IMG/VR virus record: IMGVR_UViG_3300028603_000018
Coordinates: 160,001 to 224,000 of that record
DNA: 64,000 nt
Direction: 5' to 3' (one strand)
Source: a virus
Taxonomy: Duplodnaviria; Caudoviricetes
Shown here: in pieces, positions 1 to 64,000 of the stretch
Numbering within the stretch: position 1 is the stretch's first letter
Layout of the letters: each line of letters opens with the position of its first letter
The notes under the pieces: generated by a model
The model's input: only the letters and a program-made list of their open reading frames with translations
What the model was told of the DNA's origin: nothing
Databases searched by the model: none
Program-made: the position numbers and the translations under genes

Positions 1-3000
1 TTAGTAGGAATAGAAGTAGAAGGAATTTGCTTACCGTTATCAGGAGTACCAAATACTAATCCTGCATTATAAAGTTGCTGATAAGTAATATTGTATCTAA
101 GCGGAGTTTTAGCGACAAAATGCTTCTTACCGTTGATGTTAAGTTCTAGCCAACTATTACCACCCATAGCCGTACCGGCAGTAAAATCTAACATATCGCT
201 AAAGTTAGTATAAGTAATAATAGCTTCATTTTCATCTCTGAAAACTTTCTCACCTACGAACTCTACATCATCAGCTACACGCTCTAATACAGCTCTCCAA
301 CCAAAGGTGTGATCTTTATTTTGAGCTGACGGAATCCAGTCTATAATAGTGTCTCTATAATACGTTCTACCCCTATTATTATCTCTAGAATAAACGTCTA
401 ATGCAAGATGATTACGTCCAGTTCCCACAAACCCAAGTTCTTCTGACGTATATTCTGCTATTTGAGGACCTAAATAGAGAGGACTGGTAGATTGGCTATT
501 AATGGGAAATAATGTACGTGCTAATTCAGAATAATAAATTTGAAGTTCACTAGAGTCATTAGTCGTTCCAGAAAGAATTTCAAGATTAGTACAACTCAAC
601 AACCTTACTTTATACTTCTTTCCTTGAAGAACAATTGTTCTTAACTGATTTACCTCAGCAACGACTGGTACAGTAGTGGGGAAACCAATGTCATCCTCAC
701 CAAAAACTAATCCGTTGTTATAAAGATCCAGAAGACTAATGTTTTCTTTAATAGCTATTTTAGAGATAAGAAGTTCTTTACCATCAATAGTAAAGCTTAA
801 CCATTTATCAATTTCTGGCTTAGTAGTCAACACACCTTCAACAACACCTAACTCATTAGAGAAATCTTCATAACTAATTAGATTAGATAATTCACCATTG
901 AATTCAACATTATCTTCACATTCTTCTAAAATAGGTCTCCAACCTCTAACGACACCAGTTTGGTTCCATCCTGTCCTGCTAACACTACTTGCATTAGCAT
1001 ACTCACCTCGCCCAATTCGATAATTATCGTCTTCGAAATGTTTTTCCATACACCAGTTAAAGCTAGGAAAAGTACCGTCAGAAGCACCAAACTCTAAATC
1101 TTCGTTAGTATAGTTAGCTTGATAAGGGCCTTGGAAGTAAACCGTTTCAAGACCATCATCAGGATTAGGATTTGGAATTAAGGGGTAGAATAACCTATTC
1201 CACTCACTAGCAATTGAACCAGCAGGTTCAAATCTAGCTCCAACCGCATACTTAAGAGTGATGTTATCAGCTTCTAATCCTCGAATTAATCTTACCTTAT
1301 ACTTCTTACCATTTATAGTAATTAAACGTAATTGGTAGGAAGGTCCAGTACTAGTAGGGAAAGCTCCTCCATCTACACGACCATAGACTAATCCGCGATC
1401 GTAGAGATGTCCCCAGGAAATATTTTTTCTAATAGGTACTTTAGGAACTAAACATTCCTTACCATTGAGTTTGAACTTCAGCCATTTATCGTAACCGGCA
1501 GAAGTATCATTTAAAGAACCTTGCGTAACGTTAAAATAGTTACAAATCTCGCTATAAGAGATGACTTCACTAGAATCGACTTCTCCTAAGAACTCAGCGT
1601 AGTCTAGAGGTTCTAAAATAGGTCTCCAAGCAGAATTCAAAGGCTGGTATTGTACATTAGTAAACCAATCTTTTAAATACCCATCATCACCTAATCCACC
1701 TCTGGTTAATTTTAATGATGTGTTAATTATTCCATTTTCTTGCATCCATATTTTTGCATTATTAGCTAAGTCCAGATCAGTAAAATCAAAGTTAGCAAAT
1801 TTAGGCTCTGTGTACGTATTTTCAGTTCTCCTATCATAGTTGATAATAGAAAAGAATCTATCAAATTCATTATCACTAGAGTTAGGTAGAGGTTGATTAG
1901 GATTAGTATTATCTTTAAATAATTTATGATCTTTATTCAATCCTTTCATCAGACGAATTTTGTAAGCAACACCGTCCAATGGAATAGCTTTTAACTGAGG
2001 ATATGGAATAAAATATGCTGAATCCCCGAAGTTATCTTGACCATAAACCAACCCCTTTTCATAAAGCGTAGGAAAAGAAGTTATTTTTATAGGAGATGCT
2101 TTGGGAATTAAGTAATCTTTACCGTTATCTAAGAAGTGATGGAACTCAATCTCTCCTTCAGGCTGGTATATAGCATGACCTAGATCAAAGTAGGTATTGA
2201 AATCTAAGTAAGAGAGATTATTAAACTTCTTAATACCTTTATAAATAACATCAAATTCTAGATCCGTTTCTTCTAAAGCAAGAATGTAACTTCTATTATC
2301 GGAAACCCCATAACCTGTATCTAAGTAGCTGATAGAGTGATTATTCCCAACACCAAGTCCTCTAACAATAATTTTATCATTACTAGAGTTAAATTCTTGA
2401 GTAAGAGAAGAATTGATTCTAATATCAGCTTCTTTCTCTCCAGTATAGGACTGTAAGTCAGGGTCATTCACTAAAGGAGCAAAAACTTTATTCCACTCAC
2501 TATTCTGAGTACCAACTACATCATATCCAGAAGCAAGGTTAGGATCATTTACTACTTGCCCAACATCTAAACCTTTTAATAAACGTATCTTATAAATTTT
2601 ATCACCAATAGCGATCAAGCGTAATTGGCGAGTAGGGTAAGTGATGCCTGTGAGTTCGTTAATAAGGTCGGGACCTGCGTTATCAGCACCAAAAATTAAC
2701 CCTTTATTATAAACAACAGCCCAGGAATTACTACGCCAGAAGTTTTTAGTAGTATAGATGATCTTATCATCTACATTAAACTTTAACCATTTGTCAATAT
2801 ATTCAGGGTCGTTGAGTGTAATAGTAGGACCAGTAGTTAGACGTTCAGTAAGCTCTTGGTAGCTGATAATATCATCATACTCCCCTAAGTATTCGGCGTA
2901 ACCCAAAGCTCCCCACAAAGCTCGTAAAGCCTTAGAAAAGGATTCCCTACCCACTCTACTTATTTGAGTGTGATCAAAAGTACGATTAAGAATCTCAGCA

Positions 3001-3095
3001 GGACTAGTGATGGTATCATCTTCTAGTACTTGTTTAAAATAGTTTAGTATTTCTACAACAGAATCGTTTTCAAGAGGTGGTTTAATAATAGCCAT
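1..3095 (-). CDS. Large repeat-containing putative virion/tail-fibre-associated protein (3' end outside window)
   Basis: ATG at 3095 (MAIIKPPLENDSVVEILNYF...), 13 nt after the upstream stop; absent from the ORF track, consistent with running off the window. Five ~220-aa repeats with W-x-x-F-x-x-x-GK...LY-x-x-GLV(F/Y)G...Y(K/R)VRL...SEWN...WRP(I/V)LE motifs. Confidence 0.75.
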   Translation of the reverse strand, partial: MAIIKPPLENDSVVEILNYFKQVLEDDTITSPAEILNRTFDHTQISRVGRESFSKALRALWGALGYAEYLGEYDDIISYQELTERLTTGPTITLNDPEYIDKWLKFNVDDKIIYTTKNFWRSNSWAVVYNKGLIFGADNAGPDLINELTGITYPTRQLRLIAIGDKIYKIRLLKGLDVGQVVNDPNLASGYDVVGTQNSEWNKVFAPLVNDPDLQSYTGEKEADIRINSSLTQEFNSSNDKIIVRGLGVGNNHSISYLDTGYGVSDNRSYILALEETDLEFDVIYKGIKKFNNLSYLDFNTYFDLGHAIYQPEGEIEFHHFLDNGKDYLIPKASPIKITSFPTLYEKGLVYGQDNFGDSAYFIPYPQLKAIPLDGVAYKIRLMKGLNKDHKLFKDNTNPNQPLPNSSDNEFDRFFSIINYDRRTENTYTEPKFANFDFTDLDLANNAKIWMQENGIINTSLKLTRGGLGDDGYLKDWFTNVQYQPLNSAWRPILEPLDYAEFLGEVDSSEVISYSEICNYFNVTQGSLNDTSAGYDKWLKFKLNGKECLVPKVPIRKNISWGHLYDRGLVYGRVDGGAFPTSTGPSYQLRLITINGKKYKVRLIRGLEADNITLKYAVGARFEPAGSIASEWNRLFYPLIPNPNPDDGLETVYFQGPYQANYTNEDLEFGASDGTFPSFNWCMEKHFEDDNYRIGRGEYANASSVSRTGWNQTGVVRGWRPILEECEDNVEFNGELSNLISYEDFSNELGVVEGVLTTKPEIDKWLSFTIDGKELLISKIAIKENISLLDLYNNGLVFGEDDIGFPTTVPVVAEVNQLRTIVLQGKKYKVRLLSCTNLEILSGTTNDSSELQIYYSELARTLFPINSQSTSPLYLGPQIAEYTSEELGFVGTGRNHLALDVYSRDNNRGRTYYRDTIIDWIPSAQNKDHTFGWRAVLERVADDVEFVGEKVFRDENEAIITYTNFSDMLDFTAGTAMGGNSWLELNINGKKHFVAKTPLRYNITYQQLYNAGLVFGTPDNGKQIPSTSIPT

Positions 3096-3108
3096 TATTT
3101 CTCTGCCT

Positions 3109-4200
3109 TTAATATCCTAATAGCCGTTTAAATCTATCATTAACCTTTACTGCCTGATCTCTAGGTAGCATATGGTTAAATACTTGATCATTGGTATAAA
3201 AACCAATATGTCGCTGTACAGAGTTAATAGCACTTCTATTCCAGTCTCCTTTTGTAACAAAGTTATTTTCTAATAATAACTCTAATACTTCTAACCTAGA
3301 AATAGCTAATGCCCAGTTAACCTGTCGAGATCGATAAAAAGAAGGTAAATAACTAAGATCTAAAGCTGTCTCCATTTTAGCCAAAGGTATTTGTTTTAAT
3401 ACCTGATTAAAATGGAGATGTCTAGTTAATATTACTTCTTTCATTTGTTGATAAATGACATCTACTCTCTTAGACCAATCAGTCCAATAGAAAGGATGTT
3501 TATAAGTTAGTTTTGTTTGATCTAAATTAAAGTATAATCGATAGAACCGATTAAATAAAGCGTAGTCTAAATGCGAAGCACAAATATTAGGTAAAACAAA
3601 TTTATGAATAAAAGCATGAGTAGGTAAACTACCTTCTCTATTTCTTTTCTCAAAAGCCCTGAATCCTCTATACTGCATAAGAAGTTTAGGTATGTTGATA
3701 GCAATAACAGCATAACCACTTCCACCATATACTTTTGTATTTAGTATAGGAATACTTAAATCACTAAAAGGATGACATAACACTTTAACTGCTGTTATAT
3801 CTCTCCAATTAGCTAAAGCTTTTCTGTAATCAAATGACTCATTCTGAGAAATAAGTATTTCATTGACTCCAGGACCATAGAACTGATTTCTAAAAATCTT
3901 TCCACGAGCTGCACTGGAAGTTAAACCTAAAGACTGGGAAACGCTTAAAGTATTTCTCTCTAACCAATTATAGTAATCCGTATCAGAAAGTTCACTACCT
4001 TCACCTAATGCATTAATAATAGATACTAGTACAGTTTCAATAGGTGCTGTAAAAGTATTCGTTCTGTAATAGTCTACGACATTATTTAAGTTATATAATA
4101 AGCCTGATCGAATTAGATTCCATTCAGGGTTAGTAATTATACCTAAATTTACAGAAGAGGGTAAGTTAAATAATTGATACATAGCTAGTATATATTCCAA
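3109..4200 (-). CDS. Conserved jumbo-phage core protein (phiKZ gp52-like by position)
   Basis: 363-aa ORF, divergent from and just upstream of the chimallin locus; assignment by synteny only. Confidence 0.55.
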   Translation of the reverse strand: MEYILAMYQLFNLPSSVNLGIITNPEWNLIRSGLLYNLNNVVDYYRTNTFTAPIETVLVSIINALGEGSELSDTDYYNWLERNTLSVSQSLGLTSSAARGKIFRNQFYGPGVNEILISQNESFDYRKALANWRDITAVKVLCHPFSDLSIPILNTKVYGGSGYAVIAINIPKLLMQYRGFRAFEKRNREGSLPTHAFIHKFVLPNICASHLDYALFNRFYRLYFNLDQTKLTYKHPFYWTDWSKRVDVIYQQMKEVILTRHLHFNQVLKQIPLAKMETALDLSYLPSFYRSRQVNWALAISRLEVLELLLENNFVTKGDWNRSAINSVQRHIGFYTNDQVFNHMLPRDQAVKVNDRFKRLLGY

Positions 4201-4232
4201 ATTGTCATATCATCAAAACTAAAGGACTAGTT

Positions 4233-4604
4233 ATGATATTAGAGCCAGTAAAAATAAAAACATGGTTCACTGTTTTTATTAAAACATCAGGATTACCGAT
4301 TACTGATGTTGATCTACGCTATCCGCATCTAGCTCCAGTGATCCTACCTATATTAAATGGTGATGAAGCAATTAAATTCATTGATGGCGTAACTAGATAT
4401 ACATTTGATGAAGACAGCTTCTTTGCTCAACCACAAGAATTAGATTTAATTATTGATAGAAACGTAACGAGGTTCTTAAAACAATCTCTAAAGCTATATA
4501 TCGTCAGTAATCAACAATTCCAATGGGAAGTTATCTCTTATACTAAAGAGATTAAAGAACCAGAAGAGAACTTTCCTTATAATTCTAGTATTATTTTAGA
4601 ATAA
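4233..4604 (+). CDS. Hypothetical protein
   Basis: 123-aa ORF with AAGGA SD, followed by a hairpin. Confidence 0.7.
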   Translation: MILEPVKIKTWFTVFIKTSGLPITDVDLRYPHLAPVILPILNGDEAIKFIDGVTRYTFDEDSFFAQPQELDLIIDRNVTRFLKQSLKLYIVSNQQFQWEVISYTKEIKEPEENFPYNSSIILE

Positions 4605-4605
4605 T

Positions 4606-4640
4606 AAATAATAGGAGTCTTAATAGACTCCTATTTATGC
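4606..4640. terminator. Hairpin of the GGCATAAATAGGAG...CTCCTATTTATGCC family
   Basis: ATAGGAGTCT-TAAT-AGACTCCTAT stem directly after a stop codon. Confidence 0.7.
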
Positions 4641-4818
4641 TGTAGAATAAAGTAAAATAAAAAAATATGACTTAACTACTAATACTATGTAAAAGTGGCG
4701 TAATAGTCACTACACTTTCTTAGTGTGAACTAAGAAAGGTATGGCCTTATACGCATATTCAGGAGTTTATTGTATTCTTCCCTCTTTACAAGTAGTGTGT
4801 TTTAAATTAATTTTGATG

Positions 4819-4829
4819 ACATATCACTA
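4819..4829 (+). promoter_or_regulatory. phiKZ-type early promoter motif (ACATATCACTA) upstream of chimallin
   Basis: Resembles the phiKZ early consensus TATATTAC; same motif recurs intergenically at 10031, 15031, 20229, 29306, 38783 and 39211. Confidence 0.6.
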
Positions 4830-4907
4830 TCTTGTACAGGGGAGATTGAACGCTTCAATGTACAATAAACTTACGTAAGTTTTAATATTAAACAAAGGAA
4901 ATAAAAA

Positions 4908-6815
4908 ATGAGTCAACAAGATTCTGTTCGCTGGGGTAATACGCCTGAGTCTAACCGGCCTTCTGCAGCAGGTCAGGAAACAAATGAGAAAGTTCTCGCT
5001 AGTGATCAACTCGGACAAGAGCGTTACAATCCAGACGAACTGGGTGTTGGTATCTTTGGCGCAGGAATGCAGATGTCGTTCAACTCTGGTTCGGAAATTC
5101 TCTTCCGTGCCAAAGAAGCACTCGATGCCCAGGTTAAGAAAGCCTCTGAGCAACTGCGTCGTGAAAATCAGATCAAACTAACCATTCTAGACCGTAGTGA
5201 GCATAAACGCCTTCCTTACAGCGCTCTGGTTCTTTCCCTGACCAATCCGCTGGTAGCTAAAGGTACATCGTTCTTCGTCTTCGTTATTGCTGGTGATCAA
5301 GGTGCGATCGTCCGTAATGAAATTCTACCTAATAACCAAGGTCAGTGCGAAACGCTTTCCTTACCTGCTGATGCACTGAACCAAGTCATCAAAGAAGCAG
5401 GAGAAATCCTACGTGGTTTGAATCCTGGTGTAACAGATCTCTTCTCGGCTTCGGGTATTGTTGTAACGAACGACACTTTCTCTTGGGATAGTGAAAAAGA
5501 CGTTTATCAACTCCTGGCCCGTGGTTATAACTCTTGCCTAGCTGTACTTTCTAGTAAAGGTCCTCGTTGGGATGATGTTAACTTGGCAAAGGTAATGGGT
5601 TCAGAACTGGAAGTTGTTCTGCAACGCACTCGTGGCCAAGCTCAACCGCGTGACGTACTGGGGCGTCCGAAGCGTCGTGATCTGGAAGTGTCTCTGCGCA
5701 CTCGTCAGGTTATGAGTCCTCAAACAGGTGATATCATCCATAAAGCAGAAACGATTGCTAGTCTGTCTGTTTATGGTGATCTGCTTTGGGGTCCGGAGAC
5801 GGTTCAAAAAGTAAACCAGTTTGGACAACCTGTTGTCGAGACCAAAACCTATAAGCAGCGCGTTATCATCACCCAGATGCGTAACCACCAAGCTTATACG
5901 TTGGGTTCGCAGCTAATGTCCTTTATCCCAGCCATTGCTCTGTTCCAGCCAAAAGCAACTCACCAAGCTTTTATCCCATCACCTGATTCTTCGATGGGTA
6001 AGTCTGATGACGTTGGTGTTCTGCAACTGGAGGCTAAGTACCATCAAGGCAATATGAGCGGTCAAGAAGCTGCTCAGCGTGTGGATGTCTTTAATAGCCC
6101 GCCTACCCTGATCAGTGACTACCTGGAGAAAATCCTCTCTGACAATATTGAAGTCGCACTTGATATTGAAGTCGGTGGTGAGGACTACCTGCATAATTCA
6201 GTACTGCTCAAAGCAGCACTGTCTGGTAGCGGTGCTTCGGGTAATAAAGACCACGATCGTGCATATACTAAACTCGTTGAAACCATGACGGTTCTAACTA
6301 ATGGTAAGTTTGCTGATTTCTGGCAAACTGGTGCACCTATTGCATTCGTAGATTCAGTTCGTGAAGTAGGTCATTTCACCAACGATGATGGTAACCTGGA
6401 AGATACTCGTCATGTGGATACTATTTCCACGATGAATAAGTTTATCGAAAACAATCCGGATTACTATCGTGTTTGGTCTGATGCTCAAGTAGCAACTAAC
6501 CGCACAATGCAAGCTCGTATGCGCGACATGCGTAACGTAACTGAGTACATGATCTCGCCTCCGACTTACACGACTCGTGTATTCCGTGTGATCCTGTCCG
6601 CAGCCTTCGTTAAAGCATATTTCGATTCCATCTCAGCTCTGGGTATTCGTCTTAACCTGGTTCTGCCTAATGAGACTCGTACTGAAGATCGTACGGGTTA
6701 TGTGAGTACTTCTAGCTCTATTCAAATGGGTGTGGGTGCAGGTATGCTCAATACCTTTGGTGGTAGCGTTGCTGGTACAATGTCACCTTCCAACTTCCAA
6801 CGTTGGTCTGCGTAA
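4908..6815 (+). CDS. chmA: Chimallin, major phage nuclear shell protein
   Basis: 635 aa (known chimallins are ~630 aa), codon usage typical of a highly expressed gene (CTG, CGT, GGT), immediately upstream of the nvRNAP beta' N-terminal gene as for phiKZ gp54/gp55; G/S-rich flexible C-terminal tail. Confidence 0.8.
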   Translation: MSQQDSVRWGNTPESNRPSAAGQETNEKVLASDQLGQERYNPDELGVGIFGAGMQMSFNSGSEILFRAKEALDAQVKKASEQLRRENQIKLTILDRSEHKRLPYSALVLSLTNPLVAKGTSFFVFVIAGDQGAIVRNEILPNNQGQCETLSLPADALNQVIKEAGEILRGLNPGVTDLFSASGIVVTNDTFSWDSEKDVYQLLARGYNSCLAVLSSKGPRWDDVNLAKVMGSELEVVLQRTRGQAQPRDVLGRPKRRDLEVSLRTRQVMSPQTGDIIHKAETIASLSVYGDLLWGPETVQKVNQFGQPVVETKTYKQRVIITQMRNHQAYTLGSQLMSFIPAIALFQPKATHQAFIPSPDSSMGKSDDVGVLQLEAKYHQGNMSGQEAAQRVDVFNSPPTLISDYLEKILSDNIEVALDIEVGGEDYLHNSVLLKAALSGSGASGNKDHDRAYTKLVETMTVLTNGKFADFWQTGAPIAFVDSVREVGHFTNDDGNLEDTRHVDTISTMNKFIENNPDYYRVWSDAQVATNRTMQARMRDMRNVTEYMISPPTYTTRVFRVILSAAFVKAYFDSISALGIRLNLVLPNETRTEDRTGYVSTSSSIQMGVGAGMLNTFGGSVAGTMSPSNFQRWSA

Positions 6816-6844
6816 CAAGTAGTTTGATTGCTTTAACTTAAGCA

Positions 6845-6886
6845 TTATAGAGGGAGGTGAACAACCTCCCTCTATCTGCCTTCTTT
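6845..6886 (+). terminator. Intrinsic terminator after chmA
   Basis: ATAGAGGGAGGT-GGAACA-ACCTCCCTCTAT stem followed by a T-rich tract. Confidence 0.7.
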
Positions 6887-6904
6887 TAAATTTTGAGGAA
6901 AAAG

Positions 6905-9294
6905 ATGGGTATTAGCTTAGTTCTTCAAAATCATGATGAGATTTATAGGGAGCAGTTACACGCTACACCTATTCTCATAGATTTTCAAAGACTCACCGAG
7001 CATGAATATTTTAGTAAAGCATTATCAAATAAGCATCGCAATGCCTTAGCTGAGATTAATAAGCCGCAGGAAATTAACTATTTCCGAGACTCCACAATTG
7101 AAGATAAGGATAAAATTAACCGAACTTTCTATACTCGATACGTATCTGAGAAAACAAATACAGTTATTGAAGATATTCCGAGTTGTCAGTGCGGTGAATT
7201 TAATACTTATAAAAACTTAGGTTGTGTATGTAATGAATGTGGTACGATAGTATCCAGTAACCGCAGTATGGATTTACATCCTTTAGTATGGATCGCAGCA
7301 CCAGAAGGCATCCCTGCTCTAATTAATCCTACAGCTTATCGAATCATTGCCGGTCGTTTCGAGATTAGTAAATTCGATGTTATTCGTTGGATTATGGATT
7401 ATAATTATACAGCACCAGGTAAAGAACCTATTGCTGTAGAGCAGTTAGAAAGAATGGAGATCCCAAGAGGAATCATTAATTTCTACCATCATTTCGACAC
7501 TATTATCGAAACCTTGTTCGGTATGCGTTCTTTAAGTAAAGGACCTAATACAGCAAAGTTAGACGAAGAACTTAGAACTTTTATCAAAAATAATAGGGAT
7601 AAGATTTTCTCTAAGCATATTCCAATGCCTAACAAAACTTTGCTAGTAGTAGAGAGTACTAACTTTGCTACGTATATGGACCCAAAGTTAAGTGGTATTA
7701 TTGACGCACTTTGGTTGATGGTAGGAATTGATAGTGAGCACTCTAATCTCACTTTAAAGCAAAAAGAAATGCGTGTGATTAAGGCATTAGCTCAAATTGC
7801 TGAATATCACACTGAGTCTGATAAGACTTCTTTAGCTCAAAAAGGCGGTATCTTCCGACGACATGTCTTTGGATTTAGAGCTTGGTTAAGTTTTAGGACA
7901 GTAATCTCCTCAATTACTGAACCACACAACTTAAGAGATATCTATATTCCATGGAGTACAGCAGTTACTTGTTTTCAGTATCACTTAATAAATAAGTTAA
8001 GTAAGAGGTTAAATCCAAATACTGGAAAACGCTTTACTCCCCATGAAATCGATCTGTTTATTGAAGGTCATGTCAACAAATGGCATCCTTTACTTAGAGA
8101 GATCTTTGATGAATTATTAGCTGAGACACCAAATGGACGAGGTATCCCCTGCTTAAAGAATAGGAACCCTAGTCTTTATCGCAACTCTATCCAAAAGGTG
8201 TATATAACTAAGATCAAAGATGATATCACTGATGTTACAACAAGTATTAGTATCTTAACTGTTCGTCCCCTCAATGCTAAAAAGATAAGATATTTATTAA
8301 TAGATATTTTGTTATTGGCCATTACACTAGTAATAGTGTACTTGAATCCTCTCTAACTGACTGGGAACTCCTACAACAATAGGACAATCAGCAGCGAAGC
8401 TTTGTCTTAATAATACTCAGACAAAGAACGTTCAACGATCAGAGAAACCAATAAATGTAACTCGTATTAAAAGACGAGAATAAGCTAGATATTATCTAGA
8501 CGAAGGGAGTATCGTAGCGCCAAGTGGTGGGTATAACCCTTAAAGACGAAACGGGAGGCTTCCTAACTAATAGGAAGAAGATATGATCTGAGCCTTACAG
8601 TAATGTAAGGAGGGTGTCTTAGCACACCTGCTTATGAGAGCGTGTTAAAACACAACGGCATAAGTGGACAATTCTGGATAAACGAAGCTTTTATAGCTAT
8701 ACAGTCCCTTTCTTTAGAAATAAAGAAATGGTAACTTTTTGAATTGCTGGGAACCCCTTAGAGCCTGACTCACGACAACGCAGTTGGAAACGACAAACGT
8801 GATCGTAAAAAAGAAGTCTGGATTGGGCAATCAGCCGGTAAGCTCCTAACCCTCACAATTATTGAGAGGTATGGGGAATCCTCAACGATCATCCGGTAGC
8901 GCGGAGTAGAACCCCAAGTGGGGAAGAAGCGGAAAGTACCTGACCAGGTAATGCTGAAGGTAGTGATATGATCTATGCTCCTATGGGAAAGCCATAGGCA
9001 GGTGCCTTAGCGTACCGGCTCTTTGAGAGCGTACTTAATGTACAACGGCTTAGAGCGGACATTAGGTTCGATGGTGACGAGCTTAACTTCTCTATTATTC
9101 CGGATCAGAGGTTAGCTGAAGGACTAGAGAGACTCTCTGTTATCTTTAGTGCTTTTGATCTGACTAATCCTCGGAGAGTGTCTGGTAGTGTAGCATTTCC
9201 TAAAACAGTACTTGCAACTATTGCTAACTACTTACACAGTAAAAAGGAAGTTATTCCAGCTATGCAGTCTAGAATGATCGAACTGTATAGTTGA
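6905..9294 (+). CDS. Non-virion RNA polymerase beta' N-terminal subunit (phiKZ gp55-56.1-like); three exons 6905-8278, 8677-8679, 9067-9294 (534 aa)
   Basis: Zn-finger CQCG...CNEC, KGGIFRRHVFG, RNPSL motifs; splicing rebuilds PLNA-D-FDGDELNF, the catalytic NADFDGD motif. Confidence 0.9.
8279..8676 (+). ncRNA. Group I intron 1 (ORF-less) in nvRNAP beta'
   Basis: Follows exon U (GCT), ends in G; core elements CTAACTGACTGGGAAC, AATCAGCAG, GTTCAACGATCAG, AAGATATGATCTG; P3 CCTCTC/GGGAGG, P7 GATCA/TGATC. Confidence 0.85.
8680..9066 (+). ncRNA. Group I intron 2 (ORF-less) in nvRNAP beta'
   Basis: Follows U of GAT, ends in G before TTC GAT GGT GAC; core elements GAATTGCTGGGAAC, AATCAGCCG, CTCAACGATCA, GATATGATCTA; 3' domain homologous to intron 1 (GAGAGCGT...ACAACGGC...GGACA). 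Confidence 0.85.
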
Positions 9295-9326
9295 TAGTTA
9301 ATTTAATAAAGGAAAAAGGTTATAAC

Positions 9327-9938
9327 ATGGTCCAGATTGTCATGGGATCAGATGTTGATTTCAGAGCGGCTGTATATGGACAACCTCATCCAGGGAGTTT
9401 AAACTTAATCAAGCAAACGAACGAAGCATTATCTAGTAGCTTTACTAATGCTCAAAGTAGTTTCTTAACTAAGGTAAAACAGTTATCAGAAGACTTCTCT
9501 GGTAACCACGTATTAAGTAAAATGAAGTCTGCACTAAATAAACTAGCACAGGCTTTCTTACCTGATATCATTCAGTATTATGATGATATCGATAAGATTC
9601 AACAAGCAGCATCTAAGATGCGGTATCTAATCATGAGTGAACCTACACTCCTGAAGAAATACCGTAATCAAGAGATTGCTGGCTATGATGAGCATTTTAC
9701 AGATATCTTCCCTGATCAAGTAGGTATTGATCACCCTGTTTATCAAGCTGTTAATAACGGTATCTTGGTGGAAGGTGATGAAGAGACTCCTGATACAGTG
9801 CAAATGTTCTTTACTGATGATGATAACACGATCACTGTAGAAGAACAGGTAGATATTAAATACACTCAAGCACTAGCCTTAGAAGAAGTCCTCTATGGTA
9901 AACGAGACCCTACCAGTCCTTGTGATCAACAGTTCTAA
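9327..9938 (+). CDS. Conserved hypothetical protein following nvRNAP beta' (possibly phiKZ gp59/Imp3-like)
   Basis: ATG at 9327 with AAAGG SD; identity by synteny only. Confidence 0.6.
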   Translation: MVQIVMGSDVDFRAAVYGQPHPGSLNLIKQTNEALSSSFTNAQSSFLTKVKQLSEDFSGNHVLSKMKSALNKLAQAFLPDIIQYYDDIDKIQQAASKMRYLIMSEPTLLKKYRNQEIAGYDEHFTDIFPDQVGIDHPVYQAVNNGILVEGDEETPDTVQMFFTDDDNTITVEEQVDIKYTQALALEEVLYGKRDPTSPCDQQF

Positions 9939-9948
9939 ATAGTAAGAC

Positions 9949-9998
9949 GGCATAATTGGGAGAGCTAACTGCTCTCCCGTTTTATGCCTTTCTTTTTT
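9949..9998 (+). terminator. GGCATAA...TTATGCC family hairpin
   Basis: GGCATAA-TTGGGAGAGC...GCTCTCCC-GTTTTATGCC followed by a T-tract. Confidence 0.7.
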
Positions 9999-10030
9999 CT
10001 ATTCTAATTGTAAACTAGAATAATACAATT

Positions 10031-10041
10031 ACATATAACTA
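10031..10041 (+). promoter_or_regulatory. Early promoter motif ACATATAACTA
   Basis: Matches the recurrent intergenic motif; followed by a leader hairpin GTCTATAGAGAAG...CTTCTCTATAGAC. Confidence 0.55.
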
Positions 10042-10136
10042 ATTTGTTAACGGTTTTATATGAAATCGTTAGGGAGTCTATAGAGAAGTAGCAGCTTCTC
10101 TATAGACATGTGACTAACCATCTTTAGGAGGTCAAC

Positions 10137-10229
10137 ATGACTGATAAGGATTATGAGGACGTTCTGCGTCTTCTAAAATATTTAAATGCCAAGATCGCTG
10201 CTATTGACGCAGCTGGTCCACAGGGCTAA
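10137..10229 (+). CDS. 30-aa early micro-protein MTDKDYEDVLRLLKYLNAKIAAIDAAGPQG
   Basis: Strong SD AGGAGGT just upstream of ATG; downstream hairpin GCCGAAGGGA...TCCCTTCGGT. Confidence 0.6.
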   Translation: MTDKDYEDVLRLLKYLNAKIAAIDAAGPQG

Positions 10230-10352
10230 TTAAATAAGCCGAAGGGATTAAAGTCCCTTCGGTAACAGTTAGTCGCATACAATAGAGAATTAACAATAAA
10301 TAAATATTAACATCCCATCTTTTTATCATCTTAAACACAAAGGACTTTTAAC

Positions 10353-10539
10353 ATGAGAAGCATTCTTACTGAAGATTACAGCAATACTCACTTTGGCTGG
10401 GTTTGAGCGATACCACGCACCACACCCAGTGATTATTTCTCATGTTCAAAAATGGATTATGAAGTTCGATGACTGGAATCCAGATGATTGCCTCTATACT
10501 TTTATTGAAAATATTATCGACGAAGGTGATCAGAAGTAA
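10353..10539 (+). pseudogene. Frameshifted small gene (or 17-aa peptide)
   Basis: AAGGA SD and ATG at 10353 give 17 aa; the +1 frame from 10357 is open for 60 codons to TAA 10539, just before a hairpin and T-tract. Confidence 0.35.
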
Positions 10540-10729
10540 TTAAAGAGAGGATAGTCTATTACAGATTATCCTCTTCTACTTCTCTTTCTTTTTTTTTTTC
10601 TTTTGTTATAGTAAATTTATTCCTATATTTCAACTCTATCATATACAAATTAAATAAAACATACAAACAAATGCTTAAATTCAGATTAAGAAGTAAGGAT
10701 ACTATGATGCTATTAAAGGATTTATAAAC

Positions 10730-11137
10730 ATGGCTAAGAAAATACCTTATGTAGGTGCTAATTCCTATATCAATAATATCGAATTAAAAGCAGATATTGC
10801 AATGGCTAATATCTTAGTATCAGAAGCTTCCCAATCTAATATTTTCAGAAGCTCAGTAACGAGTATTCCAGGCATCTTCTCTGAAGGCAATGGAAACATA
10901 GAACTTACTATTTCTTTACTGAGGTCTAAATTAGAGAATTATTTACTTCGAATTTTTGATGGTGCAGTGGTAGATGTATTTCGCTACGATGGTATAGATG
11001 AAGATGCTAGTAAACAAACTATCATTATTAGAGCAATGATAGTTGATGATGATAAGCAATATAACTTAGAAAAGCTATTAAGAGAAGTTAATGGCAAATA
11101 TACGTATATAACTAACATCAATAACGGGACCGTTTAA
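10730..11137 (+). CDS. Conserved hypothetical protein
   Basis: 135-aa ORF with AAGGA SD, preceded by a late-type TATG at 10703. Confidence 0.7.
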   Translation: MAKKIPYVGANSYINNIELKADIAMANILVSEASQSNIFRSSVTSIPGIFSEGNGNIELTISLLRSKLENYLLRIFDGAVVDVFRYDGIDEDASKQTIIIRAMIVDDDKQYNLEKLLREVNGKYTYITNINNGTV

Positions 11138-11143
11138 TTAGCT

Positions 11144-11431
11144 ATGGAAACGAGCTTTAAGTTTGTATTACTTGATACTAATCACAATACAGAAGAAAGT
11201 GATTGGGGGGCATTATTTACAGTAGAAGTAGAAGGCTTAACTTCCTATACTAACAAGAAAGTTCCAGTTTTATTTAAAAGTACTAGATATCATATCGATG
11301 TATTTAAAGTACATAATAAAGAAATGGAAAAAATCGATCTTAATACCGATTTAGAAGAACGTATTAAAAAACGCTATGAAGAAAGCTATCTATTTGGTAA
11401 AAAAATATTCACCTTAGCTATCTTACGATAA
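11144..11431 (+). CDS. Hypothetical protein
   Basis: 95-aa ORF packed in the operon. Confidence 0.6.
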   Translation: METSFKFVLLDTNHNTEESDWGALFTVEVEGLTSYTNKKVPVLFKSTRYHIDVFKVHNKEMEKIDLNTDLEERIKKRYEESYLFGKKIFTLAILR

Positions 11432-11462
11432 CGTTTAATTAACTATCTTATTATAAAAAGGT

Positions 11463-12146
11463 GTGGTATTGGAACAAGATTACTTAAATAAAGCATCAGA
11501 CTTACTTAACGAAGCGCTCTTGAATAAATCTATTGTAGGTTTAGATTCTATTAAAGAAGTCGTAGATAAAGCTCAAGAATGGCTAGCTGTTCGTATTACA
11601 ACGGATCAATTTGAAGAAGGTTTCTTACCTCTATTTACTGGCGAGACACCAAAGTATCCAGAAGTCAACTTCTATACTTATTCTAATTTTGTAGGAGGTC
11701 CTAACAGAGAACTCATCCTTACAGATAGTACTGGTAAAGATGTTCTTATTGTTCCTCCTTTATTTGATCGTGATAAAATTAAATTCGATCTACCTAGAGA
11801 TCCCCAGAATTCTTTATTTGAATTAATGGGTAGGGTAGGTGAAGTAAGTAGTCGCATCCCTATGCAAGGTAATCGCTTATTCTTAGCGATGACAAGTCGT
11901 AAATGGGATGATATTAAAAATAAAGATATTTATCTTAAAGTTATTCAGGATTGGAATAAAGTCTTTAGCTATTTTGGTAGGGAAGTTATTACTATTGAAG
12001 GACTTTCTAATGAAGAATTAGGTATCCCAAATAACTATAAACCTAAGGTCTTAAATCAGGAACAACCTGTTGAAATAAGAAATAATGTAACTCCTTCATC
12101 TAATAGTAGAGATTTCCTCGATCTTGATGAAGAATATGATAGCTAA
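11463..12146 (+). CDS. Conserved hypothetical protein
   Basis: 227-aa ORF overlapping the start of the next gene. Confidence 0.7.
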   Translation: MVLEQDYLNKASDLLNEALLNKSIVGLDSIKEVVDKAQEWLAVRITTDQFEEGFLPLFTGETPKYPEVNFYTYSNFVGGPNRELILTDSTGKDVLIVPPLFDRDKIKFDLPRDPQNSLFELMGRVGEVSSRIPMQGNRLFLAMTSRKWDDIKNKDIYLKVIQDWNKVFSYFGREVITIEGLSNEELGIPNNYKPKVLNQEQPVEIRNNVTPSSNSRDFLDLDEEYDS

Positions 12147-13263
12147 AGAAAAGTTAAATGCTTTCGTCATTTCTGACATTCATTTCGGTAATACTAGAAT
12201 TGATAATCAAAGAATGGCTAAAGCACTTAGAGATGTATTAAGTGATAAAAATCCTAAATTCCAATATATCAACGCTATCTTTTTCGCAGGAGATATTTGG
12301 GATAAGTTATTATCACTTAATAACCCTGACTTACCAGAGATATTTAATAAGTTCTTAGCGATCTTTAGAGATTGTAAAAAGAAAAATATTTCGGTATTTA
12401 TTTTAGAGGGAACTAAGAGTCATGAATGGGCGCAGTCCAATGTCTTAGATTCCCTCAATACTTCTAGTGGTATTTGTGCACAAATAAAATATATCAAAGA
12501 GCTGATTGTCTGGTATGAAGAGAGATTCCAAAAGAATTTTCTCTTCATACCGGATGATCTACATCATGATCATTCAATCGTCCTTGCACAAGCCTTAGAA
12601 GCTTTAAAAGAGAAAGGATTGGATTGTGTAGATTTAGCCATTACTCACGGAATGTTTAAGCATCACGTACCAGCAGGACTATCGATTCCCCACCACGATA
12701 ATAGCTCTTATGAAGTTATTGTTAAGGACGGTATTTTTAACGGTCATGTCCATACTCATAGTGAAGTAGGTAAGGTATATACTCAAGGCTCTTTTGGTCG
12801 TATTAGTCATAATGAAGAAGAAGCTAAAGGGTATTATCATTTCTGGTACGATGAAAATGATGTATTTCATAAAACATTTATTGAAAATACTTTAGCTGAA
12901 CTATTCATTACTGTCGATTGTACTGGTTTAAATGCTGAAGATTCTTTTAAGAAAGTCAAAGCTCTAATAGCTGAGAAAGGCGAAGACATGACTATTCGTA
13001 TTATGAGTGAAGGGACTAACCCCATTTTCTCTAATATGAGTGAGTTAATTAAGAGTTTTCCTTTTACCCGTTTTTCTGAACCTAAGAAGGTAAAAGAAGA
13101 AGTGGATAAAGAAACTAAGGCAGTTGATATAAAGAACTTCACACCAATTGTTATCAATAGAGAAAATATTGGTCAGCTAGTACTAGAGAGAGCAGATAAA
13201 AAAGAAGATCTCGCTCAAGATGTAAGGGCTGCACTCATTGATGCTATTGAAGCGTTGAGGTAA
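12136..13263 (+). CDS. SbcD/Mre11-like metallophosphoesterase nuclease
   Basis: Motifs SDIHFG, AGDIWD, GTKSHE, THG, GHVH, QGS. Confidence 0.85.
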   Translation: MIAKEKLNAFVISDIHFGNTRIDNQRMAKALRDVLSDKNPKFQYINAIFFAGDIWDKLLSLNNPDLPEIFNKFLAIFRDCKKKNISVFILEGTKSHEWAQSNVLDSLNTSSGICAQIKYIKELIVWYEERFQKNFLFIPDDLHHDHSIVLAQALEALKEKGLDCVDLAITHGMFKHHVPAGLSIPHHDNSSYEVIVKDGIFNGHVHTHSEVGKVYTQGSFGRISHNEEEAKGYYHFWYDENDVFHKTFIENTLAELFITVDCTGLNAEDSFKKVKALIAEKGEDMTIRIMSEGTNPIFSNMSELIKSFPFTRFSEPKKVKEEVDKETKAVDIKNFTPIVINRENIGQLVLERADKKEDLAQDVRAALIDAIEALR

Positions 13264-13268
13264 TTACA

Positions 13269-14114
13269 ATGAGAGTATTGACCGATAGAGTTGTTAACTA
13301 CTTCCCTATGTCAGTAGCTACAAGCTTAGCTATCGAAGGTTTAGTAGGAGTAGGGTTGGATGGGAATGGTAGTGTTAAAAAAACACCTAACAGAACTAAA
13401 GAGTTTGAAAAGGTTTGGATTAATGTCCGTACATTAATCAGAAACGTTATAGGTAGTGTGTCAGATAGAAGTATTGAAAGTATCAGACCTGACCATATAG
13501 CGTTTACGGTTATGGAAGATATTGGTGCAATTGAAGAAGCGTTAAAAGTATACGGACCTCATCTAAAATTACAACTCTATTATTGCGAGTATAGATTTAT
13601 ACAAAGAAGCTTTCCTAACGCATTATTAAGAGAACCTAGTACTGTAAAACAAAAGACGTATAATGAAGTATCAGAGAGAGCTTGGAACTTCACTAGAACG
13701 CTTATACAAGACTCTGAGTACGCTTTTAAGAACTATATGAAGACAATAGAAGGTAACTACATGGAGAAAGTGTTAATGCTATCACACTTTCCTATTGATT
13801 TACTTTCTTATAAACAATTCAGGGAACTGAGTTTATTAGAGTCTCATACAGGTGCAATTAAAACAAGACCGTATTGGTATACAAAACTCTATAACGGAAA
13901 AGATCTTTCTATTATCCCTTTTAATGAACTCACATTACAAGTCTATGGAGACAATGAAACCTTTAGACCTACATCCATAAAGCTAAGACGACTACTTACG
14001 GATATAGCCATTAGTAATAAATGGTCCTACTTAACGACAGTAGATAAGATCCGATATAATTTAAATAGTATTAAAGACCCAGTGTCTAAAGAAGAATTGA
14101 AAAAGTATCTGTAA
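13269..14114 (+). CDS. Conserved jumbo-phage protein (phiKZ gp66-like)
   Basis: 281 aa with WINVRTLIRN and LLESHTG motifs; lies between the SbcD-like and ChmC-like genes. Confidence 0.6.
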   Translation: MRVLTDRVVNYFPMSVATSLAIEGLVGVGLDGNGSVKKTPNRTKEFEKVWINVRTLIRNVIGSVSDRSIESIRPDHIAFTVMEDIGAIEEALKVYGPHLKLQLYYCEYRFIQRSFPNALLREPSTVKQKTYNEVSERAWNFTRTLIQDSEYAFKNYMKTIEGNYMEKVLMLSHFPIDLLSYKQFRELSLLESHTGAIKTRPYWYTKLYNGKDLSIIPFNELTLQVYGDNETFRPTSIKLRRLLTDIAISNKWSYLTTVDKIRYNLNSIKDPVSKEELKKYL

Positions 14115-14190
14115 AATATTACTTTTTAAGCAACTCTTCTATAATTTGTGAAATATTGTTATCCTAAAAGAAAAAGGGAATAAAGTTAAA

Positions 14191-14952
14191 ATGAGTAACT
14201 ATCAAAACAACCAGCAAGAATACCAGCACACTATTTTAGACGCTCGTTATTCCAGTATGAGTGCACCTAGTACTGAGCAAGGTAAATGGGCAGCAATTAA
14301 ATGGTCTGTGAACAAAGGTGAAGTCCGTATGACGGTCTTTACTAATGATGCTGGTGATACTGCCAATAACCCAGCAGAAAAAGGACGTATTCAAGCTACT
14401 CTAACTCCTCGTCAATTCGGTTGGTTTACTGGAGCAATTGAAGAAGCTATTAACGCTACAAGTGAATATACTGCTATGTATACGCATGAGGACTATAAAT
14501 TCTTTGGTCCTGGTAAACGTTCTGAAACTCCTCTTCCTATCTGGTCTCTTATTGTAAAACGCGCTGAAGATGGTAAGATCTCATTCATGCTTTTAGATGC
14601 AGGTAAGAAAGACCGTCCACGAATTCCTTTTACGTTTGAGCCAGCTCGTGGTGGTAAGATGTTAATTAAGATTAACGGTGAGATGGTAGATAACCCAGGT
14701 GAGGTTTCTAAAACATTTGCTCGCGGTTTCTTAAATACTACTGTTCCGATGATTAATAAACTTTGTGTTGATAATTACGTTCACAAGCAGCCTAATAACA
14801 ATAACAATAATAATCGCGGTGGTGGAAATAATAATTATCGTAACAATAATAATAATAATAATAACTACTCAGGTGGTAATCAGAATCAAGGAGGCGGTAG
14901 CAGCTATCAAGCACCTGCCAGCAGCAATTTTGATGATGATATCCCTTTCTGA
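14191..14952 (+). CDS. chmC: ChmC-like nucleus-associated single-stranded nucleic-acid-binding protein (phiKZ gp67-like)
   Basis: 253 aa; folded N-terminal domain plus Asn/Gly-rich disordered tail; directly upstream of the gp68-like and PicA-like genes; ends in NFDDDIPF. Confidence 0.65.
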   Translation: MSNYQNNQQEYQHTILDARYSSMSAPSTEQGKWAAIKWSVNKGEVRMTVFTNDAGDTANNPAEKGRIQATLTPRQFGWFTGAIEEAINATSEYTAMYTHEDYKFFGPGKRSETPLPIWSLIVKRAEDGKISFMLLDAGKKDRPRIPFTFEPARGGKMLIKINGEMVDNPGEVSKTFARGFLNTTVPMINKLCVDNYVHKQPNNNNNNNRGGGNNNYRNNNNNNNNYSGGNQNQGGGSSYQAPASSNFDDDIPF

Positions 14953-15030
14953 TAAACAACAATAATAAAGAGGTGGGAGTCCGATTAAGTAGGACTCCCA
15001 TTATGCCTTTAAATCAAGAAAATAACAACT

Positions 15031-15041
15031 ACATATCACCT
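15031..15041 (+). promoter_or_regulatory. Early promoter motif ACATATCACCT
   Basis: Recurrent motif, between a family hairpin (14972-15007) and the gp68-like gene. Confidence 0.55.
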
Positions 15042-15085
15042 AAAAGTACAAGGTATTTTTTCCCTTTCGCTTACTAAGGTTGGAA

Positions 15086-16720
15086 ATGGATATAAAAGAA
15101 AAGAGTTTGAGAATTATACAAAAGAGTCCTACTACAGTCAGTACTTATTTCAATGATAAAGAGCTGATATGGGATGTCTCTGTATTTAACAATACTTCTC
15201 ATCGGAATAACGAGTTTGATATCTTCGAGCAGATTAATCAATATTGGTTAACTAAACCTATCTCTTTTCAAGAAGAGGTATTTAAGTATTACGAGAAGAT
15301 TCATTCTGTATTTCAATTTGGAGGTACAATTGAGGACCTAACGCTTGAACTCGGTCCTTATATGAAGGGTATTATTAAACTTCATAATCCTGATGAGATT
15401 GCAGTCTGGTCACAAATTAGTGCAAGACTTTATGTTTCGTCTTCATTGATGTCCGAATACGCAGATAACGGAAATGAAGGCGCATCTCGCTTCGTGCAGG
15501 TTGGAACGCGTAATAAGACTTATCTGAAAAGAGATTATACCAAACTTCTAGGTTTAGCTATCTCTATCCGTGCTCTAGTACCTATCTTTGGAGAATTTAT
15601 TTTCCAAACTGGTGCATCAGCAGGTGTTAACTTCAAAGAGTATCGTGCTGGTAAACTATTAGAAGGTACGACTTTAGAGACATGCGAGGCTTATGAAAAA
15701 CTAAGGTTGTATGTCAATGACATTGCAGGTACAGATAAGCAAAAGAGTTCACCTATTCTAGACGGTATCAGTAGTGAAGAATTCCCGGTATGGATTCTTT
15801 ACATGATCATCATTCGTCGTTTAACAGTAGGTAATTTAAAAGGTGATCCAAACCAACCTAACTCTCATCTAGTTACTTATATCCATTTTTACTTGAATCA
15901 AAGATTACTAGGATATGAGAATAACTTCTCCTCAGGTAAGGTTAGGGATAAAGATGTAGGATCAGCTAACGCAGACGATGAGTCTAAGCTCTCTGTTTTA
16001 GAGACTTATAAAACACCGACAGAGCATAGTCCGGGTGATTATGAGCAAATGGCGTTTTATGCAAACAACATTGAATGGTGTATTAATACCTTGTGTCCTG
16101 GTCTAGACATGAAGATTTATGAGCAAGCAAAAGAAGCTAGTGCATTTATGCTAGGACCTGTTCCTTTCTATAAGGCACAAAGCGTCATTGTTCAGAATCT
16201 AATTGGACCTTATCTAGCACCAGATGTATTAGAACATATTCAAAGGATTCCTAGTTTGGGTCTTTATAATGTTGTTCAAGCAATGTTGTGGCAGTACGGA
16301 TATAAAGACCTTGCGTCTTTTATTACAACCACTACAAAGCAAGAGCATGAAGGGTTAAGTGGTTCTACACATACAGCTAGGATGAACATCCCACGAGTAA
16401 TGAGCGATATGATTCGAGATCTATATCCTCATTTAAAGAGAACCAGTTCTCGAAGTGTTAATAGTAAGATTGAACCTACACCTCTTACAACAATTAAGAA
16501 TATTGTTGAACACATGAGTGTGGGTAATTGGAGGAGTAATATCCATGAAGCTTGGTTAAATGAACTAGATTTAAGCGCCATCTCACCTTCAAGACGCCGA
16601 GATTGGAGAATACCTCCTGACATTAGAATTCAGTTAGCTAAACTGTTTATTCAAATTGGGATGTTTGAAGTGCCTTTCCATCCCGACAACGTCAAGAAAT
16701 TCCAACAGCTCTCGTTTTAA
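15086..16720 (+). CDS. nvRNAP promoter-specificity (sigma-like) subunit, phiKZ gp68-like
   Basis: ~544 aa at the conserved position between ChmC-like and PicA-like genes; size matches; synteny-based. Confidence 0.65.
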   Translation: MDIKEKSLRIIQKSPTTVSTYFNDKELIWDVSVFNNTSHRNNEFDIFEQINQYWLTKPISFQEEVFKYYEKIHSVFQFGGTIEDLTLELGPYMKGIIKLHNPDEIAVWSQISARLYVSSSLMSEYADNGNEGASRFVQVGTRNKTYLKRDYTKLLGLAISIRALVPIFGEFIFQTGASAGVNFKEYRAGKLLEGTTLETCEAYEKLRLYVNDIAGTDKQKSSPILDGISSEEFPVWILYMIIIRRLTVGNLKGDPNQPNSHLVTYIHFYLNQRLLGYENNFSSGKVRDKDVGSANADDESKLSVLETYKTPTEHSPGDYEQMAFYANNIEWCINTLCPGLDMKIYEQAKEASAFMLGPVPFYKAQSVIVQNLIGPYLAPDVLEHIQRIPSLGLYNVVQAMLWQYGYKDLASFITTTTKQEHEGLSGSTHTARMNIPRVMSDMIRDLYPHLKRTSSRSVNSKIEPTPLTTIKNIVEHMSVGNWRSNIHEAWLNELDLSAISPSRRRDWRIPPDIRIQLAKLFIQIGMFEVPFHPDNVKKFQQLSF

Positions 16721-16765
16721 CATCCCAACGTAAAAAACCAACCCTATTCTCTCTGGAGTTTATCA

Positions 16766-18289
16766 ATGTATCAAAATAACCCACGCTGTCGTATTCTTCG
16801 TTTAGTGATGGCTCGTACTAATGGTTATCAGCCACAGTATATTCGTCCCTATGCGATGACTACGGAGACTTATAAGCGTAATGAGATTTTGAATCGTCTA
16901 GACCCAAACCGACCCATCAGCCCAACGACATTAGGTGGTGAAGTATCTGGTCTCATCAAACCCAGTATTAACATTGACGACACTTTAATGCTAGACCTCC
17001 CAGCAGGTTGGGGATCAGAGCGTCTTCGTTGGATTATGACAATTGAAATCCAGCACATGGGCGCAACTATCATTCAGTACTTAACAGGATATACTGATCA
17101 CGTAGGTGTATCACTACAAACTCAATCCATCGATCCTAACTTACGTTTCTTTATTAATAATAGCTTCCAGTTTCGTGTAGATTCTGAACTGCAAAACGGT
17201 GTACCGATTCGTCGCCTCGTGCCAACACGCTTAAACCAAGTTCTAACTAATCTAAACTATAGCAGAAATCAATTAATGAATTCCGCTTTAGTTCGTCCTC
17301 AAGATGTACTAAACTTTGTTGGAACGGCTTCTATTCGGGATCAGATCTATAGCCAAAACATTGCTTATGAAACAGCAACACTAACTAACCGGGCTACATT
17401 AGGAAATATTTCTAATATTAATCCCACAGCTTTTACTGCTCGAATCCTCGATGCACAACGTCGTGCTTTTGTGGATGGGAATCAATACGGTCAGTCCAAT
17501 GATTCAATTATTGAACGTGCTATTGATTTCGTTCGTGAAGATTCTCAGCGTAATGATCCTTTCCTAAACGTTCTTCTTTCTAGCTCATCTGAATCACTAA
17601 TTGGAAATGATTTCACTTGGTCTACGCTAAACAACATTGATCCAAACGTAAACAATGAACAGATTACGCAATTGATCATGAAAGATAGTGCTTCCCCAAC
17701 AATGGCTATGAATGCCAGTAACATGGGACTAGCGTATTTAGATTCTACTAATTCCTCTCGTTGGGATGAATGTAATTATCTTCAACAAGCAGCTACTATT
17801 ATTCGAGACTCAACAAACTCTTTGATGGCTGAGACGATGTTTAACTCTATCGCCTTCTCTGTAACTAATGAGTCAGGTCAATTCACGTATTCGTATTCAG
17901 GCGGAACTTTGTTTGTACCAGATGTTGACCCAAGTCCTTTCTTTTATCGATTCATTGAAAGGCTGATTAACGAAGCAGTTATGGATATCTCCTTTAACAA
18001 TAATACGCGACTTGAACTCCATGTCATCAGTGAATTTGTTGGTGATACCAAGATTCAATTAAAGGTTGGTGATCAATATGGTGAGTTCGTAGCTCCTACT
18101 TTTTGCTCCAGTCTGACAGCTCCTGTCATTGCAGGATCTCAAGGAACTGCTCAGCTCTTAGCAGATAATATTGGTAACATTGTTAATGAGGTGTATGATA
18201 ACTTCTCTAACAAGATCTCTCATGCTGTTACGAACATCTCTGATAACCCGAGTTATCCAAGTGCTGTCATGGATAATTTCCCTCTGTAA
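16766..18289 (+). CDS. picA: Nuclear import factor PicA/Imp1 (phiKZ gp69-like)
   Basis: 507 aa; conserved position; motifs TNGYQPQYIRPY, LTGYTD, VRPQDV, APTFCSSL resemble the family as I recall it. Confidence 0.65.
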   Translation: MYQNNPRCRILRLVMARTNGYQPQYIRPYAMTTETYKRNEILNRLDPNRPISPTTLGGEVSGLIKPSINIDDTLMLDLPAGWGSERLRWIMTIEIQHMGATIIQYLTGYTDHVGVSLQTQSIDPNLRFFINNSFQFRVDSELQNGVPIRRLVPTRLNQVLTNLNYSRNQLMNSALVRPQDVLNFVGTASIRDQIYSQNIAYETATLTNRATLGNISNINPTAFTARILDAQRRAFVDGNQYGQSNDSIIERAIDFVREDSQRNDPFLNVLLSSSSESLIGNDFTWSTLNNIDPNVNNEQITQLIMKDSASPTMAMNASNMGLAYLDSTNSSRWDECNYLQQAATIIRDSTNSLMAETMFNSIAFSVTNESGQFTYSYSGGTLFVPDVDPSPFFYRFIERLINEAVMDISFNNNTRLELHVISEFVGDTKIQLKVGDQYGEFVAPTFCSSLTAPVIAGSQGTAQLLADNIGNIVNEVYDNFSNKISHAVTNISDNPSYPSAVMDNFPL

Positions 18290-18304
18290 TAAGCGAATGA
18301 AAAA

Positions 18305-19765
18305 ATGGAAAATAAACTAGATCTACTTACTTGGTATAAAGAAGTTTTAAAAACTGCTGATGCTTATACTGACGAAAAAGATCATATCTTTCTCATCCCA
18401 GGAGAAAATACCGTACCAGCAATGGTCAAAGAAGGTGATGTTGAAAAACAACTAGCACTACCTTCTAAAGAGGTGTTATCTAATTACTATAGTAGCACCA
18501 TTCGCTTTCACCCCCTAGCTGAGGATTTCACACGAGGACCTAGTGTTGTTGTAGAGAATTATAAGAACTGGGCATTAGGACATATGACTATCACCATGGT
18601 AGTCGCTTTCATTGCCCTGCTAGAGTTATCAGCATCACCTCAACTCCACGCTAAACTCGATCCAGTTCAGAGTGAGTTATTGAAAGTAGCTAAAAATGCT
18701 AAACAGGGTACGATTGATGTATTTAAGAAAATTATTGGTAGGATTGAAGATGAAGATAATGAACTTCAATTCATCCGTATTTTCTTAAAGAAATCAGCCC
18801 GTATTAATGATAAAGCACATCAATGGGGGGGAATGGTAACTTTTCCTTTCTATGAGTACTTAAAGACAAACCCAAAGAAAATCAAATCCGTTCCTCTAAG
18901 TAATGAGAACCGACTGACTTTCATGTCTATCTTCGAGTATTTATTCCCTTTCATTAATGAGGCGCATAAATACAGCTATGGTTCTAACTCTAACTTAGCA
19001 CCTAAATTTGAATCTATCTTAGGTGCTATTAAGAATGTGGCAATTGAAATCAATACACTCATTCAAGAGTTAGGTGATCAAAATCAAGGTATTGAGGAAA
19101 TTGAATTAGGCTGGGTAGATTACTTAGGTAAGACTGATGTATTCTTGCCTGAAGTTCGTTTTATTCCAATGCAACCTGGTAATGAAGGAAAGGAGAATAA
19201 GTTAGATAAAGGATTTATTAGCTTAAACCCAAATCAAACTCAAGCTACCTCTACTCCAACTCAACCTAGTACTAATGAGTCTATGCAACAATCACACACT
19301 CAACCTTCTGTTATTGACCCACTTCCTCAAGCGCAGTCTACGCAACCACAACAACCTCAAGTAGCTCAACAGGTTAAAAAGGCTGCGACTTTAGCTGATA
19401 TCTTAGGTGCCAATGCAGCTCCACAAATGGTTGGAGGGATGGTAGCTGGTAATCAGACAATGATGGTTAATCCAGCTACAGGACAAGTCATGGGAACTCC
19501 CTCCATGATGCCAGCTCCTATGCAGCAACAAATGCAGCAACATCAAATGAACTATATTCAAACCCTTAATACCCCCCAAGGACCGATGGTGTTGTTTAAT
19601 AACGCTTATATTCCTTTACAACAATATCAGATGATGTTACAATCTAATACGGGGATGCAACAACCAGGTATGATGGGTGCTCGCTATGATGTACTGAGTC
19701 CTATTGGCCGGCCTAGCGCTGCTAATAGCGGAGGTATGATTAACGGGTATACGGTTCGTATTTAA
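18305..19765 (+). CDS. Conserved nucleus-block protein (phiKZ gp70-like) with Q/M/P-rich disordered C-terminus
   Basis: 486 aa with FHPLAE motif; lies between PicA-like and nvRNAP beta genes. Confidence 0.65.
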   Translation: MENKLDLLTWYKEVLKTADAYTDEKDHIFLIPGENTVPAMVKEGDVEKQLALPSKEVLSNYYSSTIRFHPLAEDFTRGPSVVVENYKNWALGHMTITMVVAFIALLELSASPQLHAKLDPVQSELLKVAKNAKQGTIDVFKKIIGRIEDEDNELQFIRIFLKKSARINDKAHQWGGMVTFPFYEYLKTNPKKIKSVPLSNENRLTFMSIFEYLFPFINEAHKYSYGSNSNLAPKFESILGAIKNVAIEINTLIQELGDQNQGIEEIELGWVDYLGKTDVFLPEVRFIPMQPGNEGKENKLDKGFISLNPNQTQATSTPTQPSTNESMQQSHTQPSVIDPLPQAQSTQPQQPQVAQQVKKAATLADILGANAAPQMVGGMVAGNQTMMVNPATGQVMGTPSMMPAPMQQQMQQHQMNYIQTLNTPQGPMVLFNNAYIPLQQYQMMLQSNTGMQQPGMMGARYDVLSPIGRPSAANSGGMINGYTVRI

Positions 19766-19770
19766 TAACA

Positions 19771-19806
19771 GCATAAATAGGGAGTCCGTTTGGACTCCCT
19801 ATTTTA
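19771..19806. terminator. Bidirectional hairpin between convergent genes
   Basis: AAATAGGGAGTCC-GTTT-GGACTCCCTATTT. Confidence 0.7.
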
Positions 19807-19813
19807 AAGGCTG

Positions 19814-20197
19814 TTATTTTTTTACTTGCTTTTGTAGTAGAGTTTTAATCTGACTCAATACAGAACCGTAATATTCTTTACCAATCAAGTAAATAGTAGT
19901 CTCAGTACCTAAGAAATCTACTGGATTGTTTAAATGGTTCATCCTTAAATTAACCCAATCGTGGTCAGGGGATTCATTCATAAACCTCATTAGGCCGTAA
20001 AAATCCCCTTCATAACGAATAGATTCACCAGCTTCAATTTCTACAGTCCTAGCTCCATTATCAGGTAATAAGAAAAATGGCATGTGGTATTCTAACATTA
20101 CTCTCACATCCGCTCTATCAGCTAATGAGAGATGTTGTTGAATCATTAAAGGTTCTAGTTCAGTAGGTGTTGTTAAATCTAATACTGTTTCAGTCAT
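19814..20197 (-). CDS. Conserved hypothetical protein
   Basis: 127-aa ORF (YEGDFYGL...WVNLRMN) antiparallel to the block. Confidence 0.7.
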   Translation of the reverse strand: MTETVLDLTTPTELEPLMIQQHLSLADRADVRVMLEYHMPFFLLPDNGARTVEIEAGESIRYEGDFYGLMRFMNESPDHDWVNLRMNHLNNPVDFLGTETTIYLIGKEYYGSVLSQIKTLLQKQVKK

Positions 20198-20305
20198 AGC
20201 GTATTTTTCAAGATAGATTTTTACAATAACATATTATCAATTAGTAGCTGTTAAATTACAGCTAAAAACTTACTCCTTCTTTTACTCAATTAAGAGGATG
20301 TGTTA

Positions 20306-23300
20306 ATGAGTCTAACCAGACCTAAACCAGATCCGATGATTAAAACTAATCAACTCCATAGAGAATTGCTTAGTGTAAGTGGATTTGATTCTTTTGCTGC
20401 TCATGGAACCTCTCCAAGAAAGCAGATGTTTGCAACTCATTTAGGACAGTGTCTTGTAGTAAAACATTCCACAGAACGCAGTTATCAAACTGGTATGGAA
20501 AGAGCTTACGCTAAATATACATTTAGTATTAAAGCTCCTACCACAATGCATATCATCGCTATTGTTAACCGGTATCCAGAGATTCAAGGCGTAGACAAGA
20601 TTAAATTTAATCCCCAGTCTATTGTCGTCTACGAAGATCTTATTACTAGAACGATCTCAGCAATGGATGTACGTCGATTCAAAGCTAACCATCCTCACTT
20701 TGGCTTTGATTATGTTGCTAGACCAGCTTCTCAATTATTACGAGCTGGAGAGACTATTGAGAAAGATACTATCTTCTACGATAGTCCTTCTGTAACAGAA
20801 AATGGTGGATACAAGTATGGTGTAGAACTAAACATCCTTCATGCTACCTTACCAGCTACTTCTGAAGATGGTAGCATGATCTCTGAATCAGCTGCTAAGA
20901 AGTTCACCTACATGACGTTCGAAACTCGTGTAGCGGATTGTGGTGCTGATGAGATTCCTATCTTCTTATATGGTACGGATGAACAACCTAAGATTTGTCC
21001 AGATATCGGAGAGAAAGTCAGGGATGATGGTCTACTTTTTGTAACTAGAAAAGTCGATGATAACTTAGCCCCCTTTTACCAATCTAAACACGCACTTAGA
21101 AAATACTTTCCAAAGTTTGATACACCTATCTATGTACCACCAGGTGGGACAGTAATTGATATCCAAGTCCATCACGATCCTTTATGTAAGCAAGCTCGTG
21201 TACCAACTGGAATGGACGATCAGTTATTAAAGTATCAACGGTCTTTAATGAACTTCCATAAAGCAATTAAAGACATCTGGTCTAAGTACTTAAGAGAACG
21301 AGGTGAGGGATTAAAACTCTCTCCAGAGTTTGAACGCTTGGTTGTCGATGCAATTGCTTATACGGATGATAAAGCTAATGCACGTCCTCAACGACAATAC
21401 CGACTAGCTCGACTGGGTGATTGGCGTATTGAATTTACTGTTAGATACGAAAATGTACCTAGTGTAGGTAATAAGGCAACTGGTTGCTTCGGAGATTCTC
21501 ACATAGAGCCTGTTAACTATATTTAGGTATATAGTATAGGCCAATGAAATACTAGAAATTATTAACGATCTTTTTAATTTGCAGCGTTTGGCCTGTATTT
21601 TTCTAATTTAGGAGGTCAAATGACAAAGCAGTATAAATTAGTACCGGGATCAGAGTCAGTACGTTATGATGTAATAAATGACACTTATACTAGATTTAAT
21701 CCGAAAGAAGATGGGTTTGTAGAAAAAGGTTCCCGAATAACCTTTAACTACCATAACCGAACCATCACGGTAGATAGAGAATGGCTTCGTTTATTTACAA
21801 TCTTTGAAACAAAGCTTCCCGAGCAAGTTTGGATTCATGTAGAAAAAATTAGGTTCGTAGACTGCTATAATAAAGTACTTCGTTTACCCACCAATAAAAT
21901 AATGGTGTTGGACGAATGCTTTCACTATCATCCGTATTATCGTATTGTTCCAGGCTTTACTCATCTATTCATCAGTAAGAATGGTGTGGTAATTGATTGG
22001 ACTGATAACTTTAAACCCGTTTCTATTTTAGATGATCAGTATAAAAACTTAAACATCTATGATCCTGAACGAGGTTTTGTTAGATCAGTTCCACTACATC
22101 GCTTACTTGGTTTGGCTTGGATTAATAATGACAATTACCAAGAAAAGCCCATAATGAATCACATAGATGGAAATAAGTATAATAATCAGCTGAGTAATCT
22201 AGAATGGGTCTCTCATCAAGAAAATAACGTTCACGCTAGTGAGGTCGGGTTAAATACCGATTCTCTAGCATGTAAAGCTCGGGATGTAGTAAGTGGTGAG
22301 GTACAAACATTCAACAGTCTTGGTCAGTTATCTCGCGCTTTAGGTGTTGGAGCAGTTAATCTGGAGCGGTTAAATACCACCCGCCCAACTTCTTTAATTG
22401 GTGACCGATATGAAGTTCGTTTATTAGGTGATGACACGCCTTGGTTATTTGATACCGTAGACGATCTACCAAAGGTTAAAGGACGTTATCAAATCAATGT
22501 TACACATGCGAAGCAGGGTAAGTTAACTTTCCATGATGTTAGAACAGCGGTGTTTAATTTGAAATACCGTAAGACGTGGGGATGTGGTAATGTCAGGACT
22601 TTACAACAGTTCTTAGAAAAAGATCCGTATGTTCAGGATTTTGAGATTATTGATCATTATAAATACACAGCAACAGTTCAGGCGAAAAACGTAGATACAG
22701 GAGAAGTAGTGGAAGAACCTACCTTTACTTATCTTTCTAGACGTTTAAAGCTTCAACGTAGTGCTATTAAGAAAATCCTGAATTCGGGTCAGGTACAGTG
22801 TTATCATGGCTGGTTGATTCGTTTAACGAGTGAAGATCCTTGGCCGGAAGATTATCAGATACATGGTCAGAGACGTATTAGTGTGGTAGCTAAACACAAT
22901 AAGACAGGCCAATGTTTGAAATTTCCCACCCTAAGAGCTACTGCAAGGCACTTCGGGATAGATCGTAAAACCATTTCAGTTCGTATTAATAATAAAACGG
23001 ACTACGATGGCTGGTATTTTGAATTGGTTTAATTTACAGGTAAGAATTTATTTGGTCTCCCTAAATAGTGATATTTAGTAAAAAACCTCTCTAACTGCGG
23101 GAACATCCTAAAGTCTTAAATTACTTCTTACTCATGGAAACGTAGAGTAATGCCTCGACCAGTAATGGAAGTTCGAGGGACAGTAAAAACATTTAAGAAT
23201 ATATGGGTAACCGACGCAACAAAGCTCCTAAGTCTAGAGATATGGAGTGTGTTCAACGACTATCGACGTAGCGCCTAAGTAGGTAATCGAGGATTTTAAA

Positions 23301-24419
23301 GCGAAACGGGAGGCCCTCAACTAGCTTAAGTTGAGGTGAAGATATAGTCTGTTCCCCAAGGAAAGCTTGGGGCGGGTGTCGTAGCACACCGGATATGTAT
23401 GGAAACGATACATATTGGACAATAAGAAAGGTATTATCGTAACAGTAGTTCCAGATGAGAAAATGCCTGTTGATGATCGGGGTGTTCGAGTGGAATTTAT
23501 CACAGATCCTCTAGCTACAATTGCTCGGAGTACTTTAGGTCGAGTGATGGAACCCTTTCTAAATGCTGCTGGACAGAATATTGTTAGAGAGATAGCATTA
23601 GCTCTTAATCTGAAATGGGGAACTGTAGTAACGCCACAGTTACTAGAAACTAAGAACGTTAATGGGTTAGTCAGGAAGCAGTTTGAAAAACTCAAAGACT
23701 TCTATTATACGGTATCATCTGAAAAGATGGGTCCTTGGCATGAGAATCTAACAGATAAAGAACTCTATGAGCATCTGAGTTCTGTTATTACTCGAACCTT
23801 ACCTATTATGTATAAACCACCTTCTGATGAGAAAGAGATGGTGGATATTATCATGGAAATTAATGAGAAGTATCCTCCTTATGAATCTCATATCACTTAT
23901 GTAGGTAACTCTGGTAAGACCGTACGGTCTAAAGAAAAGTTTATTATCGGAAGAGCTTATGTTATTCTCTTAGATAAAACAGGAGATTCTGCTGCTGCTA
24001 TTGCCTCAGGTAAATTAGGTCACTTTGGTGTTCCTAGTCAAATTACTCGTCAAGATAAATACACGAGTCCTAATCGACGACAGCATACTCGTATCTTTGG
24101 TGAAGCAGAGATGCGAATCATTGCTTCGTATTGTCCGTCTTGGGTGGCTGCTGAAATCATTGATAGGAACTCCAATAAAGATAGCATGGGAGTTATTATT
24201 AACGGATTACTCACCACAGATAAACCAACTAATACTTTTGAGCTAATCAATAGAAAGGAGCATAAGTACAATGGTGGTAGACCTATTCAGATCGTACGAC
24301 ACTTAGCACTTACAGCAGGTTGGGGTTTCCAATATAAACCTTATCAGCCTCTTTGGATGAAAGGTAATAAAGTAAAAGATTTTGTACTAGAGAGCTTAGA
24401 CAAAACAGAAGCTGTTTAA
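20306..24419 (+). CDS. Non-virion RNA polymerase beta subunit (phiKZ gp71-73-like); exons 20306-21496 and 23427-24419
   Basis: SEDG, PDIGEKV motifs; splicing rebuilds GNKATGCFGD-KGIIV (the GDK...G.KG motif); MP..D.G and RIFGEAE in exon 2. Confidence 0.9.
21497..23426 (+). mobile_element. Group I intron 3 carrying an HNH homing endonuclease
   Basis: Follows U of GAT, ends GGACAATAAG; core at ~23055-23426: CTAACTGCGGGAAC, GTTCAACGACTA, AAGATATAGTCT, P3 CCTCTC/GGGAGG. Confidence 0.88.
21620..23032 (+). CDS. Intron-encoded HNH homing endonuclease
   Basis: LHRLLGLAW...NHIDGNKYNNQLSNLEWVSHQENNVHA HNH motif; NUMOD1-like helix-turn-helix repeats; SD AGGAGG. Confidence 0.9.
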   Translation: MTKQYKLVPGSESVRYDVINDTYTRFNPKEDGFVEKGSRITFNYHNRTITVDREWLRLFTIFETKLPEQVWIHVEKIRFVDCYNKVLRLPTNKIMVLDECFHYHPYYRIVPGFTHLFISKNGVVIDWTDNFKPVSILDDQYKNLNIYDPERGFVRSVPLHRLLGLAWINNDNYQEKPIMNHIDGNKYNNQLSNLEWVSHQENNVHASEVGLNTDSLACKARDVVSGEVQTFNSLGQLSRALGVGAVNLERLNTTRPTSLIGDRYEVRLLGDDTPWLFDTVDDLPKVKGRYQINVTHAKQGKLTFHDVRTAVFNLKYRKTWGCGNVRTLQQFLEKDPYVQDFEIIDHYKYTATVQAKNVDTGEVVEEPTFTYLSRRLKLQRSAIKKILNSGQVQCYHGWLIRLTSEDPWPEDYQIHGQRRISVVAKHNKTGQCLKFPTLRATARHFGIDRKTISVRINNKTDYDGWYFELV

Positions 24420-24465
24420 TCTCCGCGTGGGTTGTGTAAAAGCAACTCACGCGTTATAAAAGTTA

Positions 24466-26550
24466 ATGAGGGATTTAAACATAATGAGTGCTATAACACT
24501 AAAGGCTAGAAAGCTATTAGGTGTTCCTACAGAAGTATTATGGGAAACTCTGAACGGGGAATTCTATTTAGAGTTTGATGATGGTGTTATCTTAGCTGAC
24601 GAAGCTAGTACTATCTATAGTTCTTATATCTGGAAATTCATCAGTAAGTTCCCAGATATCCCATTTCTTAAAAAACATCATATCAACTCTCATCTTGGTA
24701 AGAGCCTATTGTCAGTTGAAGCCAACGGTAGACTTTTTGATAGTGTACTTTGGGATGTTTTTGATTGGGCTGTCTATGGAGTTGATCCAAGGAACGAAGA
24801 TCTTAAAAGTAGAGTTCCTGACCCCAGTACTGCTAAGCTTAACGTATTGGAGTTTAAAGAAGAGTTAGCTGAAACTGCTTGGGGGACATTAAATGAGATG
24901 TATAACGATCTAAGCGTTCGTTGTGAGCCTTGGGTCGTAGGCATTAGCATTAATGATCTTGTTGAAGTAACTCAACATAATCCAATTAAAGAAGTGTTAG
25001 AAGGTTTCTTACCTCCTGTACAGGAATCTTTGGATAAGATCTATGATACCCTAGATGAAGCACTCTTTAATGATCCGAAGCTAGAGAACAATATCCTTTC
25101 TCGTTTAGTTCGATCTGGTTTGATTAATAAGAACCAGTTACAGCAATGCGTAGGAGCACGAGGTTTTATTACTGATATTGACTCTAGTCTATTTAGACTT
25201 CCTATTCTTCGTAACTTAACTCAAGGTATTCGATCAGCTTATGATTCACAAATTGAATCTAGGAGTGCTGCTAAGTCACAAGCTTATTCAGAAGAACCTC
25301 TAGAGCAATCAGAATACTTCTCTCGTAGGCAGCAATTGATCTCACAGACACTGAAAAATCTAGTAGAAGGTGATTGTGGTGCGAAAGAAGGATTAGGTTG
25401 GAACGTTGGGGAGGATGACTTAAAGCATCTAGTAGGAAAGAACTATTACGATGATGAAGGAGTGCTTCGATATATTAAAAGCAGTGATAAACATCTTATT
25501 GGTAAGACAATTACTTTAAGATCTCCTTTTAAATGCCAAACCACGCATCCTACAGGCATTTGTAGTACGTGTATGGGTCAACTAGCACTCTCTGTATTTA
25601 GACTCTCTAACGTGGGTCAGGACACAGCTGTATCGATGCTCTCTGATGTAGGTCAGCGAGTATTGTCTGTAAAGCACTTGGATGGTTCAAGTGTTGTAGA
25701 TTCTCTTACAGTTGATCTAGAGACTCGTAAGTACATCAGAGTAGGTAAGGATGGGTCGAGTTATTATCTATCTCCTGATCTAAAGAATGCAAGTAGCATT
25801 GAGTTAGTCTTTAGTCCTTATACTGTTCCAGGCTTTACGGATATTAAACAATGTAAAGATACTAGTGATCTTTTCTTATCACGCGTCTCTAGGATGAATT
25901 CTTTAGGGATGATTGTTAAAGAAAGAAATCGAGTTATTGAAGTTGCTTTAGATGTCGGTTTAGCTAAACGTAAAGCTTCCCTTGCTTTTGATGTGATTAA
26001 TCTCATTAAAGAAAGAGGTTGGAAAGTTGTCCAGACTGAAGCTGGTGATACTGTCTATGTAGTTGATATTACTGGTCTAGATCAGAATACGAAGTTACTT
26101 ACAGTGCCATTACGTCACTTTAACATGGGTGATCAAGCAAAAGCTATTGCTGCTTTACTAGAGTCTAAAACTGGAGCAGTTAAAGAACGAGATGAAGACA
26201 CACCTATCTCGGAATTTATTGCTGAGCTATATGAGACAGTTAATAGCCGCCTCTCTGTTAACTTTGCGGTACTTGAAGTAATTACCTACAGTATCATGAT
26301 TGTCTCAGCTAAGGGTGAGGATTATTCATTACCAAAACCCTGGACACAATCTGGGTTAGGTGTTAAGGATAGGACCTTTAGACGCCGTAGTGCTTCTGTT
26401 GAGATGGCTTATCAAGGACAGCAGTTTGCTATTAAAGATCCAGTTAGGTATAACTATACTAATGTCATGGATCATCAAATGGATGTCTTTATTGATCCTC
26501 AGTCTGTTGTTGAGAGGGAAGCTAAGATGGAGAAAAATAACCAGCGATGA
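24466..26550 (+). CDS. Non-virion RNA polymerase beta' C-terminal subunit (phiKZ gp74-like)
   Basis: GARG, GDCG, LRSPFKC...GICSTCMG Zn site, QRVLSVKH trigger-loop-like motif. Confidence 0.88.
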   Translation: MRDLNIMSAITLKARKLLGVPTEVLWETLNGEFYLEFDDGVILADEASTIYSSYIWKFISKFPDIPFLKKHHINSHLGKSLLSVEANGRLFDSVLWDVFDWAVYGVDPRNEDLKSRVPDPSTAKLNVLEFKEELAETAWGTLNEMYNDLSVRCEPWVVGISINDLVEVTQHNPIKEVLEGFLPPVQESLDKIYDTLDEALFNDPKLENNILSRLVRSGLINKNQLQQCVGARGFITDIDSSLFRLPILRNLTQGIRSAYDSQIESRSAAKSQAYSEEPLEQSEYFSRRQQLISQTLKNLVEGDCGAKEGLGWNVGEDDLKHLVGKNYYDDEGVLRYIKSSDKHLIGKTITLRSPFKCQTTHPTGICSTCMGQLALSVFRLSNVGQDTAVSMLSDVGQRVLSVKHLDGSSVVDSLTVDLETRKYIRVGKDGSSYYLSPDLKNASSIELVFSPYTVPGFTDIKQCKDTSDLFLSRVSRMNSLGMIVKERNRVIEVALDVGLAKRKASLAFDVINLIKERGWKVVQTEAGDTVYVVDITGLDQNTKLLTVPLRHFNMGDQAKAIAALLESKTGAVKERDEDTPISEFIAELYETVNSRLSVNFAVLEVITYSIMIVSAKGEDYSLPKPWTQSGLGVKDRTFRRRSASVEMAYQGQQFAIKDPVRYNYTNVMDHQMDVFIDPQSVVEREAKMEKNNQR

Positions 26551-28079
26551 AATCCTTTAGAATCACTACAAGTAGTCATGGTTTTAAAGTAGATGGTATT
26601 TGTGACTCTAGAGCTACTGAAGCGATTCATGAATTTTTAAGAAGTTTGCTGCAATATGGTCTTATCAAAGTGGGAAGGCATTTCGTTAGAAAGCCAGTTA
26701 AGACCTTTGCAGCAAGTAATGCTTCTAGAAATTATTATCGATTCCACATCAATGACTTAAAAGCTTTCTTAAGTCATATGGCTGAATATGGTTTCAAAGA
26801 AAATAACTATACCATCATTAATACTCCACTTTATGAACCTAGGTATGTAGAACTCCCACTTAAACCCAAATGGAAAGCTAGGGAAAACCAAATCACAGCA
26901 ATTGATTATGTTGCTGATGAAACAAATGGACCTGCATGTAAACTCATCCCAGCTCAACCAGGGTTTGGGAAAGGTTTAATTTCCATGATGGGTATTTCTG
27001 CTGTAGGTGTCTTTGCTATTTATCTTCTACGTCCGATGTATATGGATAAATGGAGAGAAGAGTTAGAAGATACTTATGACATCGACCCTTCTGAAATCAT
27101 TACCATTCAAGGCAATGGTGAACTAAAGAAGATGTTAGACCAGCAGAAAAAGAAAGAGTTTTTTGGTAAAGTTGTTGTCATTAGTAATAAGACTTACCAA
27201 GCTTGGTTAAGTAAGTACGAAAAGTTAGGTCATAAGAAATTCTTAAAGCTCTACCCATGCACACCAGAGAATTTCTTTGAGTTTATGAAAGCAGGTTTTC
27301 GATTAATTGATGAAGGTCATCAAGACTTCCATCTAAATTGTAAAATCGACTATTATACAAACGTACCTAACTCTATTACTCTTACTGCTACACTAATTAC
27401 AAAAGACCCTTTTCTTAGGAAAAGGATGGATGTGCATTATCCTAAAGATAGGCAATGTAAAGTAGAGCAGATTAATAAGTACATTGATTCATCTGCTTAC
27501 TTCTACCAATTCAAACATCCTGAAAAAATAAGGACAACGGAATTTGGTAGTCCCAACTATTCTCACCTAGCTTTTGAGGCTTCTATCTTACAAAAACCTC
27601 AGATTAGAGATAATTACTTCGAAATGATTAAACTCTTAGTCGATGTAGATTTCTTTAAGATCAAAGAAGAAGGGGAGAAGTTTGTCGTCTTTTGTTCTAA
27701 GATTGACTTTAGTAGAGAGTTATGTGCTTATTTACGGAAAGTCTACCCAAGTGTAGATATTAGAACTTATGTTGAAGATGATCCTTACGAGAATCTAATT
27801 GACCCTGTAGGACGTGTGACGACTTATGGTTCAGCAGGTACAGCGCAAGACATCCCAATGTTAAGAACTAATATTAATACCATTGCAATGGATTCATTAG
27901 CGGGTAATATCCAAATCTTAGGTAGAACTCGTGTAATGAAAAGTGGTAATACGCCACGGTATGTTTATCTCGTAGCTGAAAACATTGATAAGCATATTAC
28001 TTATCATAATGGTAGGAAAACCATGTTAGAAGAACGCGCTCGTAGTTTTAGAGTTCGTTGGCATGATAAACCTATTTAA
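26547..28079 (+). CDS. SF2 helicase (phiKZ gp75-like)
   Basis: PGFGKG Walker A, IDEGH, TAT, QILGRTR motifs; ATGA overlap with the upstream gene. Confidence 0.85.
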   Translation: MKSFRITTSSHGFKVDGICDSRATEAIHEFLRSLLQYGLIKVGRHFVRKPVKTFAASNASRNYYRFHINDLKAFLSHMAEYGFKENNYTIINTPLYEPRYVELPLKPKWKARENQITAIDYVADETNGPACKLIPAQPGFGKGLISMMGISAVGVFAIYLLRPMYMDKWREELEDTYDIDPSEIITIQGNGELKKMLDQQKKKEFFGKVVVISNKTYQAWLSKYEKLGHKKFLKLYPCTPENFFEFMKAGFRLIDEGHQDFHLNCKIDYYTNVPNSITLTATLITKDPFLRKRMDVHYPKDRQCKVEQINKYIDSSAYFYQFKHPEKIRTTEFGSPNYSHLAFEASILQKPQIRDNYFEMIKLLVDVDFFKIKEEGEKFVVFCSKIDFSRELCAYLRKVYPSVDIRTYVEDDPYENLIDPVGRVTTYGSAGTAQDIPMLRTNINTIAMDSLAGNIQILGRTRVMKSGNTPRYVYLVAENIDKHITYHNGRKTMLEERARSFRVRWHDKPI

Positions 28080-28158
28080 ATGAAAGCATAATAGGAGATC
28101 CCAAAAGGATCTCCTATTTATGACTTGTTATTAATAAACATTGAAAAAGGTAAAATAA

Positions 28159-28449
28159 ATGACTAATGAATTTGTAGAAGTTCAATTTGACATCACCGGT
28201 CGTATTCGTCAGAAAGTAAGACTCACTGATCCCAATATGACATTGGTTGAATTTGAAACAGGTTTAAAAACCGGAGATATTCTCCCTTCTATCTGTTATG
28301 GTAGTACGGATAGTGAAAGCCATTACGTACAATTTAGAAAAGATGGAGAAGTCTCGGACTCTTTTGTAATTGTCATAGTAGGAGTTGTAGAAGCAACCGA
28401 TGTGGATTCTGATACGGAATACAGTCAGTTTGATGTCGAGGTTATCTAA
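28159..28449 (+). CDS. Hypothetical protein
   Basis: 96-aa ORF with AAAGG SD, flanked by hairpins at 28087-28122 and 28460-28492. Confidence 0.65.
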   Translation: MTNEFVEVQFDITGRIRQKVRLTDPNMTLVEFETGLKTGDILPSICYGSTDSESHYVQFRKDGEVSDSFVIVIVGVVEATDVDSDTEYSQFDVEVI

Positions 28450-28588
28450 TAATAGAGAAGCATTATAGGGATGACTCTAGTCTCCCTATAATACCACCTT
28501 TCTTTTTTTTATTTAAATAATTAAATATAACAATATTTGAACCTATGAACGAAGTTATATATTTTTATTTTAATAAGGTCAAAAAGAT

Positions 28589-29230
28589 ATGGCATTTACT
28601 ACTCAATTCTCTATTCATACTTCACCCTATCTTAATCCACTTGATGCAAAGAGACAGGCTTTTAGTGTAGAGGCAGATAATCGGAAAGAAGCTTTAAAAG
28701 AATCTCTTAATAAAATCATTGATGAGTTAGATGATGAAACAATCAAACAACCCAGCATCACTCTAAACATTATCTATGCAGAAGAGAATGATAAAGAAGA
28801 TTTCTACGTAGCTTATTTTGATTTTAAGAAAGACTCTTATCTAGATATTAAGAGTTCTATTCTTATTCCTCATACCTTCACTACATTAGCTCCTGAGGAA
28901 ATCATCTCTATTAAGTTTAAGAAGCTCTCTGTTAAACCAAGTGAACAATCATTATGGGTAGATGAAGAAGGTTCTATGTTCATCAGTAATTATCCTAATG
29001 TTTATTTTAATAGAAATGATCTTCCTGTAGAGAACTTTGACTATGACTTCAATGTCTATTATGATTTAGCCATGTTCAAAGGACTAACTAATGTTGAGTC
29101 TTACAATTATGAAGTACCTGTTCTCTATCAGAAGCGAGTAGATAAAGCCATTGCATTTACTACTCGTATTAAAGAAGCGGCTACTTTAGCCCAAGTACCT
29201 GAGAGTGTTATTAAAGAAGTGTTTGGTTAA
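28589..29230 (+). CDS. Hypothetical protein
   Basis: 213-aa ORF after a late-type TATG (28544); family hairpin at 29246-29284. Confidence 0.7.
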   Translation: MAFTTQFSIHTSPYLNPLDAKRQAFSVEADNRKEALKESLNKIIDELDDETIKQPSITLNIIYAEENDKEDFYVAYFDFKKDSYLDIKSSILIPHTFTTLAPEEIISIKFKKLSVKPSEQSLWVDEEGSMFISNYPNVYFNRNDLPVENFDYDFNVYYDLAMFKGLTNVESYNYEVPVLYQKRVDKAIAFTTRIKEAATLAQVPESVIKEVFG

Positions 29231-29429
29231 AAGGTATAAATAGAAGGCATAATTAGGAGTCCTTTAGGACTCCTCTTTTTGCCGTATTCTAGACTATTTT
29301 AAATCTATATCACTAACATGATAGAACTGGTCAAGCTGTCTTTCTTATATAAAGAGGTTAGGTCTGGATATTCGTGGTATCCAGACCTATGACCCACCTC
29401 TACACTTCTTTACTACAAAGGAGATAAAA

Positions 29430-29657
29430 ATGAATATACACTATTCAGGTTTACATAGTATTATACTAAAACCAAATGAAAAAACTAAAATCCCTGTTCA
29501 CATCATCACGTTAAGTAATTACAATGCGGATGAATTCTTAGATTATATTACAGATCAAATCCATCAAAACAATATATTGAATATTCATTACAATATTGAA
29601 AATCAAAGTACTGATCAACTGAGATACAAACCTCCTGCCTTTAGACAGAGGTGTTAA
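29430..29657 (+). CDS. Small early gene interrupted by the IS element; its last 13 residues derive from the IS left end
   Basis: Early motif at 29306, leader hairpin 29357-29394, SD AAGGAG; probable original C-terminus lies at 30980-31019. Confidence 0.6.
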   Translation: MNIHYSGLHSIILKPNEKTKIPVHIITLSNYNADEFLDYITDQIHQNNILNIHYNIENQSTDQLRYKPPAFRQRC

Positions 29658-30979
29658 TATAATTAGGACATTTAAATGACTACTATTACTAAAGGTTATA
29701 AGTTTAGGTTAGAACCTAACCAAACACAACGTGACCTCTTAGTGAGGTCATTTGGTCATACGAGATTTGTATGGAATGAACTTTTAGCTCAATCTAAGAT
29801 TCAATATGAGCTACACAAATTTAATGGGTTAGTAGATAAACCTAATTTGAATGAAATTGAATTAGTAAATAAGATTACTAATCTAAAACTCTTTCATCCG
29901 TGGTTAAGTGAAGTATCTAACGTAGCACTACAACAAAAGGTCCGAGACCTCGCTTCAGCTTATCGACATTGTTTTCGTAATCTCAAACAAGGTAAAATAG
30001 CTTTTCCTAAGTTTAAAAAGCGTAATAATCGTAATAGTTTTCGATTAACTAAAAATGGGTTTAGACTTAAAGATGGTGAACTCTATATCGCTAAGTGCGA
30101 CCAACCACTAAAAGTCAGGTGGTCTAGAGACTTGCCTTCTGAGCCTTCTAGTTGTACTATTAGTCAGGAACCCGATGGATCTTATTATGTCTCTTTTGTC
30201 TGTCAGGTAGATCCTAAACTTACGAATGGAGTAAAGCAAACAGGGATTGATTTAGGTCTTACAGATTTTGCAATATTGTCTGATGGAGGGCGGATAGCGA
30301 ATAATCGCTTTTTAGTTCAAGCCTTAAACCAGTTAAAACGCGCACAGAAAACACTGAGTCGTCGTAAAAAGGGTTCTAAGAACCGGAATAAAGCTAGAAT
30401 TAAAGTCGCTAAACTCTACCAGAAAGTCACGAATCAAAGAAATGACTTCTTACATAAACTCTCTCGTAAACTAGTGAACGAGAACCAAGTGCTAGTAGTA
30501 GAGAGTTTGAATGTGGGCGGGATGATTAAGAACCGTCATTTAGCTAGAGGTATTTCGGATGTTAGTTGGAGTAGGTTTATAGGTTATTTAACTTATAAAT
30601 CTAAAGAATCACATCACTGCTCTTTGTTAATGATGGACCCTTTTTATCCTTCGAGTAAACTCTGTGGAAGTTGTGGAGTGAAGTATGAGAATCTAAAACT
30701 TTCTGAACGTCAATGGACTTGTTTTAATTGTCATACTACTCATGACAGGGATCTCAATGCAGCTCGTAATATTCTAGCTAAAGGTTTAGAAACCTTTAAA
30801 AACCTATCTCCAGATTATAGCTGGCTGTCTATACCAGTTATATGTAATAGGTTTAATTAGTAGTAAATTTACCGTAGGGACTACGGGAGTTGGTCTAAAG
30901 ACCAACTAAGCTCATGGAGAGGCTGTAGTTTAACCTCAGTGAAGTGAGAACCCTCCTCGTTTACGGGGAGGAGGTTCAA
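29616..30979 (+). mobile_element. IS200/IS605-family TnpB-only (IS1341-like) element
   Basis: Left-end hairpin ACCTCCTGCC-TTTA-GACAGAGGT (29630-29652) after CTGAT; right-end hairpin CCCTCCTCG-TTTA-CGGGGAGG followed by TTCAA; no tnpA in window. Boundaries uncertain by a few nt. Confidence 0.75.
29676..30860 (+). CDS. tnpB: RNA-guided endonuclease TnpB
   Basis: N-terminal HTH (YKFRLEP...FGHTRFVWN), RuvC D (GIDLG), E (VVESL), D (DRDLNAARNI), Zn finger CGSC...CFNC; catalytic residues intact. Confidence 0.95.
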   Translation: MTTITKGYKFRLEPNQTQRDLLVRSFGHTRFVWNELLAQSKIQYELHKFNGLVDKPNLNEIELVNKITNLKLFHPWLSEVSNVALQQKVRDLASAYRHCFRNLKQGKIAFPKFKKRNNRNSFRLTKNGFRLKDGELYIAKCDQPLKVRWSRDLPSEPSSCTISQEPDGSYYVSFVCQVDPKLTNGVKQTGIDLGLTDFAILSDGGRIANNRFLVQALNQLKRAQKTLSRRKKGSKNRNKARIKVAKLYQKVTNQRNDFLHKLSRKLVNENQVLVVESLNVGGMIKNRHLARGISDVSWSRFIGYLTYKSKESHHCSLLMMDPFYPSSKLCGSCGVKYENLKLSERQWTCFNCHTTHDRDLNAARNILAKGLETFKNLSPDYSWLSIPVICNRFN

Positions 30980-31000
30980 TGGAACTGTCTTAGATATTGA
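30868..31000 (+). ncRNA. TnpB omegaRNA scaffold and guide
   Basis: ACCGTAGGGACTACGGG 5' stem, internal hairpins, right-end hairpin and TTCAA; guide begins ~30980 (TGGAACTGTCTTAGATATTG). Confidence 0.7.
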
Positions 31001-31088
31001 GATGTGTCAGAGTAGTTGAAAACAAGAAAAATAAAAGAGAGGGTCTAAACAGACTCTCTCTTTCAACACTTCTTTTTTTTTTTATTTA

Positions 31089-32411
31089 CTACATCAACTG
31101 TTTTTTAGGATCATACTTAGTTGTAGCAAGTGCTGTACCATGCATAGATTTCATTACGATGTTCATAAAGCGGTTCCCAATTGCAGTGATAGCAGAGCCA
31201 ATAGAAGTGGGATCAGCAGCTTGCTTAACACCTACACAAGTAGCACAATAGTCGGTATGTTTTTTAGTACAATAAATAGGACTACGCACTTGTAAGACTT
31301 TACCTAAGTATTGCTCAGTGACTTCTTCAGTAATAGGTTTAGTTTTAGCATCTGTCTCATCGATATAATAAAAGCCAATTAACTCTTTCGATGTCAAGTT
31401 ACTTATTTCAATAGGTAGTCCAAAACGTGTACCGCAATCATCACCCACTACGTTAGCATTACTAAAGGCACGTAAAAGCCATTTTGCCAATTCACCACCT
31501 AATGCAGTCTCCACACCCCGAGAATATGAACCTGATCGGATATTATTAGCGTAATCAGTAAAACGAGTTAAATCCCAACCTTCAGATAAAGATTGTTTGA
31601 TAGGCGTAGCTTTAGGATCTACAACCAATCCTCCTTCTTTACCTGTAAACATGTAAAGCTTTTTCCTAATAACAGAAACATCTTTACCAGCAGTTAATAA
31701 ACCTTCTGAAGGATCACCCTTACGATAAGCTTTATCTAACGCTTCTAGTTCTTTACTAATAGCAGCTTCTACAGCAGGAATATGCAACTGTCCTTCATAT
31801 TTAGCAAATAACTCATCTCTTTTTTCTTTCATTCCTGGGATAGATCGTAAACTCTTCTCAGTATCGCCAGGTGTAAAGAGTAAAGCAAATTCACTAAACA
31901 TAAAAACTGCTTGAAAATATCTCTCAACATCATCGTAGTATAAATGCTGAGGATTTCTTTCTACACCAGGAGGAGGAAGAGGTTGTAGTAAGGCGGGAAT
32001 TGCTTTCTCAAAATCTTTAGCATTTAGATGAGGTTTGTTATTATAAGGAATGCGGCCAGTAAAACAAAAATACATAATAGCATTAACGAGTAATTGACCA
32101 TATGTTGTTTCAATGTCTTCTGTTATAATATCTTTATAATCGCCTGCTTTTAAAGACAGTGTGTCAGTATGCTCATATAAAGCATCTTGCCAGTTCTCAT
32201 TATTAATATCAGTAATGGGTGTTAAAGCATTACCATTATTAGGATCAACAAACCCTACCATTTCTTTAGTCTTAACTAATCGATAAGGATAAGGGTCATA
32301 TTGCCAGACATCAGGTTTCTCATCAGTCTTAGAGAAAGCATTAATTACCCAGTTAGTATTATAATGAGCGTTGTTATTAAGAGCTGTTAGGAAATAGGTC
32401 TTCTTATCCAT
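31089..32411 (-). CDS. Virion RNA polymerase beta' middle subunit (phiKZ gp80-like)
   Basis: SLSEGW, RSGSYSRGVETALGG bridge-helix motif, DDCGT, VRSPIYC...CATCVG, MKSMHG. Confidence 0.85.
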   Translation of the reverse strand: MDKKTYFLTALNNNAHYNTNWVINAFSKTDEKPDVWQYDPYPYRLVKTKEMVGFVDPNNGNALTPITDINNENWQDALYEHTDTLSLKAGDYKDIITEDIETTYGQLLVNAIMYFCFTGRIPYNNKPHLNAKDFEKAIPALLQPLPPPGVERNPQHLYYDDVERYFQAVFMFSEFALLFTPGDTEKSLRSIPGMKEKRDELFAKYEGQLHIPAVEAAISKELEALDKAYRKGDPSEGLLTAGKDVSVIRKKLYMFTGKEGGLVVDPKATPIKQSLSEGWDLTRFTDYANNIRSGSYSRGVETALGGELAKWLLRAFSNANVVGDDCGTRFGLPIEISNLTSKELIGFYYIDETDAKTKPITEEVTEQYLGKVLQVRSPIYCTKKHTDYCATCVGVKQAADPTSIGSAITAIGNRFMNIVMKSMHGTALATTKYDPKKQLM

Positions 32412-33301
32412 TATTGATTCCTATAGGGTTCATTCTTAAAAGTCTCTTTCTCTTTTAGAAAATTAAGAAAATCAACTTCAGTCTTTCTTAACTGAGTGCG
32501 CATACGAGATACTTGATCACTATTATCAACGTATCGATTAATGACTGGACTCAGTAGATTCAGTCGAGGTTCAGTTTCTTCAGATAGGATAGCACAAGCA
32601 TACAGTTCTTTAACTAAGCTTTCTTCTGGTAAGATTAAGAAGTAATCATTTAAAGCAATGATGTAATCTTTGATAGGTAGGTTTACAGCCATACCACTTC
32701 GAATAAAGCGAGTGATGTTTAAATCATCAATCTTTAAGTAAAGTAAGAAATCTTTAATTAATGCTAATTTACTTTTAACAATAGTGCTTTCAACTGTTTC
32801 TTCCACAGATTCTAAAGTAGCTTTAGTTTTATAAAGATCTTCTAGTAGGTATAAGGTATTAGGATGGACATAATTAATCCTAACTAAAAACCATTCTTTA
32901 TCAAAAACACAAGTAAGAGCTAAGATAGAACAAAACTTACCAATATCATCCTCATCTGAATTAATAATATCTACGATTAGTTGAGCTTGCTCTAACTCTT
33001 GGCATTGCTTTATAGCTCGAAGTAAAATATTTAAATCAGATACAGGTAATGAATCATCTTCTAGACCAATATAGTGGTCACGAATAATAGTGAATAAGAA
33101 TTCCCTATAGAAGAAATCAATTTCTTGAACTGCTGTATTGGTATCAATGACTTGACTGTTTAATCGTTCTAAAGTATCGATAAAACTATCATCGAAATGC
33201 TTTCCACCGAACTCAACCAGTATGTCATCACTATCAGTTAACACAGCTAGGTGCTCAGGCGTTGTATTGTCTATTAAAAAGTCACGGACTCTATCTAACA
33301 T
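32411..33301 (-). CDS. Conserved hypothetical protein
   Basis: 296-aa ORF; TAATG coupling to the vRNAP gene. Confidence 0.7.
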   Translation of the reverse strand: MLDRVRDFLIDNTTPEHLAVLTDSDDILVEFGGKHFDDSFIDTLERLNSQVIDTNTAVQEIDFFYREFLFTIIRDHYIGLEDDSLPVSDLNILLRAIKQCQELEQAQLIVDIINSDEDDIGKFCSILALTCVFDKEWFLVRINYVHPNTLYLLEDLYKTKATLESVEETVESTIVKSKLALIKDFLLYLKIDDLNITRFIRSGMAVNLPIKDYIIALNDYFLILPEESLVKELYACAILSEETEPRLNLLSPVINRYVDNSDQVSRMRTQLRKTEVDFLNFLKEKETFKNEPYRNQ

Positions 33302-33444
33302 AAGTCTTCCCTAGAAATAGGAGGGTAATGAATTATTTTTTATAGCGATAGTCCAATAATGTGAACGATCACGTCTAACATAGAATTCTGCTTAAATGTA
33401 TTTTTTACTTTACTTTTTATGTTATTTTAAAATGGATTAGAAAA

Positions 33445-33921
33445 ATGCCAGTATCAAAGAATAAACGCAATCGCACAAAACGTACACAAAATAAAAACAA
33501 CAGTATGAAAGGTTGGGATTTATTAAACACAACACACGATGGTGTATTTCATTTATTAAACACGCCTCGAATGCTACAACCTCTATTAGAGGATAAACGA
33601 ATCGATGAGAAGTTCCAAGGAGAGGAGCGAGAGCATTTAGTTCAAGATCTTCAGATTATTGGTCGAGATGCTCAGCTCATCGCACAGCGCTTGAATGAAG
33701 TGGGACAACGTCATGCTGATAAGAAAGGTGAAGTAAAAACACCAGATGAAATTATGGACGTCATTGTTATTGATACAGAATATAAGAGTATCTATAGCGA
33801 GATGGAAGTTGTCTATAGTCCCACTGTTCTAAGCTTAAGCGCAAGATTAGAGAAAAAGCGAGATGAAGTCATTAAAGAACAAAAAGAGCTTCTAGATAAA
33901 CTCGCTAATGAAAGTGCATAA
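33445..33921 (+). CDS. Hypothetical protein with basic N-terminus
   Basis: 158-aa ORF starting MPVSKNKRNRTKR. Confidence 0.7.
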   Translation: MPVSKNKRNRTKRTQNKNNSMKGWDLLNTTHDGVFHLLNTPRMLQPLLEDKRIDEKFQGEEREHLVQDLQIIGRDAQLIAQRLNEVGQRHADKKGEVKTPDEIMDVIVIDTEYKSIYSEMEVVYSPTVLSLSARLEKKRDEVIKEQKELLDKLANESA

Positions 33922-33939
33922 AAACAAAGGTATTTAATA

Positions 33940-35697
33940 ATGTCAGATAATGATCAAAATAATCCCTTTATTACCACAGGTAGTGAAGGTAAAGAATATA
34001 TCTCTCCTCCAGTTCCAGAAGAGTTAAAAGAAGTAGCTGCTGAGTTAAGTGAATTAGTTTACCAAAGCAGTGGAGTAGAACCCGCTGAAGCTATCTCGCA
34101 ACCTACGTATGTAGAAGAAATCGATCCTTTAGATTTAGTTGCTATTGAAGAAGAGGATGAAGTAAAGTCTACCCCTTCTGTTAGTTCAGACGAAGACCTA
34201 GAAGAGATGAGTCCTGAAGAAGAGGATGCTTATAATTATGCAGAAGAGGGACTTAGTGTAGATGCTAAGTTAAAATCCCACACTTTAGTTAATAAGTGGA
34301 AATCTGATTCTGATACCGTAGTTCAAGAAAGAAATGTTTTTTACCAAAAAGGTGAAGAGAAAGGATTGACCGGAGTTATTACTGATATCCAAGATATGTC
34401 AGTAATTGATTCCATGACAGTGCTTACTGAATCAGATAACCTAAATGCTGAAGATACCTCAACAAAGAATTCAGAAGAATGGTTAGTAACTTTCCAAAAC
34501 AGTGTTTATACTCAACCCTTTGCAGGACAGTTTCTTGATAGTGTTTCACGTAAAGGTTCTCAATGGCGTCAAAGCGTTGAGAATGAATCAGGTAAAAACC
34601 ACATCCATGGATTACGTCCTTCTTCAGGTAAAGGTGAGTTAGTAGGCGCTACAGCAATCTCTCACTTCCAAACCTCTACTCGCGTAGGTAAAACTATTCG
34701 TGTACCGCTTTGGCATTCCGGCTTCTGGATTACTATTAAGACACCTTCCGCTGTTCGTCAAGCTGAGGCTTTTGATAACCTACGTTCTAGTCGTGTTAAA
34801 GCTGGAATGGAGACGTATGGACGTGTCTTTAGTAACTATACTGTTTTTGCTAATTCTATTCTTTTAGACTTAGCTTACGAGAGTATTGTCATTAGCAGCT
34901 TAGATACAGATCCTTCTAATGTACGTCACTATGTTGATACATCAGATATCCCAGCTGTTATCTGGGCTTTGGCCTCGACTATCTGGCCAACAGGGTTTGA
35001 GTATTCTCGCTCTAGGATGGGAGATCCTAACAACGCTGCAAATATCATTCGTCAAGTTATTCGTGTCGATAACTGTCAATGGACAGATATCACAGAACTG
35101 ACTGAGTGGCAGCGTAACCACATGGCTAAAAAGACACCTCGCTCTATGTCTGTTGATTTACTTGAGCGTTATAAAAACGAGTTTACTCGTCGAGTAGATA
35201 GAAAAGTAGTTATTCAAGAAGCTACGGATGAACAACCTGAAATTAGTGTTGTCTTAAGAAATCCTAAAGCTGAAGAATACATTGAATCAGGACAGCGTTG
35301 GATTACTGATATTGTATCTACCTATATGCAGGTAGCAGGTCGACCAGGCGGTGATAAGGCACGAGATGATTACGTTTACCGTAATATGCTTTTAACTGAG
35401 ATGCGAGCTTACGCACACTGGGTAGCAGAGATTCGCCAAGGCTCAGCATTCGTTACTGAACCTAATTCTATTCTCAATACACTCAATATCCTAAGTGAGT
35501 CTGATGAGATCAGAGCTAAGTTCTTCACAGGTGTCTTTAAGTATATTGATGATAGTACTATTTCTATCATTGCTATTACTACGGATGATGAGAGAGAAGC
35601 CCCATTACCTCGATTCCCTTATCTGATTCCTATCGAGCCTGTACACACTTTTTTTACCAGACTCGAACAGAAGATGGCAGTCCTTTACAATCAGTAA
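33940..35697 (+). CDS. Conserved protein (phiKZ gp77-like), probable tail/baseplate assembly chaperone
   Basis: 585 aa with PLWHSGFWI motif; slippery T TTT TTT near the 3' end. Confidence 0.65.
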   Translation: MSDNDQNNPFITTGSEGKEYISPPVPEELKEVAAELSELVYQSSGVEPAEAISQPTYVEEIDPLDLVAIEEEDEVKSTPSVSSDEDLEEMSPEEEDAYNYAEEGLSVDAKLKSHTLVNKWKSDSDTVVQERNVFYQKGEEKGLTGVITDIQDMSVIDSMTVLTESDNLNAEDTSTKNSEEWLVTFQNSVYTQPFAGQFLDSVSRKGSQWRQSVENESGKNHIHGLRPSSGKGELVGATAISHFQTSTRVGKTIRVPLWHSGFWITIKTPSAVRQAEAFDNLRSSRVKAGMETYGRVFSNYTVFANSILLDLAYESIVISSLDTDPSNVRHYVDTSDIPAVIWALASTIWPTGFEYSRSRMGDPNNAANIIRQVIRVDNCQWTDITELTEWQRNHMAKKTPRSMSVDLLERYKNEFTRRVDRKVVIQEATDEQPEISVVLRNPKAEEYIESGQRWITDIVSTYMQVAGRPGGDKARDDYVYRNMLLTEMRAYAHWVAEIRQGSAFVTEPNSILNTLNILSESDEIRAKFFTGVFKYIDDSTISIIAITTDDEREAPLPRFPYLIPIEPVHTFFTRLEQKMAVLYNQ

Positions 35698-36143
35698 ATG
35701 ACCAGCCGTTTGTCTTAGACCATGATTTTGGTTTCAGGGATGATCAAGTAGATCCCTATATAGACAGATTAATTAAGCGAGTGAAAGCAATCAACCCGAT
35801 TTTATCACATCTCTTACTTATTGGAATGTATCATAAGCATTTTAATATTTGTGATCATAATCATGTTGATGCTCCTCCTATGCCAGAACTTGCCTTTCAT
35901 CACTTGGAAGATACAATGTCTGGTAATCTTTTGTTCGAGTTACCTGAGCGCTATTATGAAAAGGCTATTCATAAATACTTTCATATTAGCTTGACTGAAT
36001 TTTTAGAATTACCTATGTTCTATATAGAACACCTTTCTAGACTCTCAGATAAATACTCAGAGAAAGAAGTAATTCTAAGTAGGGAAATTGAAAACGCTAG
36101 TAAAAATGACCCTGCTTTGTTTAAAGGTTTAAAAACTAGGTAA
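35655..36143 (+). CDS. -1 frame extension of the upstream gene (gpT/gp51-like domain); predicted fusion ~734 aa
   Basis: Frame open from 35589 to 36143 with no convincing SD/start; entered at the slippery site 35649-35655; contains FHISLTEFLELP. Confidence 0.6.
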   Translation, partial: YQTRTEDGSPLQSVNDQPFVLDHDFGFRDDQVDPYIDRLIKRVKAINPILSHLLLIGMYHKHFNICDHNHVDAPPMPELAFHHLEDTMSGNLLFELPERYYEKAIHKYFHISLTEFLELPMFYIEHLSRLSDKYSEKEVILSREIENASKNDPALFKGLKTR

Positions 36144-36158
36144 GAGGAAAAATATAAC

Positions 36159-36938
36159 GTGGCTAAAAGGAAACGTAAAGTGATTCATAATCAAAACGAA
36201 ACAGCAGATCTACCTCAAGAAGAGAACGATGCTATTGCTGAACAACCTACTCCGGAAGTAGAAGAAGTAGAAGAAGTAATTGCTGAAACACCTAATGAAG
36301 TAGTAGGTGAGGTAGAGCCTTTAGATGAAAAGGTGTTAGAAGAAGATAACGAGGAAGAAGAACCTCTAGTTATTTCTGAAGAAGCTCCGGAATCATCCGA
36401 AGTTAAAGAAGAAGTTGTAGAGGAACTCATGCCTAATGGTAAAAAGTACCCTGAGTTACTCCCTCCAGACTTACGGCGTCAATATAGTGCGTTAGATGTT
36501 TCAGCTCGTCTAAACATCGATATGATCTTACAGTATATTTTCTTAATGGATAATAGTAAACACATCGATCCAATGCGTGGCGCTCAACTTCAAAAACAAC
36601 TCTTTTATTCATTCTCTTTATTACTTAATGCAAAAGAAGGAAAGTTTGCTACAAATACCGCAATTCTTTTCCCATTAGTCGTTAAGCATTTAAAAGGTGT
36701 GTTTGCTGAGCGAAACATTAATCGTTTCTATGAGTTTGTTGATGCCAGTGAGCGTGACACTAAAGCATTACCTTATCTCTTTGAATTAGTACGACTACTT
36801 TCTGATCCTAAGAGTCGGGATACTGTTGTTCGAAAGAATATCGGTCACCTCCCTAAAGCTTTAGAGTTAGCTAGTAGTGATCGTGGTCTAAATGAAGTCG
36901 GTCGTTTTAACGTAGCTAATTTCTTAGAATTACGATAA
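36159..36938 (+). CDS. Hypothetical protein with basic start and Glu-rich linker
   Basis: 259 aa, GTG start with GAGG SD; family hairpin follows (36946-36983). Confidence 0.7.
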   Translation: MAKRKRKVIHNQNETADLPQEENDAIAEQPTPEVEEVEEVIAETPNEVVGEVEPLDEKVLEEDNEEEEPLVISEEAPESSEVKEEVVEELMPNGKKYPELLPPDLRRQYSALDVSARLNIDMILQYIFLMDNSKHIDPMRGAQLQKQLFYSFSLLLNAKEGKFATNTAILFPLVVKHLKGVFAERNINRFYEFVDASERDTKALPYLFELVRLLSDPKSRDTVVRKNIGHLPKALELASSDRGLNEVGRFNVANFLELR

Positions 36939-36991
36939 TAGAAATGAAATAGGAGTCTTTAAAAAGGACTCCTATTTATGCCGTAATCTTA

Positions 36992-37831
36992 ATGAAAGGA
37001 AAGATAAGTAAGGAGTCTTATTTCATGTCGGTATTTAAAGAAAATTATAGTAGAGATTTCATCCGTAAAATCCAACGAGCATTAAATGAAATTTGCTATA
37101 ATACAACAAATTTCAAAGCACTTGTGACTGATGGCATTTTTGGAAATCTATCAATCACTATGCTAAAGACAGCTCAACATATTCTCAATGAACCTCAGAC
37201 GGGTGTATTTGAAGGTAATGTAAGTCAGCAAGTATTAAAGCTCATTCAAAATAAATACATTGATGAACAGCAATTAAGAGAGTTATCTACTGAATATGGA
37301 ATTGAATTCCCAATGACGATGGCTATCTTTGAAGTAGAAAGTAAAGGAGCTGGTTTCTTACCAAGTGGACGACCTATTATTCTGTTTGAGCGACATATTT
37401 TCTATCGTCAAGTAAGAGACTTTGCAGGTATTAACCGAGCTAATGAGTTAATGAAGCTACGGCCTGATATCATTAATACTGCTACAGGTGGTTATAAGGG
37501 CGGTGAAGCAGAATGGGATCGTCTAAGGGATGCTCGTAACCTATACAACATTCAAGCGCTTAGATCAGCGTCTTGGGGCTTAGGACAGGTCATGGGGTTT
37601 CATGCTGAACGCATTGGCTTCAGAGATGTTACGTTCATGGTTAATAGTGCGGCAGTTAGTGAGAGACAGCAAGCTGGTATGATGCTTCAGTTTTGTAAAA
37701 CAGATCCTGCTTTACTCCACGCAATTAGAATCAAAGATTTCCCTGGCATTGCAAAGATTTATAATGGTAGTAACTATGCTATTAATAAGTACGATGAGAA
37801 GTTAAGAGATAGTTATAAAAAATACGCTTAA
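36992..37831 (+). CDS. Modular endolysin: peptidoglycan-binding domain plus DUF3380 N-acetylmuramidase
   Basis: IQRALN...DGIFG...T PG-binding motif; EVES.G, ILFERHIF, SASWGLGQVMGFH, YNG motifs. Confidence 0.9.
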   Translation: MKGKISKESYFMSVFKENYSRDFIRKIQRALNEICYNTTNFKALVTDGIFGNLSITMLKTAQHILNEPQTGVFEGNVSQQVLKLIQNKYIDEQQLRELSTEYGIEFPMTMAIFEVESKGAGFLPSGRPIILFERHIFYRQVRDFAGINRANELMKLRPDIINTATGGYKGGEAEWDRLRDARNLYNIQALRSASWGLGQVMGFHAERIGFRDVTFMVNSAAVSERQQAGMMLQFCKTDPALLHAIRIKDFPGIAKIYNGSNYAINKYDEKLRDSYKKYA

Positions 37832-37847
37832 CAAAGTAAAATAAATT

Positions 37848-38756
37848 ATGAGCAAAGAACTACTACTAGGGTTAAATGAGAGGGGGGGGGGTGAAGATTG
37901 GAGTGATGTTCCTCTATTAGGTAGTCGTACCGCCTTACCTAACTTCCCACTCAATATTCTGCAACCATTAATGTTTGGCGTAGGTGATTATGTCTACGTT
38001 ATGAGTGGGGGGTTGAACTATGGGTATGGGTATGCAGAAAACAGTAACTTATATAGACGGTCCATCACTAGTGATGCGGGTGCTTGGACGCTAGTCAATA
38101 GTAATAATAATTATCGAATAGAAACTAACGTGGCATCTATTTTTATAGATGGTTTGAACGTATTTATAGTCAATTATAGAACAATCCGTTATTTTGATAC
38201 AAGTACAAATGAAATTGTATTACAAACGTCTCCCTATCCAACGACCAATACAGCATTCTTATTTTTAAAAAATACCATTTATGCTTTCACTAGAACTATT
38301 GCAGCTCAAATAAAGGTTAAGGGTCTTTATGATAGTGAATGGATAGATACTGGCGTCACTCTACCTAATACCGCAATCCTTGGTAATATAGGTATTGTAG
38401 ATGATGAGATTTATTATATCGAAGGTGGTATTAGTTATCATGTTAATTCAGATACCTTCGAAGTGACTGAATTACCCTCACCTATAAGACTGGTTACAGG
38501 TAAAGGTTTTAATGAAACTCCTACTGCTGTATATACTGCTTATACGTTAACTGGTAATACTTCTTATAATTATTTAGGTGAAAGATTTAAACATAAAGAC
38601 TTTTCTAGAAATGGAAACTTTAGTCCGTTATTACGAGGAAGCATAGGTTATTGTATTCACAATAAGAGATTCTATTATGTAGATGGGCAGAGCGGAACTC
38701 ATCCCAATGTTGTTTTCACTAACATAAGTGGAGTATATAACCTAAATATTCCTTAA
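37848..38756 (+). CDS. Kelch-like beta-propeller protein
   Basis: YVYVMSGG, IYYIEGG, FYYVDG blades with W spacers; ELLL N-terminal motif; G10 tract at 37882-37891. Confidence 0.6.
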   Translation: MSKELLLGLNERGGGEDWSDVPLLGSRTALPNFPLNILQPLMFGVGDYVYVMSGGLNYGYGYAENSNLYRRSITSDAGAWTLVNSNNNYRIETNVASIFIDGLNVFIVNYRTIRYFDTSTNEIVLQTSPYPTTNTAFLFLKNTIYAFTRTIAAQIKVKGLYDSEWIDTGVTLPNTAILGNIGIVDDEIYYIEGGISYHVNSDTFEVTELPSPIRLVTGKGFNETPTAVYTAYTLTGNTSYNYLGERFKHKDFSRNGNFSPLLRGSIGYCIHNKRFYYVDGQSGTHPNVVFTNISGVYNLNIP

Positions 38757-38852
38757 TAATTGAGTATTAATTTATTATAACCATATATCACTATAGTGTT
38801 AGTTATAAATAGCTATAAGTTAAATTCAATTATATAAAGGAATAGTTAACTG

Positions 38853-39137
38853 ATGTCTAATGAGCATATTTTTGTAATTATTACATCTTTCATTATTCTT
38901 TGTCCAGTATTCTTCTATATAGAAAAAAAGATTAAAGAGTATTTAAGTAGAGTAGGAGGAGTTGATAGCTCTCTCACTACCTCCCTTGCTTTTTTAATTA
39001 GTGTTAGCTGTATTACTATTATTTCTTTTATAGTAACGGTAATAACTCCAGTAGGAGGGCAAGTAATTCTTCGACCAATTCTTTTATTGATTCTATCTAT
39101 TCTACTGATAGTCTCTATTAAACGTTTTTGTCGTTAA
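38853..39137 (+). CDS. Small membrane protein (three hydrophobic segments)
   Basis: 94 aa, AAGGA SD, early motif at 38783, family hairpin at 39148-39183. Confidence 0.7.
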   Translation: MSNEHIFVIITSFIILCPVFFYIEKKIKEYLSRVGGVDSSLTTSLAFLISVSCITIISFIVTVITPVGGQVILRPILLLILSILLIVSIKRFCR

Positions 39138-39269
39138 ATACTTAGTAAATAATAGGAGTTCTGAAGAACTCCTATTTATGCCGTAAAATGTAATCTAGAA
39201 ATAATCAATTATATATAACTAATAGGAATACAAATAGAAGTTCAATAAACTCAGTTAGGAGAAATTCTC

Positions 39270-39392
39270 ATGTTAGATTTGATTAAGAGTAATAGTTACT
39301 CAATAGCTATTATATTAGCCTACAGTATTGTTGTCGGTTATACTGAAGGAATAGTTAAGGCTAAAAAGAGAAAGAATATTCTTTCAGATTAA
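39270..39392 (+). CDS. 40-aa single-pass membrane peptide
   Basis: SD AGGAG; MLDLIKSNSYSIAIILAYSIVVGYTEGIVKAKKRKNILSD. Confidence 0.65.
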   Translation: MLDLIKSNSYSIAIILAYSIVVGYTEGIVKAKKRKNILSD

Positions 39393-39403
39393 AGGAGAGT
39401 ATA

Positions 39404-39523
39404 ATGCGGATGATGAATTTGTTCGTAGGTGTTATTGTGGGTGCTGCCGTTACTAATTTTCTTTATGAAAAAGTACGTAAGAACTTCACGTTGGAGGTAA
39501 AGAAAAATGAGCGATCACTTTAA
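39404..39523 (+). CDS. 39-aa single-pass membrane peptide
   Basis: SD AAGGAG; MRMMNLFVGVIVGAAVTNFLYEKVRKNFTLEVKKNERSL. Confidence 0.65.
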   Translation: MRMMNLFVGVIVGAAVTNFLYEKVRKNFTLEVKKNERSL

Positions 39524-39683
39524 ATTTGGTTTATTTATTGGAGTAACAACAGCACTCTCGTATCTGTTGGGTAGAGAACTCGGTTATATGCATGGCAGAA
39601 ATCTATTTGAAGAAGATTTAGAGAAAGAATCTCCAACTCCAGAATCTTCTTCCAAATCCTCTGAAACAGGACAAAGTAGTTAA
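39507..39683 (+). CDS. 58-aa single-pass membrane peptide
   Basis: SD GGAGGT; MSDHFKFGLFIGVTTALSYLLGRELGY...; overlaps the previous gene. Confidence 0.65.
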   Translation: MSDHFKFGLFIGVTTALSYLLGRELGYMHGRNLFEEDLEKESPTPESSSKSSETGQSS

Positions 39684-39730
39684 AGCTTTTTATCAATAGT
39701 ATTTCCTATTAGTAAAAACAAAGGCAGAAC

Positions 39731-40105
39731 ATGACAACCAACATTCAAAAACTGAAAGTATTCTACAATGAAGAACATGAAGCTTTGTCGGTGTTGAGTG
39801 ACAACCCCCTCTTGGCTCTACTTCTACTTAAAGATAAAATGGGACGTAATAATATTGTTCCTATCTTTCAGACACAAACAACAAAGCTACGTACAGTGGA
39901 AACTCACCCAATACGACAGACACTGGTTTTAACTGATACTGTTATCAATGGTATCAGTCTTCTACCTTTGAATTACCTCTCTAGTTTGAAAGCAGTTATG
40001 GAATATAACCAACAGCCTGAAGAGAGTAAGTTCATTGCAGGGATGTTTAAAAAACCTAGTGGGAGTGAAGACAATTTCTTCTACGTAGATTTTTATGAAG
40101 AATAA
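39731..40105 (+). CDS. Hypothetical protein
   Basis: 124-aa ORF with AAAGG SD. Confidence 0.7.
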   Translation: MTTNIQKLKVFYNEEHEALSVLSDNPLLALLLLKDKMGRNNIVPIFQTQTTKLRTVETHPIRQTLVLTDTVINGISLLPLNYLSSLKAVMEYNQQPEESKFIAGMFKKPSGSEDNFFYVDFYEE

Positions 40106-40118
40106 CTATTCTTCATAA

Positions 40119-40257
40119 GGCATAAATAGGAGAGCATATAGCTCTCCTATTAACATGTCTTTTTTTTTTAGTAATAATACTCTATGAGTCTATAATCCAG
40201 CGTCTAACTAATTCCGTGGCATAAATAGGAGAGCTATATACTCTCCCCATTTATGCC
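40119..40257. repeat. Two family hairpins in direct repeat
   Basis: GGCATAAATAGGAGAGC at 40119 and at 40218, each closing a stem-loop. Confidence 0.75.
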
Positions 40258-40264
40258 TTTAACC

Positions 40265-42536
40265 CTACTCTACTGTTATCGCTTCATGATGGATGCGGTC
40301 TATTTCTCCTGCAAGAAGATCTTCTTCAAAAGCTTTTAGTAAGCTATCAGTATTAGGTAAATCTAACATAACACGACAAACCTCCATTGCGTTAGTAGCT
40401 CCACCTGTGATATTTAATCCCTGCATTCTAGTAGTGTATTCATCTTTACCAGAGACAGAGATAATTTCAGCTATAGTAGTTTCTTTTGATACATTAAGAA
40501 TAGCAATCGATGTAGGATAGCTTGATGTGATATCTAGCTTCCGAGTATATGTCACTAATGATATTATTAATATTATCACTAATGACAAGGATACGGAAAT
40601 GGACTATATCTTCTTCCTTTAACAAAAAAAGGAAGCCCTCCGTTTCGCTTTAAAGGAATTACTATATATTCATTTTCAATATATACACCTGCCTTGTGAG
40701 GCGCTACTCTACTGGGTTTAGTCATGGGTAGCTTGTGACTCCCATAACACGCCTGTCGATAGTCTCTGAACCTTCTACCTACATAATAGGTAGCTTGGCT
40801 GCGGATCTTCTCATCCTTTTCTTTTTTACTATACCTGAGTAGTTAGTTCAGCCCTCATGTCTATTACTAGCATGAGTTAGTAGAAAAGGCTCTTTGAGAC
40901 GTTCCCGTCAATTAGAAGGGTTTCAACTTAAATCTCTTTAAGTTAGGGGACCTGTTTTGATTTCTTTCCTTGAATCAAATTCAGTTTCGTTAGTATCACA
41001 TTACACTAACCCAGAATCCTGATTCTTAAGAAAAGAAAAAAATACATCAAGTTAATCCCCTGCATATAAGCGTATATTAGTGGCAAAGCCAGGTAGTTCA
41101 ATAATAAAATCTAAACCTGTTTCTTCTGTCCAGGCTTGTAATGTGATGATCCAGCCTTCTAAGCCAAAGATCTCTTTATCTAAAGGATCTTCCATCTCAT
41201 CACTAGTAGTTCCAATTACCTTACCCTGTTCTAAGAATTCAAAATGCCATTCATCGATCTTTCTCTTAGGTTGACTAGAGTAGTTAACGAGATCAGAAGT
41301 TTGTGAGAAGATGGGTAAGGTACTAGATAAGTCTTGAGTTTTCTCGTCGAGGACTTCTAAAACAATAGGGTCGACAATGTTATAAACACAATACTCAATC
41401 TTGTAGTCAGCCTGCATCAAAATATGCCAGTCACCTGTATCTTCAGTTTTAACTTCAATATAAGGGAAGTCTAACTTCTGGACACCTGTTTCTTCAATAT
41501 CTAGAATAGCTGATAAGGCATAGCTTTGTTTCTTAGCTTGTCCCATTCGGTTAAAGTTATAAGCTGCCATGGCATCAACAAACTGAAATGAAGCAGGAGT
41601 AATAACAGAATGCCATTGCTCCTCAACATCTTTAGGCATGTATTTACCTGAAGCTGTTTTCTTTTGTCTAGAACCTACTTTATACCAGAAGTGTTTAAAA
41701 GGACCAGGTACACTAGGATCAGAGAAAATCTCAGCTGGATTAAGTCGATACCTATCGATAGTTTCTAAGAACCGAGAGAATTCGAAATCGATGTTCCAAA
41801 TACTGCAAAAATCAGGCTTCCAAATATGAAGCTGATTAATCATTTCGATTAATACTTCAGCAGGACTGTTAACTAACAATACTCGAAGCTTTAACCCTCG
41901 TTGCTCAATGAGTTCTTTACAGTTCTCATTAAAGCATTTGTGAATTCTTTCCTCTGGGCTACTAATACCTTCTAAGAAGTTCCTATCACAGATATGCAGT
42001 ACTTCATTCTTAAAGGAAACTGTTCCCATTAAGATAGCCGAAGTCTCCATATCTGTTTCAATATCTAGACCTGCTACAGTATGTGGAGAAGGACTTACTC
42101 CGACTTTTTCCATATGTTGGAAATATCTATGTTTAATGATGGCAGTAGAAGATACTTCAGCACCGTAGATATAAGGAGACCTAAAGATTCGACGAAGACC
42201 TTGACCAGCGTATTGGTAGAGATTTAAACTTTGTACTAAGCGATCTGCTAGCTCGGATTGCGTACATTCAAATCGAGTGAGTTTATTTATGTCCTCAATT
42301 TCTTTCTTTTGTTTATGGTTTCTAAAACCTTCTTTAGTAATATAGAAAGGTCTTTTATAATTCTTTACAAGTCTGACATTAGGAAAACGACGACCATCTT
42401 TAAGATGAATAACTTCTTTAATAAGATGGAAATCGTCTTTTGTTCTTCCTTTTAAAAACTTAGGTGTAGGGCAATGGACAGCATGTTTACACTCAATAGT
42501 TAAAATGTCTTCTTTTGAGTAAGGTAGATTAGTCAT
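40265..42536 (-). CDS. Family B DNA polymerase N-terminal subunit (3'-5' exonuclease plus motif A; phiKZ gp82-like); exons 42536-41055 and 40537-40265
   Basis: ExoI GLDIETD, ExoII WNIDFE, ExoIII YNIVD; splicing rebuilds motif A YAGD-LDITSSYPTS. Confidence 0.88.
40538..41054 (-). ncRNA. Group I intron 4 (ORF-less) in DNA polymerase
   Basis: Minus strand: follows U of GAT; CTAATTGACGGGAAC, ATCCGCAGCCAAG, GTTCAGAGACTA, AAGATATAGTCC, P9 hairpin, terminal G. Confidence 0.88.
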
Positions 42537-42655
42537 TTATTTACCAATCCTTTATTTAGAGTTTACATTTAATAAAGGAAACCTATATTTTTTAAATCAT
42601 TAATGATTTGAGCGCTTATAATTAATGCATTAATTCGTAGTGAAGGACATTTATT

Positions 42656-43915
42656 GTGAAAGACCACAGTTATGTAGAGAAAAAAGAACTCAGTATGGAG
42701 ATGCTAGAGTTCCAGAAAAACCCTATTTTCTTTAAAGAATTAAAGAACTTAATTGAAGACTTTAAAGGAAAGAAACGGGAAGATTTATTTGAGTTGAAGT
42801 TTACAGATAAACTCAACTCTATTATTAAACATCATACTCAATTGAAAGCTTTTGATACTTTAATTGGTATTAAAAGTAAACCTGAAGAAGACATTGTTAG
42901 TCTATGTATCTTAAATAACTTAAACTCATTAGTAGAGATTAAAAACTTAACGTTTGGTTTTAGTTATAAAACAGGATACTTTACAGGTGATACTAAGAAG
43001 CTTTATAATCGTCTCTTAGTTCCACCAGAATGGATTATTGGTGACTACTTTACCAGTGGTGAGTTAGCAGCAGGTATCTTACATGAAATTGGTCATCTAG
43101 CTTTTAGAGTTAATTTCTTAGCTAGGCAGATCAAAACTAATATCGCACTATTAGAAGTTGTTAAAGAGTTACGTTCAGGTCAACCTCCTTCTGAACGAGT
43201 CTCTATCTTTAGACGTGCTGCAAATGAAGCAGAGTTAAAGAATTTAAATATCGCAGAATTAGCTGGTATAGATGATCCTGAAGTTATTACAGTTATCTTC
43301 ACAAATAGCTTACTCAATGATTACCGTAGTGAGTTAGGTTCTGGTGAGTATGACAGGACGATGGAAGAATATTATGCAGACATGTATGCTGTTAGGTGTG
43401 GTGCTGGTACAGACTTAGCTTCTATTGCAGTTAAGATGGAAACTCGATACGGACCTTCTTTTACAACTAACGAACTTGTTCGCATTGCTGGTGGTTTATC
43501 TATCGCAGCAAGTGTAGCTGCTGCTGTAGTAGCTCCTGTAGTAATGCCAATAAGTATCTTACTCTCAGCTACATGGATCTTAGGTATTACAGCTACTTTC
43601 TTTCCCTCTAATAGCGATTATATCTACGATGATGCATTGACTAGGATTACACGAATCCGTCAACAGTTATCTTCTGCTCTTCAAAATAAGAGATTGTCTA
43701 AGTTTGAAGTAGAACAGCTCACTGCTATGCTAGCTGAACTAGATAGTAATATTAAGAGTTTAAAGAAAGACACTAATGTCTTTGATGACTTCTTACTTAA
43801 GCTATTTAATAAAACCGCTAAGCGTCGTTTAAAAGCACAAGAAATTCAAAATGAGTATGAAGCACTCGCTTATAATAAGTTGTTTGAGAAAAGCGCTGTA
43901 CTTCGAGTTATTTAA
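42656..43915 (+). CDS. Head protein with zincin-like HEXXH motif and hydrophobic segment
   Basis: LHEIGH...EYYADMYA; SME site near the N-terminus; hydrophobic stretch IAGGLSIAASVAAAVVAPVVMPISILLSATWILGI. Confidence 0.65.
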   Translation: MKDHSYVEKKELSMEMLEFQKNPIFFKELKNLIEDFKGKKREDLFELKFTDKLNSIIKHHTQLKAFDTLIGIKSKPEEDIVSLCILNNLNSLVEIKNLTFGFSYKTGYFTGDTKKLYNRLLVPPEWIIGDYFTSGELAAGILHEIGHLAFRVNFLARQIKTNIALLEVVKELRSGQPPSERVSIFRRAANEAELKNLNIAELAGIDDPEVITVIFTNSLLNDYRSELGSGEYDRTMEEYYADMYAVRCGAGTDLASIAVKMETRYGPSFTTNELVRIAGGLSIAASVAAAVVAPVVMPISILLSATWILGITATFFPSNSDYIYDDALTRITRIRQQLSSALQNKRLSKFEVEQLTAMLAELDSNIKSLKKDTNVFDDFLLKLFNKTAKRRLKAQEIQNEYEALAYNKLFEKSAVLRVI

Positions 43916-43934
43916 ATAGGAAATAGAGAATAAA

Positions 43935-44399
43935 ATGAATGTCTCGTTAAATGAGTTTAATAATAGTGTTGGGATTGCCCATAGTGCATTAACTACCCGA
44001 GCTAAATTTATTGCTGCTGTCATTGCAACAGTCTTATCACGCAATCTTCCTTTACCTCAGAATAAAGTATCTGCTCCTGAGGATTTTTATAACATCGAAT
44101 GTGTTCCTGTTATTAATGAAATCCTCTCCGCACTAAATGAAAAGTTAGTTATGGATGTACGAGCTGCTGTAGAGTTCACTCGTAAGTTCTGGAAGATCCG
44201 TTATATGGCAGCTTTCCCAGAAGGTTTAAATAACCTCCATGATCAATACGGTATGATTGATACCTATGTTGGTGCTGGCATTGTGTGGGCTAAGACTGAG
44301 CATGAGTTCATTAATGATTGTAAAGATGGTATTTTAGTTACCTACAGTAAAGCATTTAATCTACTTGCTGAGTTGTTTCCAGAGCACTTCTCTAAGTAA
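43935..44399 (+). CDS. Putative virion protein
   Basis: 154-aa ORF in the head gene cluster. Confidence 0.65.
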   Translation: MNVSLNEFNNSVGIAHSALTTRAKFIAAVIATVLSRNLPLPQNKVSAPEDFYNIECVPVINEILSALNEKLVMDVRAAVEFTRKFWKIRYMAAFPEGLNNLHDQYGMIDTYVGAGIVWAKTEHEFINDCKDGILVTYSKAFNLLAELFPEHFSK

Positions 44400-44420
44400 T
44401 AAACAAAGGAAATTAAAAAC

Positions 44421-46979
44421 ATGTCTACTTTTGCTTTTCAAGTAGGTGAGCCTGTAGAATCTCCTGACAGTCTCTTAAAACAAACGGATTTATTCGAAGA
44501 AGATACTTTAGTAGCAGGTGAAGTGCCTGAGCTAAATAAAGATACTACCTTTACTGCTATTTTAAATGAAACGATGGAGTCTTTAGACAAGGCTATTTCA
44601 TTTAAAAAGAAGATTAAAGAAACAGGCTTAGTTTCTCGTGCAATGGCTATGGAAGCTGTTGATGAGATTGAAGGCTTAGAATTGCTTCCTTTAGGTTATT
44701 ACACTGAGAAACCTACTGCTTCCTTAGGTGAACCTACTGTAGAGAACTTAACTGCTTATATCAATGTAGCTTGGAAACGAGCTAAAGAATTTATCATTAA
44801 GGCTTTTGAAGCTATTCAGAAGTTTATTAAAGATGCAGTAGAGAAAATCTCTATCTACTTAAAACATATTCACAATAACAAAACCATTAAAGCTTTAGAA
44901 AAGGTTACTCTACCTAACTCTATTAGCATTGCTCAAGCGGATAAAGTATTATCGTTACTAGACAGTGATCCTGGATATGGTAATCTTTTTATTGATGATG
45001 CTGCTGGAGAACGTCGTAAAGGTTATTTAAGTACCTTTATGAAAGACCCCACTTCCGTTAGTAAATCTTTATTTGATATCTTTCGTGATCCACGTATTCG
45101 TTCTATTTATGAGTTAATTCAGAATGAAGATACTTTAATTAAATCGATGAAAGATGGATCATTGGACATCACAGCTACATTAGAGACTTTAAAAGAAGTC
45201 AATGCAAGCTTTACTCCTAGTAAAGGTGGTAGGGGGGCTGATGCATTTTCTTTCTCTATTAATCCTTCTAGCCTAATTAAAGAGTTAGAAGCTTATCGTA
45301 AGAATCGTCTTAATTCTGAGAAATCGACTTTCAATACGAATGCGACCTTAGATAAATTAAGTGCTGTCTCTAAAGCTACAGCTAGTATTTCCCGTCTTAA
45401 TCCTACTCGTATTGCTGATAAGATGTTAAAAGATGTGAGTGGGGATGATGAACTTAAAGCTAAAACTTATCATGAAATTGTTGAGGATGTCTCAGCTCTA
45501 AATGAGTTCTTCACCTTCATCCTAACTATCGAAAAGAAATACGTTGAGTATGTAGCTACATTACAAACACTGGATGTACTCTACTTAAAAGTGGTTGGAG
45601 TATTAAAAGAAGGTGAAGCTTCCCAAGAAAGTATTGTTGAAGATACGTCTTTTGATTTTAGTCAACTCTCTCGTGAACTGAGCTTTTCTTTAGAAGCAAT
45701 TGATACTAAAGCGTTTGATAAGAGTAAAGCTGTTGATATTAATCTAAAAGAAACAAAAGTCTCTGAACAGCTTATTGCGGTATTTAATAGAATTAAAGCT
45801 TGGTTTGAAGAGATGCTTAGTCGTCTAGTTGAATGGTTAAGGAAAGTCAAAGCTAATTTATTACCTAGGATTAATAACCATATTCAATATCTTCAAACAG
45901 CTAAGTATGAAGAAGCATTAAAAGACCTCCAAGCACTTCGCCGTGATGAAAAGTCATTAGAGGATGTACTGAAAACAAAATTTAGGTATGGTGTTGGTAG
46001 CTTCAGATTTGAAGAGTTTGCTAATATTATTATTGAAGACTCTAAGTCTGGTAATCGTGACTTTAGCCAGCAGTTAGGTGTCTTATCAAGTAAGTCTTCT
46101 GAACTTCGTCGATTCTTAAGTTCTGTAAAAGATGCTCTGAAAGGTATGTCTGTTTCTAGAAAAGCAGGAAGTACGGACGTAAACAAAGCACTTGATGCAC
46201 TTAAAGGTATTGAAGGTGCTGGTATTATTAAAGACATCGACTTTAATATCAATGCTCTATATACTCGAATTAGAGATTCTAAAGACGGCGTAGGTGAAAA
46301 TAAAAATACCGCAGTTCCTTTAGATCCTAGGGAATTTTTGCAGACTGCTGGTGCTACGCTTACACATTTCAGTAAAAATAAAAACGACTTAAAGAATATC
46401 CAGTCTAGTGCTAATGCGATTGCTCTAGAGTTAGAGCGAGTTAACTTTGGTGATATCATGGTTGGAATTCATAGAAATATTTTTCTTACCGAAGGCTCAA
46501 CACATGGTCCTAACTATGAGGTAGATGATAGTGTAGGAGAAATTGCATATGAATATGTTAGTGAATTTAAGAAAGGAATTACTTTACTTTCTGAATTCTT
46601 AGGGAATCTAAAGACTTTACTTATGACCGCTAACTATTACGTTTTATACTCTTATCAGTTAGTTAGCTTATACATTAAAATCATCTCAGCAGCTAAAAAC
46701 TTGTCTATGAGGGTTGCTAACCGTAGTTCGTTTGAAGCACTAGAGATTACTTTAGAGTTCTTAAGTGATCCTAATGTGTTAGGTCCTACTGAAGACGAAG
46801 TTAAGTTTCAACAACTGCTAGATAATGAAAGTAATGCTTCTCTAGAGAATGATGAAGAACTTTCTTATATGAGTAATGTGTCAAGTTCAGGTGAGGAAGA
46901 TGTAGGGCTAGATGAGTTAGTCGATGCAGAAGAAGGCGTTGATGAAAATCTAAGCTATATGTCTAATACTTCTGAATAA
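44421..46979 (+). CDS. Internal head protein with two tandem modules
   Basis: 852 aa; AME, SQE, SLE, SFE, ALE sites; two amphipathic W-containing helices typical of head paralogues. Confidence 0.7.
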   Translation: MSTFAFQVGEPVESPDSLLKQTDLFEEDTLVAGEVPELNKDTTFTAILNETMESLDKAISFKKKIKETGLVSRAMAMEAVDEIEGLELLPLGYYTEKPTASLGEPTVENLTAYINVAWKRAKEFIIKAFEAIQKFIKDAVEKISIYLKHIHNNKTIKALEKVTLPNSISIAQADKVLSLLDSDPGYGNLFIDDAAGERRKGYLSTFMKDPTSVSKSLFDIFRDPRIRSIYELIQNEDTLIKSMKDGSLDITATLETLKEVNASFTPSKGGRGADAFSFSINPSSLIKELEAYRKNRLNSEKSTFNTNATLDKLSAVSKATASISRLNPTRIADKMLKDVSGDDELKAKTYHEIVEDVSALNEFFTFILTIEKKYVEYVATLQTLDVLYLKVVGVLKEGEASQESIVEDTSFDFSQLSRELSFSLEAIDTKAFDKSKAVDINLKETKVSEQLIAVFNRIKAWFEEMLSRLVEWLRKVKANLLPRINNHIQYLQTAKYEEALKDLQALRRDEKSLEDVLKTKFRYGVGSFRFEEFANIIIEDSKSGNRDFSQQLGVLSSKSSELRRFLSSVKDALKGMSVSRKAGSTDVNKALDALKGIEGAGIIKDIDFNINALYTRIRDSKDGVGENKNTAVPLDPREFLQTAGATLTHFSKNKNDLKNIQSSANAIALELERVNFGDIMVGIHRNIFLTEGSTHGPNYEVDDSVGEIAYEYVSEFKKGITLLSEFLGNLKTLLMTANYYVLYSYQLVSLYIKIISAAKNLSMRVANRSSFEALEITLEFLSDPNVLGPTEDEVKFQQLLDNESNASLENDEELSYMSNVSSSGEEDVGLDELVDAEEGVDENLSYMSNTSE

Positions 46980-47066
46980 TATATTGTAGACCATAATCAA
47001 ACAGTTAGAAGAGATGAGTATCTATCTCTTCTAACTATTGAAATCTTTTTATAAAGTTAATAAAAA

Positions 47067-47663
47067 ATGCGTAAATATAGTTTAGAAAACTTAGTTGATT
47101 TATCTGAAGGGTTAGAGGTTGATCCAGTTCTTGTTCAAGATGAAGAGTTAGTAGGGACTCCTGAAGAAGTCAATGGTTTAGTTGAAGAAGCTGTCTTAGC
47201 TGAGAATGCTGAAGAAATTAACGAGCTTAGCCAAGAAGGTATTCTTGGTTTCTTTGGAGGAGGTGCTTTAGGAATTATATCTTATCCAATGGGTTTAGGT
47301 GGTGTAGTAGGTGTGGCACAGAAATCTGCTGTAAAGAATCTTGAAGCTAAAATTGAGAAACTTACTAAAGAAATTAAAAAGATCGCTGAAGATAACGGTA
47401 GGGAAGCTGTTAAAGCGGGTAAAATCTCTAGCGAAGACTTTGATGAAAATTTTAAAGGTCTTAGTATAGGTGCGATTTTCTCAGGCATTATTTTAGGCAC
47501 TTTATTCTCCCCCATTTATAATGCTGTTAAAAGTCATCAACTTGAAGAGCGGACGAAAGAAGTAGTGCGCCTGAAGAAAGAACTAGATAGCCTTCTTAAT
47601 AAAGCAGTGGCTGACTATAAAGAAGAGCAAGAAAAGATTCGAAACTCTTCAGTGGAAGATTAA
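47067..47663 (+). CDS. Head protein: acidic propeptide, SQE site, two Gly-rich hydrophobic helices
   Basis: SLE and SQE motifs; GILGFFGGGALG and IGAIFSGIILG segments with coiled coils. Confidence 0.65.
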   Translation: MRKYSLENLVDLSEGLEVDPVLVQDEELVGTPEEVNGLVEEAVLAENAEEINELSQEGILGFFGGGALGIISYPMGLGGVVGVAQKSAVKNLEAKIEKLTKEIKKIAEDNGREAVKAGKISSEDFDENFKGLSIGAIFSGIILGTLFSPIYNAVKSHQLEERTKEVVRLKKELDSLLNKAVADYKEEQEKIRNSSVED

Positions 47664-47766
47664 ACCTCTTTCTTTAGTTATTAAATAGGGAGTTGTTATC
47701 AAACTCCCTATTTATGCCATGATATTTTGAGTCGGTATTAAATATGAAATAAAAAGGATACTAAGA

Positions 47767-48957
47767 ATGTCTGAAACGAGTTTAAATATTGGTTTAGAAT
47801 TAGATGATCAACCAGTATTAGCAGATACACCTCCCAATACAGAAATAGCAGGTGTTCTTGATACAAAAAAAGAAATCCTAGTACATAATGGAAGTCAAGA
47901 TAACCTCGTTAGTTTTGCTGATGAGATTCGTAGCAGTTTAGAAAATCTAGACATCGCACTTGATTTACGTAATCGCTTAGTGAGTTTATCTAAGATCAAT
48001 AAAGACCTCGCATTAGAAGCATTGGATATTGATCCTGATATGCGTATTAAACCAATCAATAGTTATACTACTGAATTAACAAAGACTAACTATCAATTCA
48101 CATTAGAAAGTGTAGATACGTATATTAACAAAGTCATTAATGATACTGTTAATAATCAACTTTCTTCATTTACAGAAGCAACTTCAGAGAAATCTAATCA
48201 GATTCTAATTAAAGAACCTAATACTGCATTAGATCGTCTTTCAGACTTCAAAGACAATGTAGTTGCTTATATCAATGGTAGTGGATTAAATGCCTTTGCA
48301 GGCGCTTCAGTAAATCCTACTGCTAGCGTTGAACTTAGTGCTATCGTTAATAAAAGTTCAGCTTTAACAAAACTCATTAATAGCCCTAGTGAGATTAAAA
48401 ATATCATTTGTCAGATCACTGATAAGTTATTACCCGCTGCTAAGATTTGGGAAGCTGATTACGTTACTTTAAAAAGTAAATTACTTCAAGAACTTAAAAG
48501 TGGTGATAGTTCAAGTATTGATGAAACGCTACAGCAGTTAAAAGAATTAACAAGTAATGTATCTACTCAAATTGATTTTATTCCTCTTTATAGTGCAGTA
48601 GGTTATCAAGGTGAAGCTGAAATCAATTTAAACAACGTAAACACCCTTGTCACGAGCTTAAGAGAATATGGTAGGGGTAAGTATCAGCAATACGGTTTTG
48701 ATCTCTTAGAATCGCTCTATAAAGAACTAACAGATGTTGCAAGTACTTCTTCTACTTTAACTACAGAAGGTAATGTAGAAGCTATTGAGTTTAATATTCA
48801 AGATGTAAATAAAACAGGGTATATTACTCAAGTACTTTGTTTATGTGCTACACTAAACACTTTAGTTATTAGTCATCTCTGCGATAAGGTGACTTTCTTA
48901 AATGATCTCTTTTGCTTCTTAGATGAATGGATTAAAGCTTCTATTCAGGGAGGTTAA
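47767..48957 (+). CDS. Internal head protein paralogue
   Basis: SLE, ALE, TLE motifs; SYTTELTKTNY resembles the propeptide of 44421. Confidence 0.65.
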   Translation: MSETSLNIGLELDDQPVLADTPPNTEIAGVLDTKKEILVHNGSQDNLVSFADEIRSSLENLDIALDLRNRLVSLSKINKDLALEALDIDPDMRIKPINSYTTELTKTNYQFTLESVDTYINKVINDTVNNQLSSFTEATSEKSNQILIKEPNTALDRLSDFKDNVVAYINGSGLNAFAGASVNPTASVELSAIVNKSSALTKLINSPSEIKNIICQITDKLLPAAKIWEADYVTLKSKLLQELKSGDSSSIDETLQQLKELTSNVSTQIDFIPLYSAVGYQGEAEINLNNVNTLVTSLREYGRGKYQQYGFDLLESLYKELTDVASTSSTLTTEGNVEAIEFNIQDVNKTGYITQVLCLCATLNTLVISHLCDKVTFLNDLFCFLDEWIKASIQGG

Positions 48958-48959
48958 GT

Positions 48960-49433
48960 ATGAGTAATTTACTTTTCACTCCAATTGAATCTAAGATACA
49001 TAAAGGTTGGTTTGAAATCCCTGGATATAATCAGTACCTAGCAAATGAGAAAGGACAAATCCTCTCTAAGAAGACACGTAATTATACCTACGGAGGTAAT
49101 GCTGGTCGTTATCTTAAAGTAGCTGTATTTAGAGATAATGAACCTAGAGTTTCTCTACGATACGTACATGTCTTAGTAGCTAGTGCTTTTTATGGTATTC
49201 CTGATGGTGTTAATATGGTAGTTAAACATAAAGACAATAATCGAAGGAATAATAAGAAGTCTAATTTAGAATGGGGTACTCAATCGAGTAACATCAAACA
49301 AATCTACGAAGATGGGTTGAAGTATTCTAAACAATACGCACACCTTTATCCAGATAGGTTCGCTAGTCGATTAGGTAAAATGGAAAGTCTAGTTGATTCT
49401 GATCTAGGTGAATCAGTTCTCTTAGAGTGGTGA
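48960..49433 (+). CDS. Free-standing NUMOD4/HNH endonuclease
   Basis: WFEIPGYNQY, VHVLVASAF, VKHKDNNRRNNKKSNLEW. Confidence 0.8.
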   Translation: MSNLLFTPIESKIHKGWFEIPGYNQYLANEKGQILSKKTRNYTYGGNAGRYLKVAVFRDNEPRVSLRYVHVLVASAFYGIPDGVNMVVKHKDNNRRNNKKSNLEWGTQSSNIKQIYEDGLKYSKQYAHLYPDRFASRLGKMESLVDSDLGESVLLEW

Positions 49434-49443
49434 TAATTTAAAA

Positions 49444-49481
49444 GCATAAATAGGAGTCTTTTTAAGACTCCTATTTATGCC
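49444..49481. terminator. Bidirectional family hairpin
   Basis: GCATAAATAGGAGTCTT-TTT-AAGACTCCTATTTATGC perfect inverted repeat between convergent genes. Confidence 0.8.
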
Positions 49482-49489
49482 TTATATAG

Positions 49490-52414
49490 TTAGACTAGTT
49501 TATGACGAATAAAGTTAACACTAACGTCTTCCTCAACAATAAGAATACCATCAGCACGAGCTACTAAACGTTTTCTTAAAGAGAGTCGGTCTGTTAAGTT
49601 AATAATAGTTACCATAGGAAAATCATTACTCCAACCGCCTAAACCAGTGATCTTAACATCCATAACATCATTACCATACAATGCTTTTAATTCAACAATC
49701 ATATCACTAATAGAAACAACAGCATTTGTTAAGTAATCATTAAGTGCTTGAATAGTCACTCTAGTTAACTGTTGTTTTAGTGCTTCATCATCATCGACTT
49801 TATCAGAGATGTGTAACTCTACATTAAAAGCTTGTTGAGCAGGTAAACTCGTTGTTAAACCAGCTCCATACATGATCTCAACAGGACCTGTAGTTGTCTT
49901 CGGATAAAAGAAGATTTTAGTCTTCTCTAATAAAGTAGGTGTTAATGATTTAATATCATTAATAATCCAATTGATAATTAAATCAACTAACTCTTTACGA
50001 TAATCAATAATGATCTTATCTGTACTAAAGAAGTACACACCATCGACCATCATAAAATCCACTTGTCTATAAACACGACGAGGTGAAATAACAACAGGTT
50101 CTCCAGTTACTTCATCAATAACTGTACTACCTGCTAAATGTCGATAAATAGGATTTCCTTGACCATCTAATTGAGGATCTCCCTTATGATGAAGAATGTT
50201 AAAATAAGGTTTACCGTCGTTATCGAATAATATATTCGTTCCATCAGGCCCTTTTTCATAAACATCCTCTAAGTAATAAGCAGGGACATCAAAAGGATAA
50301 GTCTCATAGCGTTCAGTACCTGGAATAGTTCTAGCTCTAATCCATAATTCTTTTAATGCATCACCAAACTTTAGACGAATCTTCTCAACACTGATAGCGG
50401 CAATACGATTAGGTAATAAGAACTTACCTAAATAGCTATCAGCTTCATTAGTCCTCCATTGAGAACCTAATGTCGCACTTGTTGAGAAAGTAATAACAAA
50501 ATCATTAAGTAGAGCAGTCTCAGTTAAACGAGGTGTTTGCTCAAACATAAAGAATTCTGTTAGCTCTAACCCATCTCTTCGTGTAACGTTAAAGTTAGAG
50601 GATAAATCAAATCGATAAACTCTTGAACCTTCATCTGTCTTACCAATTAACTCACCATTTTGATAAGCATAAGAAATCTCACCAATAGGTCTAAAAGAAA
50701 TCTGAGCATGAACTTCATTATCATTAAGAAGTTTTAAATCATCAGTTTCAGTAGTAGTGACTTCTAATTGATATCCAGAACTAGTCTTTAAGAACCGATA
50801 AGAAGAAATGGTAGAAGAAAGTAAAGTAAGGTCATTCTCAGCAATGAAAGATTTACTTTGAGCCTCAGGAGCATCTAATCGATACACTCGTGCATCAAAC
50901 TCAGACTCCAGCATTTCCATAACGTAATAGAAAGGTGTATAGAAGTAATTACCACCCGTTACTTGAGAAGCTTGTTGGTCTATAGGGAGAGCTTTAATTG
51001 CATCGATATTACTCTTAGGAACTAGATATGTCCTACCATTTCTATTTTGAAATAAAGTCTCTGGAGTAAAAGTAATACTTTCCCCATTATCAATAACTGT
51101 TCCAATATCAATAGCATCAATAGCATTAAAGAGAACAGATTGAATAGATAAACTAGCTGCTGTAATTAATTGATTATTAGTTGGATCAGGTAATTGTTTA
51201 GTAGCTAGATAAATTCGATTAGTGATATTATCTACGTTCTTTACAATATCAAAATCTTGATCTGCTAAAATAGTCTCAATCTGATCAGGCGTAATAGCAG
51301 GAACTCTAGGACCCATCGTATTGTAAATAACACGCCGTCTTAGTTCTTCTAAGTCTAAACTATTTCTGCCGCCATTGATAGTATCATTAGACCATACTTG
51401 GACATCTTCTAAATGAGAGAGGTTCTTTGTATAGACACTCTGACCAATATTATCAATAGTAGACCAGCTAAAATTAAAAGCAGTAGAATTTAAGTTAGCT
51501 AGATCAAGACTAACATGTCCTTTAGTCGTATAGACATCAATTCTTACTTTACCTACTAAATTAAACCTATTGATGTAGATAATAGGAATATGGACTTGTA
51601 CACTTTGTTCTAAGACTTTTACAGCAGCTGTAATAGTATCAGGGTTATAGACTAAGTCAGTGTGAGTAACTGCGATTTCTTCCCAGAGATCGGTATTACC
51701 TACAGTTTCCGATCTAGAGATATAAACTCTTACGAAATAAAAGTCATCTTGAAAGTTAACAGTAGTAAATAAAGGAGAGGTGGGACTAAAATCGGCTTTT
51801 TGTGAAGTGATCTCATATTGGAAAGTATCAAACTCCATAACAAACCAATCTGTATTATCTAAAGTGATAATATTAAAAGGAATTAAGTTTGTCTCAACAT
51901 CACCAATAGGACTACCTTCATTAACATCCCATACAACAGTTAATCCACCATGATTCATCTCCCTGATCTCAATGGGATAAATAGTACTGAATACTAAATC
52001 CCCTGGACCAAATCGACTATTACGAGGAATAACAATTTTCTTGTATCCTCTATCTGGTACAGCTACTAAGTTATTAATTAAATCATCATAATGGATCTTT
52101 AATTGAAACTTAGCCTTAGAGGGTAGAGCAAAGCGACCAATATAGTCCTGATCACTCATATGTAAATATAAGTCATCAGCTTGTCTTGCATTAACAGGAT
52201 AGAGCTTACGATAAGAACTCTCAAACCCATTTAAAAGAGAACTAATTCCACTAGCACTTACTTCTTGTAATTGCACCATCGGGTTAGAAGGATCGTATAC
52301 GTTTAATTCTCCTCCATTAATTTCCCGTAGTAGTCGTAAATTAATTCTTTGAATTGCTGAAGGATTATTAATAACCCTTTTTAATGCTTCTTTATAAGCA
52401 GTAACTTGACTCAT
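49490..52414 (-). CDS. Virion structural protein, probable baseplate wedge (phiKZ gp87-like)
   Basis: 974 aa; GG..LDLEELRRRV...AITPDQI resembles baseplate J/gp6 motifs; synteny. Confidence 0.7.
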   Translation of the reverse strand: MSQVTAYKEALKRVINNPSAIQRINLRLLREINGGELNVYDPSNPMVQLQEVSASGISSLLNGFESSYRKLYPVNARQADDLYLHMSDQDYIGRFALPSKAKFQLKIHYDDLINNLVAVPDRGYKKIVIPRNSRFGPGDLVFSTIYPIEIREMNHGGLTVVWDVNEGSPIGDVETNLIPFNIITLDNTDWFVMEFDTFQYEITSQKADFSPTSPLFTTVNFQDDFYFVRVYISRSETVGNTDLWEEIAVTHTDLVYNPDTITAAVKVLEQSVQVHIPIIYINRFNLVGKVRIDVYTTKGHVSLDLANLNSTAFNFSWSTIDNIGQSVYTKNLSHLEDVQVWSNDTINGGRNSLDLEELRRRVIYNTMGPRVPAITPDQIETILADQDFDIVKNVDNITNRIYLATKQLPDPTNNQLITAASLSIQSVLFNAIDAIDIGTVIDNGESITFTPETLFQNRNGRTYLVPKSNIDAIKALPIDQQASQVTGGNYFYTPFYYVMEMLESEFDARVYRLDAPEAQSKSFIAENDLTLLSSTISSYRFLKTSSGYQLEVTTTETDDLKLLNDNEVHAQISFRPIGEISYAYQNGELIGKTDEGSRVYRFDLSSNFNVTRRDGLELTEFFMFEQTPRLTETALLNDFVITFSTSATLGSQWRTNEADSYLGKFLLPNRIAAISVEKIRLKFGDALKELWIRARTIPGTERYETYPFDVPAYYLEDVYEKGPDGTNILFDNDGKPYFNILHHKGDPQLDGQGNPIYRHLAGSTVIDEVTGEPVVISPRRVYRQVDFMMVDGVYFFSTDKIIIDYRKELVDLIINWIINDIKSLTPTLLEKTKIFFYPKTTTGPVEIMYGAGLTTSLPAQQAFNVELHISDKVDDDEALKQQLTRVTIQALNDYLTNAVVSISDMIVELKALYGNDVMDVKITGLGGWSNDFPMVTIINLTDRLSLRKRLVARADGILIVEEDVSVNFIRHKLV

Positions 52415-52426
52415 TTTCCTTTATTC

Positions 52427-53515
52427 CTAAATATTATCCCAGTATGCTTCGCCAGCAGGATCAACTTCTCTTGCTAAGTCCCTAGGGATAACAGCATAGA
52501 AAAGACGTTTATCAACCCACCACTCAAAACTACCATCAGCAGGATTGATACGAGGATAACCATATCCATTTAATAAGTTTAATGCCCAATCTGGAATAGT
52601 TCTAAATACCTGTTCTCGACGATCATCTCGCATTGCACTATTAAAGAAGATAACTGTCGCATTGAACTCATCAAATAAAATAGGATCATTATAAGTTAGA
52701 CCATTTGTCCTGAATGTGATATTGATCATATCGTTTTCTCGACTAAATGGTTGTCCTACTTCAAAGTTACCTCGCTGACCCATAGGTGATGATAACGGGA
52801 AAGCAGCATCAGCACTTAAGATACTCCTGACCATTCTTTTATTCTGATCTAAAGTAACACGATAGATACGAGTCATGTAGTCAATTTCATGCTCCCACCA
52901 GTATAATGGATAAGGAACTAATCGATCCTCAAAGACTAGCATCGCATACAAAATCCAGTAATAAAAGAGGTCAGTAATTGGGTCACCTAATATATTTCTA
53001 AAGGTACAGTTTATATCGTATGTTCCATTGAGGTTTAAAGGACCGTCAATAAAACTAAAAGCTTCCTTATACTGTCCTTCAGGAGAAGTGTAAGTAGGTG
53101 CTACTGCATCAGGCCATCCAGATGAACTTTGTATAAAATTAGTTAAGATAGGGATGAATGCTTGATAGTTATCTAGTAAAGGACAATCCACATTACTAGA
53201 GATTAAATTATTATCAAAAACAGTTCTGATATATCTAGAATAACTAGTGGGTTCTTTGGTAAGCAATAGAGATAATCGTCTATCGATTCTTAAATTCTCC
53301 ATTGTCATATTCATCAGTGGACGAGTAAAGAAGGTATAACCAATTTGGTCCTTATTCATTGGAATAAGACCAGGCTGCTGACGATGGTTTATACCAAAGA
53401 AGGCTCGCGCTGCTCCACTTGATATATTACCTATTGCAGTATTACTGGTAACTCTTTCAATAGCTTCTTTACTTTTTCTTTGGTTATGCCAATATAAATC
53501 TTCATTTGTTGCCAT
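52427..53515 (-). CDS. Virion structural protein, tail-tube/baseplate-hub-like (phiKZ gp88-like)
   Basis: 362 aa with GYTFFTRP and SSSGWPD motifs; synteny. Confidence 0.65.
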   Translation of the reverse strand: MATNEDLYWHNQRKSKEAIERVTSNTAIGNISSGAARAFFGINHRQQPGLIPMNKDQIGYTFFTRPLMNMTMENLRIDRRLSLLLTKEPTSYSRYIRTVFDNNLISSNVDCPLLDNYQAFIPILTNFIQSSSGWPDAVAPTYTSPEGQYKEAFSFIDGPLNLNGTYDINCTFRNILGDPITDLFYYWILYAMLVFEDRLVPYPLYWWEHEIDYMTRIYRVTLDQNKRMVRSILSADAAFPLSSPMGQRGNFEVGQPFSRENDMINITFRTNGLTYNDPILFDEFNATVIFFNSAMRDDRREQVFRTIPDWALNLLNGYGYPRINPADGSFEWWVDKRLFYAVIPRDLAREVDPAGEAYWDNI

Positions 53516-53587
53516 GGTTGTTAAAACCTCAATAACCTTTCTTTATTTTACTATAAGTTTATAAAACTTAAAAAAGGATTTTTTTGT

Positions 53588-54706
53588 ATGAAAGCCAATT
53601 TAGCTTTTTCACTGATTGGAGCAGCCGCAGTCGGATTAAGTAATCTTATTGCCGCAGCAGCTAAGCCACAAAGTTTAATGAAGCGGGCTGCTATAGCTCG
53701 GTTAGAACCTAATGCTATCATTGATGAGAGATGTTTACTGTATCCAAATTTAAACGATGTACTTAGCGTAACGACTAACGTATTCATCGCTACTTATCTG
53801 CAATTGATCTCTCTAAGCAGAACCACCAGTGATGGTACTCAAATCATTAAACGAGTCAGTCTACAGGATACGCGGTTAGGTGGTGAGAGTTACCTTTCTT
53901 CTATGCTTAGTATTGAGGCGGCAGAACAACCAAATGTCATTGGTATCCTAGATGAAATTACTGAGTTCAAAGATATTCATGAAGATGCATTACCAGCAGA
54001 AGACTACTACTCTCAAGAGAGTCAAGTAAACCGTAAACTCATCGAAGGTCTAAATGACAGTGGTTCATTAGCTGTTGGTCGATTCATTGAAGTAGAAATC
54101 GAAAAAGGTGCTGATGGAAAACCAGTTACTGTAGAGATTGCTGTTCGTATGATGTCAACCATTGCTAATACGAATATCTTAAAGAATGCTCTAGAATCTC
54201 GGTTCAAAGGTAATGAAGGTCCGCTTGAAAGAAAACATGGCTGGAAAACAGGTCGTCTTTCCTTTATCTCTGATTTAGTATTTGGAAGTGATTTAATTCG
54301 CAAGCATCGTAATCTTCAAATGAAAGATGTCGATGGTATCTATAGCAAGCTTAGTCCGAATAAGATGCGTGGTAAAACAGGATGGGATGTTGTAACAGGT
54401 AAGTTCTCTATTGCAGAAGCTTCTTCAGTACTTGTTTTAGATCAAGAAACAGTTGATGAAGTCGAATACGCTATGGGTGGTAAGTTTAGTAACAAAACCT
54501 TCCGTGATCGTCTCCTTGAAGCAACAGGTGTCATGACCTTAGCTATCATTGATAGGGGTGATGATATGGTTACGTTCTATTATGATTCTATTGCCGATGG
54601 CACTCGTTTGAACTCTGCTGCTCTTCGGTCAGCAGGTAAGAAAGACGGTCCTGATGTAGGTAAGATCCTAGAACAGTTTATTGCTCAAGGTCAAGTACGT
54701 TTTTAA
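53588..54706 (+). CDS. Internal head/inner-body protein (phiKZ gp89-like)
   Basis: 372 aa, internal SIE and SQE sites; divergent from the gp88-like gene. Confidence 0.65.
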   Translation: MKANLAFSLIGAAAVGLSNLIAAAAKPQSLMKRAAIARLEPNAIIDERCLLYPNLNDVLSVTTNVFIATYLQLISLSRTTSDGTQIIKRVSLQDTRLGGESYLSSMLSIEAAEQPNVIGILDEITEFKDIHEDALPAEDYYSQESQVNRKLIEGLNDSGSLAVGRFIEVEIEKGADGKPVTVEIAVRMMSTIANTNILKNALESRFKGNEGPLERKHGWKTGRLSFISDLVFGSDLIRKHRNLQMKDVDGIYSKLSPNKMRGKTGWDVVTGKFSIAEASSVLVLDQETVDEVEYAMGGKFSNKTFRDRLLEATGVMTLAIIDRGDDMVTFYYDSIADGTRLNSAALRSAGKKDGPDVGKILEQFIAQGQVRF

Positions 54707-54726
54707 TTGATAAAAAGGAATATTAG

Positions 54727-55638
54727 ATGGACCCCTTAGTTGCTTATAAAGAAAAGCTATTACCTATTCTGAAGAAGACGGATTTACTTGATGACGTAGA
54801 TCGTATCCGTACGGAATACACGAAATACCTTATTCCTGAATTAGAGCGTAATGCTACTGTTGTAAACAAACCTAAAGATAAAGATATCGAAAGAATGTTC
54901 GATACGATTCATCGAATTGGAAAGATCTCTCGTCGAGATAATGCTTTATCTGGTTTAAGTGAATCTTTTAAGAATACTGTAGAGAGCTTAGATAAAGTTC
55001 AAGACGTTATTAAAAAAGAATTTACTGGCGAACAAATTGCTACTGATGTATTGACTTATCGACAAGTTGCTTTAATCCGATATGTTGAGATCAGTAACTT
55101 TGTACTGAATTATTCATTACGTCTGTTACGGTTCATTTTATCAAAAGAACTCGATGCAGCTGGTCAAAAGGGTAATGATTCTATCACACCTAATGAACGG
55201 ACTAGTTTAAATAACAACTTCGTCAATTATGCTAGTGCATTACCAATCGTTACTTTAAACGCTAGTCAAATCGACAAGACATTAAAAGAAACGCCTTCTG
55301 TTGTGATTGATGAAGCAGCAAGTGATGTACTGTCTTTCCATACTGCTGGTAAAGCTGATCCAACTAAAGCTGGTTTAGTCGCTACTGATTGGAATCCTCT
55401 TTATCATTCTAATTGGAATCCTATCTATCGTACTCGTTTACTCATTGCTGAGTGGCAAGCTAAAGAATATAGGAAGATTGTAGAAGAACTTAAGATGTTT
55501 GAGGTTCAGCGTCTACGTATTGAGAATGCTCGTCAAGGTAGAGCTGATCCTATTTTAGATAAACGAGCAGAAGAGTTAGGTGGTATTATTAATGATCTCC
55601 AGTACGAGATCAATAGGATGGAGAAAAACTATGCTTAA
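54727..55638 (+). CDS. Internal head/inner-body protein (phiKZ gp90-like)
   Basis: 303 aa with WNPIY motif and C-terminal coiled coil; synteny. Confidence 0.65.
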   Translation: MDPLVAYKEKLLPILKKTDLLDDVDRIRTEYTKYLIPELERNATVVNKPKDKDIERMFDTIHRIGKISRRDNALSGLSESFKNTVESLDKVQDVIKKEFTGEQIATDVLTYRQVALIRYVEISNFVLNYSLRLLRFILSKELDAAGQKGNDSITPNERTSLNNNFVNYASALPIVTLNASQIDKTLKETPSVVIDEAASDVLSFHTAGKADPTKAGLVATDWNPLYHSNWNPIYRTRLLIAEWQAKEYRKIVEELKMFEVQRLRIENARQGRADPILDKRAEELGGIINDLQYEINRMEKNYA

Positions 55639-56266
55639 CTCCACTCGATCAGTTCAGGTTTATCCCAGAGGTTTTCTAGGTAAGCCTATTGACAGAGTAG
55701 AAGAAGCACCTAAGTTTGCGATGCGGAGTCCGAATTTAATGTTTGGATTTAGCTTGGTGTCAGGAATGAATGAGCGTCGTAAAGGTAGTCCTGAAGTGGA
55801 TGAACTCCATCAGCAATATTTAGGTAACCTTAAATATGCTACTAACTTCGATTGCTTTAAAGATCTACTTGTTGAATTCTTATCTGTCTTTACAACAAAT
55901 CAGTTTGGACAATGGTTATTCATGCAAAGAGAAAGTCCTGTATACACCCCTTTGCATGAGCGCTTTCTGATCGATACTTGTAACTATTTACTAACAGGTC
56001 AAAGAAAGCTGAGTGTTTATAATTGGGAAGGTATGTTTAAACATAACTACCAACCCGGTAGTGAGACCTATGGTGGTCGGCATACGGAGACAAACGTACC
56101 ATTAGAGCTAAATAAAACAGATCGCTTATTAGCAACTGATTTATTTAAACGTTTTGAAAATGCTTCTCTAGGTGATGTCTTTCAATACTGGGTGTCTAAA
56201 CCTAATGGCTTAGATGACTTAATGACTTCTCTGTTTATCTTCTTCGGTTCTAGTATTGATAATTAG
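55631..56266 (+). CDS. Virion protein (phiKZ gp91-like)
   Basis: ATG 55631 overlaps the upstream stop; VQVYPRGF motif; hairpin follows (56271-56301). Confidence 0.6.
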   Translation: MLNSTRSVQVYPRGFLGKPIDRVEEAPKFAMRSPNLMFGFSLVSGMNERRKGSPEVDELHQQYLGNLKYATNFDCFKDLLVEFLSVFTTNQFGQWLFMQRESPVYTPLHERFLIDTCNYLLTGQRKLSVYNWEGMFKHNYQPGSETYGGRHTETNVPLELNKTDRLLATDLFKRFENASLGDVFQYWVSKPNGLDDLMTSLFIFFGSSIDN

Positions 56267-56337
56267 TAATAGAGGGAATATGTTAAAAGCATATTCCCTC
56301 TTTTCGCTATTAAGTCAAGTCTTAAGGTTTTTATAAC

Positions 56338-57318
56338 ATGTCAACAAAAATTATAGATTTAATTAATGCAACTGACCCTGCTGACTTCCTAGGTAGAGCT
56401 AAGGAGGCATTACCTAATAGAATCTTTCCTTCTCAAGAATCTTTAGAAACTCAATCTTTCTTTAGCCAGATCTTCATGGATTCAATTAAAAAGGAAGCTT
56501 TTCTCTCCTTTTTAAAGTCATTAAGAAGTAAGGATATTAGTACTACATCCAACATTAAAAATAATATCGCTGAAATTAAAAAGAACATCTCTAAACTAAA
56601 AGCCTATCGAGAAAAGAATGCTTTTAGTCTCATGGATTATGAAGATATTGTTATTCCTTTAGAATACCTACAGACAGTTTTTGCTCCAGTAAGCCGATAT
56701 CCATTAATCGATGTCGTGACTAATACTCTATGTGTTATTGAATCCATCTCTTCTCTTTTCTCTAGAGAAGCAGTTCGTGGAAAAGAAGATGGTAAGTTCT
56801 ATCCAGTTAATTGTGATGATGTAACGACTTATTTACCTGTTAAGCAATTGATCGAACCAGTAGGTATTGAGAAGTGGAAAGAAGTCGGTATTGATACTGT
56901 TGCACTAGAAGATGCTTTTTGTAAATACATTGCTATTTGGACAAGTAATAGTGATGTGAATTTAACTATTGCTGAAAAAGTAATTGATGACTTAGAAGAC
57001 TTACCAGTTATTAGTACTTCTGATTGGTCTGATCTTGATACTCTTTTACGAGACAGTGAGCTTACAGATAAGCTAGACGCTCTTTTAGCGCAATTAGAAG
57101 AATACCTACAATCTAATTTTGATTGGATGGATGTTGTTACTAACGTATTAAATAGTACAGATGAGCAATCTAGTTTAGTTAATTTAGTTCGTATTACTGA
57201 TAGCTTATATCAAAACTGGAGAAATCTCCATTACTCTTTTGAAGGTTTAAGTACCTTACTAAGTTGTTTTATAACCGCGCTCGTGTATTGTACTGAACAG
57301 TTCAAAAAACCCGTTTAA
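56338..57318 (+). CDS. Putative head protein
   Basis: 326 aa with SQESLE site. Confidence 0.65.
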   Translation: MSTKIIDLINATDPADFLGRAKEALPNRIFPSQESLETQSFFSQIFMDSIKKEAFLSFLKSLRSKDISTTSNIKNNIAEIKKNISKLKAYREKNAFSLMDYEDIVIPLEYLQTVFAPVSRYPLIDVVTNTLCVIESISSLFSREAVRGKEDGKFYPVNCDDVTTYLPVKQLIEPVGIEKWKEVGIDTVALEDAFCKYIAIWTSNSDVNLTIAEKVIDDLEDLPVISTSDWSDLDTLLRDSELTDKLDALLAQLEEYLQSNFDWMDVVTNVLNSTDEQSSLVNLVRITDSLYQNWRNLHYSFEGLSTLLSCFITALVYCTEQFKKPV

Positions 57319-57343
57319 CTAAAAAGGAAATAGGTTAAGATCT

Positions 57344-59242
57344 ATGTCAGTAAAATTAGATGATTTACTGATGAAGTACTATGAAGGGGAGAATACGAGT
57401 TCTAGTACAACATCGAGTAATAGAGATTCCATTATTAATGCAGTTAATCAAAAAGGAGATAGTAATGCTATCGCTGAGCAAAATTCTGAACAAAGTAACA
57501 CTGGGTCTGTGGTCGGTGAACAAGGAAGCCTCGCCCCTTCAGAAAACCCAGGAGACGCAGAATCCGTTATCGACAACCTCATCGACGAAGAACAGCCTGG
57601 ATCTGGGTCGGGTACTGAACCCAGCGTTCCAAGCACCAGTGGCTCAACCGACAGTAGCGTCGGAACCGACATCCCAAGTGAAGACAGTGGAGAAGACAAT
57701 ACCGTCGGAGAAGGAGGAAGTCAGTCAGGAGAAGAAACTGGAAACAGTGATCAAGTCAGTAGTGGAGCAGGAGGCATCAGTCCCCCAGCCCCAGAAGGCA
57801 ACGAACAAGGATCTACTCCAGAAGAAGTTGGAAGTGATTCAGGAAGCAACTCCTACGAAGAAGACCACTCCGAAGAAGTCATCGTCAGCCAAGACGACTT
57901 CGAAGAAAGCTCCAGCGAAGAAAACAGCAGTCAAAGTAGCGACCAAGTCAGTGGCGAAGAAGGTAGTGAAGACTTCGACACCGAAGAAAGCGGTGAAGAA
58001 GACCTCAGTGAAAACAGTAGCGAAGTAAATGCTGTAGAAGAGGAAACTGAGCAAGCTATTGAGGAAGAAGTCATTGATGCTCAAGAAGTAGCGCAAGATG
58101 TCTTAGCTGAAGCAGGTGATCCTAGTGCTATTGAAGAAGAGGAAAGTCAAGTAGAAGAATCTGATACAGGGGAAGATTCTAAAGTAGCAGAAACCTCTGA
58201 AGAGATTCTTAATACGAAAGCTAATGATAATGATGTCGATAATCTAACAGGCTTACATAAAGACGCTGGGATTATTAAACGTGCCTATGAGCTAGATTCT
58301 AGAATTGGTGATTATGCTAGGATTATCTTAGACCGTTTTCCATCTGATACAAGTACTGAGAATGTAGATGAGTCTTTTCTCGTTATTAGTAGTATTACTT
58401 TAGAAACACTAAGTGATGCAGGTAAAGCACTAGTAGGTGATGAATTTGATATTGAACAAGATAACATTGTTCAAGAAGCTATTATTCAATCTAAAACTAA
58501 TCTACTACAATCATTAGACGATAGTATCGCAGTCTTAGCGACTTCTATTGATATTGGTAACAGAACATTAGAGAAGATTAAAAATAGCGCTTCACAATAC
58601 CAAAGTGCAGCAACAGAGATTACTTCTCCTCTAGCTCAAAAACTCGTCTCTCTTCTTGGAATACAGGGGGAGTTGGATGCTAATAAGCTAGCGTACTCAT
58701 CTGTTACTAATGGTGTGGTTGCCGATGTATTTTCTTGGATTAATAAAGATTATACAGTCATGCTTAAGAATCTAGAAACTGAAGGTGTAAGTAGTGTTGC
58801 TCCTCTGGTGCTAAATTCCTTACCTAAGTTTAATATGGCTGATGATTCTGACATCTTAGCTAGCTCAGAGCTACTTCCTGGTAATCGAGTTATTCAACAA
58901 ATTGGTAATAAGAGTAATAGTCAAGCAATTATAGATGTCCATAATGAAAGAAGGGATGCATCGTCTGTAACTGTACCAGGTCAATCTCAATTAGAAAGTA
59001 TTATTGCTGAAATTGGTGTTGTTACTCGTACAGCTACTATATTCTCTAATAAGCTCAATGGGTTTAAAGAATCTCTTGAGATCTTTTTTAACTGGTATGA
59101 AAAAGATAATACTGGTGAAGTAACGATTAATGGTAGTGGTAATTTAATCAATGCTGTTAGTTTCATTTTAGCTTTTAGTAATTACCTTTCTAATTACTTA
59201 CGTGGTTTATCTGCTTATGCTTTACTTCCTGTTGAAGTTTAA
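57344..59242 (+). CDS. Head protein with long acidic Ser/Gly/Glu propeptide
   Basis: 632 aa; C-terminal domain with LLPGNRV motif shared with the 59317 paralogue. Confidence 0.75.
   Translation: MSVKLDDLLMKYYEGENTSSSTTSSNRDSIINAVNQKGDSNAIAEQNSEQSNTGSVVGEQGSLAPSENPGDAESVIDNLIDEEQPGSGSGTEPSVPSTSGSTDSSVGTDIPSEDSGEDNTVGEGGSQSGEETGNSDQVSSGAGGISPPAPEGNEQGSTPEEVGSDSGSNSYEEDHSEEVIVSQDDFEESSSEENSSQSSDQVSGEEGSEDFDTEESGEEDLSENSSEVNAVEEETEQAIEEEVIDAQEVAQDVLAEAGDPSAIEEEESQVEESDTGEDSKVAETSEEILNTKANDNDVDNLTGLHKDAGIIKRAYELDSRIGDYARIILDRFPSDTSTENVDESFLVISSITLETLSDAGKALVGDEFDIEQDNIVQEAIIQSKTNLLQSLDDSIAVLATSIDIGNRTLEKIKNSASQYQSAATEITSPLAQKLVSLLGIQGELDANKLAYSSVTNGVVADVFSWINKDYTVMLKNLETEGVSSVAPLVLNSLPKFNMADDSDILASSELLPGNRVIQQIGNKSNSQAIIDVHNERRDASSVTVPGQSQLESIIAEIGVVTRTATIFSNKLNGFKESLEIFFNWYEKDNTGEVTINGSGNLINAVSFILAFSNYLSNYLRGLSAYALLPVEV
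57465..58028 (+). CDS. Overprinted (+1 frame) 187-aa protein with histone-H1-like Lys/Ala/Thr/Pro tail
   Basis: SD AAGGAG (57453-57458) 6 nt before ATG; last 59 aa contain 20 Lys and no acidic residue; host frame favours GTC/CTC/GAC/AGC codons across the overlap. Confidence 0.7.
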   Translation: MLSLSKILNKVTLGLWSVNKEASPLQKTQETQNPLSTTSSTKNSLDLGRVLNPAFQAPVAQPTVASEPTSQVKTVEKTIPSEKEEVSQEKKLETVIKSVVEQEASVPQPQKATNKDLLQKKLEVIQEATPTKKTTPKKSSSAKTTSKKAPAKKTAVKVATKSVAKKVVKTSTPKKAVKKTSVKTVAK

Positions 59243-59316
59243 GTGATAGATGTTTTAATAGTCTCAGTAGTCTTATATTTACTGCTGAGACTACTTCTTC
59301 TTAATTATGCTGAAAA

Positions 59317-60504
59317 ATGAATAATGTAGATCTCACCCAACTGAGCTTAGAAGCTATCGAAGTTTCATTAGAAGCATTATCTAAACTTCAAGCTATCAAT
59401 AACAACCTATCTAATCAGCAAGATGAGGTACTTAACACTTCTACCCGGTTTGCTTTAGAGACAATTAAGCAAGTGTATGATTTACCTGACGATATTCTTT
59501 CGTTAGAAGATAGTAATGATTTACATACAGCTTCTAAAAACGCTATAACGAGAATTTGGGAACTTATTCTTAAATGGCTCGCAGCTATTGCTAAAGAAAT
59601 TAATGAGAAGTGGCATAACCTAGGTATGTCATTAGTAATGGCTGATGAATTATTAAAAAACGCTGATAGTCGTTTTAGAGCAGCTAAGCAAAGTAGACTT
59701 TTTAGAAAGGTCCCTGTAGGCGGAATAAGAAGTCGTAATATTGCTAATGCTTTAAACGTTGATAATGATGTTAGTTTTAATAAGATCACTCAAGGAATCT
59801 CAAGACTCACTACGACTTTTGGTTCTATAGATAATTTTGTTGATACTGAATTAATTAAACTTCGTAGCTTTAAGTCCAGTATCTTAAATAAAGACAAGAT
59901 TGATATTCCAGAATTACCTCTACCTAATCAGATCGATGTACAAGTAGCTCGTAATGAGTTAGTTAATTATTCTTTAGATGATCGTTATGAAGCTAAGCGA
60001 TCTGTAACTTTACCAGGTAATAGAGTTTACCTCCACGTTAAATATAAGAACGGTTTAACGTTAGGAGAAGTAAGGGATAGTACTAGTAATGTTTTAGCTA
60101 AACCTTACTCTGATAAGAAGTACGGTATTCATTTATCTAAAAAGAAAACAGATACTACTGTTGCTTTCACAATCAAGCCATTTAACGAACACGAAATCTT
60201 ACGTTTATTAACCTTAGCTCGTTCTTTATCTAACGAATTAAAAAGCGCTAACAACAATCATAGTAAGATTAAATCGACGTTATCTGATCTTCAACAAGTT
60301 TTTAAAGATCAAAGTAAACAGACTAATGCTAGTGTTGTTGAATTAAATCAAATAAAGGATTATGTAGTAGGTATTGCTAATAACTTATCTGAAATTAGTT
60401 TAGATAGTAGAATTTACTTAGTGGGAGTTATTACTCAGCTCTCTCAATTAATATCCTTACAAGTATCCTTATACGAAGGAAAGATAGAAGGTGAGTATGA
60501 TTAA
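59317..60504 (+). CDS. Internal head protein (phiKZ gp93-family-like)
   Basis: Repeated SLE/ALE sites, IWELILKWL helix, TLPGNRV motif. Confidence 0.7.
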   Translation: MNNVDLTQLSLEAIEVSLEALSKLQAINNNLSNQQDEVLNTSTRFALETIKQVYDLPDDILSLEDSNDLHTASKNAITRIWELILKWLAAIAKEINEKWHNLGMSLVMADELLKNADSRFRAAKQSRLFRKVPVGGIRSRNIANALNVDNDVSFNKITQGISRLTTTFGSIDNFVDTELIKLRSFKSSILNKDKIDIPELPLPNQIDVQVARNELVNYSLDDRYEAKRSVTLPGNRVYLHVKYKNGLTLGEVRDSTSNVLAKPYSDKKYGIHLSKKKTDTTVAFTIKPFNEHEILRLLTLARSLSNELKSANNNHSKIKSTLSDLQQVFKDQSKQTNASVVELNQIKDYVVGIANNLSEISLDSRIYLVGVITQLSQLISLQVSLYEGKIEGEYD

Positions 60505-61693
60505 GTCATTAAGCAATCCTCAAGTTCTTAAAAAGCGTCCTAAAGCTGATACAAGCGCTCCTATTGACACAACGACTCAAAGTGGGTTAGCTGTACTAGA
60601 GGACGTTTTAAACTTCACCACGACCCGTTTAGAGAAGGCTGAGCACTTAGATAAAGCAGAGACCTTTATGGCAGCTCACGCTCAAGAAGAACCTGGTGAT
60701 GGTAAAGTTAAACTCGCTGAAATTACTATCGAGACATTAAGAGAAGAACTCATCGAGAGTTTAGAAGATTGTGACGAATGTAATTCATTAAGTACAGGGT
60801 TAGAGAACTTAACGACTAATGAACTCATTGGTCAAACTCTAGTGGTATCGAAGAACATCTTAACTGATGTTTCTAATATGCTATATAAAGCTAGTAATGA
60901 TCTAGTTATTAGTAAAGAGCTAATTCAAGACAGACTCTCTACTTTACTTGAGAAAGTAACACATTTAAAAGACGTAGTTAAGTTACCTGATGGTCAACAC
61001 CCTTCTACTAAGGTCGATATCAATAAAGCTAAAGCATTATTATATCTAACTGACACTCATGCTAAACCCTCTCTCATTATTTGCTTAGCAGGTGAGATAT
61101 GGAAGCAAAGTTATTATAATACCATTCTTCCTTTAATGGAAAGTAATGAACAAAAATTATCTGACTTAAAAGAATTGCTAAAAGAAGCAATTAAAGATAA
61201 GATGGAGGATGGTTCATTCATCTCTTTAGAAGGTATTGAAACTGATGAACATACTGTGTTAATTAGTCAGTTAACTAAGGGTGATTTTATTGCTTTTGAT
61301 AAAAGAGATAATCGATTCTTGATTTTAGAGAAAGGAGTTAATTTCTTAGACGGTGAAGTTACTCTACCTACACTAACAACTGAAGAGATTTTTAAGAGTT
61401 TAAATCTCATTAAGAAGTCTTTAATAGACTCTTGTGTAGGTGAGATTTTAAATGAGACTTCTAACATCCAGCGTAAAGTATTTGAACTACATGCCTTATT
61501 AATGTCTTATTTTACTGGCGTCACTTCGAAGAATTATATCGAAGAAGGAGAATTAAGACTCATTATTGAGGAAGTCAAAAACTATAGAGAAGTGTTAAAT
61601 AACAATGTTATCTTCTATTATCAATACGCTAATAAATTAGTTAATAACATTATTCTTATGTTAGATGTTCTGGAATCATACTTAGAAGGTTAG
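60491..61693 (+). CDS. Internal head protein paralogue
   Basis: 400 aa with SLE and GLE sites. Confidence 0.65.
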   Translation: MSMIKSLSNPQVLKKRPKADTSAPIDTTTQSGLAVLEDVLNFTTTRLEKAEHLDKAETFMAAHAQEEPGDGKVKLAEITIETLREELIESLEDCDECNSLSTGLENLTTNELIGQTLVVSKNILTDVSNMLYKASNDLVISKELIQDRLSTLLEKVTHLKDVVKLPDGQHPSTKVDINKAKALLYLTDTHAKPSLIICLAGEIWKQSYYNTILPLMESNEQKLSDLKELLKEAIKDKMEDGSFISLEGIETDEHTVLISQLTKGDFIAFDKRDNRFLILEKGVNFLDGEVTLPTLTTEEIFKSLNLIKKSLIDSCVGEILNETSNIQRKVFELHALLMSYFTGVTSKNYIEEGELRLIIEEVKNYREVLNNNVIFYYQYANKLVNNIILMLDVLESYLEG

Positions 61694-61832
61694 TTTTCAT
61701 TACAATTCTATGACTACTTCTGTAGTAGATCATCTTTTTTCGAAAAAAGAAGAGCTATTTATTACTTAACTATAAGTAATGTTAAAAAAATATTTATATC
61801 TCTTAAAGAGTATTTCTTGGAGTATTTAAACA

Positions 61833-64000
61833 ATGAGTTTACGTAACAACCGTAATGGAATCCGGACTCTTCGTGCTGCATTAGAATCACTAGACGTTAA
61901 TAAACATGATGATGTCAATGATGACACGCCTCGTGAATTTGATCCCAATGTCAATGACAAGCCGAAAGACGCAGAGACTCCTACTAAAGAAGGCGAAATC
62001 CAAACGCCTAAAGAACCCGCTGCTAAAGATGTAATTAGTCGGGAAAACGTAGAAGAAGTAGAAACTGTAGCAGAAGTCCCCATTACAGAAGACGAAACTG
62101 TAGTAGAGACTTCAACTGCTGATAATGTAACCTCTACTGGTGTCGATGCCGTAGCAGAAGAAGGCACTCTGGCAGATGGTATCTCAGCTGCTGGTGAAGG
62201 TGCTATTGTTGAAGAAAGTCAGTATGTAGAAAATGCTGGTGAACATAGCGCTCCTGAGATCATTGATGTAGAAGAAGAAATCTTAGATGATCTGTCTGAG
62301 ACTGTTATTCGTAATGAAGAATCACTGGAATCTTTATCGCGTCAGATCAAACTGTACAAGAAAGTCAAAACTACAGCTAGTTCTATGGAGGATCTCTCCT
62401 TACTGGCTATTGGTGATGACATCAAACAAAACTTCAATAAAGTAAAAGAAGCTGTTATTAATGCTTTTATTAAACTGCGTGATTGGTGGGTTAAGCATTG
62501 GGATAAACTCTCAGCAGTTTGGAATGAAACTGTTATTAAACAGAACTCTCAACAAATCGCTGCTTTAACAGATAGTATTGATACTGTCCTTACTAATCTT
62601 GCAAGCGCTGATATCTTAGCTCAAACACCAATGATGAGGAAGATTAAAAACTTACCTCATTTTGCTCAAGCCATCTTTGTAGGTGGTGAAGCTAAAGCTC
62701 GTGAACTGTTAAAAACACTTTCTTATGTTTCTCGTGAGATTAGGAATAATCCTAATTTAGCTGATGGTGGATATGAGAAACTGGGTGCAATGGTTGCTAA
62801 GCTCAATGAAGAAGAGCTAACTAATGTTGATACAGATTCGAACGTTCGGAAGTTTGTTCGTTCCTATCCTCGGTATCGTCCTGGTTTAGAGGCTGAAATC
62901 CTCACGCTTCAGAAAAACGCAAACGAAGTAGCGCGTGGTTTAACTAAACGTATCGATGAACTCAAGCGAGAAAGTCGTAGTGTTGAGAGTGGTTCTGAGG
63001 ATGCTAAACTGAAAAACGAATTAGTTAGTATTGATCAGAAAATCCAATCTAATCTGCTTAAACTGATTTCTGGTATTCGTGAGTTAGATAACCTCATTCT
63101 TAACATCTTCAAAAAGTACGGTACTGCCGCTAAACCAGAATCGACTGAAGGTTTAGATGAGTTATCGACTGAAGGCTTCTGGGGCGGCTTCGCAGGCGCT
63201 TTCCAGGCCGGTAATATAGGAAGCAGGTACACTAATAAAAAACGGTATGAAATCGAACGGCTAAAAGAGAAGATTGCTGTAACTACCGACGCACTTCAAA
63301 AGCTTGCTGCTGGTGCTTCTAAGGATGAAGCTCAAAAAGGTCTGGAAAATAGCAAAGCTATCGATATTGCTAATGCTCCAAAAGAGACTTTTAGGGAGTT
63401 TATTACAAATAAAGAGAACTGGATTCCTTTCATGGCAGCACTTCGTGGTATGAAGTTAGGTAGTGAAGCCCAGGATCTAGAGAAGAAGCTAAAGGACCAA
63501 GTCAAGCAACTAGAAGCTATTTCTCGTGAAGGATCGACTGAAGGTTTAGACGAAGGTGAAGTTACTGTCTCTGAAGCAATTACTAACGACGAGATCACTG
63601 TTGATGCTGAAGAAGCCGCTGAGACTGGTGAAATTGTTGTGACGCCTGATCCTGCTGATCCTGTTGAAGCTGATGATAACGAAGGTATTAGTATTCTCGT
63701 TGAAGAAGAACCTGTTGTTGAAGCTGATGGTGTTACTGACGTAGTAGAAGCTTCGGCAGAAGGTGATCTGGAAGCCAAGATTCGTGAGCTACGTAGTAAA
63801 GCTGATGAAGCTGAAGCACTTCTTATTCAAGCTCGTTCTCTTATTAATGGTTCAGCTACCGAACCAGAGCCTGTTGCTACCGAACCTGAAGCTGCTGTCA
63901 TCCAAACAGACGTAGTAGAAGATGCATCAGTAGACCTGGGTGAAGATACTGCTGTTACTGAAGTTGAGGAAGTCGAGGGTAGTGAAGGTGAAGCTGAAGT
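61833..64000 (+). CDS. Large modular acidic head protein (3' end outside window)
   Basis: ATG 61833 after a GGAG SD, MSLRNNRNGIRTLRAALE...; open to the window end; ALE, SLE, SME and three STE sites. Confidence 0.8.
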   Translation, partial: MSLRNNRNGIRTLRAALESLDVNKHDDVNDDTPREFDPNVNDKPKDAETPTKEGEIQTPKEPAAKDVISRENVEEVETVAEVPITEDETVVETSTADNVTSTGVDAVAEEGTLADGISAAGEGAIVEESQYVENAGEHSAPEIIDVEEEILDDLSETVIRNEESLESLSRQIKLYKKVKTTASSMEDLSLLAIGDDIKQNFNKVKEAVINAFIKLRDWWVKHWDKLSAVWNETVIKQNSQQIAALTDSIDTVLTNLASADILAQTPMMRKIKNLPHFAQAIFVGGEAKARELLKTLSYVSREIRNNPNLADGGYEKLGAMVAKLNEEELTNVDTDSNVRKFVRSYPRYRPGLEAEILTLQKNANEVARGLTKRIDELKRESRSVESGSEDAKLKNELVSIDQKIQSNLLKLISGIRELDNLILNIFKKYGTAAKPESTEGLDELSTEGFWGGFAGAFQAGNIGSRYTNKKRYEIERLKEKIAVTTDALQKLAAGASKDEAQKGLENSKAIDIANAPKETFREFITNKENWIPFMAALRGMKLGSEAQDLEKKLKDQVKQLEAISREGSTEGLDEGEVTVSEAITNDEITVDAEEAAETGEIVVTPDPADPVEADDNEGISILVEEEPVVEADGVTDVVEASAEGDLEAKIRELRSKADEAEALLIQARSLINGSATEPEPVATEPEAAVIQTDVVEDASVDLGEDTAVTEVEEVEGSEGEAE

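Follow-up and report, generated by a model that had tools for sequence, protein, structure and literature searches.

A predicted one-codon exon between two group I introns in the non-virion RNA polymerase gene of a nucleus-forming jumbo phage

Introduction

In this work we ask how the magnesium-binding loop of a phage RNA polymerase is encoded at a locus where neither of the two long exons carries the first aspartate of the motif NADFDGD. The locus lies in the window, the 64,000-nucleotide stretch of viral DNA analysed here (IMG/VR record IMGVR_UViG_3300028603_000018, positions 160,001 to 224,000). A preliminary description proposed that the missing residue is supplied by an exon of three nucleotides held between two group I introns. 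Such a one-codon exon would represent the limiting case of exon recognition by group I ribozymes, in which the whole of the 5' exon information available to the second intron amounts to three bases that also form the start of the 3' exon of the first. From sequence comparisons we establish the intron/exon anatomy of the locus, the placement of its splice sites and the conservation of the guides, and we consider it highly probable that the sole gene for the beta'-N subunit of the non-virion RNA polymerase (nvRNAP) is split by two group I introns, independent of each other and without endonuclease genes, that flank a one-codon GAU exon.

Results

The gene, its setting and its exons

The gene at positions 6905-9294 is a homologue of phiKZ gp55, the nvRNAP beta'-N subunit (match to PDB 7ogp chain A, PHIKZ055, E 5e-64), and is present in a single copy in the assembly; it and all features described below lie on the plus strand. 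Directly upstream, at 4908-6815, is the gene for chimallin, the phage nuclear shell protein (PF25677, E 5.4e-26), which marks the contig as that of a nucleus-forming jumbo phage, and the gene order chimallin to nvRNAP beta'-N is common to the related loci L003-L012 and phiKZ.

Exon 1 (6905-8278), delimited by translation and homologue alignment, belongs to an open reading frame that opens at a TTG at 6893, the starts of homologues corresponding to the methionine encoded at 6905, and it ends ...RPLNA, its last codons being CTC AAT GCT (LNA). Exon 3 (9067-9294), placed by translation, tblastn of homologue C-termini and alignment, opens TTC GAT GGT GAC, reads FDGDELNF... to the stop codon and carries the other two catalytic aspartates together with the C-terminal 75 residues. 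Between them lie intron 1 (8279-8676, 398 nt), inserted at what we call site a, after the GCU of the alanine; the micro-exon GAT (8677-8679), encoding the first aspartate of NADFDGD; and intron 2 (8680-9066, 387 nt), inserted at site b, which follows that GAU codon. Both introns are of group I and lack open reading frames, and the micro-exon is delimited on one side by the 3' end of intron 1 and on the other by the 5' splice site of intron 2, each predicted independently.

Joining the three exons yields ...TVRPLNADFDGDELNF..., which restores LNADFDGD and aligns without a gap to the proteins of Ralstonia phage RP12 and Burkholderia phage FLC9, both uninterrupted across this run. The NADFDGD loop is complete only once both introns have been spliced out, and unspliced read-through of exon 1 into intron 1 stops at 8356. 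Among the matches listed from a collection of 5.8 billion proteins there was no close protein of the spliced form (about 539 aa), the entries being only read-through reading frames of this phage and of its 70-73% relatives. Every sequence statement of the preliminary description about this layout (8278, 8677-8679, 9067) proved correct, and its central claim, that a three-nucleotide exon supplies the first aspartate, is upheld by the gap-free joined product and by the use of each site alone in relatives.

Two intron cores

The Rfam group I model RF00028 aligns over its full length to both introns: to intron 1 at 8285-8610 with 68.7 bits (model positions 1-253), above the gathering score of 50, and to intron 2 at 8680-8999 with 44.6 bits (E 3.4e-10), under that score. 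A default Rfam scan of the locus returns one match, not two; of the two Infernal matches that had been anticipated, that to intron 1 was obtained, whereas that to intron 2 is sub-gathering. The claim of two separate introns nevertheless stands, both cores being matched by the model and each site being occupied alone in relatives. A uridine is the last exon base before both 5' splice sites and a guanosine the last base of both introns (G8676 and G9066), so the rule of U before and G last applies at both junctions as first described.

At the 3' ends, GGACAATTCTG terminates at 8676 and GGACATTAGG at 9066. Both fit the pattern GGACA(A/C/T)-N2-4-G found in most related introns: intron 1 ends in the form GGACAA-N2-4-G, and the end of intron 2, GGACATTAGG with TTCGATGG beyond the junction, matches those of L061, L047 and L052. 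Helices P2, P3, P8, P9 and P9.1 are common to seven related introns, with compensatory changes in 23 of 35 predicted pairs; P2, P3, P8 and P9 covary in intron 1, and in the P2 hairpin of intron 2 (8709-8728, UUUCUUUA GAAA UAAAGAAA), the landmark that places its guide, all seven pairs show compensatory changes across the seven introns. P4-P6 and P7 are seen in the Rfam alignments only, MAFFT not having aligned them across relatives. Of the core motifs, J3/4-P4, J6/7-P7 and P7' can be recognised, and introns 1 and 2 have in common a compensated P7 variant, GAUCA/UGAUC, in which the G-C pair is kept.

The two introns also possess a distal 3' hairpin, at 8635-8659 in intron 1 (TGAGAGCGTG...CACAACGGC) and, as its counterpart, at 9024-9049 in intron 2. 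The pattern matches these two places only in the window and none in 100 shuffles, and the stems covary (GCGUG/CAC versus GCGUAC/GUAC); the two 3' domains are homologous, as already proposed. As a separate observation, the shared P7 variant and hairpin are what would be seen if intron 2 were a duplicate of intron 1; the 5' halves of the two introns resemble relatives' introns at the respective site, and in a tree of 3' domains the two are not sisters. Apart from the read-through of exon 1, there is no plus-strand reading frame of at least 40 aa within 8279-9066, and neither intron encodes a homing endonuclease; introns at the corresponding sites in L005, L009 and L010 carry HNH genes.

Insertion sites in relatives

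Related loci were found by an alignment-based search, a single-protein locus search having returned nothing. Among metagenomic relatives, site a is occupied in L005, L007, L008, L011, L044 and L059, and three of these (L005, L008 and L044) have no intron at site b, GAT TTY GAC GGT being contiguous. The reverse, an intron at site b and none at site a, with NAD contiguous with exon 1, is seen in L006, L009, L047, L049, L050, L052, L060 and L061. Where relatives combine other sites, the exons left within this motif measure 6, 9, 12, 16 or 20 nt. With boundaries placed by hand, we count no fewer than eight insertion sites of group I introns in the 21-nt run coding for NADFDGD and the codons just before it, and nucleus-forming jumbo phages hold up to three introns at once in this region; some relatives have no intron in the motif. 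The second intervening sequence of L003 (4819-5066) gave no RF00028 match even at E 1.

Guides, P1 and the order of splicing

In intron 1 a hand-assigned internal guide, GGC (8317-8319), pairs with GCU at 8276-8278, with U8278.G8317 at the splice site. GGC stands directly 5' of P2 in the window and in L005, L007, L008, L011, L003_IA and L054_x, all site-a or GCU-targeting introns; the compact site-a intron of L044 has GGU at its hand-assigned guide. In intron 2 the guide GUCC (8704-8707) pairs with the micro-exon through G8704.U8679, U8705-A8678 and C8706-G8677, and a partner for its fourth base, C8707, is available in the terminal G of intron 1 (G8676) only for as long as that intron has not been excised. 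Each of the six site-b introns compared has GUC(C/G) immediately before P2, and the motif was read in L053 and L054 as well. Pairing of these site-b guides is confined to GAY, give or take one base. The fourth position covaries with the exon (GUCG with CGAU in L009, GUCC with GGAY in L012 and L013), and in L006 and L012 a C-G pair takes the place of U.G at the splice site.

The preliminary description had proposed another guide, TTTATAGC, which it placed at 8692-8698 and which actually occupies 8690-8697. As a P1 guide it was rejected: it would give U-A and not U.G at the splice junction, and other site-b introns contain no equivalent, the conserved guide being GUCC at 8704-8707. A duplex between this element and the spliced GCUGAUAAA has an energy of -2.7 kcal/mol, and it might act as a competing helix. 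In a separate prediction, RNAalifold pairs the guide with a segment after P9.1, weakly and with mismatches in intron 2.

Nor does the micro-exon appear too short to be recognised through P1, as had been supposed, because the guides of both intron families comprise only 3-4 nt; in L006 and L010 there are 3 bp between the site-b guide and the exon, and the genes otherwise look intact. The first bases of intron 2 (AAAC...) add nothing to this helix of 3-4 bp, and with so weak a P1 splicing could depend on tertiary contacts or on a protein. When 8664-8732 is folded locally, the minimum-energy structure contains GGAU/GUCC together with an L1 hairpin and P2, and the helix is gone once intron 1 is removed; the P1 duplex energy of intron 2 is -3.6 kcal/mol with intron 1 present versus -0.3 without it. 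The possible pairing of C8707 with G8676 suggests that intron 2 is kinetically favoured to react before intron 1, not that the order is obligate.

These pairings bear on a different reading of the locus, in which splicing is coupled and obligately ordered and serves as a switch, skipping of the micro-exon producing an in-frame but catalytically dead NAFDGD subunit through which the production of nvRNAP is regulated or timed. Were this so, the one-codon exon would be a kinetic gate on the production of the middle/late polymerase. The guide of intron 2 does gain a G-C pair from the terminal G of intron 1, P1 appearing in the fold only then, and a possible P10 of intron 1, in which UUAUU (8312-8316, read from the sequence) pairs with GAUAA (8677-8681), extends over the first two bases of intron 2, the full 5 bp being available only with intron 2 attached (-0.3 versus +1.0 kcal/mol). 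The common P7 variant and distal hairpin could moreover let one ribozyme use the 3' splice site of the other, exon skipping has been reported for the similar group I introns of phage Twort (as summarised in PMC3073962), and skipping at this locus keeps the frame. Against this, a conserved guide C and the universal terminal G automatically produce the fourth pair, which need not be an adaptation; the candidate P10 is weak and without conservation in relatives; the site-b introns of L006 and L010 make do with their 3 bp; and there is no sign of a dead subunit being produced or put to use. Whichever intron leaves, the other meets a normal single-intron context, which also leaves the earlier argument that a short exon forces the order of splicing without support, and relatives with exons of 6-20 nt or with no intron show a changeable layout instead of a conserved device. 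We therefore regard it as unlikely that the ribozymes are coupled, the guide of intron 2 reading the G of intron 1 and P10 reading the start of intron 2, with a preferred or obligate order and NAFDGD as the product of mis-ordering or skipping; that such coupling works as a regulatory switch seems slightly less likely again.

A second alternative, which we hold to be improbable, is that one intron is crippled and dependent on its neighbour or on a protein of the phage or its host, or that the gene is non-functional in this phage. It draws on the sub-gathering score of intron 2, on a P1 of just 3-4 bp and on the absence of a reading frame from both introns. However, the exons are intact and conserved, and a single-copy gene of this kind should be essential. 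The phage is abundant, reaching a depth of 230 in one run, and both introns persist in a diverged variant. The core retains J3/4-P4, J6/7-P7 and P7', with the changes in P7 compensated and its G-C pair kept, and introns at site b in relatives score above the same threshold (L012 83.9, L006 72.7 and L054 68.5 bits).

Assembly and samples

In Logan contigs from two landfill runs, which may be the source of the window, the whole stretch of 1.5 kb is identical. Pieces of both introns were also found in a biofilm metagenome from another study, with about 2-5 differences per 100 bases within the introns and with no contig across 8670-8775. Among the DNA contigs mapped to the stretch we saw no intron-less allele and no exon joints, and no RNA runs were listed as carrying it.

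The two-intron layout is not an assembly artefact, and the remaining reading, that two alleles were misassembled, that the introns form a nested twintron or that one long intron is removed and the aspartate comes from elsewhere, is very improbable: the contig is of metagenomic origin and the introns have short identical blocks in common, but the blocks noted are of about 10 nt or less, far under assembly word sizes, the 1.5 kb recurs identically in two runs, no other GAY has valid splice sites on both sides and removal in one piece would give NAFDGD. As for the twintron, excising 8680-9066 leaves ...CTGGAT/TTC, so that no outer intron can be rebuilt because no terminal G is left before exon 3, and both cores are complete on their own.

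Discussion

The arrangement that best accounts for these observations is that of two group I introns occupying neighbouring insertion sites in the DNA for the Mg-binding loop, such that the GAU exon would have to be ligated on both sides to give an active polymerase. Each intron lineage would read its 5' exon by a short guide just before P2, GGC reading GCU and GUC(C) reading GAU, and the micro-exon would serve both as the exon half of the P1 of intron 2 and as the first bases of the 3' exon of intron 1. Either order of removal would leave the remaining intron in the context of a single-intron relative, no order being obligatory, although the C8707-G8676 pair should make the P1 of intron 2 more stable before intron 1 leaves. 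That splicing actually takes place, with what order and efficiency, we infer from these comparisons. The layout is best read as selfish introns accumulating at an invariant codon run of U-rich endings, not as a regulatory device. GGC and GUC differ by one base and match the neighbouring GCU and GAU, and introns without reading frames may thus, on a reading that we hold to be as unlikely as coupling, spread along the motif by guide-directed reverse splicing.

The locus has a practical consequence for annotation. With many insertion sites in the NADFDGD region, gene callers truncate an essential polymerase subunit and miss its mini-exons, and among the database proteins found 15-20 of 33 were truncated in this way. 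The system of about 0.9 kb encodes no proteins, and a single in vitro transcript could address several questions that are open to so small a system, namely the minimum length of P1, whether neighbouring ribozymes interfere with or help one another, and how frequently an exon is skipped.

Among phages, the nearest comparison is phiKZ itself, in which a group I intron was predicted in gene 55/56/56.1 (Mesyanzhinov 2002, as given in PMC10914365) and the solved protein, PDB 7ogp, is named PHIKZ055 + PHIKZ056.1, a fused product; splicing of this intron was not detected by ONT-cappable-seq under the conditions tested (PMC10914365). As in the window, the corresponding gene follows chimallin, the catalytic motif is interrupted, and U before the 5' splice site, a terminal G and the core blocks are present. 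In contrast, phiKZ has a single intron, which separates N from A at a point three bases before site a, carries an HNH endonuclease gene and leaves no micro-exon. In PhiPA3 the gp210 intron of the vRNAP beta gene encodes a nicking HNH endonuclease involved in competition between phages (PMC11620839); it too is a group I intron that interrupts an RNA polymerase gene of a chimallivirus immediately behind codons for conserved catalytic aspartates, but it is single and bears an endonuclease, whereas the two introns of the window do not. Phage Twort likewise has several related group I introns in one gene, a different one, with exon skipping a plausible side reaction in both. Twintrons also place two ribozyme cores in one gene interruption; the introns of the window differ in standing one on either side of an exon, and no outer intron can be reconstituted.

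The closest parallels come from mitochondria. Our literature searches agree with the preliminary description in finding no described phage example of such an exon; exons of 1 bp and 3 bp between group I introns have, however, been published for mitochondria. The 1-bp exon lies in placozoan cox1 and has RNA evidence (PMC5436844), the 3-bp exons are fungal (cited in PMC12308204), and mitochondrial 'mini-exons' under about four codons occur regularly (PMC10352661). The alikeness extends to two independent group I cores, an exon of at most one codon, the supply of an invariant catalytic residue and an origin in the insertion of a second intron beside a first. The marks of a mitochondrial-type micro-exon, two cores and conserved residues restored in frame, were both found at the window locus. 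The mitochondrial cases differ in concerning organelle genes and other intron subgroups, while the window holds phage introns without reading frames, predicted from the DNA sequence. On present evidence the arrangement reveals no new mechanism, and the one-codon exon between group I introns of this phage is a variant on the micro-exons known in mitochondria.

Genomic setting of the interrupted polymerase gene

The window is positions 160001-224000 of contig C90, in a 4.1-Mb assembly of 109 contigs. Sequence comparison assigns the region around the micro-exon to a nucleus-forming jumbo phage. A chimallin ORF (4908-6815; PF25677, E 5e-26) is followed by a gene matching phiKZ gp55, the nvRNAP beta'-N subunit (PDB 7ogp chain A, E 5e-64). 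This gene is present in one copy within the assembly and was found by tblastn in 287 jumbo-phage records, with top matches to Ralstonia and Burkholderia phages at approximately 40% identity. The DNA of the locus is solid: an identical 1.5 kb stretch occurs in contigs of two landfill runs, possibly the source of the window, and both introns are present as pieces in a biofilm metagenome from a different study, with approximately 2-5 differences per 100 bases and none of these pieces spanning the micro-exon. A search for RNA runs containing this stretch found none.

A one-codon exon between two group I introns

The first exon ends in CTC AAT GCT (LNA) at 8278, beyond which the unspliced frame meets a stop at 8356, and the frame restarts at 9067 with TTC GAT GGT GAC (FDGD), ending at 9294. 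Between them, GAT (8677-8679) separates intron 1 (8279-8676) from intron 2 (8680-9066). Joining 6893-8278, 8677-8679 and 9067-9294 restores the Mg-binding catalytic loop NADFDGD (...TVRPLNADFDGDELNF...), in a product that aligns without gaps to the proteins that Ralstonia phage RP12 (LNCDFDGD) and Burkholderia phage FLC9 (LNADFDGD) encode without interruption; we infer that the transcript is spliced to include the micro-exon. Its boundaries could be set without recourse to the missing Asp, through the conserved guide of intron 2 and the 3' ends of related introns, most of which follow the pattern GGACA(A/C/T)-N2-4-G. In relatives' loci these ends read GGACAAGAAG (L005) and GGACAAGTG (L008) before GAT, and GGACAATAAG (L009) and GGACACTAGG (L061) before TTT; in the window they read GGACAATTCTG before GAT for intron 1 and GGACATTAGG before TTC for intron 2. 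The preliminary observation is confirmed: its tandem introns and one-codon exon are well supported by comparison with relatives, and its coordinates are all correct apart from those of TTTATAGC, which lies at 8690-8697.

That description had anticipated two RF00028 hits. Two full-length matches were indeed obtained, of which only the first (8285-8610, 68.7 bits) appears at gathering thresholds; the second (8680-8999, 44.6 bits, E 3.4e-10 in a focused scan and the same genome-wide) falls below the gathering score of 50. Neither intron contains an ORF. Their 3' thirds are clearly homologous, with covarying hairpins in introns 1 and 2 (GGUGU/ACACC versus GGUGC/GUACC; GCGUG/CAC versus GCGUAC/GUAC) and a shared, compensated P7 variant, GAUCA/UGAUC, replacing GACUA/UAGUC. 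Across introns 1 and 2 and five relatives, RNAalifold predicted P2, P3, P8, P9 and P9.1, with compensatory changes in 23 of 35 pairs. MAFFT gave no alignment of P4-P6 and P7, which are seen only in the Rfam alignments. Elsewhere in the window, two further introns exceed the gathering score (23032-23372, plus strand, 77.6 bits; 40577-40969, minus strand, 64.4 bits), and C90 carries six RF00028 matches, including two more upstream on the contig.

Intron occupancy of the catalytic motif in relatives

A homology search returned 33 proteins, 15-20 of them ORFs truncated within or just before the motif. We surveyed the contigs of these proteins together with 49 IMG/VR loci, placing splice sites by hand with Rfam hits as a guide, and found the motif uninterrupted in 35 of the 49. 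Site a, after the GCU of Ala, is occupied in the window, L005, L007, L008, L011, L044 and L059, and site b, after the GAY of the first Asp, in the window, L006, L009, L010, L012, L013, L047, L049, L050, L052, L053, L054, L060 and L061. Further sites follow N (phiKZ, L053), DFD (L003, L015), DFDG (L005, L008, L027, L032, L044, L054) and the last D (L053), or lie at upstream GCU or CU positions (L003, L027, L054). NAD is contiguous with exon 1 in most site-b loci, and GAT TTY GAC GGT is unbroken after the site-a intron in L005, L008 and L044. Each site is used alone in relatives, and the motif is an intron hot spot. The window alone among the surveyed loci has introns at both site a and site b. 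The two relatives closest to it (L003 at 73% protein identity, the other at 70%) have other site combinations, so occupancy changes quickly.

Mini-exons left by pairs and triples of sites in these relatives measure 20 nt (L027), 16 nt (L003), 12 nt (L005, L008, L044), 12 and 9 nt (CCAAATGCTGAT and TTTGATGGT; L054), and 6 and 12 nt (GCGGAT, encoding Ala-Asp, and TTTGATGGTGAT; L053). The beta'-N gene of L054 (5083-6608) has four RF00028 hits of 68-88 bits, three of them in and just before the NADFDGD codons. L053 (5188-6598) apparently has three interruptions, after N, the first D and the last D, with a final exon ALILILNLDN; of its cores, only the first attains E 0.001 against Rfam. In L003 a second intervening sequence of 248 nt (4819-5066) follows DFD and restores the frame, a layout shared by L015; RF00028 did not match it even with the cutoff relaxed to E 1, and it may belong to another intron subgroup or be an element of some other type.

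Recognition of a minimal exon

All six site-b introns compared carry GUC(C/G) immediately 5' of their P2 hairpin, and GUCC can also be read in those of L053 and L054. The six guides and their 5' exon ends are CAGUCC with GAU (window), AUGUCC with GAC (L006), GUGUCG with C GAU (L009), GGUCC with GAU (L010), GAGUCC with G GAC (L012) and GGUCC with G GAU (L013). When GUC pairs with GAY, the splice site falls at a G.U (or G-C) pair; L009, L012 and L013 also pair the fourth guide base, which is mismatched in L006 and L010. Most GCU-targeting introns have GGC at the equivalent place (window, L005, L007, L008, L011, L003_IA and the first motif intron of L054), with GGU instead in the compact L044 intron. 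Both lineages are therefore predicted to recognise only 3-4 exon bases, so that a 3-nt exon is not below their normal P1. The guide first proposed, TTTATAGC, can pair with the spliced junction (-2.7 kcal/mol), but would form U-A at the splice site and is not matched by any equivalent in relatives, whose comparison supports GUCC. The site-b intron of L006 (3763-4333, 571 nt) follows GAC, giving C-G rather than U.G at its splice site. Blocks resembling AATTGCTGGA occur twice in this intron, near 3900 and 3995, and it may retain part of a second core.

In the window, the guide of intron 2 has C8707 as its fourth base, which pairs with the last nucleotide of intron 1, G8676, and the duplex CUGGAU/AGUCCC (-3.6 kcal/mol) weakens to -0.3 in the spliced context. 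The local minimum-energy fold of 8664-8732 consists exactly of P1 (8676-8679 with 8704-8707), an L1 hairpin and P2, and lacks P1 once intron 1 is removed. A weak 5-bp P10 of intron 1 is possible between GAUAA (8677-8681) and UUAUU (8312-8316), only with intron 2 attached; this candidate is not conserved in relatives. In our reading, kinetics may favour reaction of intron 2 before intron 1 has been removed, but do not impose an obligate order. The obligate order originally envisaged is unsupported, since whichever intron left first, the remaining one would face the context of single-intron relatives; and so is the proposed regulatory switch through exon skipping. GGAC at 8666-8669, in the conserved GGACAA tail of intron 1, is fully complementary to the guide GUCC (8704-8707), and the alternative fold is near-optimal (-11.2 versus -11.4 kcal/mol). 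GGAC may serve as a decoy for the 5' splice site.

A possible derivation of intron 2 from intron 1 is favoured by their shared 3' features and opposed by their 5' halves and by the 3'-domain tree. The guides GGC and GUC differ by one base, as do their adjacent target triplets, which would fit a possible guide-directed spread. In the same tree, introns from one genome often group (L027 z with d, L053 y with e, L044 a near d), hinting at within-genome duplication or sequence exchange.

Relation to known systems

In chimalliviruses, RNA polymerase genes interrupted at catalytic residues by group I introns are already known (PMC10914365, PMC11620839). PMC10914365 cites a 2002 prediction of the phiKZ gp55/56 intron; in phiKZ gene 55 it interrupts NADFDGD between AAT (N) and GCT (A), at L014:4165-5562 (phiKZ 49164-50561), and carries HNH gene 56. 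In the phiKZ record, 55, 56 and 56.1 each have a CDS of their own, and the solved protein of PDB 7ogp is named PHIKZ055 + PHIKZ056.1. The PhiPA3 gp210 intron lies in the vRNAP beta gene (PMC11620839; reviewed in PMC12908238), and in Twort, as summarised in PMC3073962, a single gene holds several similar introns and exon skipping occurs. The preliminary description knew of no phage example, and our literature search likewise found no phage or bacterial exon as short as 3 nt. A published parallel to the GAT exon is mitochondrial, in micro-exons between two group I introns: in placozoan cox1 a His codon is partly supplied by a 1-bp exon for which there is RNA evidence (PMC5436844), PMC12308204 cites exons of 3 bp in fungi, and mini-exons of fewer than approximately 4 codons 'occur regularly' (PMC10352661). 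The window's arrangement is an extreme version of an already known phenomenon, chiefly valuable as a small system in which to test how little exon sequence group I ribozymes need for recognition.

Follow-up and report, generated by a model that had tools for sequence, protein, structure and literature searches.

The host gene and the open frame nested within it

The DNA examined here, hereafter the window, is a stretch of 64,000 nt, bases 160001-224000 of a phage contig of 244 kb and 36% GC (the other contigs of the assembly have 61% GC). Its genes at 49490-61693 are collinear with gp87-gp95 of phage phiKZ; gp87, gp88 and gp89 match at the expected places (33%, 33% and 23% identity, respectively), and the locus described below is flanked by a gene with a PhiKZ_gp91 domain and by phiKZ_IP genes. 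At 57344..59242, on the plus strand like all genes and signals given below for the window, lies a gene encoding a protein of 632 aa (the host gene). It comprises a conserved 45-aa N-terminus, with LDDL... and RD[DS]I[LI]NAV shared among relatives, an acidic and disordered extension, and a conserved C-terminal domain (58196..59239) with 32-34% identity to three relatives. The collinear gene order places the host gene at the position of phiKZ gp93, a major inner-body protein.

Direct comparison with phiKZ gp92-94 gave no match for the host gene, and the 632-aa protein matched neither a Pfam family (including PF12699) nor a PHROG. The C-terminal domain did align with the neighbouring phiKZ_IP paralogues (hhalign probability 79%, E 1.6e-5, 297 columns), and the gene directly downstream of the host gene matches phiKZ_IP (PF12699) at 32.8 bits. 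Through the gp93 position and this remote profile similarity, the host gene may be compared with the inner-body and ejection proteins phiKZ gp93 and SPN3US gp53/gp54. In the initial annotation, which a model made from the sequence, the acidic extension had been called a head-protein propeptide. The same two features make this description plausible; in the phiKZ gp93 and SPN3US gp53/gp54 group, long propeptides at the N-terminus are known to be removed by cleavage after Glu (PMC5694885). No tblastn match to phiKZ chimallin was found on the phage contig.

Nested entirely within the acidic N-terminal extension is a second ORF in the +1 frame (57465-58028, 187 aa), so that a 560-base stretch can be read in two frames. 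As described in the initial annotation, this ORF has a Shine-Dalgarno sequence and an ATG of its own: AAAGGAG at 57452-57458 (host codons AAA GGA G) precedes the ATG at 57465 with a 6 nt spacer, and a TAA at 58026-58028 (host codons GAA GTA A) ends the frame. The +1 frame as such is open from 57375 to 58028 (217 codons), and the ORF is the longest same-strand alternative frame of the 244-kb phage, the next being shorter than 110 codons. Its predicted product has a pI of 10.1 and a net charge of +21, and is mostly disordered. The best conserved part is an N-terminal amphipathic helix (residues 1-18, 57465..57518) with the motif M-[LI]-x-L-S-x-[LI]-L, and at the other end is a K/A/T/P/S/V-rich tail of 59 aa (57849..58025) with two TPKK motifs, for which a residue count gave the 20 K and the lack of D/E first reported. 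The strict pattern AAGGAG-N5-9-ATG occurs 11 further times in this phage, before ORFs of fewer than 50 codons, and the Shine-Dalgarno sequence of the nested ORF therefore carries weight only because it is conserved.

Conservation of the nested frame and its start

An exhaustive HMMER search with the C-terminal domain yielded only two remote clusters (33-34% identity), and a metagenome scan added a third relative lineage. The host-gene homologues are P0002, P0003 and P0007. The family comprises four lineages, namely the window phage, L003, L004 and L005, with contigs in the samples ERZ27247346, SRR31646604, SRR19018932, SRR27999826 and JGI 3300017553; since there are only four, and L004 and L005 are fairly close to each other, independent comparisons are few. 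All three relatives' loci are syntenic with the window and contain a +1 ORF inside the host gene, at 5146-5766 in L003 (206 aa), 5140-5703 in L004 (187 aa) and 3119-3727 in L005 (202 aa), whose products are 29-35% identical to that of the window. In each, AAAGGAG lies 6-9 nt before the ATG, the TAA falls at the host codons GAA-GTA-A, and the protein ends in a K/A/T/P-rich tail. Residues M1, L4, S5, L8 and L15 are invariant in the alignment of the nested proteins. Across the overlap, frames 0 and +1 contain no stops in six sequences from the four lineages, as against 7-16 stops in the third frame. In the comparison with homologues proposed in the initial annotation, both the ORF and its Shine-Dalgarno sequence are kept in 4/4 lineages, and +1 stops are absent from the overlap.

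The start of the nested ORF bears on a different reading, in which a programmed +1 ribosomal frameshift would fuse the host N-terminus to the basic tail and no independent start would be used. Such a fusion would need a +1 frame that is open from near the host start, as is the case in the window and in L003, and the Shine-Dalgarno-like element lies upstream, where it could act as a stimulator; elements of this kind can stimulate +1 shifting, as in prfB. In L004 and L005, however, +1 stops are found 6 and 2 codons, respectively, before the conserved ATG, which indicates that the ORF begins at this ATG and favours internal initiation over frameshifting from the host start. Neither a slippery site nor a stop codon suited to shifting is seen there, and the 6-9 nt between the Shine-Dalgarno sequence and the ATG is the spacing needed for initiation. 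We consider a frameshift very unlikely.

Among annotated phages, no relative was found. Searches with blastn and tblastn, using the host gene, its C-terminal domain and two of the +1 proteins, gave no match among 50,697 phage records, and searches of IMG/VR contigs and GTDB genome contigs gave no further relatives. The +1 protein had no homologue in either Pfam or PHROGs, nor among 5.8 billion proteins and 50,697 phage genomes. Word-index protein searches with the +1 alignment, and with the non-lysine part of one +1 protein, returned no matches and hence no stand-alone homologue, and the ESM Atlas look-alikes scored 0.82-0.84, within the noise range. In phiKZ itself, gp89-gp97 contain no +1 open frame longer than 57 codons. 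Compared with phiKZ, the acidic extension of 190-300 aa, together with the nested gene, is peculiar to the new clade of four lineages. The candidate gene is conserved and has never been annotated before; the lack of any match among the 5.8 billion predicted proteins means that standard gene callers missed the nested protein in every record.

Codon usage and substitutions in the overlap

Codon usage in the host frame of the overlap departs strongly from that in the rest of the phage. GAC makes up 78% of its synonymous codons in the overlap vs 20% elsewhere, GTC 54% vs 15%, CTC 3/3 vs 9%, AGC 24% vs 8% and TCC 10% vs 5%, in agreement with the initial remark that these C-ending host codons are uncommon in the genome. 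GGA (59% vs 23%) and ATC (75% vs 30%) are likewise raised, whereas T at host third positions falls to 26% from 51% in the rest of the phage. On a synonymous-codon score, the overlap ranks below all 289 equal-length windows taken from other genes, and GC peaks at 55%, compared with about 33% around it. The avoidance of +1 stops, with GTA regained at the +1 stop, was also confirmed: the sole NTA host codon in the overlap is the GTA that makes this stop (there is likewise one per overlap in 4/4 lineages), and GTA, GAT and GCT are back in the host frame immediately after it.

In the synonymous-shuffling check named in the initial annotation, with the host protein fixed and the codon usage of the phage, at least 217 open +1 codons arose in 0.075% of 4000 trials (mean 84), compared with 14% of permutations of the overlap's own codons. 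The difference between the two outcomes traces the open frame back to the odd codon usage, and it is this usage that needs a cause. In the reverse test, in which the +1 protein was fixed and genome usage applied, the host frame acquired about 19 stops, with a minimum of 8 in 5000 trials; the actual number is 0, indicating that both frames are held open. We also considered a reversed reading, with the basic frame as the sole genuine one and the acidic frame artefactual. This was rejected, as the 45-aa host N-terminus is conserved, the sequence past the +1 stop offers no start codon, and without selection those approximately 19 stops would be expected in the host frame.

A less demanding account of the +1 frame is that it is open and lysine-rich only as a by-product of an acidic, GAA-rich, Val/Leu/Ile-poor host stretch of low complexity and encodes no functional protein. 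The lysine richness is indeed automatic, because GAA read one base later is AAG, and the 14% of permutations in which the overlap's codons leave the frame open fit this account, as does the openness of the frame taken alone in the higher-GC relatives, which is marginally unusual (P = 0.02-0.06). The +1 protein, in addition, has neither a homologue nor a fold. The acidic host segment, however, provides an internal control, since it runs 55-140 codons past the +1 stop with similar composition in 4/4 phages, whereas the codon departure is seen only between the +1 ATG and the +1 stop. In the window, this remainder (58029..58195) contains 5 +1 stops in 55 codons, third-position C and T frequencies of 0.05 and 0.36, and a GAC/GAT ratio of 0/5. 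Over the four phages, host third-position C drops from 0.34-0.43 in the overlap to 0.05-0.19 past the +1 stop, third-position T increases from 0.16-0.22 to 0.36-0.41, and +1 stops are again present in the acidic stretch (5, 3, 5 and 2). The pooled GAC/GAT counts are 50/21 in the overlaps vs 13/41 after them (P = 3e-7).

Host position 3 corresponds to position 2 of the +1 frame, and its shift towards A and C at the expense of T and G is what a +1 protein rich in Lys, Thr, Pro, Ala, Ser and Gln, poor in Arg and Gly, and non-hydrophobic requires. A by-product also leaves unexplained the Gly codon GGA that the Shine-Dalgarno sequence demands, which is rare (background share 0.23, 0.10, 0.14 and 0.04 in the four phages) and yet kept in all four lineages, together with the conserved ATG and TAA. 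Nor does it account for the recent substitutions, which fall at +1 third positions rather than host third positions. On balance, an origin of the open frame as a mere by-product is improbable.

These substitutions were examined at two distances. Between L004 and L005, whose C-terminal domains are 68% identical, residues that the two host proteins share are encoded by different codons in 30% of cases within the overlap vs 53% elsewhere (P = 1.3e-4), and divergence is equal across the three codon positions in the overlap (0.39, 0.37 and 0.42), compared with 0.30, 0.19 and 0.58 in the C-terminal domain. The sharpest test was provided by three near-identical variants of the L003 lineage (L003, L007 and L008). 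Among these, polymorphic sites are distributed over the host codon positions as 9/4/2 in the overlap vs 2/3/40 outside (P = 6e-7), and the contrast persists when the overlap is compared with the adjacent acidic stretch alone (2/3/14, P = 9e-4). Changes in the overlap are thus found at +1 third positions and those outside at host third positions; the substitutions in the host C-terminal domain are all at third positions. Most overlap changes alter the host residue (Ser/Gly, Thr/Ala) and are silent in the +1 frame, giving 11 variable host residues vs 5 variable +1 residues. All 5 of the latter lie in the last 46 residues of the K-rich tail, and the first 160 residues are invariant. These patterns indicate that the +1 frame is under purifying selection, that both frames are kept by selection, and that selection on the nested frame is at least as strong as that on the host frame. 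Given the 11 host vs 5 +1 variable residues and the invariant first 160, the nested frame is at present the more constrained of the two.

A position-1 excess of substitutions would also be left by a different constraint on host third positions, such as a gene on the opposite strand in phase with the host codons, as its wobble position coincides with host position 1. An in-phase antisense frame with 237 open codons is present in L004, and one with 142 in L003. No lineage keeps this frame intact, however, since TCA codons interrupt it 4 times in the window, twice in L003, once in L004 and 3 times in L005, whereas both sense frames are stop-free throughout. In L003, moreover, the antisense ORF does not cover two of the position-1 polymorphisms. 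The open antisense frame is, as the sequences indicate, a by-product of a T-poor sense strand. An RNA-level need for an A/C-rich, T/G-poor message could constrain the same positions, but it predicts no conserved ATG, Shine-Dalgarno sequence or stop. A constraint of either kind seems to us the least probable of the explanations considered.

Collectively, these data argue that 57465-58028 is a genuine protein-coding gene overprinted in the +1 frame, to which we assign a probability of about 0.8. The claim that one stretch of DNA encodes both a polyanion and a polycation is strongly supported by the ORF, Shine-Dalgarno sequence, ATG and stop kept in 4/4 lineages, by the switch in codon usage at the borders of the overlap, and by the substitutions. 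Ribosomes would initiate internally to make the nested protein, at a strong binding site that belongs to it (AAAGGAG, 6 nt, ATG). The host frame encodes a disordered polyanionic segment of net charge -50, and the nested frame a polycation of 187 aa and net charge +21. Origin by overprinting is most likely, because the GAA/GAC-rich acidic stretch is already AAG-rich in the +1 frame.

The nested protein and its possible roles

The four nested proteins are similar in charge and composition, with pI values of 10.1-10.6, net charges of +21 to +29, 33-35 K and 1-4 R, and a net charge of +15 to +20 in the last 60 residues in all four lineages; the overlapped host segments have net charges of -36 to -50 (-50 in the window). 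AlphaFold predicted a helix at residues 4-18 (pLDDT about 76) and two weak helices, with the rest disordered (mean pLDDT 53), and gave no fold and no winged-helix globular domain for the +1 protein. In the predicted layout, a short amphipathic helix at the N-terminus is followed by a polar linker and then by a lysine-rich tail that resembles the histone H1 C-terminal domain. A Pfam search at E up to 1 with the four +1 proteins returned no family, and thus neither H1/H5 (PF00538) nor Hc1 (PF07432). The description of the protein as H1-like therefore holds for composition and for the S/TPKK-type motifs but not for membership of the H1 or Hc1 families, and denotes composition, not descent. What is shared with the C-terminal domain of histone H1 and with chlamydial Hc1 (PF07432) is a K/A/P/T/S-rich, acid-free, disordered tail with S/TPKK-type motifs and a pI above 10; unlike these proteins, the one described here is overprinted and has no winged-helix domain or sequence match, so that the likeness is compositional only. 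Stand-alone H1-like (PF07432) genes have been described in "moraphages", large aquatic phages, for which a role in genome compaction was proposed (PMC12619734).

Two further features of the sequence bear on where the protein might act. The nested N-terminus, M-[LI]-x-L-S-x-[LI]-L, resembles the N-terminal leaders of phiKZ gp93 and gp94, a weak lead only; phiKZ gp93 is cleaved at SLE-13 (PMC5694885). The four nested proteins together contain 2 [SAG]-x-E protease motifs vs 9.1 in shuffles (P = 0.0014), a generous test because composition varies along the protein, and the host acidic segments carry 6-16 such motifs. Since the protein is of low complexity and has no homologue and no AlphaFold fold, any function proposed for it draws on context and composition. 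The late head and inner-body operon, the leader-like N-terminus and the scarcity of [SAG]-x-E motifs point, tentatively, to a virion-internal, DNA-binding and charge-neutralising protein with a role like that of the basic internal proteins of T4. IPI, IPII and IPIII of T4 are small and basic, are made with the head proteins, have a short N-terminal targeting peptide, are packed in the capsid with the DNA and are injected (PMC5694885). No homology links them to the nested protein, and in T4 they are encoded by ordinary stand-alone genes. Alternatively, the nested protein might act on DNA in the infected cell.

A more elaborate and rather doubtful possibility is that the two products cooperate, with the polyanionic propeptide serving as a stand-in for DNA that binds the H1-like polycation and then hands it over to DNA. 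The propeptide could recruit and hold the polycation in the prohead, or keep it harmless in the cytoplasm. The prohead protease would then shred the propeptide at its 6-16 [SAG]-x-E sites, and the protease-resistant polycation would pass to the incoming DNA, where it might help to condense the DNA around the inner body or coat it for injection. If this is true, a protein that condenses DNA and a chaperone matched to it in charge are encoded by one stretch of DNA, and shared transcription couples the amounts of the two.

The architecture itself is of the Rz/Rz1 type and already known. In the spanin genes Rz/Rz1 of lambda and 18.5/18.7 of T7, the inner gene is likewise wholly nested in the +1 frame of the same strand and has a start of its own. 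Both proteins of such a pair are made, and the inner gene is routinely missed by annotation pipelines; Rz1, a lipoprotein of about 60 aa, acts in lysis by binding the protein that its host gene encodes. The nested gene described here differs from Rz1 in being three times longer (187-206 codons), in lying within a head-protein gene and in encoding a polycation opposite a polyanion. In phages and bacteria, long overlaps between genes on the same strand are rare and have often met with doubt, and the present case would be an unusually clean one, since the nested frame is visibly more tightly constrained than the frame that hosts it. It also suggests a simple route of gene birth, in which an acidic, GAA-rich disordered segment holds a lysine-rich frame one base over, which becomes usable as a gene once a ribosome-binding site is added.

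A 2026 review of jumbo phages makes no mention of histone-like proteins or overlapping genes (PMC13282480). For these phages, the inner-body gene block would gain a conserved, previously unannotated and compositionally H1-like protein. This protein is a candidate for condensing or protecting DNA, and may bear on how a genome of about 250 kb is arranged around the inner body and delivered into the cell.

Genomic setting and start of the host gene

Gene order across 49490-61693 of the window is collinear with gp87-gp95 of phiKZ, running from tail-tube-like gp88 through gp89, gp90 and a gp91 domain to the internal head protein paralogues. Despite this collinearity, the inner-body genes that stand where phiKZ has gp92-gp94 were too diverged to be detected by tblastn against phiKZ. 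The host protein is present in public protein sets in two versions, one of 632 aa starting at 57344 and one of 623 aa starting at Met10 (57371). Based on the conserved N-termini of relatives, the longer, 632-aa form is favoured.

Prohead-protease motifs in the overlapping proteins

The prohead-protease motif [SAG]-x-E is depleted in the lysine-rich nested protein (57465-58025) and its three homologues, with 2 sites observed compared to 9.1 expected. The acidic host segments that overlap these nested proteins carry 6-16 such sites.

Antisense open frames

The minus strand is also open over the overlap, with frames of 85 aa in the window (57448-58096) and 237 aa in L004, one of the distant relatives carrying the nested ORF (5154-5867 of L004). 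Their unusual openness follows from the T-poor sense strand; all lineages have breaks in them, and they appear to be by-products. Two large plus-strand genes, at 44421-46979 and from 61833 onwards, also contain antisense frames, open for 191 and 164 codons, respectively.

The phage contig within its assembly

A tblastn search of the 244-kb phage contig containing the window with phiKZ chimallin (gp54) gave no match, so a nucleus formed by this phage would be putative. The GC content of this contig is 36%, compared to 61% in the other 108 contigs of the assembly; the bacterium of the same assembly may not be the host of this phage.
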